Virus record (IMG/VR): IMGVR_UViG_3300048837_001975
Source of the DNA: a virus
DNA length: 45,512 bases
Strand: one strand, 5' to 3'
The notes below the pieces were generated by a model. The model was not told the origin of the DNA and ran no database searches. It was given only the letters and a program-made list of their open reading frames with translations. The translations under genes were made by a program, and so were the position numbers. Below, piece after piece: positions 1-45,512 of the stretch. The first letter of the stretch is position 1; the number at the start of each line of letters is the position of its first letter.

Positions 1-127
1 GTTATCAATTAAGGTTCCTTCCGCTCTTCAAGAACAAGCAGCCTATCATATTCTGCAGCGAGCATAGCTCCAGCAATTTCCAAACGTTTCTTGAAAGGTT
101 TTTTACATAGTCTATAAAACCATTCTT
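1..127. repeat. Terminal direct repeat, left copy. Identical to 45386-45512, indicating a circular or terminally redundant unit of about 45,385 bp.
   Basis: Base-by-base reading shows 1-127 equals 45386-45512. Confidence 0.95.
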
Positions 128-413
128 CATCCCAATTCTTTGGAAACCATATATCCTGAGGAAGTAATTCAGGATCGGACAAATGTTGTGCAGCTTCAAT
201 TAATTGATTGTCCGCATACCATTCCGGATGATCTGCGTGATGCTCACCAGTAAATCCGTGTTTATTCTTTTGATGGGTGCGCTCTAATCCAAAGTAATAG
301 ATCCCGTCCATTAAGACAGTTTCTTTTTGGGTGGTGCTTTTGTTTGCTAAAGCAAATTCTTCAGTAACGGTTTCTCCGGTTTCGGAGCTTCTGTGAATGA
401 TTTTTTTCTTCAT
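9..413 (-). CDS. Hypothetical protein (134 aa), His/Trp/acidic-rich; last gene of the leftward early operon
   Basis: ATG-start ORF co-oriented with its neighbours. In the circular map its stop is followed by the long hairpin at 45341-45393. No family recognised with confidence. Confidence 0.6.
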   Translation of the reverse strand: MKKKIIHRSSETGETVTEEFALANKSTTQKETVLMDGIYYFGLERTHQKNKHGFTGEHHADHPEWYADNQLIEAAQHLSDPELLPQDIWFPKNWDEEWFYRLCKKPFKKRLEIAGAMLAAEYDRLLVLEERKEP

Positions 414-426
414 GATATTTAAAAAT

Positions 427-534
427 TTAAAGGGTTAAAATAAGTGTAATGGCCAAGCCACCGCCAAGCGCAAAGCCAATGATTATGCCTTTCCAAAGGC
501 CAATGTCGTGGTACGATTTTTCAAGTTCGTTCAT
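427..534 (-). CDS. Small hydrophobic protein (35 aa, MNELEKSYHDIGLWKGIIIGFALGGGLAITLILTL)
   Basis: Hand-translated ATG ORF below the 60-aa track cutoff. It has one predicted TM helix and its start overlaps the 3-prime end of the upstream small ORF. Confidence 0.4.
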   Translation of the reverse strand: MNELEKSYHDIGLWKGIIIGFALGGGLAITLILTL

Positions 535-685
535 TGTTTTCTTCTTTAAGTTTCGGGTACATTTTATCTGCATACTCCGGACGGTCCAGGAGCAGCTGCA
601 ACTCTAATAATTCTGACACACTGCACGCTTTTAAAAAGCGCTCTGGTGTTACATCAATTTGATTTACGTAGTGGATGAAGGGCAT
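521..685 (-). CDS. Small hypothetical protein (54 aa, MPFIHYVNQIDVTPERFLKAC...)
   Basis: Hand-translated ATG ORF that fills the gap between 688-960 and 427-534 on the operon strand. Confidence 0.4.
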   Translation of the reverse strand: MPFIHYVNQIDVTPERFLKACSVSELLELQLLLDRPEYADKMYPKLKEENNERT

Positions 686-687
686 AG

Positions 688-960
688 TTATATTTTTTCA
701 ATAGATAATATCACGTACCCTTTTTTAATACCAAATTGATTTCCCTTTAAAACATGTGTAACTTTACGATGTAAAATTTCTCCTGTATATTCATCCTGCA
801 TTGGTTCTTCAGGGTCCCAATAATCTTTCGGGGTGAATTCTTCCAATAACAACTCATCACCTTTTTTGAAAAAACGATCGTTTTTTCGCACTTCGTAATT
901 CTTGATTCCGTCTTTTACTAATTGAAAAGGGATTGGCCAAGTTTTTAATTTATGGATCAT
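688..960 (-). CDS. DUF3850 / ASCH-like (PUA-fold) protein
   Basis: HKLKTWPIPFQLVKDGIKNYEVRKNDR-FKKGDEL-L-E and a C-terminal GYVILSI match the DUF3850 pattern. The ATG at 960 is preferred over the GTG at 966. Confidence 0.7.
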   Translation of the reverse strand: MIHKLKTWPIPFQLVKDGIKNYEVRKNDRFFKKGDELLLEEFTPKDYWDPEEPMQDEYTGEILHRKVTHVLKGNQFGIKKGYVILSIEKI

Positions 961-1115
961 AACCACTTTTTTTCAGGTTTAACTTTCTTTCTTAATTGTT
1001 TTTCGTGAAACTGTTTCGAGTTTGAAACTGTCCCGCCACTTGGCAGGTACCCACCCACTATGGGATGGGTTCCTGTTATCCAAAATTTGTTATTGTTTAT
1101 TTTCTCCAGTTCCAT
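957..1115 (-). CDS. Possible small protein (52 aa, MELEKINNNKFWITG...)
   Basis: ATG ORF whose stop overlaps the start of the next gene in an ATGA junction (957-960). The long 957-1292 version overlaps the OMP gene and is rejected. Confidence 0.3.
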   Translation of the reverse strand: MELEKINNNKFWITGTHPIVGGYLPSGGTVSNSKQFHEKQLRKKVKPEKKWL

Positions 1116-1621
1116 CGGTATCCAATTTTTAAATAAAAATTCTCGCGCCAAATTTCTGGCCACTGCATTGCCTTCATATCGCCCCGGTAAATGTAGGATC
1201 CATTCACGCCTAGTAATATTCCGGAAGGGAAGGTATATTCCGCACCGCCTTCTACACCGCCTATGGCATTGCCTCCAGCGGCATTGCGCCAAGCTACACC
1301 TACACGGCCGCCCAGGTACATTGAAATTTGTTCTTTCTCCCCAATGGTGAAGCGGGGCCCTAAGGAACCGTGTACATCAAAATAGCCTCCGGGAAGTTCT
1401 GCAAAACTTTCAAAGCCGGCACGGACGTAGACCGGGCCATTGTATTCGATATCTATCCCGATATCCAATCCGCTTTCTTTGATACTTGCGCCTGGATCTA
1501 CATACAAAGAAGCTGCAAAGCTTTCCGTTTTGCCCAGGCGAAACTGTGCCGTGACGAAGGTCACGTTCATCAATAGCACGATGGCTATTGCCATTTTTAA
1601 AATTGTTACATTTGTTTTCAT
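1097..1621 (-). CDS. Outer-membrane beta-barrel-like protein with signal peptide (moron candidate)
   Basis: N-terminal signal peptide (MKTNVTILKMAIAIVLLMNVTFVTAQ). Alternating hydrophobic/Gly-rich beta-strand pattern and an aromatic-rich C-terminus (YLKIGYRWNW), as in small OmpX/OmpW-like barrels. Confidence 0.6.
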   Translation of the reverse strand: MKTNVTILKMAIAIVLLMNVTFVTAQFRLGKTESFAASLYVDPGASIKESGLDIGIDIEYNGPVYVRAGFESFAELPGGYFDVHGSLGPRFTIGEKEQISMYLGGRVGVAWRNAAGGNAIGGVEGGAEYTFPSGILLGVNGSYIYRGDMKAMQWPEIWRENFYLKIGYRWNWRK

Positions 1622-1691
1622 GATTTTTAATCTGTTAAGGGTTATTAATTTAGAAGGGTGGTGTGCTTTCCTAGGGCGCCGCCCTTTGCTT

Positions 1692-1799
1692 TTAGTTCAT
1701 TTCATTATTTTCATCGTAATAAGCATTTCGTATTGCTGAAATAATTACAGCAATCCCAATGATGATCCAGGCAATTATTATTATCCAAATCCAGTTCAT
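1692..1799 (-). CDS. Small membrane protein (35 aa, MNWIWIIIIAWIIIGIAVIISAIRNAYYDENNEMN)
   Basis: Hand-translated ORF with an ATGA overlap to the stop of 1796-2068 and a single TM helix. Confidence 0.4.
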   Translation of the reverse strand: MNWIWIIIIAWIIIGIAVIISAIRNAYYDENNEMN

Positions 1800-2068
1800 T
1801 GGTTCATACTTTTTAGGCGTTCCAAACGCTGTTTTTCTTTTTTGGCAATACGCTTTTTGCGTTGGTAGGCTTTTATTTTTCTCCGGAAGAATCCTACTAC
1901 CTCATTCCCAAAAATGAAAAGCCAGGGGAGGGGCCAAAAGATGGCCACCAACGGGATCAATATTTTATCGGTTTTGGTTTTCTCCTTATCAGCTGGAGAG
2001 CAAACCCAATAGGTGTATGCGCCGATAGCGATGTACAGGGTGATTAGTGTTAGGATTTTTGTTTTCAT
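1796..2068 (-). CDS. Membrane protein (90 aa) with a basic C-terminal tail
   Basis: Two hydrophobic segments followed by a Lys/Arg-rich tail. Operon-consistent, with a 4-nt overlap to the upstream gene. Confidence 0.55.
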   Translation of the reverse strand: MKTKILTLITLYIAIGAYTYWVCSPADKEKTKTDKILIPLVAIFWPLPWLFIFGNEVVGFFRRKIKAYQRKKRIAKKEKQRLERLKSMNQ

Positions 2069-2361
2069 ATTTCGTTTTTTACTAAATAAATACTAGCGTG
2101 AAATGCAGTGTTCAATGAAACAGTTTCCATATCATCAATATCCATTTTGAATTGATGGAAATTGATTTCTGCAGGATGGCACCGGTGATGCTTTCTATTC
2201 AATTTCACAACAGCATTCCGCAGTAAATTCCTGAATCCATTTAATGCATCATCTCCAGTAATTAGAGTTCCATCGAGAGCCAAAACATAATCTTTGATTT
2301 CTAAATACAGATTATTCTTAGGGCTGTATCGCGCGTTAACTTTGAAGAAGTATTTTTTCAT
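2065..2361 (-). CDS. Hypothetical protein (98 aa)
   Basis: ATG ORF tightly packed in the operon. Confidence 0.55.
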   Translation of the reverse strand: MKKYFFKVNARYSPKNNLYLEIKDYVLALDGTLITGDDALNGFRNLLRNAVVKLNRKHHRCHPAEINFHQFKMDIDDMETVSLNTAFHASIYLVKNEI

Positions 2362-2364
2362 AGC

Positions 2365-3090
2365 TTAAAAAATTACGGTTCTAATTGAATTTTTGAAATT
2401 GTACACCCTTTCAATATTATATATGTACAACTTTGGGCTTGCTTGTTTATCCATTTCGTTTGGAGCTTCAGAGATTTTTCTCTTCAGAACTTCAAAGTCG
2501 CAAAGTCCTTTGTCTTGTAATTTTTGAACGGCCATAATCAGGTTACGGTCATTCCAAAATTTATATCTATCAAAAAGTTTTCTTGTTAATTCTATTAACT
2601 GAGAACTTTCTTCAAAATAGTTTACTTTAAATTCTCCGTCTCTGAACTTATCCATCCCACCTTGTCCGGATGCAATTTTATAGAACATTAGTAGATCTAT
2701 TGAAACAGTATAAATTGTCTCATAGGTTTTCATAAATTCCTTCAGAATTTTATAATCTTCAACACCCAGACGGACATAACAGTCAAGAAAATCTTTACTG
2801 CCCCACTTATCGCTTCGTGAATTGAGCCTGGCAATCTGTTTTAAGTTTAATGGTTCACATTCTACATAGAATACAGGCTCTTCCAAACGAACGGAAGTTT
2901 CAAATCTATGTTGGCCATCTACTATTTTTAGTTTTCCATTTTCCGGATATACTATAATTGGACAATAAGGGAGCAGGTTCAAACCTTTATTAATGTCATC
3001 CATCAATCGCTCTACCTTTTTTTCATTGATAACCCGGTTCCCCAGGATAGTATCAAACTTTTCGTAATCTTTTGTTGTTTTAATTTCCAT
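2365..3090 (-). CDS. ParB/Sulfiredoxin-like N-terminal domain protein (DGQHR motif)
   Basis: The sequence KIVDGQHRFETSV is the ParB/Srx-type (DGQHR) phosphate-binding motif and sits in the expected N-terminal position. Confidence 0.7.
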   Translation of the reverse strand: MEIKTTKDYEKFDTILGNRVINEKKVERLMDDINKGLNLLPYCPIIVYPENGKLKIVDGQHRFETSVRLEEPVFYVECEPLNLKQIARLNSRSDKWGSKDFLDCYVRLGVEDYKILKEFMKTYETIYTVSIDLLMFYKIASGQGGMDKFRDGEFKVNYFEESSQLIELTRKLFDRYKFWNDRNLIMAVQKLQDKGLCDFEVLKRKISEAPNEMDKQASPKLYIYNIERVYNFKNSIRTVIF

Positions 3091-3322
3091 TTTTAAACGT
3101 GTTATTGGTTATTTCTATCAATCTCCAGAGGGAGTACATTCTTACCTTTTCGTACATTCTTTCATCATCTTCATAATTCATAATGTAGCGGAGCGCTCTA
3201 GCGCTTTTCTTTACTTCTTCCTCAGTATTGCTCTGGGAGAATATTTTTGATATTTCTAACGGATGGTACATCATACGTCCAAGGATGAAATGGGTACATA
3301 GATCATATCGTTCCTCAGCCAC
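3080..3322 (-). CDS. Hypothetical protein (80 aa)
   Basis: ATG ORF in the operon. It overlaps the upstream ORF, so an internal Met start is possible. Confidence 0.5.
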   Translation of the reverse strand: MAEERYDLCTHFILGRMMYHPLEISKIFSQSNTEEEVKKSARALRYIMNYEDDERMYEKVRMYSLWRLIEITNNTFKNGN

Positions 3323-3522
3323 TCGGCGAGCTCGCCCGGATCTGTTTCCAGTGAAATGATTTCGGGCTTATTGTCAAACTTTCCGGTTATCATACTTTTT
3401 AACCAGAAAGGTTGGCCGCGTTTTAATGTTCGGCTATCAATTTTTAGATCCTCCGGTTCCGCTTTTCGTAACTTGATTGTTACCTGAACAACTTCCTGTT
3501 TTTCTGAAATTAAATTTTCCAT
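3271..3522 (-). CDS. Hypothetical protein (83 aa from the ATG at 3522)
   Basis: The track ORF starts at a GTG (3564) that lies inside a repeat copy. The first ATG (MENLISEKQ) at 3522 is preferred. Confidence 0.5.
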   Translation of the reverse strand: MENLISEKQEVVQVTIKLRKAEPEDLKIDSRTLKRGQPFWLKSMITGKFDNKPEIISLETDPGELAEWLRNDMIYVPISSLDV

Positions 3523-3550
3523 AGCTCTCGCGTTATAGTGAAAATGGGTT

Positions 3551-3726
3551 TTTAGTTTCAACACATCTACACCGTTGATTTTCAGTTAATTAATTCTTAA
3601 TTTGTGTTGAAATGGTTTGATTCTTAAAACAACTTCAAACACTTTCAAACCGTTTCAACACCTTTTTTTTTAATTCAATTTCTTCATTTTTAATAGTTTA
3701 TAGAATGTGTTGAAACGTTTGAAACT
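3551..3726. promoter_or_regulatory. Iteron cluster plus AT-rich tract: candidate replication origin or early regulatory region
   Basis: GTGTTGAAA(C/T) occurs four times: plus strand at 3604-3620 and 3707-3726, minus strand at 3645-3661 and 3551-3564. The first three extend to GTGTTGAAAYG(G)TTTGA. An A/T-rich tract (3661-3705) lies between them, and the cluster is immediately downstream of the primase-helicase gene. Confidence 0.5.
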
Positions 3727-6700
3727 CAAAACGGCAATTCGCCCCCGTCTTTATCATTGTTTTTTTCTTCAGGGGTTGCAGGGGACGGAAACAAAGAGTT
3801 TTCGTGCACCTGAAAATCTACAGCAAACTTGATCTCGTCAGAAATCGGGATCTGCTGAAGGTTTACCTGATAGGCGCTTGTAGCTTTGCTATCGCGCCCA
3901 GGAGCAAACCGAACCCCGGATATTGCATCTACCCACGCCTTGTCTTTTTTCAAGCTGTCCATCATCACGCCTTTTGCCGGAGCAGAATCCCTATACTGTA
4001 CATACCACTGCCTGGACACACGGTTGTAGCAGCTCGTAAAATTGAAGTAGAGATTGTCGCCCTCCAGCTTGAGATCCCTGCCAACTTTAATTTGGTCCGC
4101 AAGCGTTCCCCGCATCGATGCCAGGAAACAATCCCACCATCTATTAATGATGCTGGCCGTACTCATTTTATTCATCTGCAGTTCGATTGTTTTATCGAAA
4201 TGCGCCATCATTTCTACGTGGGTAAAAGGGAAGTGTACTTCCGGAACATTCTGAAACATTTGAAAGAAGGTTCCCAAAACCGAAAGGTTCGTGACCATAC
4301 GACTATTTGCCTCTTCATGTCGCTGTGAAAGCGTCGCTTTAAATTCCCTGAATTTAACTTTGAAATTATTTTTTACCGCTTCCCTATGGGCTAGAAATAC
4401 ATCCGTAAAACCGGATATCCCTTTTTTGTTCATATCGGCAAGTTTCTCATATTCCTTAATCTCAGCATCGTCAAAGCTTGTTTTGTCCATAAAATTCCAA
4501 ATCAATCGCGTGATCAATGCTTCCTGATCGGGCGCATAGTTGCCAGTCATAATTACGGACGAAAGAATCGGGATGCTTTCCGTACCCACGTGGCTATCTA
4601 TATTTCCACGTTTATAACCGCGACGGTCCCAAAGGCCTTTAAGAACACCGTCAAGTTTGGGATCTCCATTTTTATATTCCGAGAGCTGCGATATCGTATT
4701 TGCGAATTGAGCAAATTCCCGAACCTGTGCTTTAATGGTACTTACACCACCCTCAAGGTTGATTGCCGTTTGTGGATGGCCAAAAAAACTTTGGCAACAA
4801 TCGGCTAGAAGATCTTTTCCTGATGAAGCTGGTCCAAAAAGGAACAGCATTGGAAATGAATTGATTTGAGAAACAACTATATCCTGGAACATACTGGCCA
4901 CGGAAAATAAAATTCCCATCATTCCGTGGTTCCGGTGAACCTTAATTACTTGAGCAGCATAATTTTGAAAAGTCAGTTTCTCCGGAGAAATTGAAATCAA
5001 TTTCTTTTGTGCCTCAAATTTGTAAAGATTATTACGATAGATCTGGTTGGCTGATGGAACGTAATACATGACATCATCCTTTTCAAAAACTCCATTTTCA
5101 TCAATGGCAATTGGATCTTTTTTTGGTACGGTAATTTTATTGTTCCAAACCCAAAATCCTTCAGGTTGCCAACCAAGTACGTCAACCTTTCGGCCGGTGC
5201 CCATTCCATCAAATAAGTAAGTCTTTAGCAGTTCGTGTTCTTTGCGGCCACCCTTCCATCTAAAATTACCGTGCGCCGTAACCGCATTTTCAAATGCCTG
5301 AGGCGAATTCATATCTGCAGACTGCATATCAAAAATGCGCTCGAGATTATGAATGTTTTTTATGCGGACCAATTTCATTGGAAATTTTTCGTCCTGCATA
5401 TGCTGAATAATTTCAATGCTGAAATTAGAAACCGATCTAAAATGGTATGGCGGCCCTTCGTTACTTTGAACCCAAATTTGATTATTTGCCTGGAACATTT
5501 CGTATCTTTCGATTGTTGGGCGAAGCTTTTCAATGGGTTCTTTAATTCCTTCCGGAAGCTCATAAAAAGTATCTGGCTGCCACTTCACCTCAATTTCATT
5601 TATTTCGGCCTCCTTCATATACTTTTTAAGTTGGGTAACAGTTGTACTGCTTTCCTTGGCAAGCCATTTTAAGTACAGATCCTGCATTGAAACATCTTCA
5701 ATCTTTGCAATTATCTCTGTTAACTTTTTTGCCTCCTGTGCAATTCCTACGGCATCTTTATCCTTAAAAGAATGGTCCATTAAAAACTTAAATCCATCCT
5801 CCCGGTATGTTACTTTATCCAATTCCTTCAAACCTTCAGCTTGAATAGTTTTTTCATATAGACGGACAAAATCATCAGGATCTATTCCTGGTGTAAGCGC
5901 TACAATTTGAACACGGAATTGAAGCTTCATAAATTCAGGAATGTATTTCAGCATAGCTTTTATTCCGGCGGGATCCTGATCCAAACAAAAAACAATGCGA
6001 TCGCATAATTTTCTCAAAAGCTTCATTTGCTTTATAGCTATTGCTGTTCCACAGGATGCTATAGTATTTTTAATACCGTGTGTTTGCCAGGCAATCACAT
6101 CATTATATCCTTCAACCAACCAAGCTTCACCTTTTTTCACAATACTTTCCCTGGCTTCGTGAAGACCGTACCAAAAAGAATCTTTTTTGTAGAGCTCACT
6201 GTCTGAAGAATTGAGCCACTTGGCATACTTTTTATCGGTAGATAAACTACGCCCAGCAAGCCCCACAGGTAACAGGGAAGACCCTTTGCGCTCTATTAGG
6301 GGGTAGATTACACGATCTACCCACTTATCGGTATTTTTGTCTGATACAAGACCTATTTCCTGAGCATCCTTAACGCGGCCTTGTTCTTTGCACAGATTAT
6401 AAATAAACTGGTTACCGGGGGCGTAGCCAATTCTATATTCTTCCGCAATTTCTTTTGTGTATTTTCTTTTCCCGTAAACCTCCAGCTTTGCACGATGATC
6501 TTCCGGCAGTGCGTGGAACTGCTCTTCATATTTACGGATGGTAGCTTCCAAAAGTGGGCGCAGCGCTTCCCTTTTTTCCTGCTTTTCGTGATACAATTTT
6601 GCTTGTTGGCTATCCTCATATTCCAATTCAATGGAATATTTTCTTGCCAAAGTTTCAATGGCTTCAGGATATGTGCAACCGGTCCTCGCCATTACAAAAG

Positions 6701-6914
6701 ATATTGCTGAGTTGCCACCCTTACCGGATGAAAAATCTTTCCAAATACCTTTGGATGGAGAAACCATAAAGCTTCCGGACTGTTCATCAGTCCAGGGGGA
6801 AAGTCCTTTAAAGGTGGCACCTGATTTTTTTAGGTCCACATAGTCCCTAATTACTTCAACCAGGTCTGAAGCTTCCCAGATTTTTTCGATGATATCTTTT
6901 TTTATGAATGGCAT
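3726..6914 (-). CDS. DNA primase (DnaG-like N-terminus + TOPRIM) fused to a P-loop helicase/NTPase domain
   Basis: The N-terminus aligns to the CHC2 primase zinc-ribbon region, but all four ligand positions are substituted. TOPRIM signature: WLVEGYNDV ... CLDQDPAG. Walker A: LFGPASSGKD in the C-terminal half. Confidence 0.85.
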   Translation of the reverse strand: MPFIKKDIIEKIWEASDLVEVIRDYVDLKKSGATFKGLSPWTDEQSGSFMVSPSKGIWKDFSSGKGGNSAISFVMARTGCTYPEAIETLARKYSIELEYEDSQQAKLYHEKQEKREALRPLLEATIRKYEEQFHALPEDHRAKLEVYGKRKYTKEIAEEYRIGYAPGNQFIYNLCKEQGRVKDAQEIGLVSDKNTDKWVDRVIYPLIERKGSSLLPVGLAGRSLSTDKKYAKWLNSSDSELYKKDSFWYGLHEARESIVKKGEAWLVEGYNDVIAWQTHGIKNTIASCGTAIAIKQMKLLRKLCDRIVFCLDQDPAGIKAMLKYIPEFMKLQFRVQIVALTPGIDPDDFVRLYEKTIQAEGLKELDKVTYREDGFKFLMDHSFKDKDAVGIAQEAKKLTEIIAKIEDVSMQDLYLKWLAKESSTTVTQLKKYMKEAEINEIEVKWQPDTFYELPEGIKEPIEKLRPTIERYEMFQANNQIWVQSNEGPPYHFRSVSNFSIEIIQHMQDEKFPMKLVRIKNIHNLERIFDMQSADMNSPQAFENAVTAHGNFRWKGGRKEHELLKTYLFDGMGTGRKVDVLGWQPEGFWVWNNKITVPKKDPIAIDENGVFEKDDVMYYVPSANQIYRNNLYKFEAQKKLISISPEKLTFQNYAAQVIKVHRNHGMMGILFSVASMFQDIVVSQINSFPMLFLFGPASSGKDLLADCCQSFFGHPQTAINLEGGVSTIKAQVREFAQFANTISQLSEYKNGDPKLDGVLKGLWDRRGYKRGNIDSHVGTESIPILSSVIMTGNYAPDQEALITRLIWNFMDKTSFDDAEIKEYEKLADMNKKGISGFTDVFLAHREAVKNNFKVKFREFKATLSQRHEEANSRMVTNLSVLGTFFQMFQNVPEVHFPFTHVEMMAHFDKTIELQMNKMSTASIINRWWDCFLASMRGTLADQIKVGRDLKLEGDNLYFNFTSCYNRVSRQWYVQYRDSAPAKGVMMDSLKKDKAWVDAISGVRFAPGRDSKATSAYQVNLQQIPISDEIKFAVDFQVHENSLFPSPATPEEKNNDKDGGELPF

Positions 6915-7054
6915 TTATTTGGGGCTTCTACTGTGTTCAACATATGTGCTGCACTTAGGGCAGCTGTTATTTTGTTCGCTGTGTCGGCGGCATAATCCAT
7001 CGACATATAAGTATTTTCACGCAATACTTTTATTGTGATTTCTTCCGGTGTCAT
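6902..7054 (-). CDS. Small hypothetical protein (50 aa, MTPEEITIKVLRENTY...)
   Basis: Hand-translated ATG ORF. ATGA junction with the upstream ORF at 7051-7054; its 3-prime end overlaps the primase start. Confidence 0.35.
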   Translation of the reverse strand: MTPEEITIKVLRENTYMSMDYAADTANKITAALSAAHMLNTVEAPNKCHS

Positions 7055-7197
7055 ATTGATAGCTTTTCAATTTCACTTAAAATGGGCGCACACAACTTTT
7101 TCTTTTCCTCAGGTGTGAACAAATCACTTTCCTGGTATTGCTTTAGGTTTGCCCGTAGCAGGTTTAGTTTTGATTGGGTTGGGGTTTCGGGGGTCAT
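7051..7197 (-). CDS. Small hypothetical protein (48 aa, MTPETPTQSKLNLLRANLKQ...)
   Basis: Hand-translated ATG ORF with ATGA junctions at both ends (7194-7197 and 7051-7054). Confidence 0.4.
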   Translation of the reverse strand: MTPETPTQSKLNLLRANLKQYQESDLFTPEEKKKLCAPILSEIEKLSI

Positions 7198-7604
7198 TCT
7201 ATTTCCTCTAAATCATTAGTTGTTTCAAAAAATGTTTTCATTTTGAGTAGATCATCAAGGTTGAATGATTTTCTCTTTAGTCTTCCCTTTATTTGCTTCT
7301 TGGTTAATTCAACCCCGAACAAATCAAAATTTACATCTGCATCATCGAAGTCATAAGCTTCACCAGTTTCCAACCATTGATATTTTTTCTTAAATAAGTA
7401 AAGAAGGGTTAATTCAGCCTGGTATTTTTCTCCATCGAAAAAACCCACACAATCCGCAGCTGTAATATCCAAGAGATAAAGCTTGTCTTCCAGCGTCATG
7501 CTTTTTACCTTTTCAAGAAAAAGCATTTGAGTATCGTTGAAATAATGCGTGATTGCATTATTATCTAGATAGCTATCTTCCCGATCGTCTAACCATTTTC
7601 CCAT
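7194..7604 (-). CDS. Acidic hypothetical protein (136 aa from the ATG at 7604; the track ORF extends to a TTG at 7679)
   Basis: The first ATG (MGKWLDDRED) is preceded by an A/T-rich stretch. The TTG-extended version would translate through a tRNA-like T-arm. Confidence 0.55.
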   Translation of the reverse strand: MGKWLDDREDSYLDNNAITHYFNDTQMLFLEKVKSMTLEDKLYLLDITAADCVGFFDGEKYQAELTLLYLFKKKYQWLETGEAYDFDDADVNFDLFGVELTKKQIKGRLKRKSFNLDDLLKMKTFFETTNDLEEIE

Positions 7605-7884
7605 ATTAAAATTTTTATTTCGCCAAACGCTTGGAATCGAACCAAGAACAGGGTTCAGCAATTGCTTGTTATGTATCAAGCAAAAGGTTCAGCCTGTTTC
7701 CGGAGCATCTCTCCTTATGCTCCCGTTTGTTTGACCAGGTGGGGTTCCTATCAGTCCCCGGCCAAAGTCTGGAATGTTATTAACCGTGTCGCATTACCAT
7801 CCACGTCTTGGGGGATGTTTGGTAGTCTGCTATACTTTGGCAGACCCAGAGCCCCTACTATTCACCAGTATTCCCTTTAACCGT
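7605..7884 (-). ncRNA. Candidate structured RNA or 5-prime leader containing a tRNA-like cloverleaf
   Basis: No ATG ORF. Visibly richer in G+C than the flanks (not computed). At least 8 helices can be drawn by eye, including the minus-strand T-arm CTTGG-TTCGATT-CCAAG (7630-7646). Confidence 0.4.
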
Positions 7885-8133
7885 TTATTCGTAAGTAATT
7901 GTGATACCTGCACCTGAGCGCTTTAGTTGATAAGCGTGCGGTATGCCGTTGTACTGCTTATGCTCCTGGAGCTTCCGCAAATGGTGCTCGTTTAATGGTT
8001 CCTTTACGTGGCAGCTTACTTCAGTAAAGCGGCCATCGTCATCAGGTCCTTTGGTTTTGTTTGTGCCTTTGTCTCCAAAGATCTCAGCGAAACCGCGCTG
8101 GATTTTCTGCATGTTTTCTCTTGAAATTGCCAT
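7885..8133 (-). CDS. Hypothetical protein (82 aa)
   Basis: ATG ORF and first gene after the terminator at 8165-8200. Confidence 0.55.
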   Translation of the reverse strand: MAISRENMQKIQRGFAEIFGDKGTNKTKGPDDDGRFTEVSCHVKEPLNEHHLRKLQEHKQYNGIPHAYQLKRSGAGITITYE

Positions 8134-8164
8134 TGGTATATGTATTAAATTAAACTTGAGTTAC

Positions 8165-8200
8165 TTTTTAAAAACCGCCCAGCTCCTCAGCCGGGCGGGC
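8165..8200 (-). terminator. Rho-independent terminator after the LuxR-type regulator gene
   Basis: On the minus strand, a 10-bp GC-rich stem (CCGCCCGGCT / AGCTGGGCGG, one G-U pair) with a GAGG loop is followed by TTTTT. Confidence 0.7.
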
Positions 8201-8272
8201 ATTAATAACCTAAAAAAACCTATTTCAATTAAGAAAAAAGGGTAATTGAAAGAACGTAGCGTGTAGGGCGAA

Positions 8273-8839
8273 CTACACTATTGTAAGGTTGCGGCTTATC
8301 AAGGCCACTTCCTGTTTTGTCTGTACACCAAGCACCGCATACAATTGTTTTTTTAGTAAATGATATGTGCCCAGGGGCAGATCCATTTTTTCTGCGATAA
8401 CTTCATTGGTGTCGGTTCCGGAAAGCAAGCGCATAAGCTTTACGAGTTGTAATGTTAAGCGCGTGCCATTGATAATGGGCATCTTGCATAGGATTCCCTC
8501 TGCAGAACAGCCTCCGCGGTGGGGGCACGGGTGAAATTCGCCGTCCTGCAGTTGGTTATCCTTGATGTCGGCCTCGTAGTCAAGACCTCCAAAGCGGCAC
8601 CCTGCGAATTGGTGGACTTGCTTCATTGAGGAGCCAGGGTGCCATTGTTCTAATATTTTTTTTGATTCGGGTTCGGCTTCCATTTTTTCCAATAAAATAG
8701 CTATAAGAGCAAATGGAGCTTGGGAAAATGGCTTGACTTGGCCATCGCTAAGAATTTTAAGACCTTGATCTGGATGATTGAATATTTCAACATCAGGTCC
8801 GAATAAGCCAGGGTGAAAATTGTTTGTGGTTGTTTCCAT
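8273..8839 (-). CDS. LuxR/GerE-type HTH transcriptional regulator with a Cys/His-rich N-terminal domain
   Basis: The C-terminal segment LTLQLVKLMRLLSGTDTNEVIAEKMDLPLGTYHLLKKQLYAVLGV fits the GerE HTH. Upstream lies the cluster C-x28-CPH-x3-C-x6-C. Confidence 0.7.
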   Translation of the reverse strand: METTTNNFHPGLFGPDVEIFNHPDQGLKILSDGQVKPFSQAPFALIAILLEKMEAEPESKKILEQWHPGSSMKQVHQFAGCRFGGLDYEADIKDNQLQDGEFHPCPHRGGCSAEGILCKMPIINGTRLTLQLVKLMRLLSGTDTNEVIAEKMDLPLGTYHLLKKQLYAVLGVQTKQEVALISRNLTIV

Positions 8840-8852
8840 AGTTTTAAATGTG

Positions 8853-9194
8853 TTATAGTTTATTAGCTTCTAGAATTTTTCGGGCTGCAACCCCTTCCGC
8901 TTTTTCTTCAGCGGCAAATTCTAAAAGGAGATTAAAAATTTTCGGATTTTTAGTATGTCCTAATTTGACCTTACGGACAACTTGTCTTGATACTTGGATT
9001 TCATTCTTTAATGCAAGCGAAACTATCTCCTGCGCATATCCATAACCGAGATAACCGTCCAGCAATTCGATGGCACTCAGCGCTTCTTCTTCGCTCAAAC
9101 TGTAATTGTTACAAAATGCATCGATACGTTCTTTATGCATTTGCACATCGTATAATGTGAGATTTTCATTTATATTTGTTCTTGATTGTTCCAA
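8853..9194 (-). CDS. Putative HTH DNA-binding protein in the Cro/antirepressor position
   Basis: First gene of the leftward operon, divergent from the XRE repressor. It contains the HTH-like segment AQEIVSLALKNEIQVSRQVVRKV. Confidence 0.5.
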   Translation of the reverse strand: MEQSRTNINENLTLYDVQMHKERIDAFCNNYSLSEEEALSAIELLDGYLGYGYAQEIVSLALKNEIQVSRQVVRKVKLGHTKNPKIFNLLLEFAAEEKAEGVAARKILEANKL

Positions 9195-9219
9195 AGCGTT
9201 CTAATTTGTTCCAAATGTA

Positions 9220-9264
9220 TGTCCTATCTGACACATTTGCAAATAAAAAATGTCTGTAATGACA
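9220..9264. promoter_or_regulatory. Two TGTC-N6-GACA operator-like sites in the divergent switch region
   Basis: TGTCCTATCTGACA (9220-9233) and TGTCTGTAATGACA (9251-9264), spaced 31 bp start to start, lie between divergent HTH genes. Confidence 0.5.
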
Positions 9265-9283
9265 ATTTATATTCATTCTAAAT

Positions 9284-9607
9284 ATGGGAGTAGGGAAAAA
9301 GTTGAAGTTTCTTATCAAGCAAAAAGGGATATCGCAACGCCAATTTGCTGATAACATTGAGGAAAACATAACTCAAGTAAACAAAGTGCTCAACGAGGAG
9401 CGAACACCTAATTATGAATTTTTAGTAAAGGCACTTACCTATTTCGGCGAAGTAGATTTGAATTGGCTGCTGCGCGATGACTATGCCCTGGATGCTCCCA
9501 TTCCAAAAGTGGATGAAAATAGAGCTGCATATTCTGTAGATGTCATACAGGACATCACTGAAATTGAAGAAATAATTACTCGTTTGAAGCAAAAAGTGTC
9601 ACAATAA
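9284..9607 (+). CDS. XRE-family HTH regulator (CI-like repressor candidate)
   Basis: LKFLIKQKGISQRQFADNIEENITQVNKVLNEERTP is a classic XRE helix-turn-helix. The gene sits next to the integrase and is divergent from the early operon. Confidence 0.8.
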   Translation: MGVGKKLKFLIKQKGISQRQFADNIEENITQVNKVLNEERTPNYEFLVKALTYFGEVDLNWLLRDDYALDAPIPKVDENRAAYSVDVIQDITEIEEIITRLKQKVSQ

Positions 9608-9767
9608 TGACACACGATTATTATAAATAACCTGATAATTAACCTGTTAACTATTGTGTAGGAATCCCTCCGCGGTCACTAATAACCTAAATACCTATTA
9701 ATAAGGGAAAGCAGGTACCTGAAAATCAAGTACCTGCATTTTCAATTAATTTAAACTAACAGGTATT
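9608..9767. other. attP region with a tRNA 3-prime-end-like core and arm-type repeats
   Basis: GAATCCCTCCGCGGTCAC (9662-9679) reads as T-loop 3-prime half, T-stem, acceptor strand and discriminator of a tRNA. It is flanked by (A/T)TAACCT(G/A) repeats (9627, 9639, 9682) and the inverted repeat GCAGGTAC/GTACCTGC (9711-9737). The region is directly upstream of int. Confidence 0.5.
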
Positions 9768-10955
9768 ATGGTTGCCCAAGAAGCTATTTTTGACACAAGA
9801 GTTGACACAAAGAAATTGTTTGTGTCAGTAAAAACTAAATTCATTCCACGCAGTTATCAAAATAAGGAAGGCCTTTCACTTCTTTATCTACACATTACCG
9901 GTAATCAACAGCGAAATAGAATTCCCCTGGATATATATGTAAGGGTGAAAGATTTTTGCCCGAAAGAGCAAAGGCTAAAGACTACCGATGGCCACTCAAA
10001 GGATCTCAATCTAATTATTGATAACCTGCAGAGTAAAATCACTTCTATTAAAACAACCTATCGACTAGCCAATAAAAAATTGGACGTCGATTCGCTTACT
10101 GAAGAATTTATAAATGGCATTCCACGAATCAATTTTTTTGCATTTGCAGATTGGTTCCTTCAAAAACAAAAAGGACAGCTCGCGAAAGGCACCTATGAAA
10201 AGCAGTATTATATGCTGGAAAAATGGAAACGCTGGAAGAAAACCATTTACTTCACAGAACTTGACCAAAAATTTATCTTGAACTTCCGGCAGTGGATGAA
10301 TAAGCTAGGAAACAATAAAACTACTGTTGAAAGCAATATTGCAACACTAAAAAAGTTTTTAAATGCCGCAAAAAAACACGGGATTTTATTGCCAATTGAT
10401 GTTGATGATATTAAGGTAGGCAGTACCACGGGCAACAGAACGGACTTAAAACCATCTGAGGTAAACCGCCTGTATGAATATTATAAAAGCAGCTTTATAA
10501 ATGACCAGAACCGCCTAGTGCTTGGCTACTTTCTCTTTTCTTGTTTTACTGGGCTTCGTGTTTCCGAAGTATTGTCAATCCATCGCAGTCAATTTGATGA
10601 AGGTTTTTTTGAATATTTTGAAAAGAAAAAAGATAGAATGCAGCGTAGAAACATAAACGAAAGTACCAGGACACTACTTTCTTATTGTGATGGGCTTTTC
10701 ATTGAAAAGAAAGATCCTATCTATATGAACCGTCAAATAAAAATAATAGCCAACACCTGTGGAATAACAAAGAAAATTTCATTCCACGTTGGCCGACATA
10801 CATTTGCTACCAACTTCCTAAGAGCTGGAGGCGATGTAGTATCGCTCCAAAATCTTTTAGGGCACAGCAATATAAAGCAGACTATGATCTACGTTCACAT
10901 TGTGGAGAGCGAGGTAAACGAAAAGGTTTTTATAATAGACAAATTATTCAATTGA
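9768..10955 (+). CDS. int: Tyrosine site-specific integrase
   Basis: Catalytic-domain signatures are TGLRVSEVLSI, HVGRHTFATNFL, LLGHSNIKQTMIYVHI (R...HxxR...H...Y). The N-terminal arm/SAM-like domain is typical of Bacteroidetes phage integrases. Confidence 0.9.
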   Translation: MVAQEAIFDTRVDTKKLFVSVKTKFIPRSYQNKEGLSLLYLHITGNQQRNRIPLDIYVRVKDFCPKEQRLKTTDGHSKDLNLIIDNLQSKITSIKTTYRLANKKLDVDSLTEEFINGIPRINFFAFADWFLQKQKGQLAKGTYEKQYYMLEKWKRWKKTIYFTELDQKFILNFRQWMNKLGNNKTTVESNIATLKKFLNAAKKHGILLPIDVDDIKVGSTTGNRTDLKPSEVNRLYEYYKSSFINDQNRLVLGYFLFSCFTGLRVSEVLSIHRSQFDEGFFEYFEKKKDRMQRRNINESTRTLLSYCDGLFIEKKDPIYMNRQIKIIANTCGITKKISFHVGRHTFATNFLRAGGDVVSLQNLLGHSNIKQTMIYVHIVESEVNEKVFIIDKLFN

Positions 10956-12782
10956 AAGTGTTTCAATTTCTGTTTGAATAATTCCCGGAGCCATATTCTT
11001 TTTAGAAAGGCTGACAACCGCATGATATATACCGTAAGCAAATATGGTACTGCGAACCTGCAGATCGCGAACGTTTAAATCATAATCGTTAAAGGTCCAC
11101 AAATACCCTATAGCTTTTAATAGAAAATCAATCCAGTCTTTGTAGTCGTTTTCGTAAACTGCAGGTATCATCAAGTTGCTGGGATCTTTTGTTAAATTCA
11201 ACGTACCTATCAGCCCATCATAAAGAACTAGCTGAATTTTTTGTTTATCATCCAAGAAACCGTGGGCGGTAATTACGGTATTTTTTGATTTTAGTGGCAG
11301 GGGTACGGCGTCAATAATTATTTCCTCTGTACCTTCTTTGGCTACATAAGGTGATAGACTTACGCCATTATGATCAATGTATAGAGATGGAAATTCATAA
11401 TCTTCAGATTCAATCTCGGTAAATTTCAGTTCGAAAGTTTTTCCCTGGTTAAAACTTCGTTCTGGTTCCATCACCTCGCGTTGACTTAAATCTTTGACAG
11501 CTGTTTTGCCAATTTGATTTTTTACCAAATCAATTGAAACAACGTTTCCGCTTATTGATACACCATAATTTTTCCAAAGCTTTACCGCTTTATATAAATC
11601 ACCAAATGTAACATCGGGCACACATTTGGTTAAATCAATTTCATTAGGCAAAATTAAAGTAGGGGTTGCCGAACCGTCCGGATTGTATTTAGTCAGTTGG
11701 GAAATGGTAACATCTAATATGGTAGCATCATAAATAATACCACCTCCAGAATGTTGATAAGGCAATTGAACAGATTGAAACTCTAATACCGGAGGCGTAT
11801 CTCCTGGAAACATTTCCAAAATTAAATCTACCATAACAAAGAACTCGCCCTGCTCTACTTGCCAAAATCCTATCTGTTGACCTTTGTAAAAAAATTTCGC
11901 AAAGGCTTGAAACAAGTGCGTTCCCTCGCTCCTCACAAACAAATTGCCCCTTACGGCATACCTGCCTGGTTCCGTAAGGGTGAGATCACTTTCGTATCGT
12001 CCAAAACCATCAATAATTTCAATTTCTTCATCCGTTTTTACAATCATTTCCTGTTTACCATCATCAGTTATGGTACTGTAAAAATCGCTAAGGGTATATA
12101 GCCAGGCGTTTTTAAATTCCGGATCTTCCAGAATATCACCTGCAAGGGTATAGCCTTTATCAGCAAACCCTGTTTTTAAAACATATAAAAGCGAAGGTAG
12201 TGGCTGCATAACGTTACGGTTAATTTGCACATCTTCTACAACGTCATATTCATTTTCAAGAAATGCAGTACCGTTGTGATTGTTTATTCTCCCTTCAAAA
12301 AATTCCCATTGCGGGCTTTCCGTATCAAATTTATCTGTAAATATTTGCGGAAAATTATAATCCGTCGCCGGGTATGCCAGGGAAATTTTATCTTGAGCGT
12401 GCTCAAAGATAGTTTCCCCGCTAAGTTCAAATCTATGGAGCGGTAGCTGCGCTAGCTTTTTATCAAAATTTGGGAACTCCTCAAACCCATAGCGTATTTG
12501 AAACTCTATCTTTCGGCCAATAATTTTTTCAATTTCCATTACCGCTTCGTGCTCAACGTCCAAAACATAAAAGGTTACGTCAAATATAGTCTGAACGTTT
12601 CGTGCCGCATACTGGCTAATAAAACGAAATGCAGCATCTTCCTCATCAGTAAGGATCTTACTAATGGGGAAGGTATATTTAGTGAAGATTTTATCGCTGA
12701 ACCAACTGTTTTCCTCTACCATTGTGAAAGAGGTATCAATAAGATTCAGTTGAAAATCAGAATGTATTATTTTCAATTTCAT
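10944..12782 (-). CDS. Distal tail / baseplate or receptor-binding structural protein (612 aa)
   Basis: Large ORF and last of the tail module downstream of the tape measure. No family recognised. Confidence 0.5.
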   Translation of the reverse strand: MKLKIIHSDFQLNLIDTSFTMVEENSWFSDKIFTKYTFPISKILTDEEDAAFRFISQYAARNVQTIFDVTFYVLDVEHEAVMEIEKIIGRKIEFQIRYGFEEFPNFDKKLAQLPLHRFELSGETIFEHAQDKISLAYPATDYNFPQIFTDKFDTESPQWEFFEGRINNHNGTAFLENEYDVVEDVQINRNVMQPLPSLLYVLKTGFADKGYTLAGDILEDPEFKNAWLYTLSDFYSTITDDGKQEMIVKTDEEIEIIDGFGRYESDLTLTEPGRYAVRGNLFVRSEGTHLFQAFAKFFYKGQQIGFWQVEQGEFFVMVDLILEMFPGDTPPVLEFQSVQLPYQHSGGGIIYDATILDVTISQLTKYNPDGSATPTLILPNEIDLTKCVPDVTFGDLYKAVKLWKNYGVSISGNVVSIDLVKNQIGKTAVKDLSQREVMEPERSFNQGKTFELKFTEIESEDYEFPSLYIDHNGVSLSPYVAKEGTEEIIIDAVPLPLKSKNTVITAHGFLDDKQKIQLVLYDGLIGTLNLTKDPSNLMIPAVYENDYKDWIDFLLKAIGYLWTFNDYDLNVRDLQVRSTIFAYGIYHAVVSLSKKNMAPGIIQTEIETLSIE

Positions 12783-14985
12783 GTGTTGGGTTTATTTTGA
12801 AAGCCACATCGTATTGATACGTTCCGGCATCTGAATCTACATTGGTTAACTTTGAGTCATTTGGCACCAACTGAATTGGTTCGCGATCTTCTGTAAAAAC
12901 AATCCACGCACGGTTAGCATCGGCAAGACTATCGATGCGTTCTTGATTGCTTTTCAAAATCCATCCCGTATTTGCTGAAAACTGAAGCGTTCTTTCAGTT
13001 GCAACCTTTTCGGTATATTCCAGATATCTTTCAAAGGAGCGCGCGATCACGCCCTTGTGCTCACTTTTAAATTCATAATCACCCGTGAATTCAAAAGCTT
13101 CTAAAATACCATGTTCATTTTCCCACACAAGATGATAGCTTTTCTTTCCTTCCGGAAAGACAATATAATATTGTGAAAAATTCGGGTTCTCATCTTCTTG
13201 AGTAGTCAGGTTGACAACACGTGCCTCAATCATATCGCCTTGCGAAAAAGGAGCAAATGACAATTGCACGCCAAAGAGCTGTGCACTTCCCCGATCCGGA
13301 TAGATTTTTTTGTACAGTGTTCCATTCCTGTATATTTCTATCAATGACATTGAATTGTTTCGATAAACAGGAAGAAGGGTGAATGATTTTTTAGTTACCC
13401 TAACCGGAGATTCTTTGTAGTCTATGATGCCAAAGCTTGAGAAAAAGCGCTTTGGTTTACGCCCTTTTAAAAATTGAATATCGTGATATTCCTTTGAAGG
13501 ACCTACTTGATCACCAGTTTCACGGCTAATGTATTTCATCAAAAAATAAACTTTGGCCGGGTTATAATATTTAAAAACCTTGTACCCGAATAGATCTGCA
13601 CCGCCCCCGGGATTTTGGAAAAACCTAAAGCCAATATCCGTAAGTTTTTTAAGAGATGGCATTGCCTTATGCGCAATGTCGCCGAGCCAAAAATCTGAAA
13701 GGCCATTAAAAATACCCTTGGTAAAATCTGCAGGCAATATCTTTGATTCTGAAGAATTATAAAAATAGCTTTCAATACTCATTAACAGCTGTACCTTATT
13801 TAAATTATTACCATAGATGGTTGAAATTCCATCACGGTCCTTGGTAAAGTTTATTCCTGTTTTTGAGAATCCAGACTGCAGGCTGTCTACAACCTCTAGC
13901 AAAACATCAATGAAATAATTTTCAGAGGCAAATACCACTTTGATTTTTCCGGAATAAAAACCAGGATTTAAATTATCAGAGTGGATGGGCTTGATATTCT
14001 TTGTAGTAGTATTGTTTCCTGAAGCAGAACCTTCAAGTTCCAACCAATTGGGATGCGTAATCGTAAAAGCCCCAAAACCTTCAATGGAGAAGCTTTGGTA
14101 TGGTGCCTCAAGCACTCCCTTTACGGAAGTGAATCGCAACAATTCTGGGAAAACCCGATTATTTCCAGCCTCGTAAAGATGAATCTTTACATCAACGGCC
14201 AAAATCATTGTAGGAACATTAAATAGCGCCTGTACTTCGTAAAGGTCACCAGGATCAGGAAGCGAATTTATTGAACTCTCAAGCGTAAAATTAATAGTCT
14301 GGTTGCCACTGCCCGAATAGGTTTTAACACCATCAATATCACTTACTAGCGCAAACGTTCCGCTTCCACTTAAAGCAATGTGATCTCCTACGGTTACCGT
14401 AAATGCACCGTTAACAAAAAGGTTTCGAGAAACGCTTGAGGGAAGTGTACCTCCCAAAAGATAGTGCATCTCTACAGCTCCTGCAGGAGTAATGTAGATA
14501 TCACCCACATTAAGACGCACCAGGTCCACATTAAAACGTACCGTTTCAATAAATTCAAAAAAGAAATCCTCAATCTTTCCATAAACCAGGAATAATATTT
14601 GCGCTCGATAATAGCCGGCAGGAAAATTTATAAAATCAAAATCAAGGATATGATCTACGTCTAGGTTTGCCTGCGTTAAATGATAGCCATCTCCGGTAGC
14701 ATCGGCAATAGGTCCCGAAATGTCGAACATTGGAACCCTTTGCCCATTTAAAACAGGATGGGCAATACTCATTTTTACATAAAAATCAGTATAGGTATTT
14801 GTACCCATCGAGAAGATGTAATCTTTTATAATGGAATTAAGGGTTAAATCGGCAGGCATCGGATTACCAATAAAACTATAAATAGTATAGGGCGTTGGAG
14901 GATTAAAAATCCAACCCGTTTGTGGCGGTTTAGACGCCGGGTTATTGTTGAAAGCCTGCTGTGCAGATAGCGGTATATTATACAT
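12757..14985 (-). CDS. Tail-tip / baseplate structural protein (742 aa from the ATG at 14985)
   Basis: Large ORF two genes after the tape measure. The internal ATG (MYNIPLSAQQ) lies 5 nt after the upstream stop and is preferred to the overlapping start at 15078. Confidence 0.5.
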   Translation of the reverse strand: MYNIPLSAQQAFNNNPASKPPQTGWIFNPPTPYTIYSFIGNPMPADLTLNSIIKDYIFSMGTNTYTDFYVKMSIAHPVLNGQRVPMFDISGPIADATGDGYHLTQANLDVDHILDFDFINFPAGYYRAQILFLVYGKIEDFFFEFIETVRFNVDLVRLNVGDIYITPAGAVEMHYLLGGTLPSSVSRNLFVNGAFTVTVGDHIALSGSGTFALVSDIDGVKTYSGSGNQTINFTLESSINSLPDPGDLYEVQALFNVPTMILAVDVKIHLYEAGNNRVFPELLRFTSVKGVLEAPYQSFSIEGFGAFTITHPNWLELEGSASGNNTTTKNIKPIHSDNLNPGFYSGKIKVVFASENYFIDVLLEVVDSLQSGFSKTGINFTKDRDGISTIYGNNLNKVQLLMSIESYFYNSSESKILPADFTKGIFNGLSDFWLGDIAHKAMPSLKKLTDIGFRFFQNPGGGADLFGYKVFKYYNPAKVYFLMKYISRETGDQVGPSKEYHDIQFLKGRKPKRFFSSFGIIDYKESPVRVTKKSFTLLPVYRNNSMSLIEIYRNGTLYKKIYPDRGSAQLFGVQLSFAPFSQGDMIEARVVNLTTQEDENPNFSQYYIVFPEGKKSYHLVWENEHGILEAFEFTGDYEFKSEHKGVIARSFERYLEYTEKVATERTLQFSANTGWILKSNQERIDSLADANRAWIVFTEDREPIQLVPNDSKLTNVDSDAGTYQYDVAFKINPTHEIENNTF

Positions 14986-14990
14986 AGTTT

Positions 14991-15395
14991 TTAGATTATA
15001 TAGGCAGGTATATTTGCTTTGTCTTGCATCACAATAGCATCTATAGTGACTAAAGTCCCTGGAGTGAGCAGCTGCCATATTTCAATGAAAATAGTTTCGT
15101 TGTAAACAATTTGTGCTTGATCATCAAATAGAACCGTGCCGGATGCGCCAAGCTTTTGACCCAGTGCTTCTTGGCAAAAAACAAAAATGCTATCTTGGTC
15201 TGTGCCGAATGATATTACCGTTATTTCTTCTGGCGTATCGCCTTGAATAATTCTTGCCGACATTCCTGTTAAAAAGAAATGGTCCGCAATTGTAGGTCCG
15301 TCAAACTCCTCAATTAAATATTCGTGGAGTAGATTGCACGCAATATTGGCGTTACCATCTGCAAACACTTGCTCGTCTGTATATACTGTGTACAT
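14991..15395 (-). CDS. Hypothetical tail-module protein (134 aa)
   Basis: ATG ORF that abuts the tape-measure stop. Confidence 0.5.
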   Translation of the reverse strand: MYTVYTDEQVFADGNANIACNLLHEYLIEEFDGPTIADHFFLTGMSARIIQGDTPEEITVISFGTDQDSIFVFCQEALGQKLGASGTVLFDDQAQIVYNETIFIEIWQLLTPGTLVTIDAIVMQDKANIPAYII

Positions 15396-18300
15396 TATAT
15401 CTGGCTTTTTTGTTTGTATTTTTTTAATTTATCTAGGTCATCCTGCAATTTTTTGGCATTTTCCATATCGCGAACCAACCAAGCATTAAGTCCATTTTCC
15501 TTCAGCTCCCTAAGCAAATCTGAATTCTCAGAAATTACAGCCATTAAAGCTATATAATCTGCTTGTGGCACTTGAGCGCTTCCTGCTCTTTCTACATCTG
15601 GTGAAGTATATCCCGATTCATAACCACGTACACGACGAATTTCACGGCCAACCGAGCTAATCACTTCGGGATTCATTCTTTTAAGGTCAGGATTTGATAT
15701 AATTAATTCCGGCATTTCACCTACCAGGATGGTAGGATCCTTAACCAATCCACTTTTAGGTTTACCTCCATAACGTGCATTAAATATTTTACCGTCCTGC
15801 TCTCTCTCTACAGGGAAAGTGTCTGGATAATATCCACTTTCATACCCACGTACGGGTTTATTTTTTGCAATTATGCCGACTTGAATTGTTCCTAAAGTAG
15901 CAGCCAAAGCTCCCATAATTAAACCTACTGGAAGAAAAGGGGTAGAGTTAAATCCATTTAAAGTAGCCATAGCTGCAGTTGCAATAGCATTGGCAAGTTG
16001 CATTTTCCAAGCTCGTTTTGCCTGTTTGTATTCAAGGTCTGCCTTACGCTTATCCATATCGGCTTCAAGTGCCGCAATTCCTTGATCATATTGACGCTGA
16101 TTAATCAATTTAGAATCCAAATTGTTTTTCAGCTTGGTTCTTTCTTTGTTTTGATTCCGCTCAAACTGCCTTAAATGACGATTCTCGTTATCATTTACAT
16201 ATTGGTAATAGGTTGACCAAGCATTTAAAAAACCTTGAACAGCTTGCCCAGCAGCATTTATTTTAGATTCTACAGTATCTAAATTTGTAAATGTGTCAAC
16301 CCAATCTTGTGCAGAAAAACCGAAGATGTCTATTTTTCCCCCGGTACCAAGATCCAATCCATCTGTTTCTCCAGAGCCTGATAGCTTTGCTTTTTCAGCA
16401 GCTACTTCTGCAAGCTTCAGCTTGATATCATCGAGCATCTTTTCCATTTCGGCTTTTTGCTCTGGAGTAAGTATCTCCAAATCAAAACCACCGAAACTAC
16501 CCTCATCCATTATGTAGTTGAATTGACGTATCAATTCTTCCAAATGCTTGGCTTCTGCCTCTAACTCTTCTTTTTGGTGGAGTTCCCGCAGTTCTTTTTG
16601 CGCTTCCTTATTGCCTGCATAGGCAGCCAGTTCTTCAGCGTATTTGGTTTGGCGTAGGGTTTTGGAACGTTGATAGTTTTCCTCTTCAGCTTTAAATTGT
16701 TCGCTTAGGCCTTTCATAATGAAAGTACCGCGATCTTTTTCATAAAGTTCCTGTTCCAAACGCAGCTGCGCACGGATGGCTCCGTTTTTACGTATTTGGT
16801 CTTCAGTCAACTTTCCTTCAGTAACCAACTGCTCGGAAAGCTTTTGCATTTTTATATCATGCTGCGTGTCATAAACTGCCAGCTCTGCTAGAAATGCATC
16901 GTCAATAAGTTGGGCTTTTAGAAGAAGGTTTTGGCGCAGGATTTCAATACTCTCATCCTTTTCTGCTTTTTGTTTTGGATCTTTTCCTGGCGGCGTGAAT
17001 ACACGCACCAATTCCCACTTACCATTTTTAAAGATGAAGGTCTGGCCACCCATTTCTTTGGTGTCACCTTCTTTGGGTCCAGTTTCCTCCGGAGAAATAA
17101 GATTGGTTGCGTCCTGCGGCGTGAAATTCAATTCATTTAATTTAGCAACTAAATCTGCCTCACGGTTTAATTGAATTTCTATTTCCTTATTGACCTGGTT
17201 ATAGGCTGAACGTGCTTGATAGAGTTCTTTATAGCCGTCCAAACGCTCAAGAAGTTTTTGCTTTTCTACTTGAGAAAGCACTTCTGAATTTTTTATTTCG
17301 GCAATATCATCTGCATATTTACTCTCAAAGAATTTTTTACGGCTTTCAAACTCCTTTAAAGCATCCCTTTGGCGAATGGCAAGAACTTTTTGTTCCTCCT
17401 TTACTCCAACTAGACGTGATGCAAGTGTGGATGCTTCTTCATCTGCAGCCAGACGCTTCATTTTAATTTGCTCCCTTACGGCATCTGTATTTAAAATATA
17501 AGCTCCGGTCTCTTTATCGATAGCCATTACAGATTCGCCCAAACGATCCTTTAAGCGAAGAGTAATTATATCCAATTCTTCTTTTGCCTCGGCCGTGGGT
17601 TCTACTCCATCAGCCGTGAGCTCTTCATATCGATCCAAAAGATTTTGACTCTCATTTGCTAGTTTCCTGTTCGCTTTTGCTGACTCGTAAGTAACTTGGA
17701 TCTCCTTATCAATTTCCTCGTTTACATCTTTGATAGCACCTATTAACCGGCCAAAAATGGTAACCAAACCAGTAAGTAGGTTTGATACAGCCTTACCTCC
17801 CAACATTCCCTGAAATGCCTTGGAAACTTTCTCCATTGTAGCAGCCAGGTTGTTGTTTTTTACGTTGTATTCATTTATAAGTGAAGTGCCATCCTTCATA
17901 GATTGGTTGGAAAGCTCCAGGCGGGAACGGAACAACTGTTGGTTGTTCGCCATTGCTCCCAAAACTTTATTGGCTCCATCTGCAGATACTCCTAAATAAT
18001 CTAATGTTTGTGCCGTTTCAGTAGCGTTCATTCCACGCAATCCGTCAGCAAACTTGATCATAAATTCTAAAGGATTCTCATTTATGAGTGCTTCAACCTG
18101 TTCGGTTGTCAAACCCATTACATCAGCAAATTTTGAAGCTTCAGTGGATGCCTGGTTCAATACAATTGAATAAGCGCGAGCAGCAATTTCTGCCTGTATC
18201 CCACTTTCTTCAAATGCTGCTCCTAAAGCCAATGCATCAGCAATACTAGGTTTCAAAGCATCAGACATAGAACCCAAACGCGTGGCAAATTCGGCAATAT

Positions 18301-19219
18301 TGTTTTCAGTGGCCACACCATCTGCACCCAGATCATTTATTGCGGAACCAATAGCGTTATAAGCTTCCCCTACTTTTAGGTCCTTGGTTTCTTTAAACAA
18401 TAATTTCAGTTTACCAAGCTTGGATGCAGTTTCTTCAGCTCCTCCCGGGAACGAATCTGACAATGCCACCACGGCCTTATCCATAATGGCAACGAAATCT
18501 GCAATTTCATCTTTAGCGATACCGATTCGGCCACCTTCTTCAGCAATTTTTAGAAGGTCAATTCTTGAAGTCCTGGTCTGTAGAATACCGAAAGAAGCGG
18601 ATAGATTATCCACTTCCTTAGCCGTTAATCCGGTTGTTTTTTGAACATCACTTTGGGCATCGGCCAGTTTGCCATTGTAATCAATGATTTTTTGCATTGA
18701 CAGGGCTACCCCTGTTAAGGTTGCTATTATGGAAGCCCCTAGTGCAGCGTATTTGTTAAAACTTCCCGCAACTTTAGACATTGTACTCTCAGTGGCCGCA
18801 GATCCTCGTCGCAATTCTGCCATACGGGCATTCACACGCTGTAAATCGCTTTCCAGTCTTTTATATTCCGCTGAGCCTGGAATCATATTGATAAGCTGGA
18901 ACCGTAAAAGCATCGCCTGCTTTTTTAATTGGTTCATGGTAAGACCGGTGATACCAATCTGGTCGCGAAGGCCTTTCATTTTGGTGTTGTTCTCACCAAT
19001 TTTTACGGAATTCGCTTTTATTTCTGCAGATAGTTTTTTGTATTCTTCGCTGCCACGTTTGCCAGCGGCTTGCAGTTTTGCGCGCTCGGCTCTTAAATCT
19101 TTGTTGGAAGCGGTAAGCTCGCGAGTAGATTTTTCAAGATCATAAAGTTCTTTTTGCGCATCATTGCCATTGACGATGATGGTAAACCGCATTTCTTCAT
19201 CAACTATTCGCTTTGCCAT
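15395..19219 (-). CDS. Tail tape measure protein (1274 aa)
   Basis: Very long, mostly alpha-helical/coiled-coil, Ala/Glu/Lys-rich protein with hydrophobic Gly/Ala segments. Preceded by an overlapping chaperone-like ORF pair. VRGYESGY occurs twice near the C-terminus. Confidence 0.85.
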   Translation of the reverse strand: MAKRIVDEEMRFTIIVNGNDAQKELYDLEKSTRELTASNKDLRAERAKLQAAGKRGSEEYKKLSAEIKANSVKIGENNTKMKGLRDQIGITGLTMNQLKKQAMLLRFQLINMIPGSAEYKRLESDLQRVNARMAELRRGSAATESTMSKVAGSFNKYAALGASIIATLTGVALSMQKIIDYNGKLADAQSDVQKTTGLTAKEVDNLSASFGILQTRTSRIDLLKIAEEGGRIGIAKDEIADFVAIMDKAVVALSDSFPGGAEETASKLGKLKLLFKETKDLKVGEAYNAIGSAINDLGADGVATENNIAEFATRLGSMSDALKPSIADALALGAAFEESGIQAEIAARAYSIVLNQASTEASKFADVMGLTTEQVEALINENPLEFMIKFADGLRGMNATETAQTLDYLGVSADGANKVLGAMANNQQLFRSRLELSNQSMKDGTSLINEYNVKNNNLAATMEKVSKAFQGMLGGKAVSNLLTGLVTIFGRLIGAIKDVNEEIDKEIQVTYESAKANRKLANESQNLLDRYEELTADGVEPTAEAKEELDIITLRLKDRLGESVMAIDKETGAYILNTDAVREQIKMKRLAADEEASTLASRLVGVKEEQKVLAIRQRDALKEFESRKKFFESKYADDIAEIKNSEVLSQVEKQKLLERLDGYKELYQARSAYNQVNKEIEIQLNREADLVAKLNELNFTPQDATNLISPEETGPKEGDTKEMGGQTFIFKNGKWELVRVFTPPGKDPKQKAEKDESIEILRQNLLLKAQLIDDAFLAELAVYDTQHDIKMQKLSEQLVTEGKLTEDQIRKNGAIRAQLRLEQELYEKDRGTFIMKGLSEQFKAEEENYQRSKTLRQTKYAEELAAYAGNKEAQKELRELHQKEELEAEAKHLEELIRQFNYIMDEGSFGGFDLEILTPEQKAEMEKMLDDIKLKLAEVAAEKAKLSGSGETDGLDLGTGGKIDIFGFSAQDWVDTFTNLDTVESKINAAGQAVQGFLNAWSTYYQYVNDNENRHLRQFERNQNKERTKLKNNLDSKLINQRQYDQGIAALEADMDKRKADLEYKQAKRAWKMQLANAIATAAMATLNGFNSTPFLPVGLIMGALAATLGTIQVGIIAKNKPVRGYESGYYPDTFPVEREQDGKIFNARYGGKPKSGLVKDPTILVGEMPELIISNPDLKRMNPEVISSVGREIRRVRGYESGYTSPDVERAGSAQVPQADYIALMAVISENSDLLRELKENGLNAWLVRDMENAKKLQDDLDKLKKYKQKSQI

Positions 19220-19273
19220 TGAGGGTAGATTTTACCTCAATGTTAGAAAATGGGGGCGGGAAAAGTTGTGACA

Positions 19274-19308
19274 ACAAAAAACCCACTGCTGAGAAGAAGG
19301 CAGTGGGT
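19274..19308 (-). terminator. Rho-independent terminator/attenuator between the chaperone genes and the tape measure gene
   Basis: On the minus strand, ACCCACTGC-loop-GCAGTGGGT is followed by TTTTTT and then the TTGTCACA box. Confidence 0.65.
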
Positions 19309-19353
19309 AGCATCAACTTAAAATTCCATACAAAATGGAATGTCTTCGTAAAT

Positions 19354-19551
19354 TTAAATCGCTAAATCAAAATTTTCGTCCAATAATGCGGTAGCATATT
19401 GATCTTCGTCTTCCAAAATTAATAAATTTTGTTCGGGATCCAGTTTCCAAAGCGAACCATTGTCCACTTCGATACCTTCTATCGAGGTAATGTCCTTGTT
19501 ATTGCGGTAAAACTGGTTCATGCAGCGGCGGATTGTACTTCTTTTTCGCAA
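19354..19551 (-). CDS. Tail assembly chaperone, downstream frame (T-like; possible -1 frameshift extension, or a separate ORF from the ATG at 19521)
   Basis: Overlaps the 3-prime end of 19518-19841 in the -1 frame and lies immediately upstream of the tape measure gene. Confidence 0.5.
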   Translation of the reverse strand: MRKRSTIRRCMNQFYRNNKDITSIEGIEVDNGSLWKLDPEQNLLILEDEDQYATALLDENFDLAI

Positions 19552-19841
19552 ACGCTTAAAAGAAATTGGTTCAACTGTGTGATCTCCTCGGGGGTAAAGC
19601 CTGCAATCATATTGCAGAGCTCGTTGATCTCTTTATAGAACTCCAGTACTTCTGCACGTTCCTGCGCATCTGATGCGGAGGGGTCTATAATAAAGGTTTC
19701 AAACAAAAGGTTGTTGGTTTCCTGAAATGATGGAATACTGTGGGTGTGCTGCAGTTCCATAGCCCAGCCTAGAATGGCTACTAGGGGTTTACAGGGAATG
19801 GGGGTTTCTGTGCCCGGTTGAGCGGTGATGTTGTTGGTCAT
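19518..19841 (-). CDS. Tail assembly chaperone (G-like; 107 aa from the ATG at 19841)
   Basis: Its position upstream of the tape measure and its size are typical. The track start at 19865 is a TTG, so the ATG (MTNNITAQ) is preferred. Confidence 0.55.
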   Translation of the reverse strand: MTNNITAQPGTETPIPCKPLVAILGWAMELQHTHSIPSFQETNNLLFETFIIDPSASDAQERAEVLEFYKEINELCNMIAGFTPEEITQLNQFLLSVCEKEVQSAAA

Positions 19842-19999
19842 AACATTTATTTTTAATAGACCCAAGAGTGGTGACCAACAACATCAAAGATATTGAAGTG
19901 ACCGGACTTCCACCGGTTCTCTCTTGGGCTAGATTAAAATAAGTTTGAATCATCTTTGAATTATTGGTCAAAGCAAAGATATAAATTTTAATTTACAAA

Positions 20000-20013
20000 T
20001 ATGCAATTGCATA
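20000..20013. promoter_or_regulatory. Perfect 14-bp palindrome TATGCAATTGCATA
   Basis: Read directly. One member of the recurring GCAATTGC palindrome family found at module boundaries. Confidence 0.45.
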
Positions 20014-20017
20014 AAAT

Positions 20018-20536
20018 TTATTCCAAAAGGCATTTTAGGGATTCGGCTAAATGACGGGTGTGTTTTGGATTGACTTCCTTTTCAAGGTAACCATCATTTC
20101 TATACCAACGTACTTTTTTAATCTCACTATTTATTAATTTTTGGAAGTTTTCTTCATCTACATATAGCAGGGGAAAGGCCGACCATTGCGTATGGTTCAT
20201 TTGGCTGAAATATTTATAATCAGCAACAGTAGATTCGGTATAATGAAGCGTAATAACTTCATCAGTTGTGGTCAAAAACATCACATCGCCGTCTTTACGA
20301 ACGGAAAAGGCATTATCTTCATAAATATGAAGTCTAATAAATTTATTTCCATCCATACTACGGACATCAAAACGCAAAAAGTCACCAAAACCCATACCTA
20401 CTTTGGTTAATTGTTTTTCCTTTACAATCTTCACTTCTTTTTTTGTGAATTCATCAAATTCATTTGTTTCAAATTTGCATTTTTGAGAAAATACAAGTAG
20501 CGGAAAGAATAAAATAAGTAATGTAATTTTTTTCAT
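20018..20536 (-). CDS. Secreted protein with signal peptide (172 aa); moron candidate inside the tail module
   Basis: The N-terminus MKKITLLILFFPLLVFSQ is a signal peptide. The gene is bracketed by ORF-free spacers on both sides, in the slot where a tail tube gene would normally be expected. Confidence 0.65.
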   Translation of the reverse strand: MKKITLLILFFPLLVFSQKCKFETNEFDEFTKKEVKIVKEKQLTKVGMGFGDFLRFDVRSMDGNKFIRLHIYEDNAFSVRKDGDVMFLTTTDEVITLHYTESTVADYKYFSQMNHTQWSAFPLLYVDEENFQKLINSEIKKVRWYRNDGYLEKEVNPKHTRHLAESLKCLLE

Positions 20537-20597
20537 AATCGTAAATTTTAAGGTTAATTGAATAAATATAACAAAATTAATCGGGGAGGAAATAAAG

Positions 20598-20774
20598 TCA
20601 GACCAGTTGCGCCAGGTGGCGCAATAGCCAGAAGACCTTTAGGCGGAAGATACGATCATCGGCCGCGGGGGTTTCAAGGATTGAAATTTCAATTTCTGCC
20701 AAGGTCTGGCGATGGTTTTCAGAGGAATCTACCAAGAGGAGTTCTTCCTTCCATTTTTCGAATTCTGCATTCAT
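20598..20774 (-). CDS. Small hypothetical protein (58 aa, MNAEFEKWKEELLLVDSSENH...)
   Basis: Hand-translated ATG ORF on the operon strand. The 72-aa plus-strand track ORF (20558-20776) is its antisense shadow. Confidence 0.4.
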   Translation of the reverse strand: MNAEFEKWKEELLLVDSSENHRQTLAEIEISILETPAADDRIFRLKVFWLLRHLAQLV

Positions 20775-20819
20775 AATTTGGTTAGGATTTAAAAATGAAT
20801 GCCCAATATATTTAAAAGT

Positions 20820-21185
20820 TTAAATGGTTTGGGGGAAATCCTTTAAAAGGGTCTCTTTCATCGCTGAAGTGTACTCGAAGGAACCGCGGCGTACAATATT
20901 ATTTGCGTGCCCCATCACTATTTTATTGTGTACCGGGTGTGAAACTTTGCGGATCTTACCCTCTTTAGTATTTCGGGTTTTCATATCAATAAAGCGCAGC
21001 GCAATGGGATGACGCATAACAAGCTTGGTTTCATCATTGGTGTATTGGGAAGCAAAATTATTGCGGCTAGCAAATTTACTAACCTCCTTTAATTTTGCCT
21101 GCTCTATGTTTTGCCCCTCCTCACGAAGAATTCGTGACATAAAACGGCCTTTTAGTACGTCGTCATTCTGTGCCATCTTCTTCAA
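20820..21185 (-). CDS. Hypothetical structural-module protein (121 aa)
   Basis: ATG ORF that is operon-consistent. Confidence 0.55.
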   Translation of the reverse strand: MKKMAQNDDVLKGRFMSRILREEGQNIEQAKLKEVSKFASRNNFASQYTNDETKLVMRHPIALRFIDMKTRNTKEGKIRKVSHPVHNKIVMGHANNIVRRGSFEYTSAMKETLLKDFPQTI

Positions 21186-21438
21186 AAATTGATTTTAATG
21201 GATCTCCATTTGGTTCTAACACCCGAACCATTTCCACGTTACAACTAGGAGCATATACAGTTCCACATCCCGCACATTTTATTTCATATGCAAAATAGCC
21301 GTCATAATGATTTGCCTCGCCACAGGGACAATGAAAATCCATACAAACATCAGTTCCTTTCCATTGAATAAACCCATCGAAAGCTGAATGATGATCAAAA
21401 AGCTTAAAGGCTTCTTCTAAATTTTTAGCTGTTTTCAT
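21163..21438 (-). CDS. Small Cys-rich (putative zinc-binding) protein (91 aa)
   Basis: Cysteine pattern C-x4-CPC ... CAGC ... C within 45 residues. Confidence 0.55.
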   Translation of the reverse strand: MKTAKNLEEAFKLFDHHSAFDGFIQWKGTDVCMDFHCPCGEANHYDGYFAYEIKCAGCGTVYAPSCNVEMVRVLEPNGDPLKSIFEEDGTE

Positions 21439-21616
21439 CGGTTAATTTTAGCATTCCGGCTTTCCAGAGTATTTCCAGTTTTTTTGAAACGGAAACAATT
21501 CGCTTATTCTGGTTAAGCAATTCATATTTTAGTCTTTTATCAATTCCCGCATTTTTTTGGAGCTCATCGCTCGCCAAAATTTTTGAAATTGCTTTATCGA
21601 TATCCGTGAGTGTCAT
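21425..21616 (-). CDS. Hypothetical protein (63 aa)
   Basis: ATG ORF that is operon-consistent. Confidence 0.5.
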   Translation of the reverse strand: MTLTDIDKAISKILASDELQKNAGIDKRLKYELLNQNKRIVSVSKKLEILWKAGMLKLTDENS

Positions 21617-21655
21617 AAATTTCCTTTTTATGGTCGGAATTTACGACTTTTTTAT

Positions 21656-22108
21656 TTATAAATCAAATGTAAATACAATCGTCCATCCATTGCACTGGCT
21701 ATTGTTATACACGTCCACGATCTGAATGCTGGTTGGATCTAAAAAGCGCATGATATTGCATTCGCCATCCAAATGATCCTCCAGGAGTTTTGCCTTAACC
21801 AAATTGGCAATGGCAAAAATGCGATCGCTCTGGGCTATGTATTCAGCATCGGTTAAATCGGAAAAATCCGTTTTTTCGAGGATCATCAGTTCGGTAAACC
21901 CACGAAGACGGAAACCATCGCCACTTTGTGGGCTGTTGTTTCCAAAATTGGGCATCAAGCCGAGCATAAGCGCATTATCCTCTCGCTGGAGATCGTTGAT
22001 GTATTTAGATAGTTGCTTTTCTGAAGTAACCATCTTATTCAGATTGATTCCGGCAATTTGCGCCTGGATCTCGTCCATATAATCCTTAAAATCCTGTATT
22101 GCTGCCAT
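21656..22108 (-). CDS. Hypothetical head-tail joining / tail protein (150 aa)
   Basis: Assigned by position in the morphogenesis operon only. Confidence 0.55.
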   Translation of the reverse strand: MAAIQDFKDYMDEIQAQIAGINLNKMVTSEKQLSKYINDLQREDNALMLGLMPNFGNNSPQSGDGFRLRGFTELMILEKTDFSDLTDAEYIAQSDRIFAIANLVKAKLLEDHLDGECNIMRFLDPTSIQIVDVYNNSQCNGWTIVFTFDL

Positions 22109-23010
22109 TATGTTTCTTTTTTAGCATTTTTTTGTCTACCTCGCTCATCTAGATCTTTTTTTCGCATATCGTAAAGTAGTAGGGCCACCTCCCAAAGCTT
22201 TGTGCTGCGCACTTGCTCTAAATTGCCGAGAATACCTGTTTTGGCAATTTCAATTCCTGTTGATTTAATGCCCAGTGAAGGGTAGGGGCTTTCATAGCCA
22301 CTTTCTTCATCTAATGGTTGATTGGTAAACAAAATGGATAGATCAATGATTTGGCCATTGTAGTACACCTGTGAACCGCTGAAATAGGTATGGAACATTG
22401 CAAAATTGTAGTAAAAGCCATAGAGCGTACCTATTGGAACCTGTGAGAAGCTAAGTGCTGCACTATCAATTTCAGAAGAAAGATATCCAAAGCGTTTGTC
22501 GTTTCTTTTTTCCCGGTAGAAGGTGGCCATTAATTCTTGGAGCAATTCACGACAAGGCGTTTCATTATACTGCAGGAAACGGTTCAATCCATCTTCATAT
22601 TCACCAAAATCAACATCGCGAAACCATTGGGATGGACCATAGTATTTTTTGTTGAAGGGAAGTGTAACGCAATCTATGTAGTTGCGAGTATATTCCAGCT
22701 TTAACGAAATTACGTTGTCATTTCTATTGAAGTAAGCCGCAATATATTCTGATAACATCGCAATATTGCTCAATGCTTCCTCCAGCTCCTCTTCCGGCAA
22801 CTTACGATCGCCTTTTTTAAGCTCCAGCAATTCGTAAACCGCCAAAGTTGCAAATTCATAGTAATCGATTTCCTTGGTTTCCATTCGGTACACAAGGCTG
22901 AAAAATGCGATGTATTGCCGTTGGTCCATTTTCTCCAGACACAATGGCAAATAGAGCCATTTATTTAGCTCAGGTATTTGTATGGGCAATATTTCGGGGA
23001 AATCTGTCAT
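22108..23010 (-). CDS. Hypothetical morphogenesis protein (300 aa)
   Basis: Long ORF with 1-nt and 4-nt overlaps to its neighbours. Confidence 0.6.
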   Translation of the reverse strand: MTDFPEILPIQIPELNKWLYLPLCLEKMDQRQYIAFFSLVYRMETKEIDYYEFATLAVYELLELKKGDRKLPEEELEEALSNIAMLSEYIAAYFNRNDNVISLKLEYTRNYIDCVTLPFNKKYYGPSQWFRDVDFGEYEDGLNRFLQYNETPCRELLQELMATFYREKRNDKRFGYLSSEIDSAALSFSQVPIGTLYGFYYNFAMFHTYFSGSQVYYNGQIIDLSILFTNQPLDEESGYESPYPSLGIKSTGIEIAKTGILGNLEQVRSTKLWEVALLLYDMRKKDLDERGRQKNAKKET

Positions 23011-23291
23011 TTGAACAGCTGCTCATATGTTACATTCAGTTCTTCCATTTTTGGACTGAATTTGTCCAAAATTGCCAACTTCACTTCCTCTTTGTTTTTG
23101 AAGTCTGCCGGAATGTATTTACTCCTGGCATCTACTCCAAAATATTTCCGGAGGAATTGGTTAATGTCGCGCCGCAACGCTTTGCGATCTGCAATCATTT
23201 GTTCAACCACAGGCTGCATCGCTTTTGCCTGTCTTGACAAAAACCAACGACGGCGAAGGCACTTAAAAAATTTGATTATTCTTTTTATCAT
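23007..23291 (-). CDS. Hypothetical basic protein (94 aa)
   Basis: ATG ORF that is operon-consistent. Confidence 0.5.
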   Translation of the reverse strand: MIKRIIKFFKCLRRRWFLSRQAKAMQPVVEQMIADRKALRRDINQFLRKYFGVDARSKYIPADFKNKEEVKLAILDKFSPKMEELNVTYEQLFK

Positions 23292-23317
23292 AGAAAGTAA
23301 ACTTATAGGTTGATTTT

Positions 23318-24295
23318 TTATCCTACGAAGCCATCATCGGTTCTAAAACCGAACTTGTCTTCATCGGGGCAATTGGTTGTTTGAGTGGTTGGTTCTGGAT
23401 CCGGTTCCTTAACGGCGGCTTCGATATCCAAAAGCACTTGTGCTGTGTCTTCCTTGAATTTTTGCTCCAACTGATCAAGAACATTATTTACTATTGGCAT
23501 TCTGCCTTTAATCGTAGCCCTATCACCACGCACAGCTTGAGATATACTGTCTGGAAACAATGTTACCTGCAGACGTATAACTCCCCAAGCAAGTGCAGCG
23601 TACACGGTTGCTTCCTGAATCATTAAAAGCAGGGGTTCTTCATCTGCAGATAAAGCGGAACCATCCTTTCTTTTCGCCTTCAGCGCATCATAGGCAGTTT
23701 GTCCAATTCTAGGAATGATCAAACGTTTTTCCGCCATGGCGATGCCAGGAGAAAGTTTTTCCAATAAGTATCGCGAATTGATTGTATAGAATTGGTTGAA
23801 CTCTTTAACAGTGCGTACAAATAGGCGATGTGTGGCTTTGTAATTATCTGAAGCCTTCCAGGTATTTGAACTTTCATCCAATAGGTTTATGAGATTGTCC
23901 ATAGCACGATGGGAGCGGCGCTCCAATTCGTCGTTGCTAGCAACAATCATATATTCAAATGGCGTTTTGCTATCCTCACTGGTTAGCATCTTACGGCCGT
24001 TGGTACCGTGCTGAAGGTCATTGCTAGGCGCAAAATAGCGGTAGGCGAGATTGGCAATGGCGTTTTGTGCAAACTGGAGGATCTGCCCAGCTGTGGTTTC
24101 GTAATCAAAATTGCTCTCATAGGTAGCTACAATTTCCAAATAAGTAGTGTTGCCGAGGAAGCTGGCAATCTCTTGAGTGGCATTCACAAGATCAGGCTTT
24201 ATTTTCTGAAATTTGAAATCGGCATCCACGAACCCAAGGGCATCCTTGAACTCTTTGCTAAAATCGGCTCCTGGTTTGTTAAATAGTAGTTTCAT
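23318..24295 (-). CDS. Hypothetical head-module protein (325 aa)
   Basis: Directly follows the putative portal gene, with a 1-nt overlap. Confidence 0.6.
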   Translation of the reverse strand: MKLLFNKPGADFSKEFKDALGFVDADFKFQKIKPDLVNATQEIASFLGNTTYLEIVATYESNFDYETTAGQILQFAQNAIANLAYRYFAPSNDLQHGTNGRKMLTSEDSKTPFEYMIVASNDELERRSHRAMDNLINLLDESSNTWKASDNYKATHRLFVRTVKEFNQFYTINSRYLLEKLSPGIAMAEKRLIIPRIGQTAYDALKAKRKDGSALSADEEPLLLMIQEATVYAALAWGVIRLQVTLFPDSISQAVRGDRATIKGRMPIVNNVLDQLEQKFKEDTAQVLLDIEAAVKEPDPEPTTQTTNCPDEDKFGFRTDDGFVG

Positions 24296-25671
24296 TATAC
24301 TTTGTTTTTAACGCGATCTGTACTTGTTGTGTCTTCTTCCCTTTGTGGGGCTATGTGATAGAAGCCTACTTTCACTTCCTTTTCTGGCCAGTTGGCTTTA
24401 ATGGCGTAGTTCAAAGGTTTGCATACTATCATTTCAGGTATATCGATACCGGTGATTAGATAGTTTTTAAGAGCGTAGAGCTGCTCACTTCCGGAATCTG
24501 ACTTTCCACTTTCACCTGCTCCGCCAAGGGCAGGGTGCATACCAACGCCTGCAGCTACCGAACGGTTGGCTTCTTTGCTTATTTCGAGATTGGAAGTCAC
24601 CAAATCTTTTAAGTTGCCCGGTATTTCCTTTATCTCCCAACCGTGCTCTAGAATGTTATTTCCATCTACTTCAACATACTTAACAGTGTGCCAAAACTTC
24701 CCAGTGTTATCTGCACCGGATAAGGCTGTAGTTACTTTACGCAGATATTTTGTTCGCTCAGTGAGGAGCATTGAAGCTTCATAATTTTTTTTATCCCGTA
24801 TGCATTTTTCCTTTAACTCTTCTTCCATTTTCTCCCAGAACTTTGCAGGGGAAATAACGTGATACTTTACATTGATACTGTTTTTGGCAAATGCTTTTAA
24901 TATCAATGGTACAGCAGTGGATCTTCTAAGCCACTCTAATGAACCGTATAGGTCAGGAACCGCATAATAATCACTGCAGAAGCTGTACATATTGCTGTAG
25001 TAGTATGCGTTTTTATGCTTGAATGGATCGTTATAGTCGAACAGTGGATACACAACGTGTTCGGTACTGCTTTGATAGTGGCGATTGAAGTCTGGCGTAT
25101 ATATGCAATGGGTAGCATCCTTGCCGGGATCTGATGATAGTTTCGCTAGTCGGTGATTGTTTGCGTTGCGATGCTCTAGTTTTGCGATCTTGGGAGCTCT
25201 TCCTAATCGTGCTGATCTATCCTGATAAAACATAGTACCTACACACTCTATATAATGGAAGTCCACACAGGCTTTCATTAGGTATTTTTCATAATCCCAA
25301 CTCTCAAGCCATTTTGTTACTTCAGCATCTTTTGTCCATTTCTTTACAAGATCTCCTTTCTCATCAAAGTCCTCTATATATAGCTTAGGACCCTTACCCC
25401 ATAGTAATTGAGATTTCTTTTTTAAGATACCTGGAGCAATGTAGTTTTCTTGGACTACATTTCTAATTGTCTGAGGCAGATCATCGGTACTTCCGTATGG
25501 AAATACAGTGTATTGTTGGAGTTGATAGTCCTGATTGGTCCAGTCTAACGACGTACCCTCAGTACGTTTATTATCTAACTCCCTTGGATTCTCAACAGCT
25601 TCAAACGTAAATGAAGCCTCACTGGTTGTAACTAAGCCGCCATTCTCGCGGAACATTTCTACTTCGAACAT
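24295..25671 (-). CDS. Putative portal protein (458 aa)
   Basis: Size, first-large-gene position in this operon segment, and a Gly/Ser-rich acidic segment near the C-terminus (GGAGESGKSDSGSEQLYALKNY) resemble portal proteins. Not verified by any search. Confidence 0.5.
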   Translation of the reverse strand: MFEVEMFRENGGLVTTSEASFTFEAVENPRELDNKRTEGTSLDWTNQDYQLQQYTVFPYGSTDDLPQTIRNVVQENYIAPGILKKKSQLLWGKGPKLYIEDFDEKGDLVKKWTKDAEVTKWLESWDYEKYLMKACVDFHYIECVGTMFYQDRSARLGRAPKIAKLEHRNANNHRLAKLSSDPGKDATHCIYTPDFNRHYQSSTEHVVYPLFDYNDPFKHKNAYYYSNMYSFCSDYYAVPDLYGSLEWLRRSTAVPLILKAFAKNSINVKYHVISPAKFWEKMEEELKEKCIRDKKNYEASMLLTERTKYLRKVTTALSGADNTGKFWHTVKYVEVDGNNILEHGWEIKEIPGNLKDLVTSNLEISKEANRSVAAGVGMHPALGGAGESGKSDSGSEQLYALKNYLITGIDIPEMIVCKPLNYAIKANWPEKEVKVGFYHIAPQREEDTTSTDRVKNKV

Positions 25672-25961
25672 TTGATATCGTATTGGTTAAACGAGGTGAG
25701 TAACGGAAAATAGAACCAACGGTTTTCGTTTGTTTCTAAATCAACATAACCGATTAAGCTACGTGATTTAATACCGTGTTCTGATGAAAGGCCTACACGA
25801 AGCTTAGCCTTCTTTATTTCCTTGAACCCATCACTTTGTTGGGTAGATAGGTTGCATCCAAGAAAGGAGAATGAGAATGGTATGTTGTCGTCTGACAACT
25901 TACGCATTCGCTTTAAGGCTTCGTAATGTGCAATTGCATTCATCCCACAATTATATAACAT
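25659..25961 (-). CDS. Hypothetical protein (100 aa)
   Basis: ATG ORF. A TGCAATTGCA palindrome (25929-25938) sits over codons 8-11, so a start at Met7 is possible. Confidence 0.5.
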   Translation of the reverse strand: MLYNCGMNAIAHYEALKRMRKLSDDNIPFSFSFLGCNLSTQQSDGFKEIKKAKLRVGLSSEHGIKSRSLIGYVDLETNENRWFYFPLLTSFNQYDIKCSK

Positions 25962-25962
25962 A

Positions 25963-26050
25963 ATGGTTGGGATGATTGTGACAGGTAATTAATGGTTATA
26001 ACCACTAAAACCGAATAAGTGGTTGTAGTGGTTAAGACCTAAGTGGTTGG
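25963..26050. repeat. (A/G)TGGTT iteron cluster
   Basis: ATGGTTGG at 25963, ATGGTTATAACCAC at 25992 (containing the palindrome TGGTTATAACCA), AGTGGTTG at 26018, AGTGGTTA at 26027, AGTGGTTGG at 26042. Confidence 0.5.
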
Positions 26051-26331
26051 GCGTGCAAGCCCTTTATTTATGGGCATTTGTCATATATCTAAGAAAAAAG
26101 CCTTTATGCAATTGCAATAACGCCATTGAGCGGGACGGTATCTGCGATGCTTCAAAAACCCGATGCGGGTTTTTGTTTTGGGTTTGTTTGCTGAAATTCA
26201 GTTAATTAGGTTTTTTTGATTTTTAATGGAATGAAATTTTTGAGGGTTTTTTGTTTTAAAAATATGTTATTTAGAATAAGTAAAAATTAGCCTAAACCCC
26301 TGTAAAATATAGATATTTGGCGTGTTTAAAG

Positions 26332-26354
26332 GTCGGAATTTCCGACTTTTTTTT
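26332..26354 (+). terminator. Plus-strand intrinsic-terminator-like hairpin 42 nt upstream of the first island gene
   Basis: GTCGGA-ATT-TCCGAC is followed by eight T residues. A near-identical copy lies at 21632-21653. Confidence 0.55.
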
Positions 26355-26395
26355 GTATCTTTAAGTTATAATAATAACCCTTAAAACCATACATC

Positions 26396-26836
26396 ATGGA
26401 AAAATTGAAAGAGGCGAAAGCCACAAACAACAAGAAAAGTGCAACCGCTAAAAACGCAACCGCAAAAGCGGAGCAAAAGCCACAAGCACAAGGAGAACCA
26501 AAAAAGGAAGATGCAAAAAAAGAAGTTGTGCAAAAAGCCACAACCACCATTGACCAAATTTTGAACCCTACTGCAGAAAGCAGAGTTAAAAAACTTGAAA
26601 TCTTTAACAAGTTAGCCGACAAGAAAAACCGCATAGATACGAAACTTGACGAGTTAACGAGTTTCAGAGTTAGCCAGGACGGAACAGAAGCGAAAATGGA
26701 ATTTTCTGCAGGTAACGGTTACCGCTTCAAGATTAGCAACCCTTTAACCATTAACATGCTTTTGGACGTGGTAGAAAAAGAACTTTCAACACTTCAAACG
26801 CAAACAGACAAGGAAATTTTAAATTTTCAAATCTAG
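26396..26836 (+). CDS. Hypothetical protein with a Lys/Ala-rich basic N-terminal tail (146 aa)
   Basis: ATG ORF followed by a clear terminator. The N-terminal 50 aa are low-complexity K/A/E/Q. Confidence 0.6.
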   Translation: MEKLKEAKATNNKKSATAKNATAKAEQKPQAQGEPKKEDAKKEVVQKATTTIDQILNPTAESRVKKLEIFNKLADKKNRIDTKLDELTSFRVSQDGTEAKMEFSAGNGYRFKISNPLTINMLLDVVEKELSTLQTQTDKEILNFQI

Positions 26837-26849
26837 TATTAATCAAAGA

Positions 26850-26884
26850 ACCCCTAAAGCCGTTGCAGGGCGATAGGGGTTTTT
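26850..26884 (+). terminator. Rho-independent terminator
   Basis: ACCCCTA ... TAGGGGT stem followed by TTTT. Confidence 0.7.
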
Positions 26885-26902
26885 ATAACACATTATAGCA
26901 TC

Positions 26903-27130
26903 ATGGAAAACAACACTACAAAGAGCCGTAAAACTAACCCTTTTTTACTTTCCGAGCAAGTTAAAAGCATTCTACAAAAACAGGGTTTTTCGTCAATCTT
27001 CAATTATGACGATTATAATTTTTTTAAAGAGCAATGCAAAAACGCATTCAATAAAGCGCAAGCCATAGCGGAGAAATTCCGAGCGGAAGCAGAACCACAA
27101 AAAAACGATTTCAAAGATTATATTTTTTAA
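26903..27130 (+). CDS. Hypothetical protein (75 aa)
   Basis: ATG ORF on the island strand. Confidence 0.5.
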   Translation: MENNTTKSRKTNPFLLSEQVKSILQKQGFSSIFNYDDYNFFKEQCKNAFNKAQAIAEKFRAEAEPQKNDFKDYIF

Positions 27131-27294
27131 AGGTACACGTGAGCGGGGAGGAATTTTGTATAACGGCTTTTGAGGATGCACCCCGATAACAAAAACCTGA
27201 AAACGCCTACCGTTGAATATTGGTAAGGAATTAGCCGACAGGCGAAACGATACACGCTTCAAAACTTTAATTCCAACACTTTAACACAAATATC

Positions 27295-27669
27295 ATGGAA
27301 ACACAAAGTAAAGAATTAACGCCAGTACAACAGAAACGCCAAGCCTTGAGAGAAATTTCAAAAGTGGCTAAAATGATGCTTCAATCCGAAGCGATGGAAG
27401 AAGAGAACGTTAACGAAATCGTGATTAATCACTTCTACACAAACGACACGCACCAAGAATTTAAAAGCTTCAAAGGTTGGATGAAAGCAGGATTTGCAGT
27501 AAAGAAAGGTGAAAAGGCTTTTTGTATCTGGGGAAAGCCAAGAGATAAAAAAGAAACCGACCCCCAAGAGGAAAACGAGGAACAGGGCAAAAAATCTAAA
27601 TTTTACCCTTTAGCCTACATTTTCAGCAATGCGCAAGTTGAACCCCTAAAAAAGAAAGAAAGTGCCTAA
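27295..27669 (+). CDS. ArdC N-terminal-domain-like (DUF1738) ssDNA-binding protein; lacks the metalloprotease half
   Basis: EFKSFKGWMKAGFAVKKGEKAFCIWGKP ... FYPLAYIFSNAQVEPL matches the ArdC-N pattern (F..W...G..VkKGEKg..i ... vFN..Q). Confidence 0.6.
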   Translation: METQSKELTPVQQKRQALREISKVAKMMLQSEAMEEENVNEIVINHFYTNDTHQEFKSFKGWMKAGFAVKKGEKAFCIWGKPRDKKETDPQEENEEQGKKSKFYPLAYIFSNAQVEPLKKKESA

Positions 27670-28318
27670 AACAAGAGATATACCACAGGATTTGAGGGAA
27701 TTTAATTCCCTCTTTTCCTTTATAGCAATGCGCCACGATGCCGCGCGCGTCTTCGACGATTTTCTAACCCTTGTTATTTGTGTGCTCGCACGACAAACAC
27801 AAGAGGACTGGTACCTCAGTACCATAAGAAAATACAGCGAAGACGAGATAAATAGATTTCCCAAAATGCTGGGCAGTTTGTTCATTATTTATGAAAACGC
27901 CCGCAGAGCGGGAGAATGGACAGACCCTCTCGGCTCTTTTTATGAAGCCATTGCCGGCAACTATAAAAAAAGTGGCCTAGGGCAATTCTTCACTCCTGAA
28001 GCGATTTGCACAATGTGCGCCCAAATGATTATTCCAAAAGGAACTTTCGGAAAGAATATCAACGAACCCACCTGCGGTAGTGGCCGTATGATATTGGCAA
28101 CCCACATACACGCTCCCGGTAACTACTATGTAGCACAGGATATGGACCATATATGCGTGAAAATGACTTGCATAAACTTGGCAATGCACGGCGTAAAGGC
28201 AGAAGTCCATCACATGGACACCCTGCAGAATAATACGCCTTGGAATAGCTACATAATTAACCACGACTATTGGAAAACAAAAACGCCATTCGTCTATAAA
28301 ATCAACGAAGGAGATTAA
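27662..28318 (+). CDS. Truncated HsdM-like (gamma-class N6-adenine MTase-like) SAM-binding protein with degenerate motif IV
   Basis: GQFFTPEAICTMCAQMI (motif X), INEPTCGSGRMIL (motif I), CINLAMHGV ... HMDTL are present. The NPPF/Y position reads IINHDYW, and the protein ends 17 aa later. Confidence 0.65.
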   Translation: MPKTRDIPQDLREFNSLFSFIAMRHDAARVFDDFLTLVICVLARQTQEDWYLSTIRKYSEDEINRFPKMLGSLFIIYENARRAGEWTDPLGSFYEAIAGNYKKSGLGQFFTPEAICTMCAQMIIPKGTFGKNINEPTCGSGRMILATHIHAPGNYYVAQDMDHICVKMTCINLAMHGVKAEVHHMDTLQNNTPWNSYIINHDYWKTKTPFVYKINEGD

Positions 28319-28344
28319 GATCTCCTTTTAGTTGTTTTCCTGAA

Positions 28345-28377
28345 ACGCCTTACGCTGCAATCGTAAGGCGTTTTTTT
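28345..28377. terminator. Bidirectional terminator between convergent genes
   Basis: A 10-bp perfect stem (ACGCCTTACG / CGTAAGGCGT) with T7 on the plus side and an A-run on the other. Confidence 0.75.
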
Positions 28378-28768
28378 ATAATCTATCTATAACATTCTTT
28401 TGAAAAAAATTTCTTTCTCCAAATTCTTCCTTGCACCGTTCATAATGGGAGCGGCTATTAGTGTAATTTTCTCTAGAAGTTAGAAACCATTGACCATCTG
28501 GAATATCTTTGTTTAAAACTAAATCCATTCCTAGATACTTTTCTCCTTCAGCAAATTGCTTAAGCGCAAGAAAATAATCTTCCGGAAGAACCAGAACATT
28601 AATACTTGTATTTTTTCGATACTGTTTTAAAAAGTTGTCTATTTCAATTACTCGAACCGCATTTTGAAATGCCTCGAAAGACATCGCTGGAGTCATAGGG
28701 CGATTGTCTTCATTTAGACAATCATTAAACCCTTTGAAAATTTTGTGTAGATATTTTTTTTCTGCCAT
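28376..28768 (-). CDS. Hypothetical protein (130 aa from MAEKKYL; the track start is 28795)
   Basis: ATG ORF divergent from the 28849 operon, in an AT-rich segment. Confidence 0.5.
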   Translation of the reverse strand: MAEKKYLHKIFKGFNDCLNEDNRPMTPAMSFEAFQNAVRVIEIDNFLKQYRKNTSINVLVLPEDYFLALKQFAEGEKYLGMDLVLNKDIPDGQWFLTSRENYTNSRSHYERCKEEFGERNFFQKNVIDRL

Positions 28769-28848
28769 ACCCAAAAATACAAAATATGCGCACATCTGTT
28801 ACATTTTCATTACAATTGTGCGTACAATTTTTTGATTATCTTTGAATT

Positions 28849-29268
28849 ATGGAAAAATTTATATTCAACGACAACGAAGTTTCCTTAGATTCAAAAAAAT
28901 TTAATGATTCTTTATTTTTGGACCAAAAAAAATATAAATCTCCATTTCTTATAAAATTAGACCACGAAGAAATAAAGCAAGTTGAAAAATCTTGGCTTGA
29001 AAAATTTCAGAAGGATGATTACACTTCTTTTATACAACGCTTGATCATTGAACAAAAGGATAAATTTGTAAAAATGGTAGCTAACAAATTCATCCCAGGT
29101 TTTGATTCTGAAAAAATTGAAGAATCTTATATTAAAGAAACTTCAAATTTATTTGATTTTCTTTTAGTCTATGACGAAGAAGTAATTGGTCGCGTCATCG
29201 GCAACTTTGATATGGAAGGAAGAGGACAAAATTTAAACTTTAATTTTACCGGAACACCAGGATTATGA
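28849..29268 (+). CDS. Hypothetical protein (139 aa)
   Basis: ATG ORF with a 4-nt ATGA overlap to the next gene. Lys/Glu/Phe-rich and AT-rich coding. Confidence 0.55.
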   Translation: MEKFIFNDNEVSLDSKKFNDSLFLDQKKYKSPFLIKLDHEEIKQVEKSWLEKFQKDDYTSFIQRLIIEQKDKFVKMVANKFIPGFDSEKIEESYIKETSNLFDFLLVYDEEVIGRVIGNFDMEGRGQNLNFNFTGTPGL

Positions 29269-29615
29269 ATAAACCAGCAGAACACACCCCAATGAAGTAT
29301 GAATATAACGAAGACGGAAGCCTTCGGTCAATTTCTGCTGAAATTATTACCGATAGGGTAAGAAGCAAACTTATTGCTCAGGGAACGCATCCCGAAGTAG
29401 CTGATTTTGTAGAAGAAAATTTTCTTGCATTAAATAGTTTGCATTATTCAGACAACAAAATTAATCCAAATTTTCTGTTTGCAGGAGAAAGAATAACAAA
29501 ATCTGCAGCTGAAAAAATAGCTTATTTAAGACAATTTTTAAAGCCAAACGAAAGCTTGGCTTATATTTTTGAAGGTTGTGATCGGTTTATTGGTCCTCAA
29601 TTTAAAAAAGAATAA
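29265..29615 (+). CDS. Hypothetical protein (116 aa)
   Basis: ATG ORF translationally coupled to 28849-29268. It ends 2 nt before the convergent TerL stop. Confidence 0.55.
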   Translation: MNKPAEHTPMKYEYNEDGSLRSISAEIITDRVRSKLIAQGTHPEVADFVEENFLALNSLHYSDNKINPNFLFAGERITKSAAEKIAYLRQFLKPNESLAYIFEGCDRFIGPQFKKE

Positions 29616-29617
29616 CC

Positions 29618-31300
29618 CTACATCCCATCCAGCGCAGTAATAATAACGCTGCGTTTTCTTTTGGCCATATTTGCCCATTTTTTACGGTACATCAAATACT
29701 TAAAGGTATCACCCATATTTGTAGAGTTCATTGGCAGTTGGAAAAGCGGTAAACCTTCGCTGCTTTTATTTTTATAGATCTGCACACTTCCTTTTTTGTC
29801 CCGCTTCTGAAGAATTTTTGTAAGCTCCAGCGACGATTTCAATTCACGGCATTGGTAAACGTCTATCAATAATTTCGGCAAGCCTTCCATTTGCCCGGAA
29901 AGAACATTTTTCATAAAATAGTATTCCTCACTTTGGTAAATGGTAGCCTGGTCACGGCTCATTAAATTCACCGTCCAGCCGGTACGGTTTCCGGATGAAT
30001 CTATTTCAATACAATCCTTCAGTTCTGCAGCCCACGAACGGCCACTACTTTCGTATTGGTTCCCGCTCCTGTCGTAATACATATTCAAAACCTTCCGTTT
30101 GTGGGGCTTAAAAAACTTTATAAAATGATCACCCATTTCGCGCGAGCTCTCCGGCGCCAGTTTATAAATATTCTTCAGACATCTAAATTCCTTGCCGCGC
30201 TCCTGGGCAATTACCATACTCAGCATTCGCCCAAAATCGATACCGCAATCCAATTCAGCATTGGGATCCAGGTACCGCAAAATATTACAGTTCGCTTCTT
30301 CGTGAAGCCCAAGGGAATGATCATAATTTTCATTGATACCATCCCTATAAAAATGGTCCTCACTCAATCCGGAATAAAACTTCTCGCCATCTTCCACGCC
30401 GCCCTTTATGGAAAGAACGCTTTGCTTGAATTCTTCCCATCCCAAAGTGTTGAGCAGATCCTTCAACACTTCCGGAGTAAGCACGTCTATATTGGTAAAG
30501 GAAGATGCCACAATAAAATAAGAAAGGTTTTTCCGAACCCGCAACCAGTCAGCGTATAGCCGTGCCCTGGCTCTAATAAGCTTCCTCACTTCCGCTTTAT
30601 TCTTATTTTTTAAGGCGTTGGCGAGTTTCATTTCATTCTGATAGTAAAAGTAGCCGCAGTAATAGGCCACTTTTGCCTGCTCCAAATTCATATTTTTCCG
30701 AAGCTCCAGCACCCAAGGATCATCGCCTTTTCCCAAGTTGGGTAAATCGGTAGTAAAACAGGTACCGCGGTAGTATGCGGAATGCTGGTACATATTGAAA
30801 CCACGCAATGCCGGCAGGATGATATCCACTTTTGACTTGCCAATGTATTTTACTTCATCCGCCCCAATGTATTGGTACGAGTTCCCCGCAAGTCCGGAAA
30901 CCTCATTTGCGGAACCAATGATGATGGCAGCGCCGTCGCGATGATAAATTGTTTTTTTCCAGTTTTCTACAGGAATGTAGGGCTTTGCGAAATACTTTGG
31001 CGGCGGCTCCCCCTTTACGTAGTCAATGCCATACTTCCAATCGCGAAACTCTCTCCAGCCGGTTTCCAAACCTGGTACCAAGTTTGTCCTGGCATTTTCA
31101 TACGTATTACAAAAAAACATCTGCAGACTCCGGGGCATTTCAATTAAAGCTTCCTGAAAGCGCTCGGCGTGGATTGCGGTCGTTTTACTCGTTCCACGCC
31201 CGGCAATTACCTGCAGATCCTTTGGAGCGATGTACGCAATAGCCTGGCTAAGCCAATTGGCATAGCGAACTTCTACAAGCGGATCGTTTTTTGTTATCAT
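29618..31300 (-). CDS. terL: Terminase large subunit
   Basis: N-terminal Walker A (VIAGRGTSKTT). Size of 560 aa and a two-domain ATPase + nuclease-like layout. TerS-like HTH gene upstream. Confidence 0.8.
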   Translation of the reverse strand: MITKNDPLVEVRYANWLSQAIAYIAPKDLQVIAGRGTSKTTAIHAERFQEALIEMPRSLQMFFCNTYENARTNLVPGLETGWREFRDWKYGIDYVKGEPPPKYFAKPYIPVENWKKTIYHRDGAAIIIGSANEVSGLAGNSYQYIGADEVKYIGKSKVDIILPALRGFNMYQHSAYYRGTCFTTDLPNLGKGDDPWVLELRKNMNLEQAKVAYYCGYFYYQNEMKLANALKNKNKAEVRKLIRARARLYADWLRVRKNLSYFIVASSFTNIDVLTPEVLKDLLNTLGWEEFKQSVLSIKGGVEDGEKFYSGLSEDHFYRDGINENYDHSLGLHEEANCNILRYLDPNAELDCGIDFGRMLSMVIAQERGKEFRCLKNIYKLAPESSREMGDHFIKFFKPHKRKVLNMYYDRSGNQYESSGRSWAAELKDCIEIDSSGNRTGWTVNLMSRDQATIYQSEEYYFMKNVLSGQMEGLPKLLIDVYQCRELKSSLELTKILQKRDKKGSVQIYKNKSSEGLPLFQLPMNSTNMGDTFKYLMYRKKWANMAKRKRSVIITALDGM

Positions 31301-31971
31301 TGTTCCCGGGGATCTTCTTTTTCCTCAAGGAAAAGTTTCATAGGAAGTACGCCAGCTTCTTCCTGTATTTTTTTGATCACCACTTCGTGCAGCTCTGGGT
31401 AGGCTTCCGTCATAGCCTTCAATTCTTTTCGGCTCACTGGAGGCAAACCTACATCTTCCGGAAGTTGAGAATAAAGCTTCAATGGACGGCGTGTAAATTC
31501 TTCATCAATTCCATCATCATCGGGATAAATTTCTTTGATGACATCTTTCATATCAATCATCATTTTCTGCACCTTGGCCGCATCTGCCGTATTGGCCGTA
31601 AGCATTATGGCCACGGAAAGGTTTTTTTCCATTTTCTCCAGCAATTCATTCAGCATTGCTTGTTTGCTTGCCGTAGGATCAATATAAAAGAACTCCACGG
31701 CCTGATTGTGGAGTTTTGTGGCCAAATACCTAGAATAGCCCTCTACGTTCACCAAATAAGAGATAATGGCGTCTTTTGAGCCCCATTTGTCAAAACGCAA
31801 ACGCATAGCGCGCACTTTGTCCATGGCATCAAGATATTCCACAACTTCCTTGGGCATCGTTTTGCTCTCAAAACCACGCTCCATATATTCGTAAATCTGC
31901 TCTATGGAAATATCCTGTATGTCGGGGAATTTACGTGCCAAACCAAATTCTGTTTTTAATGGCCAGAACAT
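31297..31971 (-). CDS. Hypothetical packaging-module protein (224 aa) sharing a DKWGSKD motif with the ParB-like protein
   Basis: ATG ORF with a 4-nt overlap to terL. The motif RLRFDKWGSKDAIISYLV resembles RLNSRSDKWGSKDFLDCYV in 2365-3090. Confidence 0.5.
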   Translation of the reverse strand: MFWPLKTEFGLARKFPDIQDISIEQIYEYMERGFESKTMPKEVVEYLDAMDKVRAMRLRFDKWGSKDAIISYLVNVEGYSRYLATKLHNQAVEFFYIDPTASKQAMLNELLEKMEKNLSVAIMLTANTADAAKVQKMMIDMKDVIKEIYPDDDGIDEEFTRRPLKLYSQLPEDVGLPPVSRKELKAMTEAYPELHEVVIKKIQEEAGVLPMKLFLEEKEDPREQ

Positions 31972-32314
31972 CCTTGGCCTCTTTTATTTTTAGAAAAGTT
32001 TGTGCTGCAGTAATGTTTCCGCTTTCGGCAAGTTGGCGCTGTTTGTCTATCAACAAAAATTCGCTCTGAAGCTTTCCGGCTTGTACAGCGTTCCAAAAAT
32101 CACTGTCCTTAGTTTCGGCTTGCATTTTAAATTCACCGTACTCAAAGCCTAACTGTAGTGCCATTTCACGAAGTGTAAACCCGCAGGCTGCCATCCGCTG
32201 AATTAATTCTTCATCGGTGAGCTCTTCGGGTTCCGGCTTGGATTCCTTTTCAGAAAATTTACTCAAGCTGCCGAAGAATTCGTCTTCGTCATTATTTTTC
32301 CATTTTTTAGCCAT
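31931..32314 (-). CDS. Putative terminase small subunit / HTH DNA-binding protein (127 aa)
   Basis: HTH-like segment LIQRMAACGFTLREMALQLG and a position upstream of terL. Confidence 0.4.
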   Translation of the reverse strand: MAKKWKNNDEDEFFGSLSKFSEKESKPEPEELTDEELIQRMAACGFTLREMALQLGFEYGEFKMQAETKDSDFWNAVQAGKLQSEFLLIDKQRQLAESGNITAAQTFLKIKEAKDVLAIKNRIWFGT

Positions 32315-32666
32315 AAAAAATTATTAAACACCAAGCTATTTTACAAAGAATGTGCAAGGCTTGATCCTGATCAATAGTTGTGTAATTTTCACATTTCAGA
32401 AAATCAATAATCCAATGAAAAATGAATTCAGCAAAAGCTAAATAAATATTTTGGGATATAATAAAAACTGCTCCAGCGTGCGTAAGACTATGCGCTGAAA
32501 GCCAATAAACCCAAACGTGTTTTACAGGTTTTTGTCCTTCAGGAATTTTTGAAAAATCCAATGGGCGATTCCTGTTTTTTCCCCTCGCCATTGAATCTAT
32601 TTGCAAAGGATAATCAGCCACTGCGTGGCCAATAATGAAAAGAAACAATAATGTAACAAATTCCAT
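32307..32666 (-). CDS. DUF3307-like membrane protein (119 aa from MEFVTLL)
   Basis: N-terminal TM helix followed by GHAVADYPLQ (the H..DY.lQ signature of DUF3307), plus further TM helices and His residues. Confidence 0.55.
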   Translation of the reverse strand: MEFVTLLFLFIIGHAVADYPLQIDSMARGKNRNRPLDFSKIPEGQKPVKHVWVYWLSAHSLTHAGAVFIISQNIYLAFAEFIFHWIIDFLKCENYTTIDQDQALHILCKIAWCLIIFYG

Positions 32667-32676
32667 AGTCTCAATT

Positions 32677-32985
32677 TTAATCAAGAATTTCCCAATCTGA
32701 AGCAAATGAATCTGCAACAGTTGGACTATAACTTGTAATTGAATTACTTAAACCAACCAACGCAAGTTGATCAGAATAATAGATTGCATCAATTTGCTCT
32801 TCCTCAAATGTTTTTAAGAAAAAATCTTTTACCGTTTGCGGCAAGGATTGCATTTTCGGAACTACTTCTTTTGGAATTTCAGAAGGAACTTGACGAAAAA
32901 TAAACCGTTTGTCCTGATGCCAGCTTGAGCGTCGAACACGTTTTCCATCATTTAATGCTTGAATTACTTTTTTAAATTTTGCCAT
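32677..32985 (-). CDS. DUF2829 (Tad2-like, Thoeris anti-defence 2 family) protein
   Basis: The N-terminus FKKVIQALNDGKRVRRSSW and C-terminus TVADSFASDWEIL match the DUF2829 hallmark (f.eAl.alk.GkkvrR.gW ... DllAeDWeiv). Size is about 100 aa. Confidence 0.75.
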   Translation of the reverse strand: MAKFKKVIQALNDGKRVRRSSWHQDKRFIFRQVPSEIPKEVVPKMQSLPQTVKDFFLKTFEEEQIDAIYYSDQLALVGLSNSITSYSPTVADSFASDWEILD

Positions 32986-33036
32986 AATTTCGATTTTCTA
33001 AATATTTATATCAGTATTCGGAACATTTGTTACGTT

Positions 33037-33687
33037 TTAGGAAACTTTTGTTCCAGTTTTGGAAATTATTCCATTCAAAGCTTTATACCGGATATCCACT
33101 TCAGTAAAAAGTTTCATCCTAAAATCAAACAATCCCTTGCAGTTGGCAAAGGCGTATTGTTCGTAGTATGCGTTTTCGCTCCAATTGCCGGACCCTTCAA
33201 TTACAAAATGTCCTTTCTCGGTTTCCAGTAAACATACCTTGGCGTGTACCCAGGCGAACAACACATTTAGGTTCGGATTCTCTTTGGCGCTCGCCGATAG
33301 CAGATCTGCTGTTATCGGGTTTCTCTTCAACATCGTATCGCTCACTAAAAGCGTTATTTGGTCCACAAACCCTTGCCTGTGCAAATCAATTAATGCTGTA
33401 ATTACCCTTTTATTGATGCTGTACGTAGTGGCGTACAGATGCTTTATGGTGGTCTGCTTGCAGATCCACGGAATAAAAGTGAAGGCATTAAACGAATTGT
33501 CACTCTGCAGGAAGAAAAACTCTTCCTTTTCCGGCAGTCTTTTTATGTCTGCCTCCAGCTTGGCAACTTTTTGGTAATGCGCAGCCAGGTATTTTGAAAC
33601 AAAGCTTCCTGTTTTGGAATCACCGACATTCCCCGAATCGGCGCCCTCCACAGGAAGATTGAATAATCTATTTCTTGTCGGCTTCAT
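33037..33687 (-). CDS. PLD-superfamily single-HKD (Nuc-like) nuclease candidate
   Basis: WVHAKVCLLETEKGHFVIEGSGNWSENA contains HxK ... GSxNWS, as in Nuc/BfiI-type single-HKD enzymes. At 216 aa it is compatible with a homodimeric Nuc-like fold. Confidence 0.6.
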   Translation of the reverse strand: MKPTRNRLFNLPVEGADSGNVGDSKTGSFVSKYLAAHYQKVAKLEADIKRLPEKEEFFFLQSDNSFNAFTFIPWICKQTTIKHLYATTYSINKRVITALIDLHRQGFVDQITLLVSDTMLKRNPITADLLSASAKENPNLNVLFAWVHAKVCLLETEKGHFVIEGSGNWSENAYYEQYAFANCKGLFDFRMKLFTEVDIRYKALNGIISKTGTKVS

Positions 33688-34882
33688 TCAATCGGGCATC
33701 GATTAAATTAAGCTCATCTTGCCATGCTTTGATTTTAGCCTCGGCTTTTTCTTTTTTCGCGGCTTCCATTTTCTCCAGCTTTGGCGTTTCACGCGAAATA
33801 TAAGAGCGAAGATTGCCTTGGCGTTTCATAGCCTCTTTAGTAGAATAGCCATCCACTTGCTTTTGGAGCATATCATCTGCAAATATGGGATGATTGCCAA
33901 GGATCTCTTTATGCTCTTGGTAGTAGTTCAACTCATCGTAGATAAGTTGGTTCAGCTCAAAATTTTCAACGGAAGTTTTACCTAATTCAAAAAGGCCATC
34001 CGTTTCACCTGCAGCTTTTTTTCTTTGAATTTCATTAAATGCAGCGTGATACGCTTTTAAAGCTGTGAATTTATCGGCCACAAGAATTTTGAATTTGTCT
34101 GGGCAATCCTTTTCATTTAAGAAAGGAAATTCCTCGCGCAGTTTTTTCTTTTCCTGAGCTTCGTCTCCAGGTTCGGGATTTTGATTTTCTGAAGCTTCGG
34201 TTTGTGAAGTTTCTTTGGAATCCTCAGAATTCTTAGTTTTTTCAGAACCTTCAGTTTTTTTTGTTTCAAGGCCCTCTAAGGCTTCGCTTTCCTCTGTTTC
34301 AACTTCCATTGATTTAAGCAAAGCATATTTAGCTTCCTGCAAATTCAATACTGCAGAATTTTTTGCTTGAGCAATTTTGTTCTTTTGAGTTTTCTCAATC
34401 AAGGCTTTAAGATCAGCGCTCTTTTTTGACTCTGGAGTAATTTCTTGCTCAGCTAACCAAGCAATCATTTCCTTGTTTCCTGGCAATCCTTTTGCGAATT
34501 TTGGAAGATCTGCAGGTAGCAGCTCGTCCAATTTTGAAAACTCGGTAAGATCTACAGCTTCTTTTTGTAAATCTTCTAAAGAAGTATTTACAAAATCAAT
34601 TGCCAGCAATCTTTGCTCTCCAGTTAAAATTTCTTGAGCAACTTCTTCCTCTTTTTTCTTCGGAACATACGCGCGCACTTCAGCATCGGTAATACCGTAG
34701 GTTTGCTTTACGTCATATTTCAATGTTTCCAGATTTGCCTTACTAAAGCCGCTGGCATTGTAATATTTTGCCAGTGATGGACCGTGATGGGGATGTTTTA
34801 TAAATAGCTGAAGCAATTCATTAAATTGCTTTTGTGGAGCTTCATTGCTATTAAGCGCCTCAAGTACTTTCTTTTTTTCCAT
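33668..34882 (-). CDS. Hypothetical acidic protein with a low-complexity E/K/S/T-rich centre (404 aa)
   Basis: Long ATG ORF and first gene after the capsid-module terminator. Confidence 0.6.
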   Translation of the reverse strand: MEKKKVLEALNSNEAPQKQFNELLQLFIKHPHHGPSLAKYYNASGFSKANLETLKYDVKQTYGITDAEVRAYVPKKKEEEVAQEILTGEQRLLAIDFVNTSLEDLQKEAVDLTEFSKLDELLPADLPKFAKGLPGNKEMIAWLAEQEITPESKKSADLKALIEKTQKNKIAQAKNSAVLNLQEAKYALLKSMEVETEESEALEGLETKKTEGSEKTKNSEDSKETSQTEASENQNPEPGDEAQEKKKLREEFPFLNEKDCPDKFKILVADKFTALKAYHAAFNEIQRKKAAGETDGLFELGKTSVENFELNQLIYDELNYYQEHKEILGNHPIFADDMLQKQVDGYSTKEAMKRQGNLRSYISRETPKLEKMEAAKKEKAEAKIKAWQDELNLIDARLNEADKK

Positions 34883-34918
34883 GGTGTTTGGTATTAATTA
34901 CTAATTAGTGAATCAAAT

Positions 34919-34942
34919 ATGCAATTGCATTTTTGCAATTGC
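34919..34942. promoter_or_regulatory. Tandem palindromes ATGCAATTGCAT and GCAATTGC
   Basis: A 12-bp perfect palindrome (34919-34930) and an 8-bp core (34935-34942) lie between a terminator and the 34882 start. Confidence 0.5.
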
Positions 34943-34950
34943 TGTGACAA

Positions 34951-34981
34951 CAAAAAAGCCACCCCGATTAAGGAGTGGCTT
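34951..34981 (-). terminator. Rho-independent terminator after the 272-aa structural gene
   Basis: On the minus strand, AGCCAC-CC ... GG-GTGGCT hairpin followed by TTTTTT and then the TTGTCACA box. Confidence 0.75.
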
Positions 34982-35013
34982 TTCAGCTTTAAAACTATTG
35001 CTATGAAAACAAA

Positions 35014-35832
35014 TTACGAACGCGCTCTTTCAATAAAGAACGTGTCAGTGCCATCGTCAAAGATTTCAAATGTAATGGTCGCATCCTCTAGTGCTGTCCA
35101 GGTTGTTCCATCGGCCAGCATTACGGTTCCAGCAGTTGTGGCACCATTTGCTAAAGTGGAAGGATCTGCACCGCCGCCACCAATTATAGTGAACAATGTT
35201 CCTGCAGGTTGCGTAGCCGAAGCCAAAGCAATCGTACCTCCAGCTGCATCAGCAGGCAGTTTGTACATTAAACCATTTGCAGGAGTCACATCGATCGTTA
35301 AATCGGTTTCATATGGCGCGCCAAAAGATTCTGTGCCATCGTAAAAGCCAGGAACATATTTTGAACCTACACTTTGCTCAAAAGTCATCTTGATCATACG
35401 GCCGCTTGAATCGTCCGTTTGCTCAGCTTTCAACTTCATTGGAGAACAGGGCGTCCCATACAGACGCTTATAACCGTCAATACAGTTATTTGCAAGAATG
35501 AAATAATCTACGCCAATGTTATTCTGAATAAATTCAGAAAGTTCCAATACATCACCAGGTGTGGATCCTTCAAACTTTTGTTTGATGGTTTCCATATCCT
35601 CATCACCTTCGGTGGTGTAGGATTTTACCTGTTTTGAAGGGGTGCAATACACGGTGAACATTTTTGCTCCCGATTTCATTACAATATTCCCTACAGTTCT
35701 AACCCCTTTGCTATCGCGCGCAGGCCATACAAGCACGTCTTCAAAACGGCCTAGGGTTACATTCGGTTTGTTAGCCGCGGCGGCCCCCGCTCCGGGACCG
35801 CTTTTGACTACATTTTGTGGTATCCACGTCAT
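35014..35832 (-). CDS. Abundant structural protein candidate (272 aa): capsid decoration, major capsid or tail tube type
   Basis: Follows the protease and the 716-aa protein and ends at a strong terminator. The C-terminal part is Gly/Ala/Thr-rich and Ig-like. No family recognised. Confidence 0.6.
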   Translation of the reverse strand: MTWIPQNVVKSGPGAGAAAANKPNVTLGRFEDVLVWPARDSKGVRTVGNIVMKSGAKMFTVYCTPSKQVKSYTTEGDEDMETIKQKFEGSTPGDVLELSEFIQNNIGVDYFILANNCIDGYKRLYGTPCSPMKLKAEQTDDSSGRMIKMTFEQSVGSKYVPGFYDGTESFGAPYETDLTIDVTPANGLMYKLPADAAGGTIALASATQPAGTLFTIIGGGGADPSTLANGATTAGTVMLADGTTWTALEDATITFEIFDDGTDTFFIERARS

Positions 35833-35859
35833 AATTTCTGACTTTTTAGATTAAACTTA

Positions 35860-38010
35860 TTAAGCGATGGTTCTCGCTACTTCTTCCCACACGCCGTCAA
35901 TTTTTGTAAGCGTGATGTTATCTGCACCGTTGGCAAGGATCGCTCCTGCGCCAACGTTTATATTACCCGCTACATCTTGTAGGGTCAGGGCACCACCGGC
36001 ACCACCATTGATCACAATCTCTTGGCCTTCTACACCGCCGATTATTCCCTCAAGGGTATCAACACCACCGGTATAATTGAATTCGTAACCAAGGTCAGCA
36101 TCTAAAGTAGCTGTGCTGAAATCTACATCTGCATCAGGAACAACTGGAGGCGAAGTGGTTCGTTTCACTTCAGTGAAAGTTGTTGCTGTAGTTGCACGAA
36201 GTGTCAAAATACCGCCGCTATTTAAAGAAAAATCAGCATTGCCGGCAAGGGTGATGTTGCCATCATCCACAACCTTCACGCCTGCGCCTACAGCTGTATT
36301 ACCTTGTATCTTGATTATTTGCCCTTCATAGGCACCATTGATGGTTTCAATGTTGGTAGCATAATCATTGGTAATGGTAATGTTGCTGTAGAATTCATTG
36401 ATATTGATTTCTCCAGTTCCATAATCGTACAGACGCACAAAGAAGTTTTCGTTGAAAATTGGCATTCCATTGGTCCATACAGTTTGCACCTTGAAAGCTG
36501 CAGGATCTCCGTCTTTAACTTTGGTACCAATGTGGCGAACACGTACACCGAATTTATAATCGGCAAAAATGTACATATCGCGCTTCAATGATTCCATATG
36601 GTACATTGATTTCTCTGAAGGAATGTTTTCCAAAATCTCAATGTTGTCATCATAGGTGATAAACATAAAGTCGCTTCCGGAAAGTTCAGACAATGGGCAA
36701 AGCTTCACATTGGGGAAGTTTTCAATCTCCATCAATTCCTGCCCGGTGTAATTGTTGTCGTGCCCAAAAAGCACACGCTTGCGCTCTACGTGACGACGGA
36801 TCCACTCCGGAGAAAGATACAGGATAAGGTTAGCGCTGTTTATTTCTTCCAGCGGTACGTTTTTCTCAAGCAGATTTTTTACGTAATCAACAATATTGCT
36901 ATTTGATGGCGCGCCAATCTGGGCTGATTTGAATTTTTTCTCAAGGAAATAAGCTCTCCAAAGTTTGATTAAAATTCCATCACTACGGTGAACAGCCAAA
37001 CCTGGTATTTGAGTTGAGTCAGGCGTAGGAACATATACCCCTTTCACTGCCACAATTCTATCTTCTTGACGTGCACGCTTATCAAGCTCTACCAAAAGGA
37101 ATTTTACAAAGCTCCATTTGTAAGCCTGTGAGCCTTCCTTATTGTACTGGTGCAACCAAGAAGTAAGTAAGGTTTGCAACAAATAACCAGCGTGCTCAAT
37201 ATCTACCTGTACAGGATAGATTTTAGCTTCTTCAGGCTGGATAAGTTGCTTGTTTTTTGGCAACCAGTTTTTCTTTTTTGCCTGGGTAACTTCTGCAGTA
37301 ACAATATTACCATCGGCAATTCTATCTACTACATTGGTACGTATGGGCCAAAATGAAGGAAGCTTTAGGTAATCGCGATTTAATGATTTTAAATCGGCCT
37401 TAACTTCCTTGTAATAAAGGTCGGCATCGTTTTGAAGTTTTTGAACTTCCAAAGAATCGGCAGCGAAAGTTGGCATTGCCACTTGCTCTCCTTTTGCCAT
37501 TTGGTTCCAAGGACGGCCCTCGAAAGCATCGTATTCTTTTTTGGAGCCGAAAAGGTGGCTTTTGGAATGCTGCATATTCTTGTCTGTTTTAGAGTGGATA
37601 ATTTCCAAAGGAGAATCGCCTTCAGCGGTAGACAAGAGCTTTTGTAGATTAGCATCCATTTTTTTGGAATAGCTTTCAATCATAGCTTTGATTTTTCCAA
37701 TCTCAGAGGCATCAATTTTATTATCCTCTTGAGCTTGTTCCAAATCTTCTTGGCTCATTCCGTGAGCGCGTAACATTTCTTCAATTTCAGTTTTTGCATC
37801 AATCAATCGTTGATCATCGTCTGAAATTTTTTCGGCTGCAGCTGCTAATTCTTTGTTGACCATTTCCAACATTTGGGCAACGTCAACTTTACCTTCCAGC
37901 GCATCTTCCAATGCTTTGAGCTGTTCGGGTGTAAAATCAGTAGCAGCATCCTTAACAGGTAATTTGCTGATGCCTAGGACGGCCAAAATCAGCGTGATTG
38001 CTTTCTTCAT
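35860..38010 (-). CDS. Putative major capsid protein with an N-terminal coiled-coil (scaffold/delta-like) region and a C-terminal Gly-rich repeat domain (716 aa)
   Basis: Immediately downstream of the S49 prohead protease. The first 130 aa or so are helical and acidic. Assigned by gene order only. Confidence 0.45.
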   Translation of the reverse strand: MKKAITLILAVLGISKLPVKDAATDFTPEQLKALEDALEGKVDVAQMLEMVNKELAAAAEKISDDDQRLIDAKTEIEEMLRAHGMSQEDLEQAQEDNKIDASEIGKIKAMIESYSKKMDANLQKLLSTAEGDSPLEIIHSKTDKNMQHSKSHLFGSKKEYDAFEGRPWNQMAKGEQVAMPTFAADSLEVQKLQNDADLYYKEVKADLKSLNRDYLKLPSFWPIRTNVVDRIADGNIVTAEVTQAKKKNWLPKNKQLIQPEEAKIYPVQVDIEHAGYLLQTLLTSWLHQYNKEGSQAYKWSFVKFLLVELDKRARQEDRIVAVKGVYVPTPDSTQIPGLAVHRSDGILIKLWRAYFLEKKFKSAQIGAPSNSNIVDYVKNLLEKNVPLEEINSANLILYLSPEWIRRHVERKRVLFGHDNNYTGQELMEIENFPNVKLCPLSELSGSDFMFITYDDNIEILENIPSEKSMYHMESLKRDMYIFADYKFGVRVRHIGTKVKDGDPAAFKVQTVWTNGMPIFNENFFVRLYDYGTGEININEFYSNITITNDYATNIETINGAYEGQIIKIQGNTAVGAGVKVVDDGNITLAGNADFSLNSGGILTLRATTATTFTEVKRTTSPPVVPDADVDFSTATLDADLGYEFNYTGGVDTLEGIIGGVEGQEIVINGGAGGALTLQDVAGNINVGAGAILANGADNITLTKIDGVWEEVARTIA

Positions 38011-38039
38011 TTGTTTTTGAATTTAATTAGTATTTAGGT

Positions 38040-38921
38040 TTAATAATTACTCATTTCTGCAAGGCCTTGCGCTATCTGCATAGCCTCTTTTAAGGTTCCA
38101 ATCTTATTGATCATTCCTAACCTTACTGCATCTTCAGCGCCGAATACCCTTCCTGTCAATACGCCTTCTTCTTCAATTAGATTGGGATGTGCTGCTTTAA
38201 TAGCTTCTTGGAATTTTTTTGCCATTGGGTTCAATTGCATATCACGCAACATTTGGCGGCCTTTTTCCGGATCATCCTTATAGGCTCTCCAAATTTCATT
38301 TTTGTGCTGGCTGTGATCTGAATAAACTTCCTCCAGTATAATCTTTAGATCTTCATAGTATTTACTGAAATCCATCCAGGAACTTAATACACCAATACTT
38401 CCGAAACGTGCGGTAATATTATTATCCGCCATTTGGTAATCTGCCACTGCAGACGGAATCCATTTATGCAGGCTCAAGCTTTGATCCGCCAGTGAAACAA
38501 TTGGCTTTCTTTTTCTTGAAGCAAATTCTATAAATGGATTGATGGCAGAAACGGAACCGCCGGGACCATCTACATAAAGCACAGTAGCTGCTATGTTTTG
38601 TTGGTTGTTGGCAAAATCCAATTGCGCAACCACTTCATCTGCACCAAGAAACCAATACCCACCATATTTCATCATTGGTCCAATAGCCTTTATAAATGCT
38701 ATTGAGCCTTTGGGTATTTCTGAAATTTCCCGGGGATTGATCCTTTCCAATTCCTCATTGAAAAAAGACATCATCAGATGTTCCGGTTTTTCTTCTTTCT
38801 TCCGGTCTTCACCTTTGGCCACAACATTGTCAAAAAAATGACGCAGCTGAACCAAATCGCTAAAATCCATTAGCCATTGTCCCGTGACGATTTCGTGAAG
38901 TAATTGAGAGTTGGTATACAT
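38040..38921 (-). CDS. S49 (SppA/ClpP-fold) prohead maturation protease
   Basis: VLYVDGPGGSVSA ... RKPIVSLADQ ... ARFGSIGVLS matches the S49 pattern DSPGG.v ... kPvva ... GSIGV. Confidence 0.7.
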   Translation of the reverse strand: MYTNSQLLHEIVTGQWLMDFSDLVQLRHFFDNVVAKGEDRKKEEKPEHLMMSFFNEELERINPREISEIPKGSIAFIKAIGPMMKYGGYWFLGADEVVAQLDFANNQQNIAATVLYVDGPGGSVSAINPFIEFASRKRKPIVSLADQSLSLHKWIPSAVADYQMADNNITARFGSIGVLSSWMDFSKYYEDLKIILEEVYSDHSQHKNEIWRAYKDDPEKGRQMLRDMQLNPMAKKFQEAIKAAHPNLIEEEGVLTGRVFGAEDAVRLGMINKIGTLKEAMQIAQGLAEMSNY

Positions 38922-38980
38922 TTTCTGAATGATTTACACCAAACTTCGTAAACGCTCCACACTTCCGCTGTGACAACTAT

Positions 38981-39814
38981 TTAGAACTGAAATAAATTAT
39001 AGGAAACTCCCAAACCAAGAATAGGCGAGAGCCCATCTGAAGAAAAGCCATAGCCAGCAAAAATGCCTATCCCTAAACGCTTTCTGCGCTCGGTAAGGCT
39101 GTAGCCATCTACACTGGTAGTTTTTATGTAAGGGTTGCTGTTGATGACATCGATGCGAAACTGGGTTTTAAAGAAACCTGTTTTTTTATCGCCAATTACG
39201 ATGCTCTGTTGATTTGGTATCGTTAGATTATCCAGGAACAAACCTTTGTTTGTTGATCGGCCAGAGAGTCCGTACCATTTTTCCTGCAGGGAAAATGGAA
39301 TACTGAAATCATTTCCTTCAATTAAATAAGGAACCTCGATACTGTCTATCTTCGTAATGGTTTCCGTGCGGACTGCAGCTGCTACTTTTTTATAGTATTT
39401 AACCAAGTTTTTTAATTGTTGGGTACTGTCCTTTTGTGATGCCAACAACAATTCCAAACTTTGTTTTTCTCCCTGCATTGCCAAACGTGTGGCAACTTCC
39501 TCACCTTTTTTATTTTTATAATATTGGATAGTGTCCTGCAGCACTTCAGAATTTTTGGCAATATTCTTTTCAAGATTATTTTTTTCTGAACAGCTTCGGA
39601 ACCAAAGTATGGCCAACACCACAACTACTACATGCAACCAAGATATCCGCAGCGCTGGAATCTTTATGGTTTTTTCTGGAGTGGTGAAGTTGGCTTTCAT
39701 TATTTCACATAAAAAGTTACATAGACTAGCAATAATGCCAGGAGAAAAACGAGAACATATATGGTGCGCTCTACGTATTTCATTTTTCAAAGGGAAGTTT
39801 GCCCTCCCGGTCAT
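38981..39814 (-). CDS. Lysis-cassette envelope protein: signal/lipoprotein-like N-terminus and OMP-like C-terminus (spanin-like candidate)
   Basis: Hydrophobic segment WLHVVVVVLAILWFRSC followed by Cys. The C-terminus GIGIFAGYGFSS ... GLGVSYNLFQF ends in Phe like a beta-barrel signal. An alternative ATG at 39700 (MKANF) is possible. Confidence 0.45.
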   Translation of the reverse strand: MTGRANFPLKNEIRRAHHICSRFSPGIIASLCNFLCEIMKANFTTPEKTIKIPALRISWLHVVVVVLAILWFRSCSEKNNLEKNIAKNSEVLQDTIQYYKNKKGEEVATRLAMQGEKQSLELLLASQKDSTQQLKNLVKYYKKVAAAVRTETITKIDSIEVPYLIEGNDFSIPFSLQEKWYGLSGRSTNKGLFLDNLTIPNQQSIVIGDKKTGFFKTQFRIDVINSNPYIKTTSVDGYSLTERRKRLGIGIFAGYGFSSDGLSPILGLGVSYNLFQF

Positions 39815-40307
39815 TACTTGAGTAAATAAATCCGTATTCCGGAATTACATCAAAGCTTGGGCACTCCTTAATTCGTTCCCAAGATTCTATAACACCATTG
39901 GCATTATTGTCTTTACTGAAATCGCGGTGGCCAACTACACCTAAATTAACCGTTACATCTTGCCCTTGGGCACGGCACCATTCAATAGCTTCCTGTATGC
40001 AGGTATCGATGGAAGGTTTTTGGTAAACGTTGCGGGTATCTTTTGCCTTTGTAACATCAAAAATATCCACACCGCCCACATAGGCTATATGGATAGTATC
40101 TTCGTTATGGCCTTTTACACCATTGGTAACCACACTAAAATCATACATTTTATTGATGGTTCCATCCTTATCTATAATGCGGTGATAGCCTCCGGTCTTC
40201 CAGCCACGGCCACCTTTGGAAACCGGACGTGTAAAATAATCCTGCACCTTATCGGCATTTTGATGCCCAGCTGTGCAGTGGATTACGATGTTTGTTATTT
40301 TTCTCAT
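39780..40307 (-). CDS. N-acetylmuramoyl-L-alanine amidase (Amidase_2/PGRP fold) endolysin
   Basis: Motifs IVIHCTAG, GGYHRIIDKDG, NEDTIHIAYVGG and VVGHRDF. The ATG at 40307 forms an ATGA junction with the upstream gene. Confidence 0.85.
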   Translation of the reverse strand: MRKITNIVIHCTAGHQNADKVQDYFTRPVSKGGRGWKTGGYHRIIDKDGTINKMYDFSVVTNGVKGHNEDTIHIAYVGGVDIFDVTKAKDTRNVYQKPSIDTCIQEAIEWCRAQGQDVTVNLGVVGHRDFSKDNNANGVIESWERIKECPSFDVIPEYGFIYSSNDREGKLPFEK

Positions 40308-40672
40308 TTCGCTTTCGAGGTAAATTTTGTGAGGCGCTTCATAGCTGCTACAAAACCCTCGCAACGGTGAAACATATAGCCTTTCACGATGATAAGGCCA
40401 TCTATATAAAAGAGAATGTAAATGGGAAGAAAGAGATCAAACATTCCGTAGCGAACATCTACGGCTTTTATACAGAGGTAGCCAATCATTAAAAACCCCC
40501 TGATTTTTAGATACCAGCGCACGTGCGACTTCAATTTTTTTCGCTCTATGAATGCACCATATAAAAGATGTGCGTATAGGGCGAGCATCACCACCCACGT
40601 AAGTAAGTGGATTTCTTCAGGCAAACTTCGCAAAGCTGCATTTGCTGTACTGAAAATATCATTCTTGTCCAT
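40304..40672 (-). CDS. Multi-TM membrane protein (holin/antiholin candidate, 122 aa)
   Basis: About three hydrophobic helices, directly upstream of the endolysin. Confidence 0.5.
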   Translation of the reverse strand: MDKNDIFSTANAALRSLPEEIHLLTWVVMLALYAHLLYGAFIERKKLKSHVRWYLKIRGFLMIGYLCIKAVDVRYGMFDLFLPIYILFYIDGLIIVKGYMFHRCEGFVAAMKRLTKFTSKAK

Positions 40673-41090
40673 TGCCCAATTTTTTAGCTATATAATTTCC
40701 CAATTCCTTGAAAAGCCGATCTATCAATCCGGACTTTCCAAAAATTTTGGTCCTGAGGAGTAGTACCAGGTTTAATGAAAAAAGTCCGAGGATGAAAGAA
40801 AGAATAAGCCCAAGCCACATTGGTATTACAGTTTGCTGGCTTACCTCATAACCCATCCACACTAAAATCATTGATAGCACTACGGTAACAGCAATATCAA
40901 ATTTGGTAGGGTTCTTTTGGTTCTCGTCTTGGAAGAGCATATAGATCGCTATAAACGGAACCACCGCGCCCATTACCAAAAATTTTGTTGCCATTGGCTC
41001 CAATCCTTCATAGGCATCTATGAGCGGATTTGCATACAGTGCGCCCCAACTAAAAGCGCAGATGTATATAAAGATTATTTTCAATTTCAT
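40659..41090 (-). CDS. Multi-TM membrane protein (holin candidate, 143 aa)
   Basis: About four hydrophobic helices and a charged C-terminal tail, in the lysis cassette. Confidence 0.5.
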   Translation of the reverse strand: MKLKIIFIYICAFSWGALYANPLIDAYEGLEPMATKFLVMGAVVPFIAIYMLFQDENQKNPTKFDIAVTVVLSMILVWMGYEVSQQTVIPMWLGLILSFILGLFSLNLVLLLRTKIFGKSGLIDRLFKELGNYIAKKLGNGQE

Positions 41091-41152
41091 TGCAGGGGCT
41101 CCTTTTATTTTCAGGTAAATGTAAAGGAGTGAAACTCTTGAAATTGTGACAG

Positions 41153-41716
41153 CTATTCTGAAGCTTCCACTTTATTGCTGATGGGATTGTACTTCACCTT
41201 AGCCTTGAAATACCCGCTCTCCAGCTTACGGTAGTAGGCACGGCGAATGCGGAGAATGTTGTAGTTGAATTCCTCAAGATCGTATTTTTCAAAAAATTCA
41301 ATTATTGCGGAATCTAAACTGCCGTCACCCTCGGCTTGATGGCGCGCGTGGATGAAAAACATACTGGCAGTTTCAAATTCTTCCTCTAAATATTCATTGA
41401 TTAGCTTCTGGGCGCCGTCCGGAAGAAACAAAAAACCATTGCGCCCGTCTTCATATTTATAGGAAGTGCGCATAAATGCTTCAATTACTGGCACTTCCTG
41501 TACCATTAAAAAAGTTTGTAAGGAATTGTCATATAGGACTTTTTTTTGTGATTTCTCTAACAAAATCCTGATCCATCGCCCTAAGGAAGTTTTATTGGTA
41601 ACCTTTGCCGCTTTAACTGGCTTGCCCTCATAGGTGCAATCCACACACTTCAGTTTCTTGAATAGAAACGGAACCAGGTGCGGTTTTATATGTATGGGAA
41701 TTAAGGTTTGGGGCAT
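41153..41716 (-). CDS. Hypothetical protein (187 aa)
   Basis: ATG ORF that is operon-consistent. Confidence 0.55.
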   Translation of the reverse strand: MPQTLIPIHIKPHLVPFLFKKLKCVDCTYEGKPVKAAKVTNKTSLGRWIRILLEKSQKKVLYDNSLQTFLMVQEVPVIEAFMRTSYKYEDGRNGFLFLPDGAQKLINEYLEEEFETASMFFIHARHQAEGDGSLDSAIIEFFEKYDLEEFNYNILRIRRAYYRKLESGYFKAKVKYNPISNKVEASE

Positions 41717-41722
41717 TGGTTT

Positions 41723-42196
41723 TTATTCTATTTCAAATTCAAAATTCTCTTTAAGAGGCAAACCCTCGCAGGTAATTACATTCTTTATCCAGTCTATTGC
41801 TAATTGCTTAAATGGCGTATCTGCCAATGTCAATCCAGTCCAGATACTTTCAAGATTAAAATATTGAATAGCACGTTGATAGTCTGGCTGCCCCCATTCC
41901 TTTATCCTTTCTTCATCATACGTTCCGCCACGGGTAAGGAATGCCAAAATTTCTTCCTCTTCATCATTTTCATTTAGAATGGTGGTGGGAATGTATGTTT
42001 GGTCAAAAACCTTTTGGTAGCTTTCAATTTCCACCACATTGCCCTCCAGCTCATACGCAAACTGAAACTTTGCAATAAGCATAGGCTTATGTGGAATAGG
42101 CTCTGCCGAACGTGCAACTATATAAGGCGAAGGAAAAAAGCCTCGGTCTGCCCGTGGGCTTTTGTAGTTTTCGGTTTTTGATGTGAATTTTATCAT
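41723..42196 (-). CDS. Hypothetical protein (157 aa)
   Basis: ATG ORF that is operon-consistent. Confidence 0.55.
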   Translation of the reverse strand: MIKFTSKTENYKSPRADRGFFPSPYIVARSAEPIPHKPMLIAKFQFAYELEGNVVEIESYQKVFDQTYIPTTILNENDEEEEILAFLTRGGTYDEERIKEWGQPDYQRAIQYFNLESIWTGLTLADTPFKQLAIDWIKNVITCEGLPLKENFEFEIE

Positions 42197-42206
42197 AGCT
42201 TTTTCT

Positions 42207-43073
42207 TTATGAAATTCCGTAATAGGTTTTAATATTATTAAGAACTGTTGTTTGGTCTGTTGGGCTTAATGCTGTGTTATTTATTAGTAGCTCAGCAATC
42301 TTTCCACCGAAGTAAAGATTTCCGTTCAACTGCCTACCTATTGAAATATAGGTGTTTAATGAAAAAGTATCTGCACTTGTAATACTTCCTATCAAGGTGT
42401 TTGTTTCATCATAAAAGCTCACGGTTGTACCAATCTTTTTTAAAATAAAAACACGCTTTGTTGAAGCTGGCTGTGCGGAAGAAAAATTGATTAGATTGGT
42501 AGTGCCATCAGGACTATAATTTACTGCATAATGTGGAGCGCTGGCATCGGTATCAGTATACAAAACAACTCTTTCGGCATCAAGGCCACTAGTTGTTTCT
42601 CTTTCCTCGAAAATACCTTTTGCCGTTGCTCCTGATTGGCTTTCAAAAACAAGAAAAACGGTACAGTCTTTATCTGTTATTGGGGTACCTGTGGATGAAA
42701 AAAGATAGTCATTAGAACCATCAAATTGAGAATATACTTTTCCATTTACTTTAATAACAGTACCCGCATCAACTATTTTAGGCTCATTCGATAATCCCAA
42801 CCTAGACATATTTAAACTCCCTATCTGGTCATAAACCGTACTTACATATGCATTTCCTCCAAGTGAAACACCAACCATTGTAGATTCGTTTATTTCGTTA
42901 TTCGCAAACCCTATGGGAAATGTAGTTGAAGTTCCTATTCTTAAAAGAATTGCATTACCCGTGTATGCACTTCTAAGTTTACGGGAAAAGGAATAGGCGT
43001 GCGTAAATCCTACAACTAAATCTGTTATCAGATCTTCCTCAATCAATCTCCTCATTTCATCAAAATCACCCAT
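42207..43073 (-). CDS. Fibre/receptor-binding-like protein with a possible LamG/concanavalin-like domain (288 aa from MGDFDE)
   Basis: The pattern FDGSNDYLFSS ... TVFLVFE ... GRQLNGNLYFGGKIAELLI resembles LamG-type jelly rolls. The ATG at 43073 lies 2 nt after the upstream stop. Confidence 0.5.
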   Translation of the reverse strand: MGDFDEMRRLIEEDLITDLVVGFTHAYSFSRKLRSAYTGNAILLRIGTSTTFPIGFANNEINESTMVGVSLGGNAYVSTVYDQIGSLNMSRLGLSNEPKIVDAGTVIKVNGKVYSQFDGSNDYLFSSTGTPITDKDCTVFLVFESQSGATAKGIFEERETTSGLDAERVVLYTDTDASAPHYAVNYSPDGTTNLINFSSAQPASTKRVFILKKIGTTVSFYDETNTLIGSITSADTFSLNTYISIGRQLNGNLYFGGKIAELLINNTALSPTDQTTVLNNIKTYYGIS

Positions 43074-43075
43074 CC

Positions 43076-44122
43076 TTACAGCTTTAAAAAGTAATATTGA
43101 ACAATTCCTGTTTGGCGGCACTTCACTTTCAGGTGCATATTTGTCGATGCCTGAAAAGTGTGTCCGGGTATTTTGGTTGCTCCCGTAACTGTTGGCTCGG
43201 TGCTACGGTTAATCAAAACAGTTGCTTCGCCACCGGGCTTAATATTGGTGAGCGTAAAAGCTGAATTGCTGTTTGCGGATAGCATATTGCATTCGTTACC
43301 GAAAATCCAACCTAAATTTATTGTGGTTCCGGTATTAGCCGTTACCTTAGGTTCAAAAGTGACTGTTGGCGGCGTTGGGTCTGCTCCAGAACCATCTGCC
43401 GGAAACAACCTAAAATCTCCAGCTGTAACAGCCGGAAAGCTTGAACCTACATTTTCCTGTTCCCCCTCATATAACCAAGCTTTTTCAACTCCATCTTGTG
43501 TGGCCGTAAAAACAATGGTAGCCGTATTGGGGGTGCTGCGGTCCGTGCCCAAACTTACTGCGCCGTGAATGGTATTGCTGCCTATGTTTCCCAGTGCAAA
43601 CTCCTGTGGCGCAAAATTTCGGGTATCTATGGGCGGTAGTGGCACAAGGTCTGAAACCGCTATTTCTGTTCCTCCAACGCCTAAAGAGGCAACACCACCG
43701 GAGAGCGGAATTTTTTTCCGTAGGTAAAAATATTCTGTTATAACTGCGTACTGCGGCCCACCGGGAGTAGATGAAATGCCCGTGCCATTGGTCAAAACCA
43801 TCCTGTTAGTATATAACCATTGTGTATATCCATCTGCCAATGGATAATTAGCACCAGCGTTTATTGCGTTTTTTACTTTCTCTGCAGTAGTGCCTGCAGC
43901 GCTATGATCAACGATAACCGGTTTAAGTTTTAAAGGCACATTCCCGGTGTACCCTCCAGTAACAATATTATTGTTTAAGTACTCCAGCGCCTGAACTATT
44001 TTATTGATTTCATCTGCTGTAAGCTTTAGCGATGGATCTATATACTGAAGAATAGCAAGTTTGTCCCAACTGTCTATTTTGGGAGGTATATCTAACGGAA
44101 ATGGGTTAACGGGTCCAGGCAT
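43076..44122 (-). CDS. Fibre-like structural protein (348 aa), Gly/Thr/Pro-rich
   Basis: Composition and position next to the LamG-like protein. No family recognised. Confidence 0.5.
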   Translation of the reverse strand: MPGPVNPFPLDIPPKIDSWDKLAILQYIDPSLKLTADEINKIVQALEYLNNNIVTGGYTGNVPLKLKPVIVDHSAAGTTAEKVKNAINAGANYPLADGYTQWLYTNRMVLTNGTGISSTPGGPQYAVITEYFYLRKKIPLSGGVASLGVGGTEIAVSDLVPLPPIDTRNFAPQEFALGNIGSNTIHGAVSLGTDRSTPNTATIVFTATQDGVEKAWLYEGEQENVGSSFPAVTAGDFRLFPADGSGADPTPPTVTFEPKVTANTGTTINLGWIFGNECNMLSANSNSAFTLTNIKPGGEATVLINRSTEPTVTGATKIPGHTFQASTNMHLKVKCRQTGIVQYYFLKL

Positions 44123-44125
44123 TTT

Positions 44126-44626
44126 TTAAAAATTAAAAAAGTTAATCGGTATATCTTCACCCAATAAATGATCTGCAGCGCCATTGGTAAGACCGATGGG
44201 AAATATAGAAGATGACTTATAGGACACTTCTACTATATTAGGCGTATTCTTGATATCTACACTGATGGGCGCATTTTGGAAATAATCATTTCTCCCGAAA
44301 AAGAAAACCAGGCCTTCGCTCATTTTAACGTAGATAAATTTCACTTTACAATATTCCTGGATGCGGGCACTCTGCAGCAGATCTCCATTTGGGAAACGCA
44401 GCTTGAGTGTCTGTTCCCATAAAAAACCAGCTTTAGTTGTTTTGCCTTCTTGGGCCAAGGCTACAGAGCTTTTCCCAAAATGTACAGCTTTGGCCGCGGT
44501 AGTTTCTACATACGTATTAGCAAACGGCTGGAGGCTGCCAAATGGAGCTGGTTTGATAACAGCAGATGTAGCAAGCTGAATCTCGCAGACATTTTGAATA
44601 AGTGTGGGCTTTTGTAGCAGATCCAT
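44126..44626 (-). CDS. Hypothetical structural protein (166 aa); first gene of the long leftward operon
   Basis: ATG ORF directly downstream of the TGTAACC array and operator-like sites. Confidence 0.55.
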   Translation of the reverse strand: MDLLQKPTLIQNVCEIQLATSAVIKPAPFGSLQPFANTYVETTAAKAVHFGKSSVALAQEGKTTKAGFLWEQTLKLRFPNGDLLQSARIQEYCKVKFIYVKMSEGLVFFFGRNDYFQNAPISVDIKNTPNIVEVSYKSSSIFPIGLTNGAADHLLGEDIPINFFNF

Positions 44627-44726
44627 TACTGGTAGGTTTGGGTAAAGATATAAAAAATGTCCTATGTGTCAATGACAATATAATGATTGTCTTAATTGAC
44701 ATAACTGCAAAAAACCCGAAAAATTC

Positions 44727-45040
44727 TGTAACTCTGTAACCAAAGCTGAAAAAGGTAGTGTTTATGGGCTTTTTTTGGTTACAAGAGATTTGTAACCGAG
44801 AAGGAAAAGGAATTTTCAATTTTGTAACCACTAGTAGTAGTTACAGTTTTTTTGTAACCTTAGTTACAATTCAATTATAATTCTGTAACCTTAAACTATT
44901 AGTGTTTTCGGTATTTGTCGTGATTGGTTACAAAGTTACAGTTTTTTTTGACCTTTGAATGAATGGGGTAAAAGGGGAAAACAAAAGGATCCTACACGGG
45001 GGTGCGAGCTGCGTTTTTTAGTACTTTTGGTACTGTAACC
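44727..45040. repeat. Array of 12 TGTAAC(C)/(G)GTTACA heptamers in both orientations
   Basis: Forward copies at 44727, 44735, 44791, 44823, 44853, 44884, 45034. Reverse copies at 44777, 44840, 44863, 44926, 44935. Includes the perfect inverted repeat GGTTACAA-N5-TTGTAACC (44777-44797). Confidence 0.85.
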
Positions 45041-45056
45041 TAATACCTATCACGAA

Positions 45057-45242
45057 ATGGACTATATAGACTTAGAAGATGGCCAGCCGGAAGAAGAGGC
45101 TGTGTACAATGTAAAGATTAAAGAAATGTCTTCAGGAGAAAACAGGAAGGCAAAAGCGCAATGGGTGAGGGGAACCGGCTTTGTTTTGGTAGATGGCCAG
45201 CTGGGTGATGAAGAGTATATTTTTGCCTGGAATAATTTTTAG
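45057..45242 (+). CDS. Small acidic hypothetical protein (61 aa); lone plus-strand gene divergent from the late operon
   Basis: ATG ORF followed by a clear terminator. Confidence 0.5.
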   Translation: MDYIDLEDGQPEEEAVYNVKIKEMSSGENRKAKAQWVRGTGFVLVDGQLGDEEYIFAWNNF

Positions 45243-45296
45243 ATTGAAACGTTCTACCGCTTCTCTGCACTAAATCCAGCGCTTATATGAAAATAA

Positions 45297-45330
45297 AAAA
45301 TCCCTGCCGGGAAATATTGCAGGGATTTTG
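45297..45330 (+). terminator. Rho-independent terminator
   Basis: AATCCCTGC-loop-GCAGGGATT followed by TT(T)G. Confidence 0.7.
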
Positions 45331-45340
45331 GGAAATAAAA

Positions 45341-45393
45341 TTGATAACAGTTGCTATAAGCCATTGAAACGGCTCATAGCTTGGTGTTATCAA
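45341..45393. terminator. Long imperfect hairpin between convergent genes (45057-45242 and the circular copy of 9-413)
   Basis: TTGATAACA ... TGTTATCAA outer arms and GCTATAAGCC ... GGCTCATAGC inner arms. It spans the start of the terminal repeat. Confidence 0.5.
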
Positions 45394-45512
45394 TTAAGGT
45401 TCCTTCCGCTCTTCAAGAACAAGCAGCCTATCATATTCTGCAGCGAGCATAGCTCCAGCAATTTCCAAACGTTTCTTGAAAGGTTTTTTACATAGTCTAT
45501 AAAACCATTCTT
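45386..45512. repeat. Terminal direct repeat, right copy (identical to 1-127)
   Basis: Base-by-base identity with 1-127. Confidence 0.95.

What the first reader, a model, noticed from the sequence alone, without database searches (positions are those of the whole stretch)
7605..7884. ORF-poor, highly structured island with a tRNA-like cloverleaf (perfect T-arm) in the early operon
Between two minus-strand genes lies about 280 nt with no ATG-initiated ORF. Only a TTG-start extension of the 7194 gene reaches 7679. The stretch is visibly more G+C-rich than its surroundings.

On the minus strand I can draw these helices:
- GGAGCAT/ATGCTCC (7702-7723), with loop AAGGAGAG
- AACAGG/CCTGTT (7647-7698), enclosing TTGCTTG/CAAGCAA (7662-7683)
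- CTTGG-TTCGATT-CCAAG (7630-7646), which is a canonical tRNA T-stem and T-loop
- an acceptor-like pairing of ACAAACG with CGTTTGG (7724-7730 with 7623-7629; 6 of 7 pairs)

Together these form a four-way junction of about 108 nt. One arm carries a GG-containing D-like loop that could contact the T-loop. Upstream, 7731-7884 has further stems: GTCTGC/GCAGAC, GGGG/CCCC twice, and CCAAG/CTTTGG.

It is not a canonical tRNA: there is no 7-nt anticodon loop, the arms are oversized and no CCA is encoded. Possible roles are a tRNA mimic (a decoy for anticodon nucleases or tRNA-targeting defences, or an integrase-related tRNA fragment) or a structured leader controlling the acidic 136-aa protein downstream.
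Basis: partly seen in the sequence, partly recalled or inferred. Interest (0 to 1): 0.75.

Follow-up and report, generated by a model that had tools for sequence, protein, structure and literature searches.

The report
Phage tRNA-shaped RNA without an anticodon
A small group of marine Flavobacteriaceae temperate phages carries, right after an orphan 82-residue protein gene, a strongly conserved non-coding sequence that folds like a tRNA but has no anticodon; it matches no catalogued RNA family and what it does is still unknown.

Summary
The drawn structure is real. Window 7623-7730 (minus strand) folds into the four-way junction described, with a canonical T arm (MFE z = -3.9).

It is not a tRNA:
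- ARAGORN and Rfam 15 give no hit.
- Relaxed ARAGORN assigns a different "anticodon" in each homologue.
- The arm at the anticodon position keeps a constant stem, but its loop is 4, 5, 5, 8 or 42 nt long.

It is non-coding and constrained. Identity to distant homologues is 77-88%, against 36-55% at synonymous sites of flanking genes. Consensus folding favours the sense strand.

It is not attP. An integrated prophage keeps the element intact, and the junction with host DNA maps to about window 9685. No tRNA gene in 185,579 species genomes shares its 3' half.

It is not a leader for the 136-aa gene, because the downstream genes differ between homologues. Instead it always follows an orphan 82-aa protein gene: 7 of 7 variants carry both, and the other related loci fetched (about 95 in all) carry neither. 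The two form an accessory cassette.

The 150-nt 5' domain is present in five variants, absent in one, and one variant is a truncated remnant.

Best guess (inferred): host tRNA-processing enzymes recognise and cut out a non-decoding tRNA mimic.

Main weakness: only seven variants exist, and covariation is not significant.

The parts
7623..7730 (-). Core tRNA-like four-way junction: acceptor-like stem, D-like arm, arm at the anticodon position, T arm. This is the module conserved in all six full-length variants.
   Evidence: MFE z = -3.9. CM R1 built on it finds all variants at 68-105 bits. In L099 it occurs alone, 14 nt after the stop codon of the upstream gene.
7724..7730 (-). The alternative register GUCAAAC is 7729-7735.
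   Evidence: ACAAACGGGAGC is invariant in six variants. The registers differ by 0-4 kcal/mol. In L099 the alternative 5' strand has two mismatches.
7702..7723 (-). D-like arm: a 7-bp stem (5 bp in L085 and L099) with a variable 8-11-nt loop.
   Evidence: One U-A to A-U double change and two G-C to G-U changes.
7647..7698 (-). Arm at the anticodon position. The 6-bp stem AACAGG/CCUGUU is conserved. The apical part is hypervariable: here a 40-nt insert (7653-7692) with a CUGAAC direct repeat on either side of a 7-bp hairpin.
   Evidence: Loops of 4 (L083), 5 (L085, L099), 8 (L001) and 42 nt (window, L002).
7630..7646 (-). T arm: CUUGG-UUCGAUU-CCAAG (5 bp, 7-nt loop, G53-C61 equivalent).
   Evidence: Invariant in all six full variants, including L099, which was found through a protein and not through this sequence.
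7622..7629 (-). Acceptor-like 3' strand CGUUUGGC. No CCA is encoded. The next base is G or A.
7736..7884 (-). 5' domain of about 150 nt. It contains several hairpins (CGGU/ACUG; GGGG...CCCC enclosing GUCUGC/GCAGAC; CGUG/CACG; GGGG/CCCC) and invariant unpaired stretches (AAGACGUG, ACGGUUAAUAACA). It is an optional accessory to the core.
   Evidence: Present in the window, L001, L002, L083 and L085; absent in L099 and L092. Changes that keep the pairs: GGGG/CCCC to GGAG/CUCC, and U-A to U-G to C-G. In L085 the inner hairpin is replaced by an unrelated hairpin.
7611..7621 (-). A/U-rich tail between the acceptor-like 3' strand and the start codon of the next gene (ATG at 7602-7604).
7885..8133 (-). 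p82, an orphan 82-aa protein gene whose stop codon abuts the element. It is the element's constant partner.
   Evidence: tblastn finds the family only in loci that carry the element: 7 distinct variants, always directly upstream (one extra ORF intervenes in L002). AF2 pLDDT 89, alpha-beta-beta-alpha-beta-beta. No Pfam, PHROG or PDB assignment.
8175..8198 (-). Context: strong intrinsic-terminator-like hairpin between the 188-aa regulator gene and p82.
   Evidence: 10-bp stem, 8 G-C pairs, T5.
9212..9219 (-). Context: the only Bacteroidetes-type -7 box (TAnnTTTG) on the minus strand between 2908 and 9219. It lies just upstream of the first early gene.
   Evidence: The consensus itself is from my own knowledge of Bacteroidetes promoters.

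Best explanation
The element is a non-decoding, tRNA-shaped RNA. It forms a two-part accessory cassette with the orphan gene p82 in the early operon of a narrow clade of temperate Flavobacteriaceae phages.

Shown:
- It is non-coding and under purifying selection.
- It folds on the sense strand into an acceptor-like stem, a D-like arm, an arm with no anticodon loop and a canonical T arm.
- The core is separable from an optional 150-nt structured 5' domain.
- It is neither attP nor tied to the downstream gene.

Inferred:
- It is transcribed as part of the early mRNA.
- Its coaxial acceptor/T-arm minihelix is the determinant read by RNase P, RNase Z, the CCA-adding enzyme and the T-loop modification enzymes. 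Host tRNA-maturation enzymes would therefore cut the transcript here.
- Cutting would give the p82 message a defined, structured 3' end, start the downstream message at a short A-rich leader, and release a stable 75-110-nt tRNA mimic.

Speculative:
- The released mimic, alone or with p82, occupies a host factor that binds tRNA through the acceptor/T-arm face.
For: - Structure: MFE z = -3.9. Consensus fold z = -3.8 to -4.9 and SCI 0.81-0.85 on the sense strand, against -2.7 to -3.3 and 0.71-0.82 on the antisense strand. 94-98% of cells are paired in the tRNA-like domain.
- Non-coding: stops in every sense frame. The antisense open frame needs frameshifts in L083 and is broken in L085.
- Constraint: nucleotide identity of 0.88, 0.77 and 0.98 to L083, L085 and L002. 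Identity at four-fold sites of flanking genes is 0.55, 0.47 and 0.49. The stretch CUGUUCUUGGUUCGAUUCCAAGCGUUUGGC is invariant even in L099, which was reached through a protein.
- Variation falls in the two apical loops.
- Cassette: p82 and the element co-occur 7 of 7 times and in no other related locus.
- No minus-strand -7 box between 9212 and the element. No terminator follows it.
[quoted passage not shown] M. smegmatis YrlA, a tRNA-like RNA with a 7-bp acceptor, is cut by RNase P and receives CCA (PMC4201824).
Against: - There are no expression or processing data.
- Covariation is not significant: one double change in the core, and 195-252 of 500 shuffles score as well.
- Conservation is mostly sequence invariance, which a DNA-level role or recent recombination could also produce.
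- The closing helix is ambiguous. Four alternative partners for CGUUUGGC lie within 0-5 kcal/mol of each other.
- The best-conserved register has a terminal A.G mismatch and no linker to the D-like stem. The other register has a bulged C at the T-stem junction. Either could impair RNase P recognition.
- There is no U8 and no variable loop, and the D-loop GG is absent in L085.
- L092 keeps only a mutated 3' remnant, so the fold is dispensable in at least one lineage.
Confidence: 0.42

Rival explanations
1. It is a purely cis-acting structured intercistronic or 3'-UTR element of the p82 message. It would protect against 3' exonucleases or modulate ribosome or RNA polymerase passage. On this view the T loop is only a common RNA tertiary-structure module, and tRNA enzymes play no part.
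For: - Strict linkage to the 3' end of p82.
- Position inside an operon with no promoter or terminator of its own.
- T-loop motifs occur in many non-tRNA RNAs (established knowledge).
- The near-isoenergetic alternative pairings of four similar segments (GGUUAAAG, CUUUGGCC, GGUCAAAC, GUUUGGC) resemble a switch.
Against: - A simple stabiliser would not need an invariant 34-nt T-arm and acceptor strand plus a full four-way junction across lineages whose synonymous sites are saturated.
- The alternative pairings need the 5' domain, which L099 lacks.
Confidence: 0.2
2. The feature acts at the DNA level. It would be a conserved linker that promotes exchange of neighbouring gene modules by homologous recombination, or a protein-binding, priming or replication site. 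The RNA fold would be incidental or a relic.
For: - Sharp boundaries, with unrelated genes downstream of an almost identical element.
- Conservation is invariance rather than covariation.
- The element lies about 700 nt upstream of the primase gene.
Against: - Relatives whose primase or regulator is 71-81% identical to the window's lack the element entirely, so it is not an essential origin or early-operon site.
- G-U pairs and the consensus-fold statistics favour one strand.
- The stems are kept through U-A to U-G to C-G, G-C to A-U and U-A to A-U changes, and through replacement of a whole hairpin.
Confidence: 0.1
3. It is a decaying phage tRNA gene (pseudogene) with no present function.
For: - Overall tRNA size (73-75 nt in L001 and L083) and a perfect T arm.
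- L092 is a truncated copy with a T-stem mutation.
- Other distant relatives carry odd tRNA-like sequences.
Against: - It is far more conserved than neutral sites in flanking genes.
- The stems are preserved in all six full copies, and changes are confined to loops.
Confidence: 0.07
4. It is a structured leader that regulates the downstream acidic 136-aa protein (7194-7604).
For: It ends 7-17 nt before that gene's ATG.
Against: The downstream gene is different in L001, L002/L083, L085 and L099, while the element is retained. No relative of the 136-aa protein was found next to any other copy.
Confidence: 0.03
5. It is the phage attachment site, or an integrase-related fragment of a host tRNA gene.
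For: - The phage is temperate, with an integrase at 9768-10955.
- Many relatives have T-loop fragments at prophage ends.
Against: - The integrated prophage L083/L094 has host genes (HAD hydrolase, RadC, DUF1569) directly after the repressor gene and keeps the element intact.
- Homology to the window stops at about window 9685.
- The 21-mer covering the T loop and acceptor strand matches no tRNA gene in 185,579 species genomes.
Confidence: 0.01
6. It is protein-coding, either as the TTG-start extension of the 7194 gene or as the 72-aa antisense ORF at 7662-7880.
For: Open frames exist in the window.
Against: The frames are not conserved. L083 needs two frameshifts, L085 has stops in all antisense frames, and the sense frames hold 3-8 stops.
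Confidence: 0.02

Closest known systems
Canonical tRNA (Rfam RF00005)
   Same: Four-way junction of tRNA size (73-75 nt in the short-arm variants). A 5-bp T stem with UUCGAUU loop and closing G-C pair. A 6-7-bp acceptor-like stem stacked on the T arm.
   Different: No 7-nt anticodon loop, no U33 and no conserved anticodon. D-like stem of 5-7 bp. No variable loop, no U8 and no encoded CCA. Not detected by ARAGORN or any Rfam model.
YrlA / bacterial Y RNAs (tRNA-like domain; PMC4201824)
   Same: A non-decoding bacterial or phage RNA that imitates the acceptor, D and T arms. One member is cut by RNase P and receives CCA.
   Different: In YrlA the RNA ends form the Ro-binding stem at the anticodon position, and the 'acceptor' is a closed hairpin. 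Here the ends are at the acceptor. No Ro60/TROVE gene is present in the phage.
mascRNA (MALAT1) and gammaherpesvirus TMER tRNA-like units (from my own knowledge)
   Same: Non-aminoacylated tRNA-like structures embedded in a longer transcript. RNase P and RNase Z cleavage there defines the ends of the flanking RNAs. In MALAT1 a structured element just upstream stabilises the new 3' end, which is an analogy for the 150-nt 5' domain.
   Different: Those are eukaryotic or animal-virus systems with no sequence relation. Processing has not been shown here.
tmRNA tRNA-like domain
   Same: Acceptor stem plus T arm without an anticodon arm. It works with a small dedicated protein (SmpB).
   Different: No tag reading frame, no G3:U70 and no pseudoknot ring. 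The tRNA-like part is contiguous here. ARAGORN tmRNA mode finds nothing. p82 shows no similarity to SmpB.
3' tRNA-like structures of plant RNA viruses
   Same: A viral RNA element that imitates the acceptor/T-arm face of tRNA, preceded by a structured upstream domain.
   Different: Those sit at a genomic RNA 3' end, finish in CCA, use a pseudoknotted acceptor and are aminoacylated. This element is internal to a DNA-phage operon.

Membership tests
Canonical tRNA | 5-bp T stem and 7-nt T loop (UUCRANY) closed by G53-C61 | tested here: met
   CUUGG-UUCGAUU-CCAAG at 7630-7646. Invariant in six variants.
Canonical tRNA | 7-bp acceptor stem formed by the two ends and stacked directly on the T stem | tested here: inconclusive
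MFE register: 7 of 7 pairs with a bulged C. The two lie within 0-4 kcal/mol of each other, and further partners for the 3' strand exist.
Canonical tRNA | 7-nt anticodon loop with U33 and an anticodon conserved among orthologues | tested here: not met
   Loops of 4, 5, 5, 8 and 42 nt. Relaxed ARAGORN calls Ser, Cys or Asn depending on the variant.
Canonical tRNA | D stem of 3-4 bp, U8, variable loop of at least 4 nt | tested here: not met
   D-like stem of 5-7 bp. AAA or no linker in place of U8-N9. Zero nucleotides between the third arm and the T stem.
Canonical tRNA | Recognised by tRNA gene finders or covariance models | tested here: not met
   ARAGORN at default settings finds nothing in the window, L001, L002, L083 or L085. 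Rfam at gathering threshold and at E <= 10 gives no hit on the element.
YrlA / bacterial Y RNA | Encoded next to a Ro60 (TROVE) gene | tested here: not met
   No TROVE family among 54 window ORFs scanned against Pfam.
YrlA / bacterial Y RNA | RNA ends form the Ro-binding stem at the anticodon position; acceptor-like arm closed by a loop | tested here: not met
   The arm at the anticodon position is a closed hairpin and the ends are at the acceptor-like stem. Topology of YrlA taken from PMC4201824.
tmRNA | Tag-peptide reading frame, G3:U70, detection by ARAGORN tmRNA mode | tested here: not met
   ARAGORN -m finds nothing even at 80% thresholds. The acceptor has C3-G70 or U3-G70.
attP / tRNA-gene fragment | Identity with the 3' part of a host tRNA gene | tested here: not met
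   GGTTCGATTCCAAGCGTTTGG in 185,579 species genomes gives two copies of the element and two chance matches that are not tRNAs.
attP / tRNA-gene fragment | Split into attL and attR in the integrated prophage | tested here: not met
   The element is intact in L083, L094 and L095, which are flanked by host genes. The junction maps to about window 9685.
RNase P/Z-processed tRNA-like punctuation elements (mascRNA/TMER type) | Acceptor/T-arm minihelix embedded in a longer transcript | tested here: met
   No promoter box or terminator separates it from its neighbours.
RNase P/Z-processed tRNA-like punctuation elements (mascRNA/TMER type) | Actual cleavage by RNase P and RNase Z | not testable with these tools
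   Needs RNA-end mapping or in-vitro cleavage.
Cis-regulatory leader / riboswitch of the downstream gene | Conserved association with one downstream gene family and an expression platform (terminator or start-site sequestering helix) | tested here: not met
   Four or more unrelated downstream genes. No terminator after the element.

The most novel reading that the evidence does not exclude
p82 and the tRNA-shaped RNA are a dedicated phage ribonucleoprotein or decoy. The RNA would be excised and given a CCA end (perhaps even aminoacylated). It would then bind a host factor that reads the acceptor/T-arm face of tRNA, for example a tRNA-targeting immune nuclease or nucleotidyltransferase toxin, or a translation or stress factor. 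That would protect the phage early in infection. If so, this would be a bacteriophage counterpart of viral tRNA mimicry and of RNA-based anti-defence.
Probability: 0.15. Interest if true: 0.85.

Novelty: new variant of a known kind. Interest (0 to 1): 0.55.

Why it matters
Phage tRNA genes are now discussed mainly as replacements for host tRNAs destroyed by immune nucleases. A conserved phage RNA that keeps the tRNA body and its processing and recognition face, but has discarded the anticodon, cannot decode. It must work by being recognised as a tRNA.

That would make it one of very few bacterial or phage tRNA mimics besides tmRNA and YrlA. It comes with a private orphan protein and, in most copies, a large structured 5' domain.

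If processing is confirmed, it would also be a clear case of tRNA-style punctuation of a phage operon.

The cassette is small and separable, and it is present or absent among otherwise similar prophages, so it is well suited to direct genetic testing.

Tried and rejected
- ARAGORN (default, intron, tmRNA and mitochondrial modes; relaxed thresholds). Nothing at default settings, and inconsistent calls when relaxed.
- Rfam at gathering threshold on the window, and at E <= 10 on the region and on three homologous loci. Nothing on the element.
- blastn against 50,697 phage records. No match.
- Four exact or degenerate DNA patterns in IMG/VR. Only two contigs.
- One metagenome pattern. Only copies identical to those two.
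- Search for the 136-aa downstream protein in IMG/VR. No relatives.
- 80 primase-related viral loci scanned with nhmmer and CM R1. The element is present only in the 96%-identity relative.
- Covariation counts on 5 and 6 sequences. Not significant.
- p82 function. Pfam, PHROGs and a PDB sequence profile gave nothing. Foldseek against PDB gave only designed alpha/beta proteins and weak LAGLIDADG-like matches (TM about 0.57, E about 0.1). BFVD's best match was an uncharacterised Winogradskyella phage protein. I do not regard the LAGLIDADG resemblance as established.
- Bacteroidetes -7 box search. No site next to the element.
- Attempt to decide the closing helix by constrained folding. The alternatives are too close in energy.
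- The attP, leader-of-136-aa-gene and coding hypotheses were considered and rejected on comparative evidence (see the rival explanations).
Full report
WHAT THE WINDOW IS

The window is a complete, circularly assembled genome: bases 1-127 repeat at 45386-45512. It corresponds to JGI contig Ga0498920_0002139.

It is a temperate phage of the Bacteroidetes type:
- a tyrosine integrase with an Arm-DNA-bind_5 domain at 9768-10955 (+);
- an HTH repressor-like gene at 9284-9607 (+);
- a divergent minus-strand early operon running through a 113-aa gene, a 188-aa LuxR-like regulator (phrog_10300), an 82-aa orphan gene (7885-8133, here called p82), the interval in question, small ORFs and a 1062-aa primase (3726-6914).

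The closest cultured relatives by primase are Flavobacterium psychrophilum phages 1H, 2A and 6H, at 44% identity. Copies of the element occur in an Aequorivita MAG and a Flavobacteriales MAG and in TARA ocean samples.

Folding 7615-7735(-) without constraints gives a four-way junction made of the same D-like, long and T hairpins. The energy is -39.1 kcal/mol against -25.9 +/- 3.4 for dinucleotide shuffles (z = -3.9). The T-loop motif GGTTCRANTCC occurs once in the genome, where 0.1 occurrences are expected.

Taken as a whole, the 280-nt interval is not thermodynamically exceptional (z = -1.4). Its G+C content exceeds the downstream gene's but not that of p82.

IT IS NOT A KNOWN RNA AND NOT A tRNA

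ARAGORN finds no tRNA or tmRNA in the window or in the homologous loci. Rfam 15 gives nothing at gathering thresholds over the whole window. It also gives nothing on the element at E <= 10 in four variants.

With thresholds lowered to 80%, ARAGORN produces mutually inconsistent calls: Ser-tga, Cys-aca and Asn-gtt.

The arm at the anticodon position keeps a 6-bp stem, AACAGG/CCUGUU. Its apex differs between variants:
- CUUG in L083;
- UUUAU in L085;
- CCUUA in L099;
- CCCAUACC in L001;
- a 42-nt stretch containing an extra hairpin flanked by a CUGAAC repeat in the window and L002.

So there is no anticodon. In addition, the D-like stem is 5-7 bp, there is no variable loop and no U8, and CCA is not encoded.

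HOMOLOGUES

The searches recovered seven distinct variants:
- the window;
- L002 (identical to L087 and L089);
- L001 (identical to L003 and L088);
- L083 (identical to L094 and L095);
- L085;
- L099;
- the remnant L092.

They came from exact and degenerate DNA patterns in the viral, metagenome and genome collections, and from contigs encoding homologues of the 188-aa regulator. All loci were then screened with nhmmer and with covariance model R1 of the tRNA-like domain.

Eighty loci related through the primase contain the element only where the primase is 96% identical. Relatives whose regulator is 60-78% identical to the window's lack it.

NON-CODING AND CONSTRAINED

Every sense frame carries 3-8 stops. 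The antisense 72-91-codon open frame seen in three near-identical variants needs two frameshifts in L083 and is interrupted in all frames in L085.

The TTG extension of the 7194 gene cannot be real, because that gene is replaced by unrelated genes in the homologues.

Element identity to the window, compared with identity at four-fold sites of identical residues in flanking genes (all):

| Comparison | Element | Primase | Regulator |
|---|---|---|---|
| L083 | 0.88 | 0.55 | 0.51 |
| L085 | 0.77 | 0.47 | 0.36 |
| L002 | 0.98 | not computed | 0.49 |

L083 and L085 were found with a 21-mer taken from the element, which inflates their identity slightly. L099 and L092 were reached through a protein, and they still carry CUGUUCUUGGUUCGAUUCCAAGCGUUUGGC unchanged or with one change. 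This rules out a freely decaying pseudogene.

STRUCTURE SUPPORT AND ITS LIMITS

Consensus folding of the alignment was compared with column-shuffled controls, using various subsets of sequences:

| Strand | z | Structure conservation index |
|---|---|---|
| Sense | -3.8 to -4.9 | 0.81-0.85 |
| Antisense | -2.7 to -3.3 | 0.71-0.82 |

Several changes keep the pairs:
- U-A to A-U in the D-like stem;
- GGGG/CCCC to GGAG/CUCC in the 5' domain;
- U-A to U-G to C-G in the 5' domain;
- several G-C to G-U changes;
- in L085, replacement of a whole inner hairpin by an unrelated one inside the same closing stem.

However, formal covariation counts on 5-6 sequences cannot be distinguished from shuffles (195-252 of 500). 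The structure is therefore supported by thermodynamics, by conservation of foldability and by the pattern of variation. It is not supported by statistically significant covariation.

The closing helix is unresolved. The 3' strand CGUUUGGC can pair with four partners: GUCAAAC, ACAAACG, CCAGAC/CCAAGC, or GUUAAA at the 5' end of the element. The total energies lie within 0-5 kcal/mol of each other in every variant.

ANATOMY ACROSS VARIANTS

The conserved core is the tRNA-like junction, 7623-7730.
- In L099 it stands alone, 14 nt after the stop codon of the p82 homologue.
- In five variants a 150-nt 5' domain (7736-7884) fills the space from the p82 stop codon to the core. It contains several hairpins and invariant unpaired stretches (AAGACGUG, ACGGUUAAUAACA).
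- In L092 only the third arm, a T arm with a G-to-U change in the stem, and the 3' strand remain, fused to the stop codon. That copy is a decaying remnant.

NOT attP

In L083, and in the same prophage on the 77-kb TARA scaffold L094, the repressor gene is followed not by the integrase but by DUF1569, RadC, DUF7033 and HAD-hydrolase genes. Alignment with the window is almost perfect up to about window 9685 and then stops.

The attachment site therefore lies between the repressor and integrase genes. The element is intact 1.7 kb inside the integrated prophage.

L092 likewise sits in a 260-kb bacterial contig next to glutamine synthetase III.

The scan of 185,579 species genomes for the T-loop-to-acceptor 21-mer returned no tRNA gene.

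NOT A LEADER FOR THE DOWNSTREAM GENE; LINKED TO p82 INSTEAD

The genes downstream of the element are unrelated among variants.

tblastn with four p82-family members against all 108 loci held finds the family only where the element is present. It is always directly upstream, except in L002 where one extra ORF intervenes.

Because close relatives lack both, the pair is an accessory cassette. It is not an origin, an antitermination site or any other essential early-operon signal.

p82 is predicted with confidence (pLDDT 89) as alpha-beta-beta-alpha-beta-beta. It has no family assignment. Its only structural matches are generic ones or weak LAGLIDADG-like ones.

The phage encodes no Ro60, RtcB, synthetase or CCA enzyme among the 54 ORFs scanned.

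TRANSCRIPTION CONTEXT

The only Bacteroidetes-type -7 box on the minus strand of the early region is at 9212-9219, ahead of the first early gene (the consensus is from my own knowledge). A strong terminator-like hairpin lies at 8175-8198, between the regulator gene and p82.

No terminator follows the element, and the next start codon is 7-17 nt beyond it. The element is therefore most simply read as an internal part of a polycistronic RNA. How transcription passes the hairpin at 8175-8198 is not known.

MECHANISM (INFERENCE)

The invariant parts are exactly the acceptor-like strands, the junction and the T arm. The variable parts are the two distal loops.

The stacked acceptor/T-arm helix is what RNase P, RNase Z, the CCA-adding enzyme and the T-loop modification enzymes read (established knowledge). 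A bacterial tRNA-like Y RNA with a 7-bp acceptor is cut by RNase P and receives CCA in vivo (PMC4201824).

I therefore consider it most likely (about 0.4) that host tRNA-maturation enzymes cut the early transcript at the element. This would define a structured 3' end for the p82 message and release a stable, non-decoding tRNA mimic.

Whether that mimic has a target of its own, or works with p82, is speculation. Its accessory nature, its early position and the presence of other anti-defence genes in the phage (ArdC-N at 27295-27669, a Tad2-like domain) are compatible with a counter-defence role. The lack of an anticodon loop argues against a decoy for anticodon nucleases in particular.

VERDICT

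This is a real, conserved, non-coding, tRNA-shaped element that is not in Rfam. It represents a new variant of the known theme of tRNA mimicry, and it is packaged with an orphan protein.

The evidence base is thin: seven variants, no significant covariation and no expression data. Interest is moderate.

Noticed in passing
window 9660-9690: Probable attP core. Homology between the circular phage and the integrated prophage L083 ends after GGAATCCCTCCGCGGTCAC(T/G)AAT, in the spacer between the repressor and integrase genes. ARAGORN finds no tRNA at the junction in L083.
   Followed up: partly
window 1-127 and 45386-45512: Perfect 127-nt terminal direct repeat. The contig is a circular assembly of a 45,385-bp genome.
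   Followed up: yes
window 8175-8198 (-): Strong intrinsic-terminator-like hairpin inside the early operon, between the 188-aa regulator gene and p82. The genes beyond it, including the primase, need read-through or an unrecognised promoter. The sequence just downstream (AAAAAGTAACTCAAGTTTAATTTAATACA) is nearly identical in L099.
   Followed up: no
window 7885-8133 (-): Orphan 82-aa protein confidently predicted as alpha-beta-beta-alpha-beta-beta. It has weak topological resemblance to a LAGLIDADG half-domain (I-DmoI, TM 0.57, E about 0.1). The best viral match is an uncharacterised Winogradskyella phage Peternella_1 protein.
   Followed up: partly
window 7653-7692 (-): The long arm of the window and L002 looks like an insertion: a 7-bp hairpin (UUGCUUG/CAAGCAA) bracketed by a direct repeat of CUGAAC. 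The other variants have a 4-8-nt loop at that place.
   Followed up: partly
L092:6933-6977: Truncated remnant of the element (third arm, T arm with a G-to-U change in the stem, and CGUUUGGC) fused to the stop codon of a p82 homologue. It lies in a prophage on a 260-kb bacterial contig.
   Followed up: partly
L070:1094-1178 and L039:~2440-2575: Distant primase relatives carry other tRNA-like sequences on the early-operon strand that ARAGORN does not call at default settings. L070 has a GGGGAGU/ACUCUCC acceptor with G3:U70, a normal D arm and T arm, but a disrupted anticodon region.
   Followed up: no
L010-L082 (about 30 loci), strand opposite the primase: GGTTCGAGTCC or GGTTCAAATCC T-loop fragments, many within 30-170 nt of a contig end. 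They are probably att sites of relatives that integrate into tRNA genes, unlike the window's lineage.
   Followed up: no
window 27295-28318 (+), 2365-3090 (-), and one unlocated ORF: Likely anti-defence or defence cargo: an ArdC N-terminal domain protein (27295-27669), an N6 DNA methylase (27662-28318), a weak GmrSD_N-like protein (2365-3090), and a Tad2-like (Thoeris anti-defence) domain in one of the 44 ORFs scanned together. A PLD-like domain was also found.
   Followed up: partly
window 8195-8214 and 9672-9691: A 20-nt direct repeat (GCGGGCATTAATAACCTAAA / GCGGTCACTAATAACCTAAA). One copy overlaps the terminator hairpin and the other overlaps the probable attP core.
   Followed up: no

Follow-up and report, generated by a model that had tools for sequence, protein, structure and literature searches.

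The locus

The window, by which we mean the whole 45,512-nucleotide stretch that was analysed (IMG/VR record IMGVR_UViG_3300048837_001975), is the genome of a temperate siphovirus-like phage of Flavobacteriaceae type, and nearly all of its genes are carried by the minus strand. The features that locate the genes discussed here, which are in an island on the plus strand, are as follows.

9768-10955, plus strand: integrase gene
26396-28318, plus strand: island of four ORFs (146 aa, 75 aa, ORF1 and ORF2)
26396-27130, plus strand: two co-oriented island genes upstream of ORF1, of 146 aa (phrog_19224) and 75 aa (phrog_21262)
27295-27669, plus strand: ORF1, 124 aa
27662-28318, plus strand: ORF2, 218 aa, GTG start
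27662-27669, plus strand: 8-nt overlap of the ORF1 stop and the ORF2 GTG start, read from the sequence
28342-28374, plus strand: intrinsic terminator, 13-bp stem and T-run, closing the island
29618-31300, minus strand: terminase large subunit gene

ORF1 and ORF2 form the 3' end of the island, and the initial annotation was correct in describing two overlapping plus-strand genes within an opposite-strand island. The overlap points to translational coupling of the two genes, and overlaps of 4-8 nt are seen again at related loci. The GTG start of ORF2 is sound, as homologues open with the same MPKT.DIP peptide. A minus-strand ORF converges on the island from the 3' side of the terminator, and between them these two features leave no room for a frameshifted continuation of ORF2.

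The 146-aa and 75-aa genes are of unknown function and are syntenic with gp23 and gp24 of Flavobacterium phage vB_FspS_laban6-1. The overlapping pair is also syntenic in that phage, at the same position, where the genes are annotated as encoding an ssDNA-binding domain protein (gp26) and an 'N-6 DNA methylase' (gp27). There is no HsdS partner, fused TRD or HsdR gene in the island or its flanks.

ORF1 - a stand-alone ArdC-N domain

ORF1 is predicted to be a stand-alone ssDNA-binding domain of the ArdC-N type, with an N-terminal helix followed by the ArdC-N core at about aa 50-118. Pfam ArdcN matches it with 27.8 bits against a cut-off of 22.6 (E=3e-6), and is the only Pfam match for ORF1. The peptides quoted in the initial annotation are all present in the two proteins, and those in ORF1 are FKGWMKAGFAVKKGEKAFCIWG and YIFSNAQVEPL. 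With 124 aa and no second domain detected by Pfam, ORF1 has no C-terminal zincin metalloprotease, and its earlier description as ArdC-N without the protease half holds. We found 39 homologues, of 111-170 aa. ORF1 has no terminal clamp-binding pentapeptide of the kind discussed below.

Support from the fold is modest, as judged from an AF2 model with pLDDT 78. The best PDB matches of this model are to ArdC of R388 (6i89 and 6sna, prob 0.98 and 0.95, with weak E values of about 0.02), followed by the Rad4/XPC BHDs, which descend from ArdC-N according to Krishnan et al. (PMC6222260). A profile search of PDB sequences with ORF1 did not recover ArdC.

The ArdC-N domain is thus what ORF1 has in common with ArdC of plasmids R388 and pSa, which is reported by González-Montes et al. 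2020 to counter type I restriction in conjugation. However ArdC has the C-terminal zincin metalloprotease, whereas ORF1 is partnered instead by a half-methylase encoded in the overlapping gene, and having no protease it is not an ArdC.

ORF2 - half of a methyltransferase

ORF2 is a gamma-class half-methyltransferase derived from HsdM, in which the motifs of the SAM pocket are kept and the catalytic half is missing. Pfam N6_Mtase (PF02384) matches it with E=1e-13 but only over profile positions 4-120 of 311, and a profile of the ORF2 family run against PDB finds HsdM chains, over HsdM residues of about 150-290. The motifs are listed below, with conservation computed over 263 family sequences.

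27749-27766, plus strand: VFDDFL, a family-specific conserved helix of the N-domain (F31 240/263, D33 243/263)
27923-27997, plus strand: DPLGSFYE...GQFFTP, pre-motif X helix and motif X, which align to HsdM
28064-28087, plus strand: motif I, EPTCGSGR, the glycine loop after beta1, aa 135-142
28130-28147, plus strand: motif II, VAQDMD, with the acidic residue ending beta2 (D160 261/263)
28208-28225, plus strand: motif III, HHMDTL, aa 183-188 ([D/N]186 261/263, L188 245/263)
28253-28270, plus strand: degenerate motif IV, IINHDY, aa 198-203, replacing NPP[YF]

The GQFFTP of motif X, the motif at the methionine end of the SAM pocket, is aa 107-112, and conservation in this region is close to complete (D88 262/263, G91 262/263, Q108 261/263, F110 262/263, P112 260/263), as it is in motif I ([DE]135 260/263, G139 261/263, S140 259/263, R142 260/263). 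The claim that the second gene keeps motifs X and I is therefore well founded, with Q108, F110, G139 and S140 each present in at least 98% of the 263 sequences. In the alignment to EcoR124I HsdM, D160 of motif II falls on the E of GQE and motif III on GNTL. In HsdM the acidic residue of motif II contacts the SAM ribose. The INLAMHG peptide was also confirmed in ORF2. From motifs X, I, II and III taken together, ORF2 appears to retain an intact SAM pocket.

The position of NPP[YF] is occupied by NHDY (aa 200-203) as had been noted, but the stop is 15 and not 17 residues further on. The protein ends ...TPFVYKINEGD, and neither ORF2 nor any other member of the window subfamily has a clamp-binding pentapeptide. 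By both the Pfam match and the AF2 model, motifs V-VIII and strands beta5-7 are absent and the seven-stranded fold is incomplete. The model is compact and confident (pLDDT 92.9, pTM 0.91), with a reduced helical N-domain, strands beta1-beta4 and one extra strand, five strands in all. The best PDB folds are HsdM (3lkd, TM 0.45) and lmo1582, with TM 0.45-0.48, and in the PDB fold search no solved structure matches ORF2 as a whole. A 226-aa viral protein in BFVD matches the model with TM 0.77. Loss of the second Rossmann half has removed the elements for DNA recognition, the pocket for the target base and the tail that binds HsdS.

A large family of short proteins

The architecture is not a one-off. 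ORF2 matches PHROG 5696 (function unknown) from end to end (E=3e-34, positions 21-225 of 250) and carries the family-specific features, namely the FDDFL helix, GSGR and a C-x-KM-x3-N helix. When 1.84 billion representatives were searched with a profile, 881 clusters (50% identity) reached E<=1e-30. In the 150 best of these clusters the proteins are nearly all of about 170-335 aa, with three of 400-506 aa, and none of the 150 has the second methylase half. Of the 133 homologues of ORF2 that were found, every close one falls within 214-219 aa, while lengths of 240-290 aa are seen in the distant ones, with the length of ORF2 being maintained down to about 50% identity. The word 'truncated', previously applied to ORF2, gives the wrong impression, since in this large family it is the short form that has been conserved.

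Near-invariant residues over the 263 sequences are D88, G91, Q108, F110, T111, P112, [DE]135, G139, S140, G141 and R142, and likewise D160, D162, N172, [DN]186 and L188, so that the residues of the SAM pocket (motifs X, I, II and III) are conserved at about 95% or more. F31, D33, Y58, C165 and M168 are conserved residues specific to the family. Motif IV is another matter. N200 is retained in 196 of the 263 sequences (75%), often as N-x-x-[YFW], but the PP[YF] consensus is missing across the family, with the positions after N200 variable or gapped: position 201 is P in 71, H in 38 and Y in 22, and position 202 is mainly gaps and then D. In distant members an aliphatic residue follows N-x-x. The conserved pocket, together with the absence of PP[YF] and of the second half, indicates that selection maintains a putative SAM-binding half-domain.

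The family is very large, specific to mobile elements and derived from HsdM, and its routine RefSeq label is 'N-6 DNA methylase'. In the literature searched we found no characterised example of the architecture, as the initial annotation had supposed, and no description of the short half-methylase family or of its clamp motif.

Clamp motifs, ArdC-N neighbours and MutS-I

The longer relatives of ORF2 have a low-complexity linker ending in QL[STKN]LF, and pentapeptides of this type are the consensus motif for binding to the beta sliding clamp. A clamp motif ending no more than 5 residues from the C-terminus is seen in 117 of the 262 proteins of the family, against 0.3 expected from the rate in the interior of the proteins. 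The finding of this putative clamp-binding motif at the terminus of so many relatives of a half-methylase is new here, and binding of the clamp by the QLxLF tails is predicted. The copy in Enterococcus ends EQLALF and that on a Bacteroides plasmid QLTFDF, while copies on enterobacterial plasmids have an N-terminal clamp motif (MAQMSLFD, MSQLSF). In one clade a MutS_I domain lies behind a conserved PDLF, with one MutS_I fusion protein recorded.

In the window subfamily the tail is absent and ArdC-N is directly upstream instead. In 55 IMG/VR loci, which are non-redundant, we found 1 with both, 17 with the clamp tail only, 21 with the short ArdC-N neighbour only and 16 with neither, so that the two states are almost mutually exclusive (Fisher p=2.8e-4), although the counts are phylogenetically non-independent and the ArdC-N HMM used for them is subfamily-biased. 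The sole locus with both (L017) has a doubtful motif, QLELL, which falls short of the protein's extreme end. Pfam finds two full-length ArdC genes beside clamp-tail copies. In a rough NJ tree each state, ArdC-N or clamp tail, switches at least 6-7 times. The pair, whose co-occurrence the initial annotation proposed to check, does recur in phages, as in laban6-1.

There are no natural fusions of ArdC-N to the half-methylase in the top 150 representatives. The N-terminal extensions of P0226, P0227, P0231 and P0290 were considered as fusions but look like over-called starts. A conserved protein of 211-242 aa is upstream of many clamp-tail copies, and gave no PHROG match and no recurrent Pfam family.

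The half-domain thus appears, from sequence comparison, to be usually accompanied by a device that would place it on DNA, be it an ArdC-N partner, a clamp pentapeptide or, in one protein, MutS-I. Such putative tethers across the family suggest that it acts at ssDNA or at intermediates of replication, and not as a free cytoplasmic decoy or SAM sponge.

Genomic context of the relatives

There are at least 512 relatives of ORF2 in IMG/VR, and with a proteobacterial plasmid member as query relatives were found on 2,139 plasmids, of which 1,481 are conjugative. In Pectobacterium pPAR01 and Klebsiella IncFII/FIB pNDM1_015096 the homologue is in the leading region, with antirestriction, PsiB, PsiA, ParB and DUF1380 genes as neighbours, and in pNDM1_015096, where it is WP_008324171, it is about 2 kb from traM. 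In Enterococcus the homologue is near ssb and a JAB/RadC gene, and in Bacteroides the adjoining gene encodes an LPD28 protein, SSB being a few kilobases distant.

The phage neighbours of relatives include RadC, ArdC/ArdC-N, SymE-like, DUF4121, DUF932, ParB and SNF2 genes. Some copies belong to early or replication modules of phages, where they are accompanied by SNF2, AAA_24, RNase_T and primase genes, and some relatives are directly 3' of a SNF2 helicase gene matching the DarB-like PHROG 62. The plasmid leading regions, where antirestriction, PsiB, SSB and ParB genes adjoin the relatives, and the phage islands with RadC, ArdC and SymE-like genes are settings typical of anti-restriction or establishment functions, in keeping with the initial annotation.

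Comparison with known systems

ORF2 is homologous to HsdM (EcoR124I 7bst, EcoKI 2ar0, S. thermophilus 3lkd) over the pre-motif X helix and motifs X, I, II and III, and the helices at its N-terminus might represent HsdM_N in reduced form, though the similarity is weak. However HsdM is about 500 aa, as against 218 aa for ORF2, which is without the C-terminal helical region and has NHDY where the HsdM of type I R-M systems has NPP[YF], and neither hsdS nor hsdR lies close to it. With motif IV, motifs V-VIII and any specificity element all wanting, ORF2 does not qualify as a DNA methyltransferase.

The leading-region orphan methylases M.EcoGIX and M.BceJIII, which serve mobile elements in establishment, are ssDNA-specific and replisome-dependent (PMC7736820), and plasmid relatives of ORF2 occupy the same leading regions. 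However these two enzymes are complete and catalytically proven members of the beta class (N6_N4), whereas ORF2 is a fragment of gamma-class type from which the catalytic motif is missing. The DarB-type methylase-SNF2 helicase module of polyvalent proteins (Iyer et al. 2017, PMC5512222) has a domain repertoire in common with the neighbours and fusions of ORF2 relatives (ArdC-N, RadC, ParB, SNF2, LPD and MutS-I), but DarB-type proteins are large with a complete methylase, and PMC5512222 deals only with complete methylase-helicase modules and does not describe a solo half-domain such as ORF2.

Bacterial beta-clamp clients with QL[SD]LF include Pol IV, UmuC, MutS, Hda and IS transposases (see also PMC4549789). 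The same pentapeptide is found at the extreme terminus after a variable linker in the 117 relatives, but not in ORF2. There is also precedent for non-catalytic methyltransferase paralogues in which the fold has been kept for binding or scaffolding, as in METTL14 and DNMT3L. These however have a complete fold and an active paralogue as partner, whereas ORF2 has half a fold and no active partner is encoded nearby. We class ORF2 as a probable pseudo-enzyme that descends from HsdM and is associated with devices for tethering to DNA.

Proposed role and alternatives

ORF1 and ORF2 make up an accessory module, of two genes with coupled translation, in a temperate siphophage of Flavobacteriaceae type. 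We propose that ORF2 is a non-catalytic, SAM-binding derivative of HsdM, delivered to ssDNA or replication intermediates for establishment or counter-defence, a proposal in which we have about even confidence. ORF1 would bind ssDNA and recruit ORF2 to single-stranded or replicating phage DNA, the complex between them being suggested by the gene overlap and the complementary pattern of tethers. ORF2 would bind SAM, given the conservation of the motifs, and the SAM-bound half-methylase would then act in cis and non-catalytically to protect or establish the DNA of the element. The window phage injects dsDNA, so that the relevant ssDNA stage, in replication or recombination, is assumed. The 16 of 55 loci with neither tether run counter to the general tether model.

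The most plausible targets would be SAM-dependent restriction machines with an HsdM-type subunit (type I, BREX, MADS-like), although searches with PADLOC and NCBIfam gave only partial matches (mad2, type I/II methylases) that indicate no specific target system. We have much lower confidence in a specific decoy step by ORF2 than in the general model, and the choice of HsdR, HsdM or PglX as the component interfered with is pure inference.

It could be argued that ORF2 is instead a minimal active N6-adenine methyltransferase for ssDNA, like M.EcoGIX and M.BceJIII. Base flipping is not involved in ssDNA, so that the target-recognition half might be dispensable, with ArdC-N or the clamp presenting the ssDNA. 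Full conservation of the SAM pocket would fit such an enzyme, as would an ssDNA or clamp tether if methylation were coupled to replication, and those two leading-region, ssDNA-specific, replisome-dependent enzymes provide a precedent (PMC7736820). The retention of N200 in 75% of members, often with an aromatic residue three residues later, could also mean residual base binding or catalysis. However PP[YF] is gone and what follows N200 is variable or gapped, with an aliphatic residue after N-x-x in distant members, and motifs V-VIII and strands beta5-7 are missing. To our knowledge no active class I methyltransferase has just about 95 residues of the Rossmann fold. The M.EcoGIX-type enzymes are complete beta-class N6_N4 proteins and the F-plasmid leading-region methylase, which is likewise of this type, is unrelated to ORF2. 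We therefore consider an active enzyme unlikely, though it deserves serious consideration.

That the domain modulates replication or repair, rather than being a defence factor, we think quite improbable. It might compete with host clamp clients (MutS/MutL, Hda, polymerases) or couple replication of the element to SAM levels, and the canonical clamp-binding motifs, the one MutS-I fusion and the copies in phage replication or early modules would all be in keeping with this. However a simple clamp plug needs no SAM pocket conserved at about 95% or more, the window subfamily is without any clamp motif, and the recurrent neighbours are classical anti-restriction and establishment genes.

The initial annotation favoured SAM sequestration or a restriction-modification decoy. 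A free SAM sponge, or a soluble HsdM decoy titrating HsdS/HsdR throughout the cytoplasm, would account for the conserved SAM motifs and the homology to HsdM, but we regard either as very doubtful. SAM is abundant in the cell and a stoichiometric binder is a poor sink for it, which makes sequestration implausible. It is the C-terminal region of HsdM that binds HsdS, and this region is absent from ORF2. The family-wide DNA or clamp tether also argues for local action on DNA. The means that phages are known to use against SAM are enzymatic, namely SAM lyases (PMC7877911).

Finally, although the Pfam match is only partial, the idea that ORF2 is a pseudogene, a decaying remnant of a full-length methylase or an artefact of a sequencing frameshift, for which the initial annotation had advised a check, can be put aside as next to impossible, since the length is constant to about 50% identity in a very large family (214-219 aa in close homologues), the pair keeps its synteny in laban6-1, the AF2 model is compact and of high confidence, and the terminator and converging gene are directly downstream.

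Extending our proposal to the family, we suggest, tentatively and knowing that it may well prove wrong, that tethered half-methyltransferases are a new and very widespread class of non-catalytic, SAM-dependent effectors of establishment or anti-restriction in phages and conjugative plasmids. The class would include those on IncF-type resistance plasmids of Klebsiella and Enterobacter and would give cis protection to newly entered or newly replicated DNA, which we put forward with the same reserve.

Annotation of the family

The interest of the family is in its size, its systematic mis-annotation and its presence on clinical plasmids. Thousands of these genes carry the database label 'N-6 DNA methylase', under which leading-region surveys of plasmids enter genes as orphan methylases, but on the evidence given here family members cannot be methylases of the canonical kind. 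The F-plasmid leading-region 'DNA methylase', which we take to be YubD, was considered as a possible equivalent of ORF2 and rejected, as it is an N6_N4_Mtase with no similarity to ORF2. A gene family with the same annotations as ours is in the supplement of Samuel et al. 2024, in a table cited for the leading-region enrichment test, and passages of the main text treat leading-region methylases as orphan MTases.

We suggest that at minimum the family be re-annotated and excluded from methylome predictions. If these proteins are indeed DNA-tethered pseudo-enzymes that aid establishment, they would represent an unstudied step that conjugation has in common with infection by phages. They would also be directly open to testing by mutation, whether of the SAM pocket, the clamp motif or the ArdC-N partner, and on clinical IncF plasmids the homologues are about 2 kb from oriT.

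Terminal motifs of the half-methylase relatives

A canonical beta-clamp-binding pentapeptide, recognised as a sequence motif, forms the C-terminal end of 117 of the 262 proteins in the half-methylase family to which ORF2 of the window belongs (about 45%; expected 0.3). Its variants include QLTLF, QLSLF, QLKLF and similar forms, and it is preceded by a variable linker of low complexity. The relatives considered are P0084, P0094 and P0162-P0301 and, among loci, L019-L081, for example L027:4001-4816 and L031:4001-4861.

The homologues on enterobacterial plasmids have a clamp-like sequence at the N-terminus (MAQMSLFD, MSQLSF) and lie in the conjugative leading region, adjoined by antirestriction, PsiB/PsiA and ParB genes:

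L087:6902-7687, half-methylase homologue of Pectobacterium pPAR01, N-terminal clamp-like motif
L089:7980-8810, half-methylase homologue of Klebsiella pNDM1_015096, N-terminal clamp-like motif

There are also other C-terminal endings. P0226 (400 aa), P0227, P0231, P0235 and P0290 belong to a clade with Ala/Arg/Gly/Pro-rich proteins in which a conserved [IV]PDLF follows the half-methylase and is itself followed by extra C-terminal domains. In P0226 the addition is a MutS_I domain; P0231 and P0235 have Cys-rich segments that resemble a zinc ribbon. Several members of the clade terminate in AA. A second subgroup linked to ArdC-N (L020, L022, L025, L030 and L055) has a different conserved tail, F[VI]R[FY], as in NFVRYTPKC and GFIRFKVKA.

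Genes upstream of the half-methylases

Many of the copies with a terminal clamp motif are preceded by an ORF of 211-242 aa in the same orientation:

L019:3318-3998; L023:3283-3963; L026:3230-3940; L027:3318-4001
L029:3267-3962; L046:3270-3998; L049:3330-3965

None of the five searched had a PHROG match, and in a pooled Pfam scan of neighbours these ORFs did not fall into any recurrent family. They might encode an additional partner. In two loci it is an SNF2 helicase gene that lies directly 5' of the half-methylase, an arrangement that resembles the polyvalent methylase-helicase dyad in a split and degenerate state:

L063:2304-3986, SNF2 helicase gene, match to DarB-like PHROG 62
L067:2313-3986, SNF2 helicase gene

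Plus-strand islands of the phage

The island with ORF1 and ORF2 has two further genes, both conserved with gp23/gp24 of Flavobacterium phage laban6-1, and in relatives SymE-like or RadC genes are inserted between these two and ArdC-N. ORF2 converges with minus-strand ORF 28376-28795, and the terminator between the two is probably bidirectional.

within 26396-27130, 146-aa gene, phrog_19224, N-terminus rich in Lys/Ala/Glu
within 26396-27130, 75-aa gene, phrog_21262
28342-28374, strong hairpin terminator

Two other plus-strand islands are present:

9768-10955, +, tyrosine-type integrase (PHROG 1, E=2e-38)
28849-29615, +, two overlapping ORFs of 139 and 116 aa

The integrase marks the phage as temperate. 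The second, small island, whose two ORFs had no Pfam or PHROG matches, sits immediately before the terminase gene.

Follow-up and report, generated by a model that had tools for sequence, protein, structure and literature searches.

Single-HKD nucleases of the PLD superfamily, such as Nuc/NucT, the catalytic domain of BfiI, Zucchini, and the nuclease domains of SauUSI and NgoAVII, are small proteins of the PLD fold. Each chain has a single HxK...GSxN motif, and the active site is thus expected to be dimeric. In many phages, a small nuclease gene is kept beside the genes of the small and large terminase subunits (TerS and TerL), as is the case for HNH endonucleases such as HK97 gp74. The chemistry of the two enzyme types differs, with a covalent His intermediate in PLD enzymes and a metal in HNH enzymes. 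Another kind of small phage protein is represented by the long-insert Tad2 sponges of the DUF2829 family, including SptTad2 (PDB 8WJD), HgmTad2/AcrIIA7 (8KBI-8KBM), and SaTad2 (PMC10680739). For related Tad2 proteins of the long-insert type from Bacteroidota, binding of both gcADPR and cyclic dinucleotides has been described (PMC10680739). The DUF3307 proteins, which are grouped as 'membrane protein' in PHROG 2470, are morons scattered over many unrelated phages, including contigs larger than 200 kb, and they were scarcely mentioned in the literature that was searched.

The window of this study is a whole metagenomic contig of 45.5 kb from a temperate, Flavobacterium-phage-like siphovirus. It belongs to the phages of marine Bacteroidota and is kin of 6H and laban6-1, two Flavobacterium phages (Duneviridae). 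A megablast search of the GenBank phages with 8.4 kb around the genes of interest was empty, and its relatives are detectable at the protein level only. The original prediction was that three consecutive genes, encoding a PLD-superfamily protein, a DUF2829 protein, and a DUF3307 membrane protein, might form a counter-defence cluster or a new functional unit. The three ORFs are all present on the minus strand, at positions 33037..33687 (PLD, 216 aa), 32677..32985 (DUF2829, 102 aa), and 32307..32666 (DUF3307, 119 aa). The spacing that had been claimed also matches the ORF coordinates: the start of the PLD gene overlaps the upstream 404-aa gene (g404) by 20 nt, and gaps of 51 nt and 10 nt follow the PLD and DUF2829 genes, respectively. 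The DUF3307 gene shares 8 nt with the gene that follows it, and the gene order on the minus strand is g404, PLD, DUF2829, DUF3307, g127, g224, and TerL. In summary, it is likely that the PLD gene is part of the core of the packaging block, and that the Tad2-like (DUF2829) and DUF3307 genes are independent passengers in a recombination-prone slot.

The packaging block and its PLD-fold protein

Does the PLD gene stand apart from morphogenesis, as had been proposed for all three genes? The locus was compared with 86 related loci, defined as those carrying the PLD gene plus a downstream anchor gene. The order g404-PLD-[slot]-g127-g224-TerL is unchanged in all of the 86 loci, and a g404 homologue lies directly upstream of the PLD gene in every one of them. 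In this phage lineage, the PLD gene belongs to the core of the DNA-packaging block. It is regarded as tied to the terminase because the block order is constant while the slot cargo varies, and because few of the loci have DUF2829 or DUF3307 beside it and none has both. Rather than an accessory gene, it is a conserved partner of the terminase genes. The description of the three genes as wedged between the capsid and packaging genes is right for the DUF2829 and DUF3307 genes but not for the PLD gene, which is itself a part of the packaging genes.

The first gene of the conserved block, g404 (33668..34882, minus strand; 404 aa; phrog_21662, 9.8e-37), has a charged, low-complexity middle part. In the 131-nt gap upstream of g404, a consensus scan alone picked up a terminator-like hairpin (34921..34942, minus strand) with a 9-bp stem, four G-C pairs, and a T-rich tail, which might form the border between the capsid genes and this block. 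The small protein g127 (31931..32314, minus strand; phrog_20317, 2e-10) is present in nearly all relatives and is a candidate for the small terminase subunit or a DNA-recognition subunit. It has a weak TerS match (phrog_309, 0.0076), a weak helix-turn-helix match and nothing stronger in the PDB search, and a conserved C-terminal GNITAAQ motif in which G99-N100, T102-A103, and Q105 are invariant. The g224 gene (31297..31971, minus strand; 224 aa; phrog_20504) always lies between g127 and TerL in the relatives, and a profile search of the PDB with g224 gave no match. The divergent TerL (29618..31300, minus strand; 560 aa; phrog_2, 1.2e-7) matched nothing in the PDB either as a single sequence or as a 17-sequence profile. 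Its Walker A (G34-R35...K39) and Walker B (D148-E149) residues are invariant, as are D355, D410, and D531 in the C-terminal half. TerL probably has a nuclease of its own and may not need a helper. The idea that the PLD protein substitutes for a lost TerL nuclease was rejected, since TerL keeps these three Asp residues.

The PLD-fold protein belongs to phrog_20533 (2.3e-71) and has 643 homologues, counted as protein clusters. Its match to PLDc_2 (PF13091; E = 6e-6) scores 26.6 bits, which is just below the Pfam cut-off of 27, and many of the homologues carry a precomputed PF13091 match. The HxK...GSxN motif of single-HKD PLD nucleases is present once per chain. In an alignment of 43 homologues, H148-A-K150, E164, and G165-S-G-N-W169 are invariant, while the canonical Asp position (HxK(x)4D), which is E155 in this protein, is occupied by E, Q, R, or K. 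In a Foldseek search with the AF2 model (pLDDT 80.8), the best PDB matches were SauUSI, NgoAVII, BfiI, NucT, and Zucchini, with a probability of 1.0 for these and for PPK1 and Tdp1; a NucT-like phage nuclease also matched. The assignment to the PLD superfamily with an HKD fold is thus borne out by the model, the structural matches, and the invariant HKD residues, and the protein is probably a phosphodiesterase or endonuclease. A PDB search with its sequence gave nothing useful. The PLD protein is not a known component of a defence system, since NCBIfam and PADLOC gave no meaningful match with any gene of the block. The published description of laban6-1 does not mention the PLD gene. Compared with the known single-HKD nucleases, the PLD protein is likewise small, but the sequence identity is merely 11-18%. 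It also differs from them in an extra conserved N-terminal block (FFFLQSDNSFNAFTFIP), in the acidic residue four positions past the Lys, which is not conserved in the family, and in the fixed site of its gene upstream of the phage terminase genes.

What might a PLD-fold protein do beside the terminase? With all catalytic HKD residues kept, it would most likely work next to the terminase as a DNA phosphodiesterase or endonuclease in homodimeric form, and I infer this role solely from the conserved position. It is possible, and is suggested here only tentatively, that the PLD protein is a dedicated accessory packaging nuclease, namely a PLD-type counterpart of the terminase-assisting HNH endonucleases. 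As with the HK97 gp74-type HNH genes, the PLD gene is small and is kept beside the TerS and TerL genes; the fold and chemistry are different, and any stimulation of terminase cleavage by the PLD protein would be hypothetical.

The PLD gene is fixed upstream of TerS/TerL in a large Bacteroidota phage lineage (more than 640 protein clusters) and also in distant gut phages. The genes of the gut-phage homologues, which are 27-28% identical, precede TerS and TerL at a distance of one or two genes; one of these homologues is paired with a different terminase family. These phages have neither DUF2829 nor DUF3307.

It seems rather unlikely that the PLD protein is instead a host-takeover or anti-defence nuclease acting on host or competitor DNA, or a lipid-acting enzyme, whose gene is merely fixed by the terminase genes. 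The PLD fold does span phospholipid synthases, polyphosphate kinase domains, and restriction-type nucleases, TerL seems to retain its nuclease residues, and the interaction between the PLD protein and the terminase is putative and deduced from position. On the other hand, the best structural matches are DNA nucleases, and the gene lies in the late operon with its start overlapping g404. Moreover, its site directly upstream of the TerS/TerL genes is common to all 86 relatives and is the same in the homologues of about 28% identity that accompany a terminase of another family.

The variable slot and the linkage of the three genes

The slot extends from the stop codon of the PLD gene to the start codon of g127 (32315..33036, minus strand). 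In the 86 relatives, its length ranges from -194 to 1727 bp with a median of 232, and small ORFs of about 60 unrelated clusters occupy it. Among the 86 loci, eight have a DUF2829 gene adjoining the PLD gene, either before or after it, and so does the locus L106. A DUF3307 gene does so in two loci, 76 loci have neither partner, and no locus has both. Are DUF2829 and DUF3307 linked to each other elsewhere? Single-sequence scans of IMG/VR yielded no locus for DUF2829 and one locus for DUF3307, and alignment-based scans were needed for the seeded loci. DUF2829 was found in none of 80 DUF3307-seeded phage loci and DUF3307 in none of 80 DUF2829-seeded phage loci; DUF3307 was also absent from 20 DUF2829 loci of bacterial genomes. 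Homologues of the Tad2-like and DUF3307 genes occur singly in unrelated phage backgrounds.

In the closest relatives, the breakpoints of homology lie at gene boundaries. The nucleotide homology to L003 and L010 ends near the PLD stop codon (33051/33071) and restarts at 32215. The homology to L004, which has a 68%-identical Tad2-like copy in the same slot, extends exactly to the stop codon of the DUF2829 gene, and that to L021 and L093 covers the DUF3307 gene alone, which is present in the same slot of both as a 70%-identical copy without the other partner. Another relative, L060, has a canonical HgmTad2-like copy in this slot. Judging from these sequence comparisons, the DUF2829 and DUF3307 genes are passengers that were acquired separately, and both occupy the variable slot beside the PLD gene. 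The packaging block of g404, PLD, g127, g224, and the divergent TerL would be a fixed, vertically inherited gene string, and the slot would be recombination-prone and would differ between phages. In the present phage, two unrelated passenger genes may have landed there independently.

The cluster idea is unsupported because the three genes are not linked in relatives; the co-occurrence of the trio across phages, a check named beforehand, was nil in the PLD loci and in all of the seeded loci. It is highly improbable that the PLD, Tad2-like, and DUF3307 proteins constitute a joint counter-defence cluster or a new three-part unit. Such a unit would be in keeping with the single strand, the tight spacing with overlapping or near-abutting ends, the lack of a promoter-like motif for each gene, and the recurrence of DUF2829 beside PLD in the eight loci and L106. 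However, it is largely refuted by the absence of linkage, and the breakpoints, the dozens of unrelated ORFs filling the same slot, and the distant gut phages in which the PLD gene accompanies the terminase without either partner argue against it as well. DUF2829 is commoner beside PLD than a random small gene, and a loose functional tie between these two retains a small probability.

No Bacteroidetes-type -7 motif (TANNTTTG) was found upstream of the three genes, and a sigma-70 scan was no better than shuffled controls. The co-expression that had been expected is therefore very likely, since the genes follow one another closely on the same strand and none has a promoter-like motif of its own. 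Probably, they are co-transcribed with the late packaging operon, which reflects their location and not a shared function. An anti-defence gene inside a late operon is unusual. The GC contents of the two cargo genes (0.336 and 0.340) are low but not outliers, being within 1.3 SD of the gene mean (0.396, SD 0.045), and are a weak sign of foreign origin.

The Tad2-like and DUF3307 passengers

The DUF2829 protein (32677..32985) was confirmed as a member of the Tad2 family. It matches PF11195 with E = 3.1e-12 and 47.3 bits against a Pfam cut-off of 25, and its PDB sequence matches are SptTad2 (2.5e-9), ModTad2 (3e-7), and HgmTad2/AcrIIA7 (3e-6). An insertion of about 40 residues (33-72, aligned with 32-72 of HgmTad2) falls within the long-insert range of 35-41 residues between beta2 and beta5, which assigns the protein, on alignment, to the long-insert Tad2 branch. 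In common with SptTad2, HgmTad2, and SaTad2, it has about 100 residues, this insertion, the Tad2-like Pfam domain, a Bacteroidota phage origin, and a stand-alone small passenger gene. Unlike theirs, its gene is embedded in a late packaging operon. Since the protein truly belongs to the Tad2 family, an anti-defence role is plausible.

Only a part of the gcADPR-binding pocket is conserved, in that the Trp and Asp are retained but T92 and the N-G loop are not. Among the HgmTad2 pocket residues W21, N22, G23, S90, T92, and D93, the first and last are retained (W22 and D92), S90 is replaced by Thr, the diphosphate-binding N22-G23 by H23-Q24, and T92 by A91. The lid loop WNGKG reads WHQDK here and varies in the closest relatives, with N-G in only 15 of 43. 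Not every pocket change is disqualifying, since ModTad2, a validated Tad2, also lacks T92. Of the side chains contacting cGG, S47 is kept, F70 is replaced by Tyr, which preserves the aromatic residue, and the guanine-reading N85 and R31 by T84 and Q32, respectively; Q32 is found in 43 of 43 subfamily members. The pocket of this subfamily is conserved internally but unlike the cGG-binding pocket, and binding of gcADPR or cGG cannot be assumed.

The protein, most likely a tetramer, is probably a sponge for an immune-signal nucleotide. By soaking up a host second messenger (gcADPR and/or a cyclic dinucleotide), it would blunt a Thoeris- or CBASS-type defence; the substitutions in the gcADPR lid loop and among the guanine-reading residues make the ligand uncertain. 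One tentative possibility is that this 'Q32/T84' Tad2 subfamily, in which the insertion domain is very conserved and the gcADPR lid degenerate, captures an immune signal different from both cGG and gcADPR. The same substitutions, together with AcrIIA7 among the PDB matches and the location in the late operon, could mean that gcADPR binding has been lost and that the protein has another task, such as the anti-CRISPR activity earlier reported for AcrIIA7 or a structural or regulatory one. This is rather doubtful. W22, D92, S47, and Y70 do not vary, conservation across the subfamily is highest in the insertion domain, and a ligand pocket thus seems to be maintained. Furthermore, L060 has the canonical HgmTad2-like gene in the same slot, and the anti-CRISPR activity of AcrIIA7/HgmTad2 was not reproducible (PMC10680739).

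The DUF3307 protein (32307..32666) matches PF11750 (E = 1.7e-7, 31.8 bits, Pfam cut-off 23) and phrog_2470 (4.4e-27), and the family assignment stands; the motif written earlier as H..DY.LQ is corrected to the conserved HxxxDYxLQ (H14...D18). The correct start codon is the ATG at 32666 rather than the TTG at 32717, in agreement with the homologues and the public gene call. The AF2 model (pLDDT 94.9) is a four-helix hydrophobic bundle. Although the model is very confident, no function can be transferred to the protein because no analogue was found among the PDB folds (best E = 2.4). The residues H14, D18, Q22, K30, N31, W52, H59, H84, D88, K91, D101, Q102, and H105 are invariant. Two HxxxD motifs with extra His, Asp, and Gln residues look like a buried metal or polar site, an idea that has no basis other than this invariant pattern, and the protein would be a small four-helix membrane protein with such a putative site. 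Its gene is an independently acquired passenger gene, or moron. In its Pfam and PHROG membership, its length of about 120 residues, and its four hydrophobic helices, it resembles the rest of the family, which has no PDB analogue, and has nothing distinctive.

Implications for Duneviridae-like phages

The genes described here are further members of already known kinds, and none of these results overturns the current understanding. They call for caution, in that tightly packed genes for a nuclease, a sponge-family protein, and a membrane protein resemble a system, while comparative genomics instead indicates one core gene and two unrelated passengers. Two questions are raised. Is a PLD-type nuclease involved in packaging by this very divergent terminase? 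Does the Tad2 branch with an altered pocket bind a different signal? The slot that separates the PLD gene from the small terminase-like gene is a well-defined variable site in Duneviridae-like phages. Since Tad2 variants recur there, it is a sensible place for mining new anti-defence genes in phages of Flavobacteriia.

Gene layout and expression of the packaging region

The window is a complete 45,512-bp JGI metagenome contig. Its genes for head protease (S49), amidase endolysin, tape measure protein, integrase, primase, and N6-methylase mark it as the genome of a temperate siphovirus. The tyrosine integrase has an Arm-DNA-binding domain (9768-10955, plus strand); the phage is temperate, as is laban6-1. 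An unbroken minus-strand gene string encodes a 716-aa protein (35860-38010), a 272-aa protein (35014-35832), and g404 (33668-34882), one of the conserved neighbours named by amino acid length. It is followed by genes for the PLD-like protein (216 aa, 33037-33687; PLDc_2, phrog_20533), the Tad2-like DUF2829 protein (102 aa, 32677-32985; PF11195), the DUF3307 protein (119 aa, 32307-32666; PF11750, phrog_2470), g127 (127 aa, 31931-32314), g224 (224 aa, 31297-31971), and the large terminase TerL (560 aa, 29618-31300). The ORFs, the spacings, and the Pfam and PHROGs matches agree with the original prediction that these three small genes are present: g404 and the PLD gene share 20 nt, the next two junctions are gaps of 51 nt and 10 nt, and the DUF3307 gene overlaps g127 by 8 nt. 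Further downstream, the run of minus-strand late genes is interrupted by small plus-strand genes (26396-29615), with TerL on one side and the 458-, 325-, and 300-aa and tail genes on the other. The N6-adenine methylase gene (27662-28318) lies inside this plus-strand block, and the two block genes adjoining TerL have the lowest GC of the genome (0.28 and 0.33).

No Bacteroidetes-type -7 motif was found upstream of any of the three genes, and a sigma-70-type promoter scan performed no better than on shuffled sequence. A terminator-like hairpin on the minus strand (34921-34942; GCAATTGC...GCAATTGC, then a T-rich tail) occupies part of the 131 nt that separate the 272-aa gene from g404; it may divide transcription of the capsid genes from that of the packaging genes. 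Since the promoter scans were negative and the hairpin precedes g404, the proposed co-expression of the three genes is likely, as co-transcription with the packaging block. Such co-transcription says nothing about a shared function.

Linkage of the three genes in related loci

Are the three genes linked elsewhere? For locus comparison, 11 and later 80 IMG/VR loci were fetched, and every ORF was scored with alignment profiles for DUF2829, DUF3307, PLD, and TerL and with phmmer for g404, g127, and g224. PLD together with a downstream anchor gene was present in 86 distinct loci, all of which keep the order g404-PLD-[slot]-g127-g224-TerL; the slot is the variable stretch between the PLD stop codon and the g127 start codon (-194 to 1727 bp, median 232 bp). 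Slot ORFs form about 60 unrelated clusters, and many encode tiny transmembrane proteins; differing proteins of this type occupy the slots of the loci L001, L002, L010, L028, L037, L063, and L090.

DUF2829 adjoins PLD in eight of the 86 loci (on the upstream side in two of these) and DUF3307 in two, while none has both. The only further contig with the whole trio comes from a sister sample and carries an identical copy of this region. Among 80 IMG/VR loci seeded with DUF3307, none had DUF2829 within 4 kb and one had PLD; with DUF2829 as the seed, DUF3307 was found in none of 80 IMG/VR loci and none of 20 bacterial-genome loci (PLD in eight and one, respectively). A Mariniflexile prophage has a Tad2-like gene in the same slot without DUF3307, and another relative has a 70%-identical DUF3307 gene there without DUF2829. 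Each gene also occurs alone in unrelated phages, beside portal, helicase, or other terminase genes.

The breaks in nucleotide homology fall at gene boundaries. In the closest relatives, L003 and L010, homology ends 15-35 nt past the PLD stop codon and restarts at 32215 inside g127. In L004 it spans DUF2829 to its exact stop codon (32677) and restarts at 32215, while L021 and L093 share about 73% nucleotide identity with the DUF3307 gene alone. Thus, the region is a gene-by-gene mosaic, and the idea of a three-gene functional unit is rejected because the genes are not linked in relatives and the breaks lie at gene boundaries. What stands of the earlier interpretation is the family calls and a possible anti-defence role of the Tad2-like gene. 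A conserved, terminase-linked gene for a putative PLD nuclease borders a variable slot, in which two independent passenger genes reside; all three are further members of already known kinds.

The PLD protein and DNA packaging

The PLD protein matches PLDc_2 with E = 6e-6 and 26.6 bits against a cut-off of 27, and phrog_20533 with 2e-71; by sequence alone, no match was found in PDB, NCBIfam, or PADLOC. Its AlphaFold2 model (mean pLDDT 80.8, the first 31 residues disordered) has PLD-fold nucleases as the best PDB structure matches (SauUSI, 4.8e-7, then NgoAVII, BfiI, NucT, and Zucchini), with weaker matches to the other PLD-fold proteins PPK1, FAM83, phosphatidylserine synthase, and Tdp1. Viral-model matches include a gut siphovirus protein (1e-14) and the 'NucT-like nuclease' of Arthrobacter phage Galaxy (2e-9). 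The family call therefore holds, and the model indicates a genuine PLD-fold protein. A database search gave 643 homologue clusters, whose named sources are marine Flavobacteriia (for example Lacinutrix, Formosa, Tamlana, Bizionia, and Sediminibacter). H148, K150, and G165-S-G-N-W169 are unchanged across 43 aligned homologues, and an N-terminal block (FFFLQ...NAFTFIP) is likewise invariant.

Among GenBank phages, tblastn found homologues with 53-55% identity in members of the Duneviridae: Flavobacterium phages 6H, 1H, 2A, and 23T, the FPSV phages, and laban6-1. Both laban6-1 and 6H have, in sequence, a g404-like gene, PLD, no more than one tiny ORF, and then g127-like, g224-like, and TerL genes, with DUF2829 and DUF3307 both absent from this block. 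The 6H block is not adjacent to the capsid genes, so PLD travels with the terminase rather than the capsid; ParB-like and PAPS-reductase-like genes precede it in place of capsid genes (L002, 2760-4449), which shows that the g404-PLD-terminase block moves as a module. The PLD gene is thus a core gene of the lineage, linked to the terminase.

Remote homologues (27-28% identity) were found on two human-gut phage contigs. On one, the genes immediately after PLD encode canonical terminase subunits, TerS (phrog_83, 2e-29) and TerL (phrog_9, 2e-112), the latter from another family than the TerL of the window; on the other, TerL lies two ORFs downstream. The association has outlasted this degree of divergence and even the switch to another terminase family, suggesting a packaging-connected role. 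The gene has a fixed position in the late operon, its start overlapping g404, and some phages encode HNH endonucleases next to the terminase. By this analogy, the PLD protein might serve as a DNA-cutting or DNA-processing packaging helper, a tentative possibility that is somewhat less likely than not. The TerL of the window is very divergent: it had no Pfam match and no PDB sequence match, and a 17-sequence profile found none either. It nevertheless retains the Walker A and Walker B motifs and, in its C-terminal half, three invariant Asp residues (D355 in GIDFG, D410, and D531). Such a set is what an intact terminase nuclease should show, which counts against a strict need for a PLD helper.

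As for the neighbours, g127 and its homologues (L001-L103) have an invariant C-terminal G-N-x-T-A-x-Q and match a helix-turn-helix, though weakly. The g127 protein is a candidate small terminase subunit, not named as such in any library. The g224 product, encoded directly after g127 throughout the relatives, matches nothing known.

The Tad2-like and DUF3307 proteins

Both passenger families were confirmed above the Pfam cut-offs. The Tad2-like protein matches PF11195 with E = 3.1e-12, and its best PDB matches are SptTad2 (8WJD, 2.5e-9), ModTad2 (9EIB), and HgmTad2, alias AcrIIA7 (8KBI and 9KZR); it can be assigned to the Tad2 family by sequence. These known proteins are tetrameric sponges. HgmTad2 contacts gcADPR through W21, N22, G23, W87, L88, S90, T92, and D93, while its 35-41-residue insertion also binds cGG or cGAMP (contacts R31, P32, D34, L36, K46, S47, F70, T71, and N85), and its reported anti-CRISPR activity was not reproducible (PMC10680739).

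The pocket residues were mapped onto the window protein and 42 close homologues (n = 43). An insertion of the same length is present. In the gcADPR pocket, W22 and D92 are invariant in this subfamily, whereas in the window protein N22-G23 is replaced by H23-Q24 (N-G occurs in only 15 of 43), S90 by T, and T92 by A. In the second pocket, S47 never varies and position 70 is always aromatic, while R31 is replaced by Q in 43 of 43 and N85 by T in 28 of 43. Conservation within the subfamily is highest in the insertion domain (QVPS...MQSLPQSVKD...QIDAIYY), and this argues for a maintained pocket, not necessarily a cGG pocket. Among remoter subfamily members encoded in bacterial genomes, the canonical GWNGKG loop is largely retained. 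The protein is probably, with moderate confidence, a nucleotide-signal sponge.

Other arrangements of this gene were also observed. L060 has a canonical HgmTad2-like gene in the same slot (4636-4986). L038, L039, and L106/L209 have a Tad2-like gene between g404 and PLD; thus, two insertion points flank PLD. A Wenyingzhuangia sp. genome (L119, 3956-4839) has tandem DUF2829 genes, one of the long-insert subfamily and then a more divergent copy.

The DUF3307 protein matches PF11750 (E = 1.7e-7) and phrog_2470 'membrane protein' (4e-27; PHROGs class moron), and its homologues are scattered over many phages, some on contigs of >200 kb. Invariant in 34 homologues are H14, D18, Q22, K30, N31, W52, H59, H84, D88, K91, D101, Q102, and H105. 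The AlphaFold2 model (pLDDT 94.9) consists of four long helices, all hydrophobic, and has no PDB analogue (best E = 2.4). One HxxxD motif on helix 1 and another on helix 3, plus the His residues of helices 2 and 4, might form a buried metal or polar site.

Two points are worth experiment, the possible packaging role of PLD and which ligand this branch of Tad2 proteins binds, and the slot may merit mining as a hot spot of accessory or anti-defence genes.
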